A stretch of 64,000 bases of DNA, from positions 52,700,001 to 52,764,000 of the forward strand of contig OZ024747.1 in the NCBI GenBank assembly GCA_964016885.1, written 5' to 3'. Below the pieces are notes generated by a model. It worked only from the letters and a program-made list of their open reading frames with translations. It did not search any database and had not been told where the DNA came from. Made by a program: the position numbers and the translations under genes. Shown here piece after piece: positions 1 to 64,000 of the stretch; position 1 is the first letter of the stretch, and every line of letters starts with the position of its first letter. The DNA is from Eledone cirrhosa (Eukaryota).

Positions 1-237
1 CAATGGTAGTTTCTCACAGTTTAGTATCATAGATCCAGTGGTAATTTCTCACAGTTTAGTATCATAGAACCAATGGTAGTTTCAGGTAGCTTATCATCAT
101 AGAACCAATAGTAGTTTCACACAGTTTATATAATAGAACTAGTAGTAGTTTCTCACAGTTTAGTATCATAAAACCAGTGGTAGTTTCTCACAGCTTAGTA
201 TCATAGATCCAGTGGTAGTTTCACACAACTTAGTATG
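1..237. repeat. 35-bp minisatellite, ~6.7 copies, truncated by window start
   Basis: Unit ~CAGTGGTAGTTTCTCACAGTTTAGTATCATAGAAC recurs at 35-bp period. Confidence 0.9.
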
Positions 238-368
238 AAAAGTGGACAGAATAAATGCTGATAATTTTGAAACAGCCATGGCATATTTATGGCAAGTTAC
301 AAATTCACCATCAGCTCTTGTGTTTTACAATGACATACTGTGTTATTTACAATTGTAATCATATTCAT

Positions 369-428
<60 letters not shown>

Positions 429-662
429 CACTTTAGGACGAAGACCTTTTCATAATAACAACTGGCAGACAATATTAAACAGAGGATATAAGATATTTGG
501 ACTTTTGATAATAGTGTCTCATTTTTCATTAAATTTACATAAAGAGTCTGGGACTGACTGCTTTTGAAAACAATGACCATTTGATGATATTATCATCATC
601 ATCATCATCATTTTACGTCCGCGTTTCCCTGCTCGCAAGGGATAGTAAATATATATATATAT

Positions 663-790
663 GTAAAAGGTAAACAGAAACAATAAAACTGTAATAGATG
701 AAAGGAATATATTAGTTTAACGCTTGAAATAGCAGGAAGAGGGTCTTAACGTCTTGGACGCTAGTCCTTCATCAGAAGAAAGAATGAGCA
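663..790 (-). mobile_element. Family C hammerhead-bearing element end (degenerate minimal HHR at 744-779)
   Basis: Minus strand reads TCTT-CTGATGA-A-GGAC-TAGC-GTCC-aAgAC-GTT-AAGA: stem I TCTT/AAGA, stem II GGAC/GTCC, GAAAC box mutated to AAGAC. Tail ends in (TA)n. Confidence 0.6.
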
Positions 791-835
791 ATTAGTTAGA
801 TTGAGGGGACAGGCAGTGCGATATATATATATATA

Positions 836-1166
836 TATAACTGAACAAAAAAAAAAAAAACGAACACAGACATATACATATATGTGTTCAAATCGTAATG
901 GACCAGATCCGCTAAGGTGAAAAGAATACTAACTACAGACAATAGGGAATGCTAGGCTCAATTTAAGAATAAATCAAGAAAAATAAATACAAACCAGAAT
1001 TGTGGTCTGGTTAGTATTTATTTTTCTTGATTTATTCTTAAATTGAGTGTAGCAAACCCTATTGTAGTTAGTATGTAGTTAGTATTCTTTTCACCTTAGT
1101 GAATCTGGTCCATTACGATTTGAACACATATATGTATATGTCTGTGTTCGTTTTTGTTCAGTTATA
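836..1166. repeat. Long inverted repeat (~160-bp arms, 7-nt loop at 999-1005)
   Basis: Left arm (AACTGAAC...AAATACAAACCAGA) is the reverse complement of right arm (TCTGGTTAGTATTT...GTTCAGTT) with a few mismatches/indels. Confidence 0.92.
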
Positions 1167-1246
1167 CTATACGGCTCGGAAAACCTCTTTCCTGGAGCTA
1201 ATTTACTGGAATGAGACTATTTTGAGTTTCTACCTCAATACATGCC

Positions 1247-1293
<47 letters not shown>

Positions 1294-2009
1294 TGCAGCT
1301 GCATAGTGCTAATCATGTGGATTTGAATAAAGCAAAACCCTGACCTGATGGGACTTAACAGACGTTCTGATTGCTAAGTTGATGTTGCCTTGGGATGGTA
1401 ATATTGAGTGGAAACAAGAAAGTAAGGAAGTAAAATCTGTGGTTTGTGTGAGGCATGAAGATGACTGTGTAGAGTGTTCCCTGTAAGGAATAAGGAATCT
1501 CATAGATTTGTAGTTATACCCATTATGTCTGCCTACCTGGCTGGCATTGGACTTAGGAAGAACAGCAGAGCTGTAATACCTGGTCTGGCGATGAAAGTAG
1601 AAAATACTTCATCATGAATGTGACAAAATCATGTGAGAGAAAAGACTAAAGCAGAATGCAAAAGATTAAATCATCAGTGAGAAGCAAATGAAAACAATTC
1701 TTGTATGGTTGGTTTGGTTACAGCTGCACCTAGTTGCAGTGGGATGACTGCATTGTTGTTGGAAGAAAAAGCATGATTAAATGATGGCCCAAAGTAGCTG
1801 GACTTTGCCTAGTTGTACCAGTAGAGCTGTAACACTGTTGAGGAGAGCAATAATGTCTAATGTGAGGAAGGCGCTGAAATCAATGTGATCTCTAATGAAT
1901 AACAGATGAGATGTAAACTAATGGCACCCAAGAGATGTAGTAGAATTGTAATAGAATTGTGGAGAAGGTGGGTGTTGGATATGGAAACTTAACAGGAGTA
2001 AAAACTAAA

Positions 2010-2625
2010 AGCACATATTGAACAGTGTTTCTAATATGCTCAGATAGCCTTCTAGAAGTTGATTGTTTTTCTCATCTAGGCAACTTAATTATCGGTGGTC
2101 ATGAGTATCTCCAAATGTATAGTAAACAGAATAAGAATGAGCTGGAAAAAATTCTTCAGTGATCCTCAGCTGGTAACAAAAGGTTTCTCTCTCAGAGTGA
2201 AGAGCAGATTCCATGATGCTTGTATACAAAATTTTATGTTATATGACAGTGAGTCACAGGCCTTTGAATGCGGAAAATTTGCAAAAGTTAGACAGACATG
2301 AACCAAGTATGTTTTGATGAATGTGTTATGTTAGTATACATGAGTTAAGAGAAAAACTGGATATGAGAGGAGTCAGATGTGATGGGCAAGAAAGACTGTG
2401 CTAGTACAGGCAAGTGGTGTGTATGGATGATGCTAGATGTATAAAGAAGTATAGAGCACCCTGAGTGGATGAAACCTGAGGAAGAAAGAGTCCCAGAAAG
2501 ATACATGATAAAATGTTGAAGAAGTATCTCAGGGTGCTTAACAACATGAATGAGATGTCAAAAGACTGCAATGATTGGTGATATGAGACACAGGAAAAGT
2601 CCTGCCCAGCTATGCAAGCAATGTT
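2010..2625 (+). mobile_element. Decayed RTE-clade LINE, 3' part of the RT ORF
   Basis: ORF 2095-2301 contains LVTKGFSLRVKSRFHDACIQNFMLYDSES, resembling the RTE C-terminal 'K.RLY.ACV...MLYGSE' motif. Downstream frames give LREKLDMRGVRC and degenerate RGRP.K.W-like residues, with stops and frameshifts. Confidence 0.75.
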
Positions 2626-2979
2626 AAAATCACAGTAGTGATTGAGGCTGGGAGGTAGAACAAATATATACATTTGGAGGCCTCTCGCCAATATGTTCCT
2701 GGGTGTCTCTCACAAACATGTCCCTGGCTGTCCAACATCTCCCAGGGTTCAAGACAGTTTGATCAAGAGTTACTGCCATAGGAAAACTGTATGAATTCCT
2801 GTTTTTAGAATCTTTGCATGTTGTAAGAGATGACTGACATTCAGCTATAGAAGACTACTACATATAGATGTCATGTCTAACTCAAGCTATAGATCTGTGC
2901 ATCTGTGGGATCAGCTGTTATTATTTATGCTTGTCTTCAAAGATGACATTGGATTAGTGTAGATTTATATATATATATA

Positions 2980-3078
2980 GAGGTGTGTGGCCTACTGGTT
3001 GGGGTGTTGGACTGGCTTTGATTCCTGAATCAGGTGGTGTGTTATGTTCTTGAGTAAGGTGCTGCATTTCATGTAGCT
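2980..3078 (+). mobile_element. Diverged SINE head (CORE-like family 2)
   Basis: GGTGTGTGGCCTACTGGTT A-box-like start and TGTTCTTGAGTAAGG core, similar to 16930-17050. Confidence 0.5.
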
Positions 3079-3354
3079 TTTCATGATAGGACGGGAGGCT
3101 TTATCGGTAAATTATCCAAGAGATATCTTATGAGATACAACCTTGTATGAGGCCTCCTACATCTGGAGAGGTGTGAGCTGTAAATTTCAATTCATTTCTT
3201 TTTCATATACATCCATTCTTGTGTAGATATGTTTAAAAATATAATGCATATGAATATATTCACAACTAAATTTGGAGAAGAGGTGAAGAAATAATATAAA
3301 TAGAAATAAGAAAAATGGTAATTTATCAGGTAAGACAAATTTCAAAATGCTTCA

Positions 3355-3550
3355 AAGTAACCCAAGTGGAAGGAAGACACATTAGAGGAAGACCAGAAGT
3401 GGTGTGAGCTGACCTCAGATTGCTGAAGCTCACAGAGGAGATGACAAAGGACCATGACAAATGGAGAGATGCTGAAGAAGACCTGTCGCACTCATGGAAG
3501 TAGGGAAAAGCAGATGTATGATGATGATGATGATCATCATCATCATCATT
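3355..3550 (+). mobile_element. RTE LINE 3' terminus with (GAT)n tail
   Basis: AGAGGAAGACCA (RGRP) then LKLTEEMTKDHDKWRD, followed by ATGATGATG tail; parallels the end of 2010-2625. Confidence 0.65.
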
Positions 3551-3874
3551 CTACTTAATTGCATTGCATGAAATCTTATTGGCAAGACATTCTTGAGAAG
3601 TCCAAAATAGCACAATGACGACATCACATTAAATATTTAAATTGCAGCAAATTTTCACAACAATCTGTCCACTAGTCAAGTTCTGAACATTTGAAGTAAT
3701 AACTGTTTTTTAAGTATTTACTGCTAAATCATTACATGATGTTAACAGTTAATCCACATGCCCTTTCAATCAATTTTGGGGTCACTGAAAAGGATCAAAG
3801 TCATTGCACTTTCCTCTTGACTAAAACAGTAAAAGGTAAATAAATATTACTAGTATAAATGTTGTGGTTGGCCA

Positions 3875-4101
3875 GGTCCTATCATTCATGGTTGGTCACT
3901 ATTGTTAGTGGTTGGTCTCTAATGTCAGTAGGTGGTTCTTATTGTCAGTGGTTGGTCCCTTTGTTAACATTTGAACTCTTTGTCAGAAGTTGTTTACTTT
4001 TGTCAGTGGATGGACCCTATTGTCAGTGGTTGGTCCCTATTGTCAGTGGTTAGGCCCTATTGTCAGTGGTTGGCCCTATTGTCAGTGGTTGGGCCCTATT
4101 G
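3875..4101. repeat. ~20-bp minisatellite (CCCTATTGTCAGTGGTTGG), degenerating leftward
   Basis: Four or five clean copies at 4015-4101, diverged copies upstream. Confidence 0.85.
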
Positions 4102-5254
4102 TTATCTAAATCTATGGATAGAAATGGTATCATAACCATTAGGTTTCTCTCTACATAGTGGTATTAGTGGTGATGTAATCACAATGAATGTACTCCAATG
4201 TAATGTATGAATAGTAGAAGTAATAGTAGTAATAGTAGCAATAACAGTAGTAGTAGTAACAGTGCAGATCTGGGATTAATATCATGTTTCGTTTTTATGG
4301 AGTTGGACTTATGATCATAAGGTCGAGAGTTCAATTTCCTGGATTGGGCAGCATATTGTGTTTTTGATGAAGATGATTTTTTTTCTTTTCACATTGCTGT
4401 TTTTGATAGGATTAATAAACTCAAGACACTATGCAACCAGCTAAATCTGTAGAGGTAATAACTGTAAATTTCATTTTCTCCATTCTGATTTCACTCGGGG
4501 CCAAGAACCACACACAATTTTTCACAGTGGTTTTTAGAGTCAGGAAGAGCATAAATCCGGCTACAAAGCATTGCTTCAAAAAACCAAGTCCAACCAATGC
4601 CAGCTTAGGAAGGTGGATGTAAAAGCAATGATGAAGATAATGATACACTGATACACATACAAACTACCTCCTAACAAACACCAGATATACATCTCATTGT
4701 TTCACATAACAAAAACAGACAGATGTTAATCTTAAATCCTTGATTCAGGTCATAAATAATGTTCCTAAGTCACCTGCTGGACAGTTGCAGCTGTGACATA
4801 AGCTAAATGGTAAATCCTCCATGTACTGTGCTAAATATCCACCCAGTCACACATTGGCAGTCACCAGTCTGGTTTTGGTAATAGCTAGAGAGAGAAAATG
4901 TATGAACAAAACCTTGTTCAATTACCCATCTAGCCTTAGACCAAGTCAACTTGTCCAACCCATGCCAGCATCTGAAAAGGATTTAAAAAGTCTGCTTGCA
5001 CTATATATATATATTAGGATGGGCATCTAGCTGTCGAAACCAAGCCCAAATCAGTTCAGTATGAGTAAGACATCGTCACCTGACCTGGCTTTTCTCACAG
5101 CAGGACGGTCTAACCTATGCCAGCACGGAAAAATGGCCATTAAACGGTGATGATGATGATATATATATATATATAGAGAGAGAGAGAAGAGCATCCAACC
5201 ATAGAAACTATGCGCCAAGTACATGTTTTGAGGTGGTTGGCATTAAGATGGGCA

Positions 5255-5750
5255 TATATACATATATATATATTATATACATATATATATATATTATATA
5301 CATATATATATATATTATATACATATATATATATATTATATACATATATATATATATTATATACATATATATATATATTATATACATATATACATACATT
5401 ATATACATATATATGTATATACATATATATTTCATACATATATATATACATACATACACACATATATATTATATACATATATATATATATATACACACAT
5501 ATATATATATATATATATACATATATGTACACACATATATACATACATATATATATATGCACACATATATATACACATATACACACATATATATATACAC
5601 ATATACACACATATATATATACACATATACACACATATATATATATACACATATACACACATATATATATATACACATATACACACATATATATATATAC
5701 ACATATACACACATATATATATATATATATATACACATATATATATACAG

Positions 5751-5785
<35 letters not shown>

Positions 5786-5970
5786 ACATATATATATTAT
5801 ATATATATAAATATATATATATTATATATATATTATATATATATTATATATATATATTATATACACATATATAGATATATATATTATATACACATATATA
5901 GATATATATATTATATATACACATATATACATATATAGATATTTTATATATACATATATAATATATATAT
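5255..5970. repeat. Complex (TA)n/(CA) microsatellite array
   Basis: Direct inspection; internal 21-bp periodicity at the start. Confidence 0.95.
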
Positions 5971-6223
5971 TCTGGTGGTTTTCTGCTAGCATGTGTAGTG
6001 TGTATATTGATATTATACGCAAGTATATATACATGTAGATATGATACATCAAATAAAATCGTAATTGACAATATACACAGAAATTGAACGAAGACGTTGT
6101 TACACTGTCTTATGTAATCAGTAACGTAATCCATGATACATAAAAAAAAGACGATATTATATATAAACTGCATTACGAGAAAATTAGTGACAGAAAATTA
6201 GTATGTTTATTTAAGTGATCGCC

Positions 6224-6302
6224 ACCGGAAGTGTTGACATCACACACTCTCTCTTTCTATGGTAGTTGAAGTGGTGGTGGTGACAACGATATACCGGAAG
6301 TG
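6224..6302 (+). promoter_or_regulatory. Pair of ETS-type motifs (ACCGGAAGTG), candidate promoter
   Basis: Identical 10-mers at 6224-6233 and 6293-6302 in unique sequence. Confidence 0.4.
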
Positions 6303-7025
6303 CAACTTTGAAAAGAAGTCAATTTTAAGTTATTTATTTTTACGAAATTAATTTTGTGTGCGAAATTTAGTAGATAAATTATGTAATATTCATTCATTAT
6401 TTATTCAAAGTAATCCAACTTATTTTACTAACGGGATAAAAAAAAATATACCGTACGCAGTCCCGCAGACCTTCCTTTATTAAAGTTTAGATATTATATA
6501 CGTATATATATATATCTCATCATCATTTTACGTCCATTTTACGTTTTTCCCTGCTTGCATAAGTCAACTTTGCCTTTCACACATTCCAGGTTGATAAAAA
6601 AAAAGTACCAGTCAAGTACTGGGGTCATTCTTCCCTCATGTCTCTTTCTCCCTTCTGTTCTCTTCTATTCTCCAAAAGAAATCTGATGTATTCAGACCTG
6701 GAGAGGAAATGGGCTCTGCCAGGTTTAAAAAATTGTCCTAGAAACACTGTATAACTCCCTCAGAAGTTAGGGGACCATGCATGTTATATGTAGATATATA
6801 TCCAAATATTTGAGGTCCGTGGGTAATCCGCTGGCTGGACAGGGTGTTAAAATAGAACAGCCACAAGGTTTAAGTAAATATCGAGGTTAAAAAAAGATCA
6901 AGTGAGATGTGATCTGCCTATCAACCCATCCAACCCAGACTAGTATGGAAAGCAGACATAGAATGCTGAGGATGGAGATTTCCAAAGAATTCCATTAATA
7001 CCAAACCTGACCAATTTCATTTAAC

Positions 7026-7074
7026 ATTCCTGATGATTTCACACCAACAGAACAGTTCTAACCCTGTAGGAGCC
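7026..7074 (+). ncRNA. Degenerate family A hammerhead
   Basis: CTGATGATTTC...GAACAGTTCTAACCCTGTAGGAGCC matches family A, but stem II and the GAAA box are damaged. Confidence 0.5.
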
Positions 7075-7759
7075 ATTTCTATAATATATTTATAATACAC
7101 ACACACACACATACATACACATAAATAGATTATTATCTCCATGAGATAAATGTTTCTAATCTATGTACAAGGCCAGCAATTCGAGTGACTCCGATGCTGG
7201 CAATTTATAGAAATGGAAAAGATGAATGGCACAATTGACCCAGGCACGATTTGAACATAGAATGTATAAAGAGTCAGAACAAATAGCACAATGACAATTT
7301 ATTCGATGCTCTACCAATTCTGCCAATCCATCAGACACAGGTAACTTAGTACATCATTTACACCTACATACTTATCTCCACCGGCAAGTATATGTGACAT
7401 GTGCATGCATATATGCAACTACAACGGGCACAATACATGTAGATTTGTATGTGTGTATGAAAGTATGTGTGCGTGCGTGCGTGTATATAAGTAAATGTGT
7501 GTAAGAGTGTATGTGTATAAGAGTGCGTGTGTGTGTATACAGGTGTGTGTGTGTGTATGGGTGTATAAATAAATGTGTGTGTGTGTGTGTATGTAGTCAA
7601 CAGCCATTAATGTATTGTCACGCCGCAACCGTCAGTCTCTTCCCAATTGACAATAAACTTTCGTTAGTACATTACAATAAATGGTAGAGCTATGAACATC
7701 AGCTAGACCGACACAACCTCCTTCACAACCAGCACTACAGTAACATATACATACACACG

Positions 7760-7826
<67 letters not shown>

Positions 7827-7856
7827 GAGAGAGAGAGAGAGAGAGGAGAGTGGCTA

Positions 7857-7988
7857 GGTTACTATAGTAACTAAACAACTCGGTCACCTGCAATTACACC
7901 AGTCAGTTTAGTTCCTGCATCTATATGCACAAGTGTGTATATATATATCTATACCTATGTCTGCCTGTGCTGCATATATATGTATATA

Positions 7989-8028
<40 letters not shown>

Positions 8029-8088
8029 ATAATTCTACTTTCACTATTGATATTGGGGTTACTATAGCAACTAAACAACTCGGTCACC
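7857..8088. promoter_or_regulatory. Duplicated 32-bp block, each copy with an RFX X-box-like palindrome
   Basis: GTTACTATAGTAAC (7858-7871) and GTTACTATAGCAAC (8058-8071), each followed by TAAACAACTCGGTCACC, 200 bp apart. Confidence 0.45.
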
Positions 8089-8132
8089 AACCATCACAGC
8101 AGCTAGTTTCTCTCTCTCTCTCTGTCCCTGTG

Positions 8133-8197
<65 letters not shown>

Positions 8198-8302
8198 TTC
8201 AAAATATTAACAGAATAGATATTCTTGTGATCAAGTATATTTTATTATACATATTTCCTGATCACAAGTACATCTATTTTGTTAATATTAATAACTCTGG
8301 AA

Positions 8303-8489
8303 GGGCGGTGGATTGGCAGTAACGGTAGAGGATCGGACGTCATGCTTTGACACATAGAGTTACGGCCCTTGCCATTCCGAGTTCAAATCCCGCTGAGGTT
8401 AACTTTGCCTTTCATCCTTACGGGGTCGATAAAATAAAGTACCAGTAATTCACTGTCTAATTGCTGGCCTTGTACCAAAAGCAGAAACA
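8303..8489 (+). mobile_element. Full-length tRNA-derived SINE (family 1) with 16-bp TSD
   Basis: A box TGGCAGTAACGG, B box GAGTTCAAATCC, central GCCTTTCATCCTTACGGGGTCGATAAAATAAAGTACCAG. TSD ATTAATAACTCTGGAA at 8287-8302 and 8490-8505. Confidence 0.92.
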
Positions 8490-8586
8490 ATTAATAACTC
8501 TGGAAAAAAATTTTTTATCAGTTGAGTGCTTCCAATCTATTGTAAAACTCATCCTTTGATGTATTCATTGAACCTTGTTTAACTTT

Positions 8587-8641
<55 letters not shown>

Positions 8642-8652
8642 GTGTGTGTGTG

Positions 8653-8835
8653 CCGCGGGTTCGATCGGAGGGTAACCCCAATTAGTAAGGTACTCTATAC
8701 ATTACTAGACTAAAACATAAAAAGTAAAATAATAGAAATGGTTTCTACAGGGCTAGAACTGTTTCATTCAAAAGAAATCATCAGGAAAGCCCTGATGAAT
8801 TTCTTTTGAAGCCATTCATATATTAAACTTGATAA
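8653..8835 (-). mobile_element. Family A element with complete type I hammerhead at 8740-8791
   Basis: Minus strand: GGCTTTC-CTGATGA-T-TTC-TTTT-GAA-T-GAA-ACAG-TTCTAGCC-CTGT-A-GAAACC. A short plus-strand CTGATGA...TTCTTTTGAA repeat follows. Confidence 0.75.
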
Positions 8836-9126
8836 TATATACACATATCTATGTGTTGACACAAGGACAGCTGTGACCTGACCAGACACCCTACAGTCTG
8901 ACAGTTGACAGACTAGATTACCCAAAGCCCCGCCCTCACACAACCACGACGATTTGGGTTTGGTAACATTCGGTCTGATTTGTGTGCTATTTCTAGCAAG
9001 TAGAATGACCATGTTGATAAACCACCTTTCTATTTCTACAGCATATTAATATAATAAACAATGGCTCATCATCAGCATTAACGCAATCTTTCATTATATA
9101 CCCCTTCCTAGTTGTCTCTGTGTATA

Positions 9127-9206
<80 letters not shown>

Positions 9207-9282
9207 GATATATTATATACAGATATATATATATATATATATATATATAATTGAAAATGAACAAAACACAGGAAGCAATTGT

Positions 9283-9314
<32 letters not shown>

Positions 9315-10072
9315 ACATACACACACACATATAACGCGCGCGCACATTTGTCCAACGGATGGCGTTTTTTAAATAAGCAGGGGGAAAATGATGTGAAGTG
9401 CCCTGGGTAATAAGTGGTGGTAGTAGTAGCAGTAGTAGTAGTGGATTTGCTTGTTTTTTTCTCTTTATTTTTATAAGAAATTTAGAAAACTGCCCCCACC
9501 CCCACCTCAGAATAGAAATTAATTTTTTTTTTTTAAACGAAAAAAAAAAAAAAAAAATAATAATAATAATGAAATAAAATCCCTATTCACCTCCTGTGTC
9601 TCCCTGGCAGCCAAACACCCATCACATATGGTGCTTATAACATGGCCAGTTTTATATCATTACACTGGTCAGAGAGGAAAGGGACAGCGATGGAGGGGTG
9701 TGTGGCGAGGTATGAGGAGTACGACAACAGCCCCCCCCCCCCCCCATACACACACACACACACACTCATACACCAACCCAAGCCCAGGATTGAAGCAATA
9801 AAAAAAAAATGAGAGATAATAATGAAAAAGAAAGAAAAGAAAAGCATATGAACTGCTAAGCTTCTGCCTCCACCACCACAGGGCCAGATGCCCCCCTCCA
9901 CCCCGCCTCAGTAGGTCTGAGTTTCTAGCTAGACCAGTTATGCTCCAAATACTACTACTACTACCACCACCACCACCACCACCACCACCACCACCACATT
10001 ATATATTAAATTACACAATTCATTTGACTACATACTGTATGAACTATCTACAACGCATACACCAAATCACTC

Positions 10073-10105
<33 letters not shown>

Positions 10106-10117
10106 TATAAATACATA

Positions 10118-10277
10118 TGTAAATGTGGTTGGTGTTAGGAAGGGTATCCAGCTGTAGAAAACCCGCCAGACAGTCCTATGCGAGCAAGACAACCACTCTT
10201 GCCTCAAGTGGGAAAACTCCCGTCCAAACCCATGCAAGCGTGGAACATGGACGTTAAGCGATGATGATGATGATGAT
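10118..10277 (+). mobile_element. SINE/RTE-type 3' tail ending in (GAT)n
   Basis: TTAGGAAGGGTATCCAGCTGTAGAAAACC...CCATGCAAGCGTGGAACATGGACGTTAAGCGATGATG; nearly identical to the reverse complement of 51298-51475. Confidence 0.8.
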
Positions 10278-10695
10278 ATATATATATACACACATATATA
10301 AATACATATGCATATATATATATGTGTATATATACATATGCAAATATATATACATATACACATATACAATATATATATATAAACGTACATACTTTATACT
10401 ATTATATACACACATATATATACATATATACTATTATATACACACATATATATACATATATACTATTATATACACACATATATATACACATTATATGTAT
10501 ATATTATATATGCATATATATTATATATTTGCAAGTGTTATACACATGAGTAAAGCGGTTGAGCTAAGAAGCACTAGGAATATCTAAAATGTCTGCGTCC
10601 CAAAGCAAATGAGTATAATAACAGTCGATCAGTTGGAGACGAGAAAAAGTAGATAAGAGGGACCTTTGTCCACTTGTCTCCGGCTTTACCCCATT

Positions 10696-10881
10696 GTGGA
10701 TTGGCAGTATCGGTAGAGGGTCGGACACCATGCTTTCCAGCATAGTTACGTCTCTTTACGATCTGAGTTCAAATCCCGCCGAGGTTGACTTTGCCTTTCA
10801 TCCTTACGGGGTCGATAAAATAAAGTACCAGTAATGCACTGGGTAATTGCTGGCCTTGTGCCTAAAGTAGAAACAATTATT
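10696..10881 (+). mobile_element. SINE family 1, near full length
   Basis: Same A/B boxes, core and tail as 8303-8489. Confidence 0.9.
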
Positions 10882-10939
10882 TCAACTATTATTAATAGTG
10901 AACGGCTATTATTGAGGCCAGTTGCGTTAGGACGTATAC

Positions 10940-11007
<68 letters not shown>

Positions 11008-11091
11008 AAAATGAACAAACAAAACACAAGAGGCTATTTTAAAGTCATATTTGGTTCACGCTTGGTGGAAGTGGAATTTCTATCTATATGC

Positions 11092-11145
<54 letters not shown>

Positions 11146-11146
11146 G

Positions 11147-11186
<40 letters not shown>

Positions 11187-11607
11187 CATACATACACGTA
11201 GACATACATATTTCATATATATATATATACACGAACGCAGACATACATATTTTATATATATACATACACATATATATATACTATCTTCTTTCTACACACT
11301 ATGTATTTTCATATGTATAGACAACACAGTAGATTGACAAAAGGGGGGGAACAGAGATAGATCGATAGATAGAGGGATGGGGGAGAATAATACCGTTTAC
11401 GTTGCTAATGTCTCTCATTGCACCTTTCACCATAGATAGCATCACAACCATCATCAGACAGAATTAAACTGCACCAATAGAGAGAGAGGGGAGAGAGAGG
11501 GGAGAGAGAGCGACGGCAGATTTAATTATCGTTGTTACTTTGTTTAAGCAATGGACCAATCAGTCGTTGAACATACATAGATAAATGACAATAGTAATTT
11601 TAGACAT

Positions 11608-12066
11608 TAACACAAGGCCAGCAATTTGAGAGCGACAAGGGGGTGGTGTGGCGTGTCTACTGGGGGGGGGGGAGTAAAAGTCGATTATATAAATACCACC
11701 TGGTACTTTATTTTATCGACCCTCGAATGGATGAAAAGCAAAGTTGACCGCAGCGGGGATTTAACTTCAGAACGCAAAACGTTGGAATATTATGATGATA
11801 ATGATAATTTCTGATTTAGACACAAGGCCAGAAATTTGGAGTAGGGAACGTCGATTAAATCGATCCCCAGTGTGTTACTGGTACTTTATTTTATAGAACC
11901 CGTAAGGATGAAAGGCAAAACTAACCTTGACGGGATTTGAACTCAGAATCTAAAGTGTTAAAAGGTGATGATGGTAATAATTGTAATTGAACATAATAAT
12001 TGTTTCAACTTTTGACACAAGGCCAGCAATTAACCAGTACATTACTGGTACTTTATTTTATCGACC
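11608..12066 (-). mobile_element. Three tandem partial SINE family 1 copies
   Basis: Repeated CACAAGGCCAG...CTGGTACTTTATTTTAT blocks starting near 11610, 11820 and 12015. Confidence 0.8.
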
Positions 12067-12534
12067 ATAATAATGATAATAACCGTAATGATAGGTGGGA
12101 TAATAAAAGTAATAATTGTGAGGTTGGTAGAAGTAATTTTGCCAGATGAGGCCAGCTTTTAAAACACAATCTAAATTGGGAGTGAGTGTACTTGGTAATC
12201 ATAAATATATTTTGGCTGCCTCTCATGGGGGTGGACGGCGGTGAATGGGGGTGGACGGTGGTGGATTGTGGAGGACGGTGGTGGATTGTGGAGGACGGAA
12301 GAGCACAGATAACAAAACTGAAGCCATAAAATCTCAACTGCTGTCCTGTAAAAAAAAAAAGCTTGAATGTCATCTAAATATGAGATTATATACACACACA
12401 CACACACACACACGTGTGTGTGTACGTGTGTATACTTACATTTATATATCAGCTGTGCTAGAGCGAGAAATAAGATTCTAACTTTATATATATATATACG
12501 ATAATATAAATATAACGTCATAACGTATACGTAG

Positions 12535-12795
12535 GACTTCCGTCGTTTCGAACGACGAGTGATCCAGTTGATTAAATCAACAGAACAGCCTGCTCCTGAA
12601 ATTAACGTACAAGTGGCTGAGCATTCCAGGGAGACGTTTACATTTAACATAGTTCTCAGGGAGATTCAGCATGGCAGTGGGTGACAATCCAATGTTGCCA
12701 TCTGGGCGGACAGGAGCAACGTAAAATAAAGATACTTGCTCAAGAACATCGTATCGCCTGGCATGGGTATCGAATGCACGACCCTAACTACTAAG
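12535..12795 (-). mobile_element. SINE family 2 (CORE-like head plus conserved tail)
   Basis: ACGACGAGTGATCCAGTTGAT...CAAGTGGCTGAGCA...CTTGCTCAAGAAC shared with 33915-34128 and 56930-57225. Confidence 0.75.
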
Positions 12796-12837
12796 CTTTA
12801 TATGTATATATATATATGTGTGTGTGGGGGGGGGGGT

Positions 12838-27949: not shown

Positions 27950-27950
<1 letters not shown>
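27850..27950 (-). mobile_element. Family C element end with 3' half of a hammerhead
   Basis: Minus strand GTCCGAAACGTTGAAAACCC...CAAGCGTGAA resembles 663-790 and 48855-48978. Confidence 0.5.
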
Positions 27951-27993
<43 letters not shown>

Positions 27994-28944
27994 TTGTGTA
28001 CTTCGATCAGAAGATCGGCAGTTATGAGATGATACATAAGATTTAATATTATAAAGATTTGGCTACAGGGCCGATAGATATAAAGAAAGCTAGCAAGCAC
28101 ATAGTGTGTGTGTGTGTGTGTAATCTTTATAATATTAAAATCTTTCAGAAAAATAAAGCTACGATTAAAACTAACTCATACATATATATATATATATCAC
28201 CTATCTACACTTTACTTAATTTCTCTCTCTTTCTCATGTGTGTGTGTGTGTATGTGTGTATATATACATATGAGTGTGTGAGCTATATTTTGCCTCTGTC
28301 GGTGTCTAGTTGTGTTTACAAATCACATATACACACACGTAAAGAGAGAGAGAGAGAGTGTGGGGAACAGAGCAAGTGTGTATGTATGTGAGATAGATAG
28401 AGAGAGAGGAGTGAGAGAGAGAGAGTAGCAGTATGAGGAGATATTAGTTCCTGAGAGAGAGGGAGATGGTAAAGCATGAGTGCAGTAGTAGAAGCAGCAA
28501 AGCTTGGCAGGCTACATAGAAACGAGAGAAACAGCAGCTGTATAGGCACACACACGTGTGTGCGTGTATATATATATATATACTGCGTGTATATATATAT
28601 ATACACGTGTGTATATATATATAAGGTGACAATAATAGCCGAGCACTGTTACTGAAAGGAAGGTGGGGGCAACTTTCTCTTTCATTCAATTCTATCTATA
28701 TTCTTCACTCTCTTTTCCTCTTTGCTTTTTGTTTCTTTGTTTTTGTCATTCAATTAAATTCATCCATTCCCCCTGCTCCTCTCTCTTTCTTTTTCTATCT
28801 ATCTTTTTGGCTCCTTCCGCTCTTTTCTTTATTCTTTTAATCCCTCTCCTCCCCTTCCTTCTATAATATTATCAAAAACCTCATCACATCTTTTTTACTC
28901 CGCTCTCTCTCTTTCTCACACAAATATATTTAATTCTTATATTA

Positions 28945-29256
28945 TTCTTTTACTGGTTTCAGCCATTATAACGCGGCCATGTTAGGGCACCACCACCTTC
29001 TTTTATTTGACCATATATCAGCGCCAGTATTATTTTTTTTTTTTTCAAGTCTGATACATTATTCGTCGATTGCTTTTTGTCGAATCGCTATGTTACGGGA
29101 CATAAAACATACAGGTAGTGACTCAAATGTAAACATAAGCAGAAAACATAGACGACGGCTTCCTGCAGTTTCCGTTTACCAAATTCCATCCACAAGACAT
29201 GGTCAAACACGGGTTAGAGCTGAAGACACTTGCCCAAGGTGCTACGCAGTGGGAAT
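28945..29256 (-). mobile_element. Diverged SINE (CORE-like)
   Basis: GAAGACACTTGCCCAAGGTGCTACGCAGTGGGA core on the minus strand plus a long tail. Confidence 0.55.
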
Positions 29257-29263
29257 GCATGCG

Positions 29264-29311
<48 letters not shown>

Positions 29312-29832
29312 AATATTTATATATATATACACACACACATTTATATACATAGATATATAAAATATAGAGCGGTGTATGAATACATATTTTTTGTCTCCTC
29401 TCCCTTTCCTCTCTCTATCATTATATTATTTCTCTCTCTATTTTTCTTCACCCTCTTTCATAGTTCATATATTTAGTTACTCACTCCGCCCCTTTCTCTT
29501 GTTTTGTTTTGTTTTTTATTTTTGTCACTTCTTCATTTCATGTCTCTCTCTCTCTCGTTTCTGTTTTCTTTAGAAAAACGATAAAATTAAGAGGAAATTA
29601 GATAATATGAGATACGGAGAAGGACGAGAAGATGTAGGCGATACTTTTAAGACACTCCTTTTTTTTTTTTCTTTTACTTATTACGTTTTTAAGATTTAAT
29701 TTAATTAAATACGTTGAAATGTGCCCAGCCCTCCTTTTTTTTTAGTCGCTACGATACATATATATTACACTCACTCACACAGACTATATATATATATATA
29801 CATTACACTATATTTATATGTGTGTGTGTGTG

Positions 29833-29920
29833 TATATATTCAGTCTGGAACTAGCTGTTGAAACAAGAGCTCAGGACCCCGACGGCTGAGCTCTGGCTCT
29901 TTCAACAGCTAGTTCCAGGC

Positions 29921-29930
<10 letters not shown>
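29833..29930. mobile_element. Family B fold-back fragment in (TA)n
   Basis: TTCAGTCTGGAACTAGCTGTTGAAA pairs with TTTCAACAGCTAGTTCCAGGCTGAA; contains GACCCCGACGGCTGAGCTC. Confidence 0.7.
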
Positions 29931-29962
<32 letters not shown>

Positions 29963-30289
29963 GTAAACCTTATTTCTCTATTCCTATATAGAATGAATGA
30001 CTTACTCTCTCATTCAACATTTCTTTATCTACCCAATTCCTCCTCTCACTATTGCTACTACACTCACTCCTACTCTATCTAAAAGCACTACTGACACACC
30101 CCTCACATTTTTCTGTCTTTCTCTAAAACCTTACTTCTATTGTCACGACCCCTTTACTCTAGTTTATATCTATGCTGTCACTCTTTTTTCTTTACTCCTT
30201 GTTTTTAAAGCATATGTGTTAAATAATGTATGTATAAACTAATGTCTATTAAATATATTGTCTGTGTGTGTGTAAAATAGTATATAAGG

Positions 30290-30715
30290 ACTATATATAT
30301 ATAAATATATATACATACATACATGTGTGTGTGTATATATATATATATGTGTGTGTATGTATATATATATATGAGTGTGTATGTATATATATATATGAGT
30401 GTGTATATATATATATATATATATGAGTGTGTATGTATATATATATATGAGTGTGTATGTATATATATATATGAGTGTGTATGTATATATATATATGAGT
30501 GTGTATGTATATATATATGTGTGTGTATGTATATATATATGTGTGTGTGTATGTATATATATATATATGTGTGCGTAATTATATATATATATATGTGTGC
30601 GTATGTATATATATATGAGTGTGTATGTATATATATATGTGTGTGTATGTATATATGAGTGTGTATGTATATATATATATGTGTGTATATGTATATATAT
30701 ATATGTGTGTATATA

Positions 30716-30786
<71 letters not shown>

Positions 30787-30971
30787 ATATATGTATGTGT
30801 ATATATATATACATACATATGTGTGTGTGTATGTAAAATAGTATATAAGGACTATATATATACTAGTGTGAATCTAAAATAATATATTAAGTACGATGTG
30901 TATGTGTGTGTATATATACCTTCCATATACTGTACCGATTGTGTTGTTATTTCTGTTTACCTTTTACACAC

Positions 30972-31063
<92 letters not shown>

Positions 31064-31113
31064 AGGGTTGACGGACCCAGCATATTTATCAATGCCAGTA
31101 CCGGTTGTATCTC

Positions 31114-31177
<64 letters not shown>

Positions 31178-31218
31178 ATATAAATATATATATATGTGTG
31201 TATATATATATATATGTG

Positions 31219-31269
<51 letters not shown>

Positions 31270-31280
31270 GTGTGTATTTA
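30290..31280. repeat. Complex (TA)n/(TG)n array with embedded short element ends
   Basis: Direct inspection; GTAAAATAGTATATAAGGACTATATA occurs at both ~30271 and ~30833. Confidence 0.9.
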
Positions 31281-31918
31281 AACAGGCACCACACTCCTAC
31301 TTTCTTCCCGACCCCCTCCGCCCAACTGGCTCTGCCAACTTTTTCCTCCAATATTATTTATCTACCTATCACCCTCTCTTACTTCTTCTACAGTGGCGGG
31401 GAAGAGAGGGAGGGGGGTAGGGGGGAGGCTTACCTACAATTTAATGACGATGTCCTTTCTACGTTTTTCCGATCACTTCTGACAAACGATAATAATGATG
31501 ATCATGATGATGATGATATCTTCGTTGTATCTATTGTTAACTCCCCCCCCCCCTCCTCTGTTGTTCACTCCCACCCTGTTATCACCACCACCACCATCAC
31601 CAAGTTTCTATACATACAATACACAGTTCCGTCCACACCACCATCACCAACATTGACTGGCTTGTTGGCCTCGCCTTACAGAAATAATTAATTTATAAGT
31701 TTCTTAGAACATAGAAACATATTTTTACATTCTTATCTACTTACCGACCGACCTACCTATCTTACTACGTTTCATTTCACACTTGTATTTATTTATCTAT
31801 CTATATTCTATATATATTCGAGGTTAACTTTGCCTTTCATCCTAACGGGGGTCGATAAAATAAAGTACCAGTAATACACTGGGGTAATTGCTGGCCTTGT
31901 GCCTATTGTAGAAACAAC

Positions 31919-31975
<57 letters not shown>

Positions 31976-32001
31976 TTAACCCCGACGGGATTAAACATTT
32001 T

Positions 32002-32052
<51 letters not shown>

Positions 32053-32128
32053 GAAGTAAATCCGTTGGAAAAGTCCAGGAAAAAAGAGTGCTCTATGTAG
32101 GTAACAGAGCTTAATAGTTATGTATACA

Positions 32129-32160
<32 letters not shown>

Positions 32161-32164
<4 letters not shown>

Positions 32165-32299
32165 AAAATGTTTAATCCTGACGCTTGAGCTCTGCTGTCG
32201 GGGTTAAACATGTTTCTATTACCTACTCTACTACCCCAAGTATTGAGTACTCAGGTGCGTTATGGTCCATCTGGTTCCTTACCACACTTCCTTCGTTTT
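32161..32299 (+). mobile_element. Family B element, fold-back at GAGCTC plus tail
   Basis: TAGGAAAATGTTTAATCCTGACG...GTCGGGGTTAAACATGTTTCTA, then tail CAAGTATTGAGTACT...GGTTCCTTACCAC...CCTTCGTT(TA)n. Confidence 0.75.
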
Positions 32300-32305
32300 A
32301 TATAT

Positions 32306-32347
<42 letters not shown>

Positions 32348-33129
32348 CACCCGTTTTACGTGTGTTGTATTGAAGCGAATAACTATGTGTATACTCTGGG
32401 AATGTATCTTACATTGCCTATTGAGTACGCTGAGATACAACCGGTCCTGGCATTGATAAATATGCTGGGTCCGTCAACTCCTTATTATATATATATAAGG
32501 TAAACAGAAATAACAACACAATCGGTACAGTATATATATATATATTCACTAATTTAAAAAACACCAAAGAATCAATGCATTTTCAAGCTACCATATGTTT
32601 CAGCCCACCTAACATTGTCCCCGGGGTCATAGAACTGCAGTTCAAAAATCTTGAAAAATAAAATTTTTTTTTAATAAAAAGTTTTAAATTTAATTTTTTT
32701 AATGTTTTATAATTTGACCTTCAGGAGTTGGTTCAGGTTGGCATCATCATCATCATATATACATATATTTCATATCTTTGTCCACGTGCTTGAATGAAGG
32801 GCCAGTTTAAAAAAGTGCCTCCTCCTTATACAGTGGCGGCCATGACTGGACCCCGAAACCATTGGTAGCACATCACATACATGTTAAGTGTATGAAACTT
32901 TGTATGTCTCTATTTGTCTATTACGGTAAACTCATCTACCACACCCAGTGATGGATTCTGGATCTGGAAGGACTGCAGCCAGGAGGGACCTACAATATTT
33001 AAAGGGCTCCATGCAAGCTCATATCTGCCCGCATACCACCATATCTGCCCTCTCTCCGAAATCTACAACTTCAAACCCCCCTCTCTCTCTCTCTTTCTCT
33101 GTATATATATATATATACATAAGTACATT

Positions 33130-33171
<42 letters not shown>

Positions 33172-33692
33172 TATAAAGAGACGGGACCCGACGGCTGAGC
33201 TATTACCGTTTCAACGGCTAATTCCTGACTCTTTACAATATGACCATACTCTACTACCCCAAGTATCGAGTTCTCTGTTGAGTAATGGTATATAACCAGT
33301 TTCAAACTGAATCTATCCTGTGTGTGAGTCTACTTACGTACACACACACATGAATTACGCCTTTATCATTTTTTCAACTCAATTTTTCGAAGGCGTAATT
33401 CCTAGAACGTCAGAATCTTGAAAACATCAACTAATACCAACACACAAATACACAACATTATTCCATACAGCCCAGTATATACAACACTGTAGTATTAGCA
33501 CCATTATTCTCACTGTTCGTTCATTATATTCGTAGCGGCCGATGCCAAACCCTTTTCCGTCTCTAAGGGTCTTCATTATTTTATAAACTCTTTCATAGCA
33601 TCACCGAGCATGAGCACACCATTTTTTTTATATTTACTTTATCCCCTTGGCGCTTATATATATATCATAACCATAACCAATGGAGCGCCTTC

Positions 33693-33743
<51 letters not shown>

Positions 33744-33746
<3 letters not shown>

Positions 33747-33865
33747 CGAAGGAAATGTGGTAAGGAACCAGATGGATCATAACGCACCAAAGTACTCAAT
33801 ACTTAGGGTAGTAGGAACAAGTATGACCCCGACGGCAGAGCTCTGCCGTCGGGGTCATACTTGTT

Positions 33866-33869
<4 letters not shown>
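33744..33869 (-). mobile_element. Family B element ending in a perfect 58-bp palindrome (33812-33869)
   Basis: TAGGAACAAGTATGACCCCGACGGCAGAG|CTCTGCCGTCGGGGTCATACTTGTTCCTA, flanked by (TA)n on both sides. Confidence 0.85.
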
Positions 33870-33913
<44 letters not shown>

Positions 33914-33914
33914 G

Positions 33915-34128
33915 GAAGGCACTCCATTGGTTACGACGACGAGTGTTCCAGTTGATCCGATCAACGGAATAGCCTGCTCGTGAAATTAACACGCAAGTGG
34001 CTGAGCAGTCCACAGACACGCGTTCACTTAACGTATTTCTCAGCGAGATTCAGTGTAACACAGAATGTGACAAGGCTGGCCATTCGAACTAAAGGTACAA
34101 CTCATTTCTGCCAACTGAATGGACTGGT
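33915..34128 (-). mobile_element. SINE family 2, 3' half
   Basis: GGCACTCCATTGGTTACGACGACGAG...GTGGCTGAGCA...GTGACAAGGC. Confidence 0.8.
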
Positions 34129-34306
34129 GGATCATATATATACATATATATATTAGTAATAATAAATGTGAAGACTAAAACCCGAAGCGGACTCCATAAG
34201 GATTATATATATCTAGACTTCTGCGTCCACAGATTGATTTTTTTTTTTTTTCAGTTTCAGAAGATCCTGTTAAGCGATTCTTTGCTTAAACTTTAATCTG
34301 TTCTTA

Positions 34307-34357
<51 letters not shown>

Positions 34358-34361
<4 letters not shown>

Positions 34362-34504
34362 AACCAGTAAGACCCCGACAGCTGAGCTCAAGCCGTTTCG
34401 ACGGCTAATTCTGGACTAAACCTATTACCCACTCTACTACCTCAAGTATTGAGTACTTTGGTGCGTTATGGTCCACCTGGTTCCTTACCACATTTCCTTC
34501 GTTA
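34358..34504. mobile_element. Family B element: inverted head fused to forward tail
   Basis: GACCCCGACAGCTGAGCTCAAGCCGTTTCGACGGCTAATTCTGGACTA, then CCTATTACCCACTCTAC...CCTTCGTTA(TA)n. Confidence 0.8.
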
Positions 34505-34526
34505 TATATATATATATATATATATA

Positions 34527-34687
34527 TAAGGCAAAAGACTAATTGTCAACAATATCTTTTGCATTTGCATTTTTATTCTATGTCCATACCTGCATTGTTT
34601 TGGCTTTACAAATACAAACTTTTATATATATATATATATATGTGTGTTTATATACGTTTATATATACATATATGTATGTATATATGT

Positions 34688-34738
<51 letters not shown>

Positions 34739-34769
34739 CACATATATACATACATATATGTATATATAA

Positions 34770-34829
<60 letters not shown>

Positions 34830-34972
34830 GTTTGTATTTGTAAAGCCAAAACAATGCAGGTATGGACATAGAATAAAAATGCAAATGCAAAAGATATTGT
34901 TGACAATTAGTCTTTTGCCTTAAATTTATTTAAATGTCCTTAATTTTCGAGATAATATCTCTTCTTCGGAGG
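34527..34972. mobile_element. Tail-to-tail 93-bp inverted arms around a TA array; right arm extends to a minimal HHR-like motif (34938-34972, minus)
   Basis: 34527-34619 is the reverse complement of 34830-34922. Minus strand CCT-CCGAAGA-A-GAGA-TATTA-TCTC-GAA-AATT-A-AGG. Confidence 0.75.
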
Positions 34973-35029
34973 GAAGTAAAGCGGTTAAACCAGTGTTCTA
35001 AATAGCTTGCCAAGTCATGCTGACAGGAA

Positions 35030-35061
<32 letters not shown>

Positions 35062-35540
35062 TTGTGTGTAAAAAGAGTCAGTTTCGCCCCATGTTTATTT
35101 TATTTTATTTTATTTAATTTTACTTAAATAGGAAAAAGTACATTCCATATGAAAATATAGATTTGATGGGGTTGGTACACAGAGCCGCAGTAATAAATGC
35201 ACTGGGCCCTAGGCTTTCAGGTATTTAAGGACCATCTCCTTTTTTACCCTCCCCTATAGTAACAACAACAAAAAAGAGGGTGAGTGTCCGTCGTCTCTGT
35301 AGGTGCTTTAGACTTCACCCAAGTCAAACATGAATAATATGGCCCTGGTTAGTATAGGTCAAATCTTTTAAATCTGGTATCTCTCATGATCCGATACGTT
35401 TTGAATTTGATATAATCTGCCTACGTCTACCTTGTATATTATTATTTTGGGACTTGAAAAAAAAAAACGCTTGTTATAAAGCATTATAAATTGTAATATT
35501 TCCTGTTATAAGCTTCGTTCTAGCTTTGATAAGACATCAA

Positions 35541-35584
<44 letters not shown>

Positions 35585-35687
35585 TATATAATTATTCATG
35601 TAATAAACAACACATTACATAATTAAATAGCTCTGTACTATACATAGAGCACTCTTCTTTCCTTTACCCTTTTTACGGAAATAATTA

Positions 35688-35740
<53 letters not shown>

Positions 35741-35824
35741 CATACACGCACAAAATAGGGGCACACGCGACAAGGTCAACGGAAACACACATACACGCGC
35801 GCGCATATTATATCCAGGAGACTC

Positions 35825-36000
35825 CAACCGTGAAGGTTGCATTTTTCAGGGTATGTCAATATTTATTTATAAAACTAATCTATATTATATTTTATCTGAT
35901 GAAGGCGCCCCATAATTTGCCTTGGTGGCCCTTGAAATATGTATAATGAAATAAATATGGTTTTATAAATATAGTTTCCATTTGTTTAATATATTGTATA
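35825..36000 (+). mobile_element. Family E element with type I hammerhead at 35888-35953
   Basis: TATTTTAT-CTGATGA-AGG...CCTT-GAA-ATATGTAT-A-ATGAAATA; homologous to the 36389-36702 arms; ends in (TA)n. Confidence 0.7.
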
Positions 36001-36020
36001 TATATATATATATATGTGTG

Positions 36021-36062
<42 letters not shown>

Positions 36063-36247
36063 AGGATAAAAAGGACGATTGATTATTCCTTCATTGCATT
36101 TATTGATAGGTGACGCACGTTTCGCCACTGATCAGCTCAAGGTTCGATCTATATCGATCCTACCCGACTCAATAATCGGCAGAAGTGAACCTAAACATTG
36201 AGTGCTCACCCGGGTGAACCTGCAGTAACTCCTAGTTACACCCACTG

Positions 36248-36305
<58 letters not shown>

Positions 36306-36388
36306 AAAGTTCTATTTAAAGTTGTTGGGATACAACAAGTAAATATTTTTATAACTGATATAAAGCACTCGACAAGTTTTTGGAGTAG

Positions 36389-36696
36389 ATATACGATATT
36401 AATAAATGGAAACTATATTTATAAAACCATATTTATTTCATTATACATATTTCAGGGATACCAAATTAAATTATGGTATGCCTTCATCAGACAAAATACA
36501 ATATATAACAGTTTTACAAATAAGCTTTGACGTACCCTATTAAAATGCAACCATTATTTTTGAAAGCTTATTTGTAAAACTGTTATATATTGTATTTTGT
36601 CTGATGAAGGCATACCATAATTTAATTTGGTATACCTGAAATATGTATAATGAAATAAATATGGTTTTATAAATATAGTTTCCATTTATTAATATC

Positions 36697-36702
<6 letters not shown>
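36389..36702. mobile_element. Family E palindrome: 140-bp arms, each containing a hammerhead (36434-36498 minus; 36593-36657 plus)
   Basis: Arms 36389-36528 and 36563-36702 are almost identical. HHR: UAUUUUGU-CUGAUGA-AGGCAUACCA-10-nt loop-UGGUAUACCU-GAA-AUAUGUAU-A-AUGAAAUA. Confidence 0.85.
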
Positions 36703-36746
<44 letters not shown>

Positions 36747-36976
36747 GAATAATCGAGATAAATCACGATAAACAATATCCGACATGTGTGGCAGACGGCT
36801 CAATAATTTGGATAAACCAGAGCTATAACTATCGTTAAATTACCAACACATAGAGATTATGCCTAAAATCACCCGTGCAGCCGAAAAAGAACGACCAGGA
36901 AGATTCGGGTCACTCAAATAAAATATCAATAAATTAATAAATTAAATGAATATATATATATATATATATATATATA

Positions 36977-37109
36977 CGTTATTCCTGGTTGAATCGGAGG
37001 TAACCACAGTAAGTAAGGTACTCAATACATTGCAGAGTATAAAAGTTTTAATATAGATGGGATTCTACAGGACTAGAACTGTTTCATTCATTAGAAATCA
37101 TCAGGAATC

Positions 37110-37110
<1 letters not shown>
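36977..37110 (-). mobile_element. Family A element, 134 bp, between (TA)n tracts, with complete hammerhead at 37060-37110
   Basis: Minus strand AGATTC-CTGATGA-T-TTC-TAAT-GAA-T-GAA-ACAG-TTCTAGTC-CTGT-A-GAATCC; tail nearly identical to 16255-16340. Confidence 0.85.
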
Positions 37111-37141
<31 letters not shown>

Positions 37142-37548
37142 GACAATATGCTTTCCCTACGGTTTAGTTTATTTGCACAACGAACGTTTTCACCTCAGTA
37201 ATTTCCCATTCAGTATTACCAACTGCGTGTATAGGACAGTACATTACATTACAAGACACTAACATTACATTACAATACACTAACATTACAGTCACTCAAC
37301 TGTTGACCCAATCATACTAACATCAATAAGAACACTAATACAAACAACCTGCGTAAAGCGTTACAGCCACCTTATAATGGCGGCGGCGGTGATGATGGTG
37401 GCGGTGGCGGTGGTGGTGATGGTGAAAATGGCGGCGGTGTTGGTGGTGGTGGTGGTGGTGGTGTGGTGGTGGTCATGGTGATGTTATTAACAGGCATTAA
37501 AAACCAGATTTTGGGTTAGGAGGAAGGAAATAAGAATGAAAACATCCG

Positions 37549-37615
<67 letters not shown>

Positions 37616-38212
37616 CTGGCTGATGGTCATTTGGTGAGGGAGAGAGCACTACCAACAACTTTTGGTGTAACCTATCTATCTATCTATCCACATATCTATC
37701 TGTTTATCTATATCTCTGTCTATGTATCTATCTATCTATTGCACATGTTTTCGGGGGTATGTGTTACCCATATGAACTGTCTCCCCCTATTGGGGAAAAT
37801 CGACTAATTTTTAAATTGCATTTGTGATGATATTTTACACGTTTTTATTGTATGTAAAGTTCCTCCTTTGTATTTGTCCCCTTCTTTTGTGCCCCTGTGG
37901 CTAATAAAGAAACATATCTATCTGCATATCTATCTATCCCTATCTATATCTATCTATATCTATCTATCTATCTATCCCTATCTATATCTATCTATCTATC
38001 CCCTATCTATATCTATCTATATATCTGTATATCCACATATCTATATGTATATTTATCTCTGTATCTACCTATCTCCCTATCTATCAGCCTATCGAAGCCT
38101 TTAAATTAGTTGAAAAACTAATTTAAAGGGTCCAATAAGCTCATCTACCAGTCACTGGTTGATTTAGGGGCTGAAAGGTCCTGGGTGTGTGTATGTTTGT
38201 GTGTAATTGTAA

Positions 38213-38257
<45 letters not shown>

Positions 38258-38334
38258 TCATGTCTGTCACAATTTCCAGACGTCTCCGGACTATTACAAT
38301 ATGCAGTCGTTACCCATACTGGAATACTATAACA

Positions 38335-38695
38335 TACACTCCAGATGACAACCATACCTGACTACGATACACTCCATATGTCAACCAACCGGACTACCAT
38401 ACACTCCAGATGACAACCATACCTGACTACGATACAGTCCAGATGTCATCCATACCGGACTACATTACACTCCAGATGACAACCATACCTGACTACGATA
38501 CACTCCTTATGTCAACCAACCGGACTACCATACACTCCTGATGACAACCATACCTGACTACGATACAGTCCTTATGTCAACCAACCAGACTATATTACAC
38601 TCCAGATGACAACCATACCTGACTACGATACAGTCCAGATGTCATCCATACCGGACTACATTACACTCCAGATGTCATCCATACCGAACTATCAC
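38335..38695. repeat. 32/33-bp minisatellite, ~11 copies
   Basis: Unit ACACTCCAGATGACAACCATACCTGACTACGAT alternates with variant units. Confidence 0.9.

Positions 38696-64000: not shown

Follow-up and report, generated by a model that had tools for sequence, protein, structure and literature searches.

The 395 bp at 36303-36697 of the window, which is the whole 64,000-nt stretch of Eledone cirrhosa DNA analysed here, are on sequence grounds a real and ordinary footprint of a very abundant Penelope-like element whose target is (TA)n. The footprint is probably (at a probability of roughly 0.6) a head-to-head insertion into (TA)n that arose through two primings on one uncut element RNA. The initial annotation of this DNA evidently overlooked both the identity of the sequence as a Penelope-like end and the palindromes as a routine product of the element.

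That annotation described 140-bp arms with one mismatch, and these are borne out: the arms lie at 36389-36528 and 36563-36702, differ at a single position (36457/36634) and flank a 34-nt spacer, and a second measure of the inverted repeat gives 143 nt at 99% identity. It also took the palindrome at 36389..36702 as the full unit, whereas the insertion proper is wider than the arms, carries a 91-nt tail and has a (TA)n tract on either side (Table 1). The minus copy extends 91 nt of element sequence beyond its arm to 36303 (site L) and the plus copy ends at 36697 (site S), with both ends adjoining (TA)n; the outermost 5 bp of the 140-bp arms owe their pairing solely to the match between TATAT in the element and the (TA)n target. 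In full copies of the element, the tail spans the inner site S to a point 48-49 nt before the ATG. The minus copy starts ~120-126 nt upstream of its predicted hammerhead cut and ends at the outer site L, and the plus copy starts ~87 nt upstream of its own cut. The proposal that a longer minus copy is fused to a 5′-truncated plus copy stands as to the fusion, but both copies are 5′-truncated, since the element reaches ~3.9 kb further upstream in other copies. The reading of the spacer as 5′ element sequence agrees with its reverse match to 35835-35860. The insert contains no ORF, starts downstream of an initiator-like site described below, and belongs to a minority type in which the arm ending at L is the longer; no ORF pieces of the element were found within the 64-kb window. 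A candidate 6-bp target duplication, AGTAGA at both sides, was rejected, as its left copy is element tail sequence. The separate diverged copy upstream has its hammerhead motif at 35888-35953, and the same hammerhead variant type recurs at other loci; as first reported, it retains the core, together with stem I and stem III, and its stem II is changed yet still paired. The right flank of the insertion (36726-36950) is itself a repeat with 2434 candidates and ~91% identical copies, relative to which the window copy has an 18-nt gap.

Table 1. Features of the insertion and of the adjacent diverged copy (window positions).
Feature	Position	Strand	Basis
Separate diverged-subfamily copy, ending at site S before (TA)n	35811..35996	+	80.7% to natural copy L057
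(TA)n tract, left side of target	36250..36302		sequence
Long-ended copy of the element end (pLTR)	36303..36562	-	98.1% to natural copy L057 over 266 nt; junction mapping
91-nt tail, minus arm only	36303..36393	-	comparison with other copies
Type I hammerhead motif, predicted cut after 36442	36434..36498	-	motif/fold analysis
Spacer, upstream element sequence of the minus copy	36529..36562	-	copy comparison
Head-to-head junction 36562/36563, short imperfect overlap	36551..36574	+	junction mapping
Short-ended copy, ending at inner site S	36563..36697	+	98.6% to L057
Type I hammerhead motif, predicted cut after 36649	36593..36657	+	motif/fold analysis
Plus hammerhead, stem I	36593-36600 with 36650-36657	+	
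Plus hammerhead, core	36601-36607	+	
Plus hammerhead, stem II	36608-36637	+	
Plus hammerhead, GAA	36638-36640	+	
Plus hammerhead, stem III	36641-36648	+	
(TA)n tract, right side of target	36698..36743		sequence

The element has two fixed ends, sites S and L, which lie 91 nt apart. Exact 28-nt versions of these ends occur 2220 (S) and 3392 (L) times in the 3.0-Gb genome, and the exact 5′ half of the hammerhead occurs 5559 times, with 0 occurrences for the reversed controls. A genome search with the spacer plus arm gave 794 candidates, of which 40 were scored and 30 loci returned, most of them palindromes with other junctions. Such terminal inverted repeats and many look-alike palindromes could suggest a small palindromic element of MITE-like or retrozyme-like kind, bearing a ribozyme and propagating as a whole. 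This origin is scarcely credible, however, as the 24-mer across the junction of the insert (36551..36574) occurs once in the 3.0-Gb genome and other loci have other junctions, the same ends flank ORF-bearing copies, and no short head-to-tail units were seen at the locus. Non-LTR retrozymes are described as short head-to-tail tandem units with a hammerhead in each and no ORF (10.64898/2026.07.22.740005), and assignment to this class was dropped on the head-to-head arrangement, the unique junction and the ORF-bearing parent.

As a rule, insertions of this family join one short end to one tailed end. In the listed positions of contig 1, 24/26 facing pairs no more than 10 kb apart are S+L (p=5e-6); the exceptions are an S+S pair that represents two separate S+L insertions, and an apparent L+L pair (L116/L117). 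A sample of 141 ends was then resolved from fetched sequence, each located in the initial 184 Mb of a single contig and carrying an exact 28-nt end. An inverted partner at S or L accompanies 78 of these, 42 have no partner in the fetched stretch, and 21 have another partner, mostly deep in long copies; with 63/141 ends thus left without a resolved partner at S or L, the sample is short of long and damaged insertions. After subtraction of 6 seen from both sides and 3 with a partner that continues into the ORF, 69 short insertions remain, of which 68 are S+L and one is S+S (L144). The partner ends entered the sample without any pattern filter; 54/68 are exact and 65/68 stand beside a TA run, in keeping with the insertion into (TA)n that characterizes the Hydra clade of Penelope-like elements. 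In copies that run into the ORF, the element itself has TATAT after S (8/8) and ATATA after L (7/8), so that TA-matching bases follow both sites. TA-like sites could instead have been favoured afterwards by deletion between TA stretches, as an alternative source of the match. A sister family with stem III AUGCGCAU (L020, L101, L157, L161) ends either at an inner site, then TATAT, or after a ~95-nt tail, and (TA)n follows each.

The same counts bear on the possibility that the palindrome is an artefact of assembly or amplification, namely a fold-back chimera. It is an AT-rich palindrome between microsatellites, and its exact junction is unbridged by any contig or read in sequencing runs X2, X3, X5 and X16, a coverage hole that proves nothing in itself; reads at the locus are a pile-up from other copies, and unique DNA nearby has only ~3x depth in run X1. 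Nevertheless, short-read contigs of run X1 contain the same kind of joint with other centres, the asymmetry of the arms obeys element-specific sites at 68 loci, and the insert itself has an arm mismatch and a non-palindromic spacer. An artefact is therefore exceedingly improbable.

Longer copies reveal the parent element. Upstream of the arm lies a ~1.5-kb AT-rich 3′ UTR and then an ORF, whose natural 742-aa frames start 48-49 nt beyond site L; that site belongs to a further copy of the same end, placed upstream. Since the ORF starts just after this site, the ~4.15-kb unit is arranged pLTR-ORF-pLTR, and it often carries an inverted end as well; the partial pLTR tandem, the inverted copies and the tail are all present in L056-L072. 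The 742-aa protein has no Pfam or PDB sequence match, and Pfam RVT_1 gave a sub-threshold match in 1/8 homologues. A single-sequence fold was unusable (pLDDT 34.9), and a model built from an alignment with 104 of the 553 homologues found reached a pLDDT of 88.9; its six best fold matches are telomerase reverse transcriptases (E about 5e-9). A YRDD-type motif is present in 106/106 aligned proteins. The C-terminal region has a VVY..YVG motif followed by conserved R, H, E and N, a pattern seen in 79/106 aligned proteins, and profile searches of the 742-aa protein gave no match to a GIY-YIG endonuclease.

Motifs of the Hydra clade are present in most proteins of this alignment, with RWK, DKT, CxCX5C, CxxC and CxH found in 94, 97, 97, 106 and 104 of the 106 proteins, respectively, and L068 carries all of them with RWR in place of RWK. 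The CCHH motif of the putative endonuclease appears to be absent, as judged by eye alone from the conservation line of the alignment. By its protein motifs, the element is classed as a Penelope-like retrotransposon of Hydra type. The Neptune clade, considered on account of the Cys linker, was dropped in favour of Hydra on the basis of DKT, CxCX5C and CxxC/CxH. The ORF at L068:4174-6399 has low-confidence, asparagine-rich inserts at residues ~483-511 and 588-597, which resemble those described for rotifer Penelope elements (PMC3846280).

Each arm of the palindrome carries a hammerhead motif, as the initial annotation had recognized, and motif and fold analysis agree with it on stems I and II, the palindromic stem III and the AUA triplet. 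The predicted fold has an 8-bp stem I that includes two G-U pairs, a CUGAUGA core, a stem II of 3 bp, one mismatch and 6 bp, and GAA; the self-complementary AUAUGUAU forms stem III and precedes the A of the triplet AUA, with cuts predicted after 36649 (plus) and 36442 (minus). The motif has the features of a type I hammerhead (core CUGANGA, GAA, UH and three stems). A motif scan of the window gives three matches (35896+, 36490- and 36601+), where 100 block shuffles average 0.03; a stricter scan gives none, because it demands that the first four pairs of stem II be perfect. Rfam hammerhead models do not match the arms at E up to 10, and Rfam matches in the window are confined to microRNA-type noise that stems from simple repeats. 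A neighbouring repeat (36102-36141, minus) contains a hammerhead-like remnant with CUGAUCA for CUGAUGA, which scores 13.8 bits with Rfam Hammerhead_1, below threshold.

In a folding model, the 8-base stem III does not close as a monomer hairpin and forms a weak self-duplex of -2.2 kcal/mol. Hammerheads with a short palindromic stem III are expected to act as dimers (PMC4209133; PMC6765202), in agreement with the initial annotation; dimer cleavage has been described for small Penelope hammerheads (PMC5785218, as given in the review PMC6765202), and metazoan Penelope hammerheads cleave weakly in vitro, as dimers (PMC4209133). The two hammerheads of the insert are on opposite strands, and thus cannot form a dimer with each other within one transcript, an arrangement of close pairs that was previously recorded (PMC4209133). 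The hammerhead is likely to be a working dimer-type ribozyme in tandem transcripts of the parent element. The insert itself is likely to be inert, except that read-through would turn it into a 140-bp hairpin.

Comparison of copies suggests that the motif is maintained. Twenty variants were chosen by the analyst from 129 distinct variants of 304 copies, and their counts are inflated by related copies. In these 20, pairing holds in 98.8% of 410 cells, and both partners have changed at three stem II pairs; the excerpt used for one row (L004) was out of register, so that its 5′ half is missing. Shuffling of these 20 variants reached the paired fraction in 0/500 cases and the number of double-change pairs in 36/500. 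The initial annotation had offered core conservation across copies as a check: core columns are indeed 96-100% constant, but many flanking columns are equally constant, and core constancy alone therefore does not discriminate. The palindromic stem III of sister families was a filter condition, and hence gives no independent support. Recurring changes sit in loop II or preserve pairing, and the hammerhead motif has thus likely been maintained in the parent lineage.

The predicted fold of read-through RNA, whichever the strand, is a single hairpin (about -211 to -215 kcal/mol), and the folding model thereby sides with the earlier suggestion that dsRNA would hide the ribozyme. That the palindrome is a selected device, in which dsRNA switches the ribozyme off or feeds small-RNA silencing, would fit this near-perfect hairpin and the hundreds of such hairpins that are likely in the genome. 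It is nonetheless highly improbable, as both hammerhead cores are kept in only 33/68 resolved short insertions, as random truncation predicts. Double-hammerhead palindromes number ~650 by a rough estimate from one contig (21/71 sampled S ends, scaled to 2220).

The two arms of an insertion have a common source. They were compared at 40 loci with at least 60 overlapping bases, the insert in the window included. Arms of the same locus differ by 1.2% on average, compared with 1.4% for the nearest other arm and 7.2% for the median other arm, and arms from different subfamilies or RNAs were seen at none of the 40 loci. Private changes make up 42/61 of the arm differences, and 7/61 are variants common to at least three other loci. 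Gene conversion that homogenized the arms might leave the same picture. The insert has one arm difference, set against the 1.2% mean, and 17/39 other compared loci have zero; it may accordingly be called young, as was proposed, only insofar as every part of the family is young.

These comparisons argue against an origin in which the two primings took place on two RNA ends, that is, on both pLTRs of one tandem transcript or on two transcripts of one source locus brought together by a protein dimer. Dimerization is predicted for a Penelope protein (PMC11167929), full transcripts would contain two pLTRs, and the 7/61 differences shared with at least three other loci are what such an origin might leave. 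However, the arms of the 40 loci belong to one subfamily in each case (1.2% against 7.2%), and the S+L rule does not follow from the mere independent use of two RNAs. Furthermore, where the L arm passes position -143, the S arm passes it as well in 8/9 cases (p=1.4e-5), and a 5′ pLTR could not yield sequence upstream of its own start. Priming on two RNA ends is thus unlikely.

The extent of the arms is informative in its own right. In the 68 insertions, the S arm extends further 5′ than the L arm in 45 and less far in 14, and the two are equal in 9; ten L arms end inside the tail, with no overlap with the S arm. Arm starts gather at -140 to -115 (33/68 S and 18/68 L, with 3 of each in the next 26 nt), and an initiator-like TCA(C/T)TA stands at -136 to -139 in 11/12 copies; from these arm starts and this motif only, we infer an RNA start near -138. 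The predicted cut is traversed by 63/68 S arms and 46/68 L arms, and arm starts within 4 nt of it (1 S and 3 L, where ~1.5 are expected for L) show no excess. A single palindrome (L161) is centred within 2 nt of the predicted cut, with both arms starting there. Junctions differ from locus to locus: 24 of the 68 overlap by 2 nt or more, 18 are blunt and 26 have filler, at least five of the latter being arms that exceed the 420-nt reference.

A self-priming fold-back, in which a single cDNA (or, on a proposal made for rotifer elements in PMC3846280, an antisense RNA) doubles back on itself and is extended, would account for the 24/68 overlapping junctions and the nine equal arm starts, and the locus in the window fits it. 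An L-primed cDNA must leave the L arm longer at its 5′ end, however, yet the S arm is the longer in 45/68, and an S-primed cDNA has no tail to copy. The ten L arms without any S-arm overlap also speak against folding, and the antisense version is compatible with the arm counts but does not predict the S+L rule. Fold-back in either form is quite unlikely.

Two primings on one uncut RNA would proceed as follows, the enzyme-level steps being inferred from genome copies. The putative endonuclease of the element would nick both strands of (TA)n, and each target 3′ end would pair with UAUAU/AUAUA at S or L. The leading copy, primed from S, would tend to reach the RNA 5′ end near -138, and the trailing copy from L would displace the S-primed copy and stop at a variable place, after which a short overlap or filler would connect the two cDNA ends. 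The hammerhead would be carried along in insertions because it is located between the RNA start and S. This sequence of events has a partial precedent, in that a Penelope protein of a lizard (Poseidon) nicks and extends both strands in vitro, with two internal starts that bound the tail, and uses uncut RNA as template (PMC11167929). Whether Hydra-clade elements make every insertion by target-paired twin priming, with both nicked (TA)n strands pairing to TA-rich spots at two fixed places of one uncut RNA and one enzyme per site, is a more tentative proposal, which we rate as somewhat short of even odds. If true, a single step would account for the tail, for inverted ends and for the choice of (TA)n as target, and the hammerhead would not shape the template.

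The insert at 36303-36697 is one of an estimated several hundred double-hammerhead palindromes in the genome, and its value rests on the family-level counts, not on this locus. The family provides a large and young data set on the origin of Penelope-like inverted ends and tails, a matter named as unresolved in PMC8557442, and it offers sharp tests through its two fixed sites, the target-matching bases at each and intact natural ORFs. The hairpins, if read through, would be a common source of long dsRNA in Eledone cirrhosa. Other repeat families in the window also form palindromes beside (TA)n (33745-33867, 44763-44884, 16157-16330, 853-1158 and 34514-34935), some with one-sided extra sequence, which suggests that several of them insert the same way. 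Several more type I hammerhead families are present among 723 kb of retrieved sequence (e.g., L076, L188, L088 and L023), often adjoining (TA)n. Two loci on contig 1, L002 and L003 (211.60 and 211.66 Mb), share the same palindromic insertion and neighbour ~60 kb apart in opposite orientation, and are likely parts of a larger inverted duplication.

In the twin priming of LINE-1, the source of its 5′ inversions, priming by the second target strand starts at an internal point of the RNA, and the piece so made is inverted. The mechanism proposed here is similar in that an inverted piece results from second-strand priming inside the RNA, but it differs in that both primings are internal and at fixed sites, and in that the pieces usually overlap to give a palindrome. 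No twin-priming model for Penelope-like elements was found in titles or abstracts, the coverage of which excludes most subscription literature. Poseidon of Anolis carolinensis resembles the present element in vitro in its two internal starts bounding the tail, its AT-rich target and its use of uncut RNA; its starts lack target homology, whereas sites S and L are followed by bases that match (TA)n (PMC11167929). The motif also resembles the minimal, short-stem-III hammerheads of metazoan Penelope-like elements in being type I, with a palindromic stem III and close opposite-strand pairs, but stems I and II are longer here, the first stem II pair is A-U where G-C is usual, and cleavage is in this case predicted (PMC4209133).

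Inverted ends, one-sided tails and microsatellite targets have already been described (PMC8557442; PMC3846280; PMC8969392), and a repeat annotation of octopus reports recently active Penelope-like families, with no mention of hammerheads (PMC13282606). Like EN+ Penelope-like elements generally, the present family has head-to-head inverted ends with a tail at one end only (as in Pen2a_Av), an initiator-like motif in the pLTR and a tail beside the ORF start (PMC8557442; PMC3846280). Its tail is 91 nt instead of 30-40, target duplications are unreadable in (TA)n, and the one-tail rule has here been counted (68/69). A close likeness is to the Hydra clade, a group of C-terminal EN+ elements that includes Hydra-1_Obim and Penelope-13_HM (Craig et al., 2021; PMC8557442). 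The supplement records (TA)n as target in this clade, along with a member from an octopus and a family in which an inverted copy goes together with hammerheads on both strands. Shared with this clade are a single ORF with RW(K/R), DKT, the CxCX5C linker, CxxC before E and CxH after N, as well as the (TA)n target and a canonical type I hammerhead near the 3′ end; the inverted 5′-truncated copy with a hammerhead on each strand is found in Penelope-13_HM. Unlike the listed Hydra families of 1.1-3.0 kb, the present one has a ~4.15-kb unit with a long 3′ UTR and thousands of copies, L068 carries RWR in place of RWK, and the hammerhead sequence differs from that listed for Hydra-1_Obim. Ultimately, the element is a new family of an already known kind of Penelope-like element.
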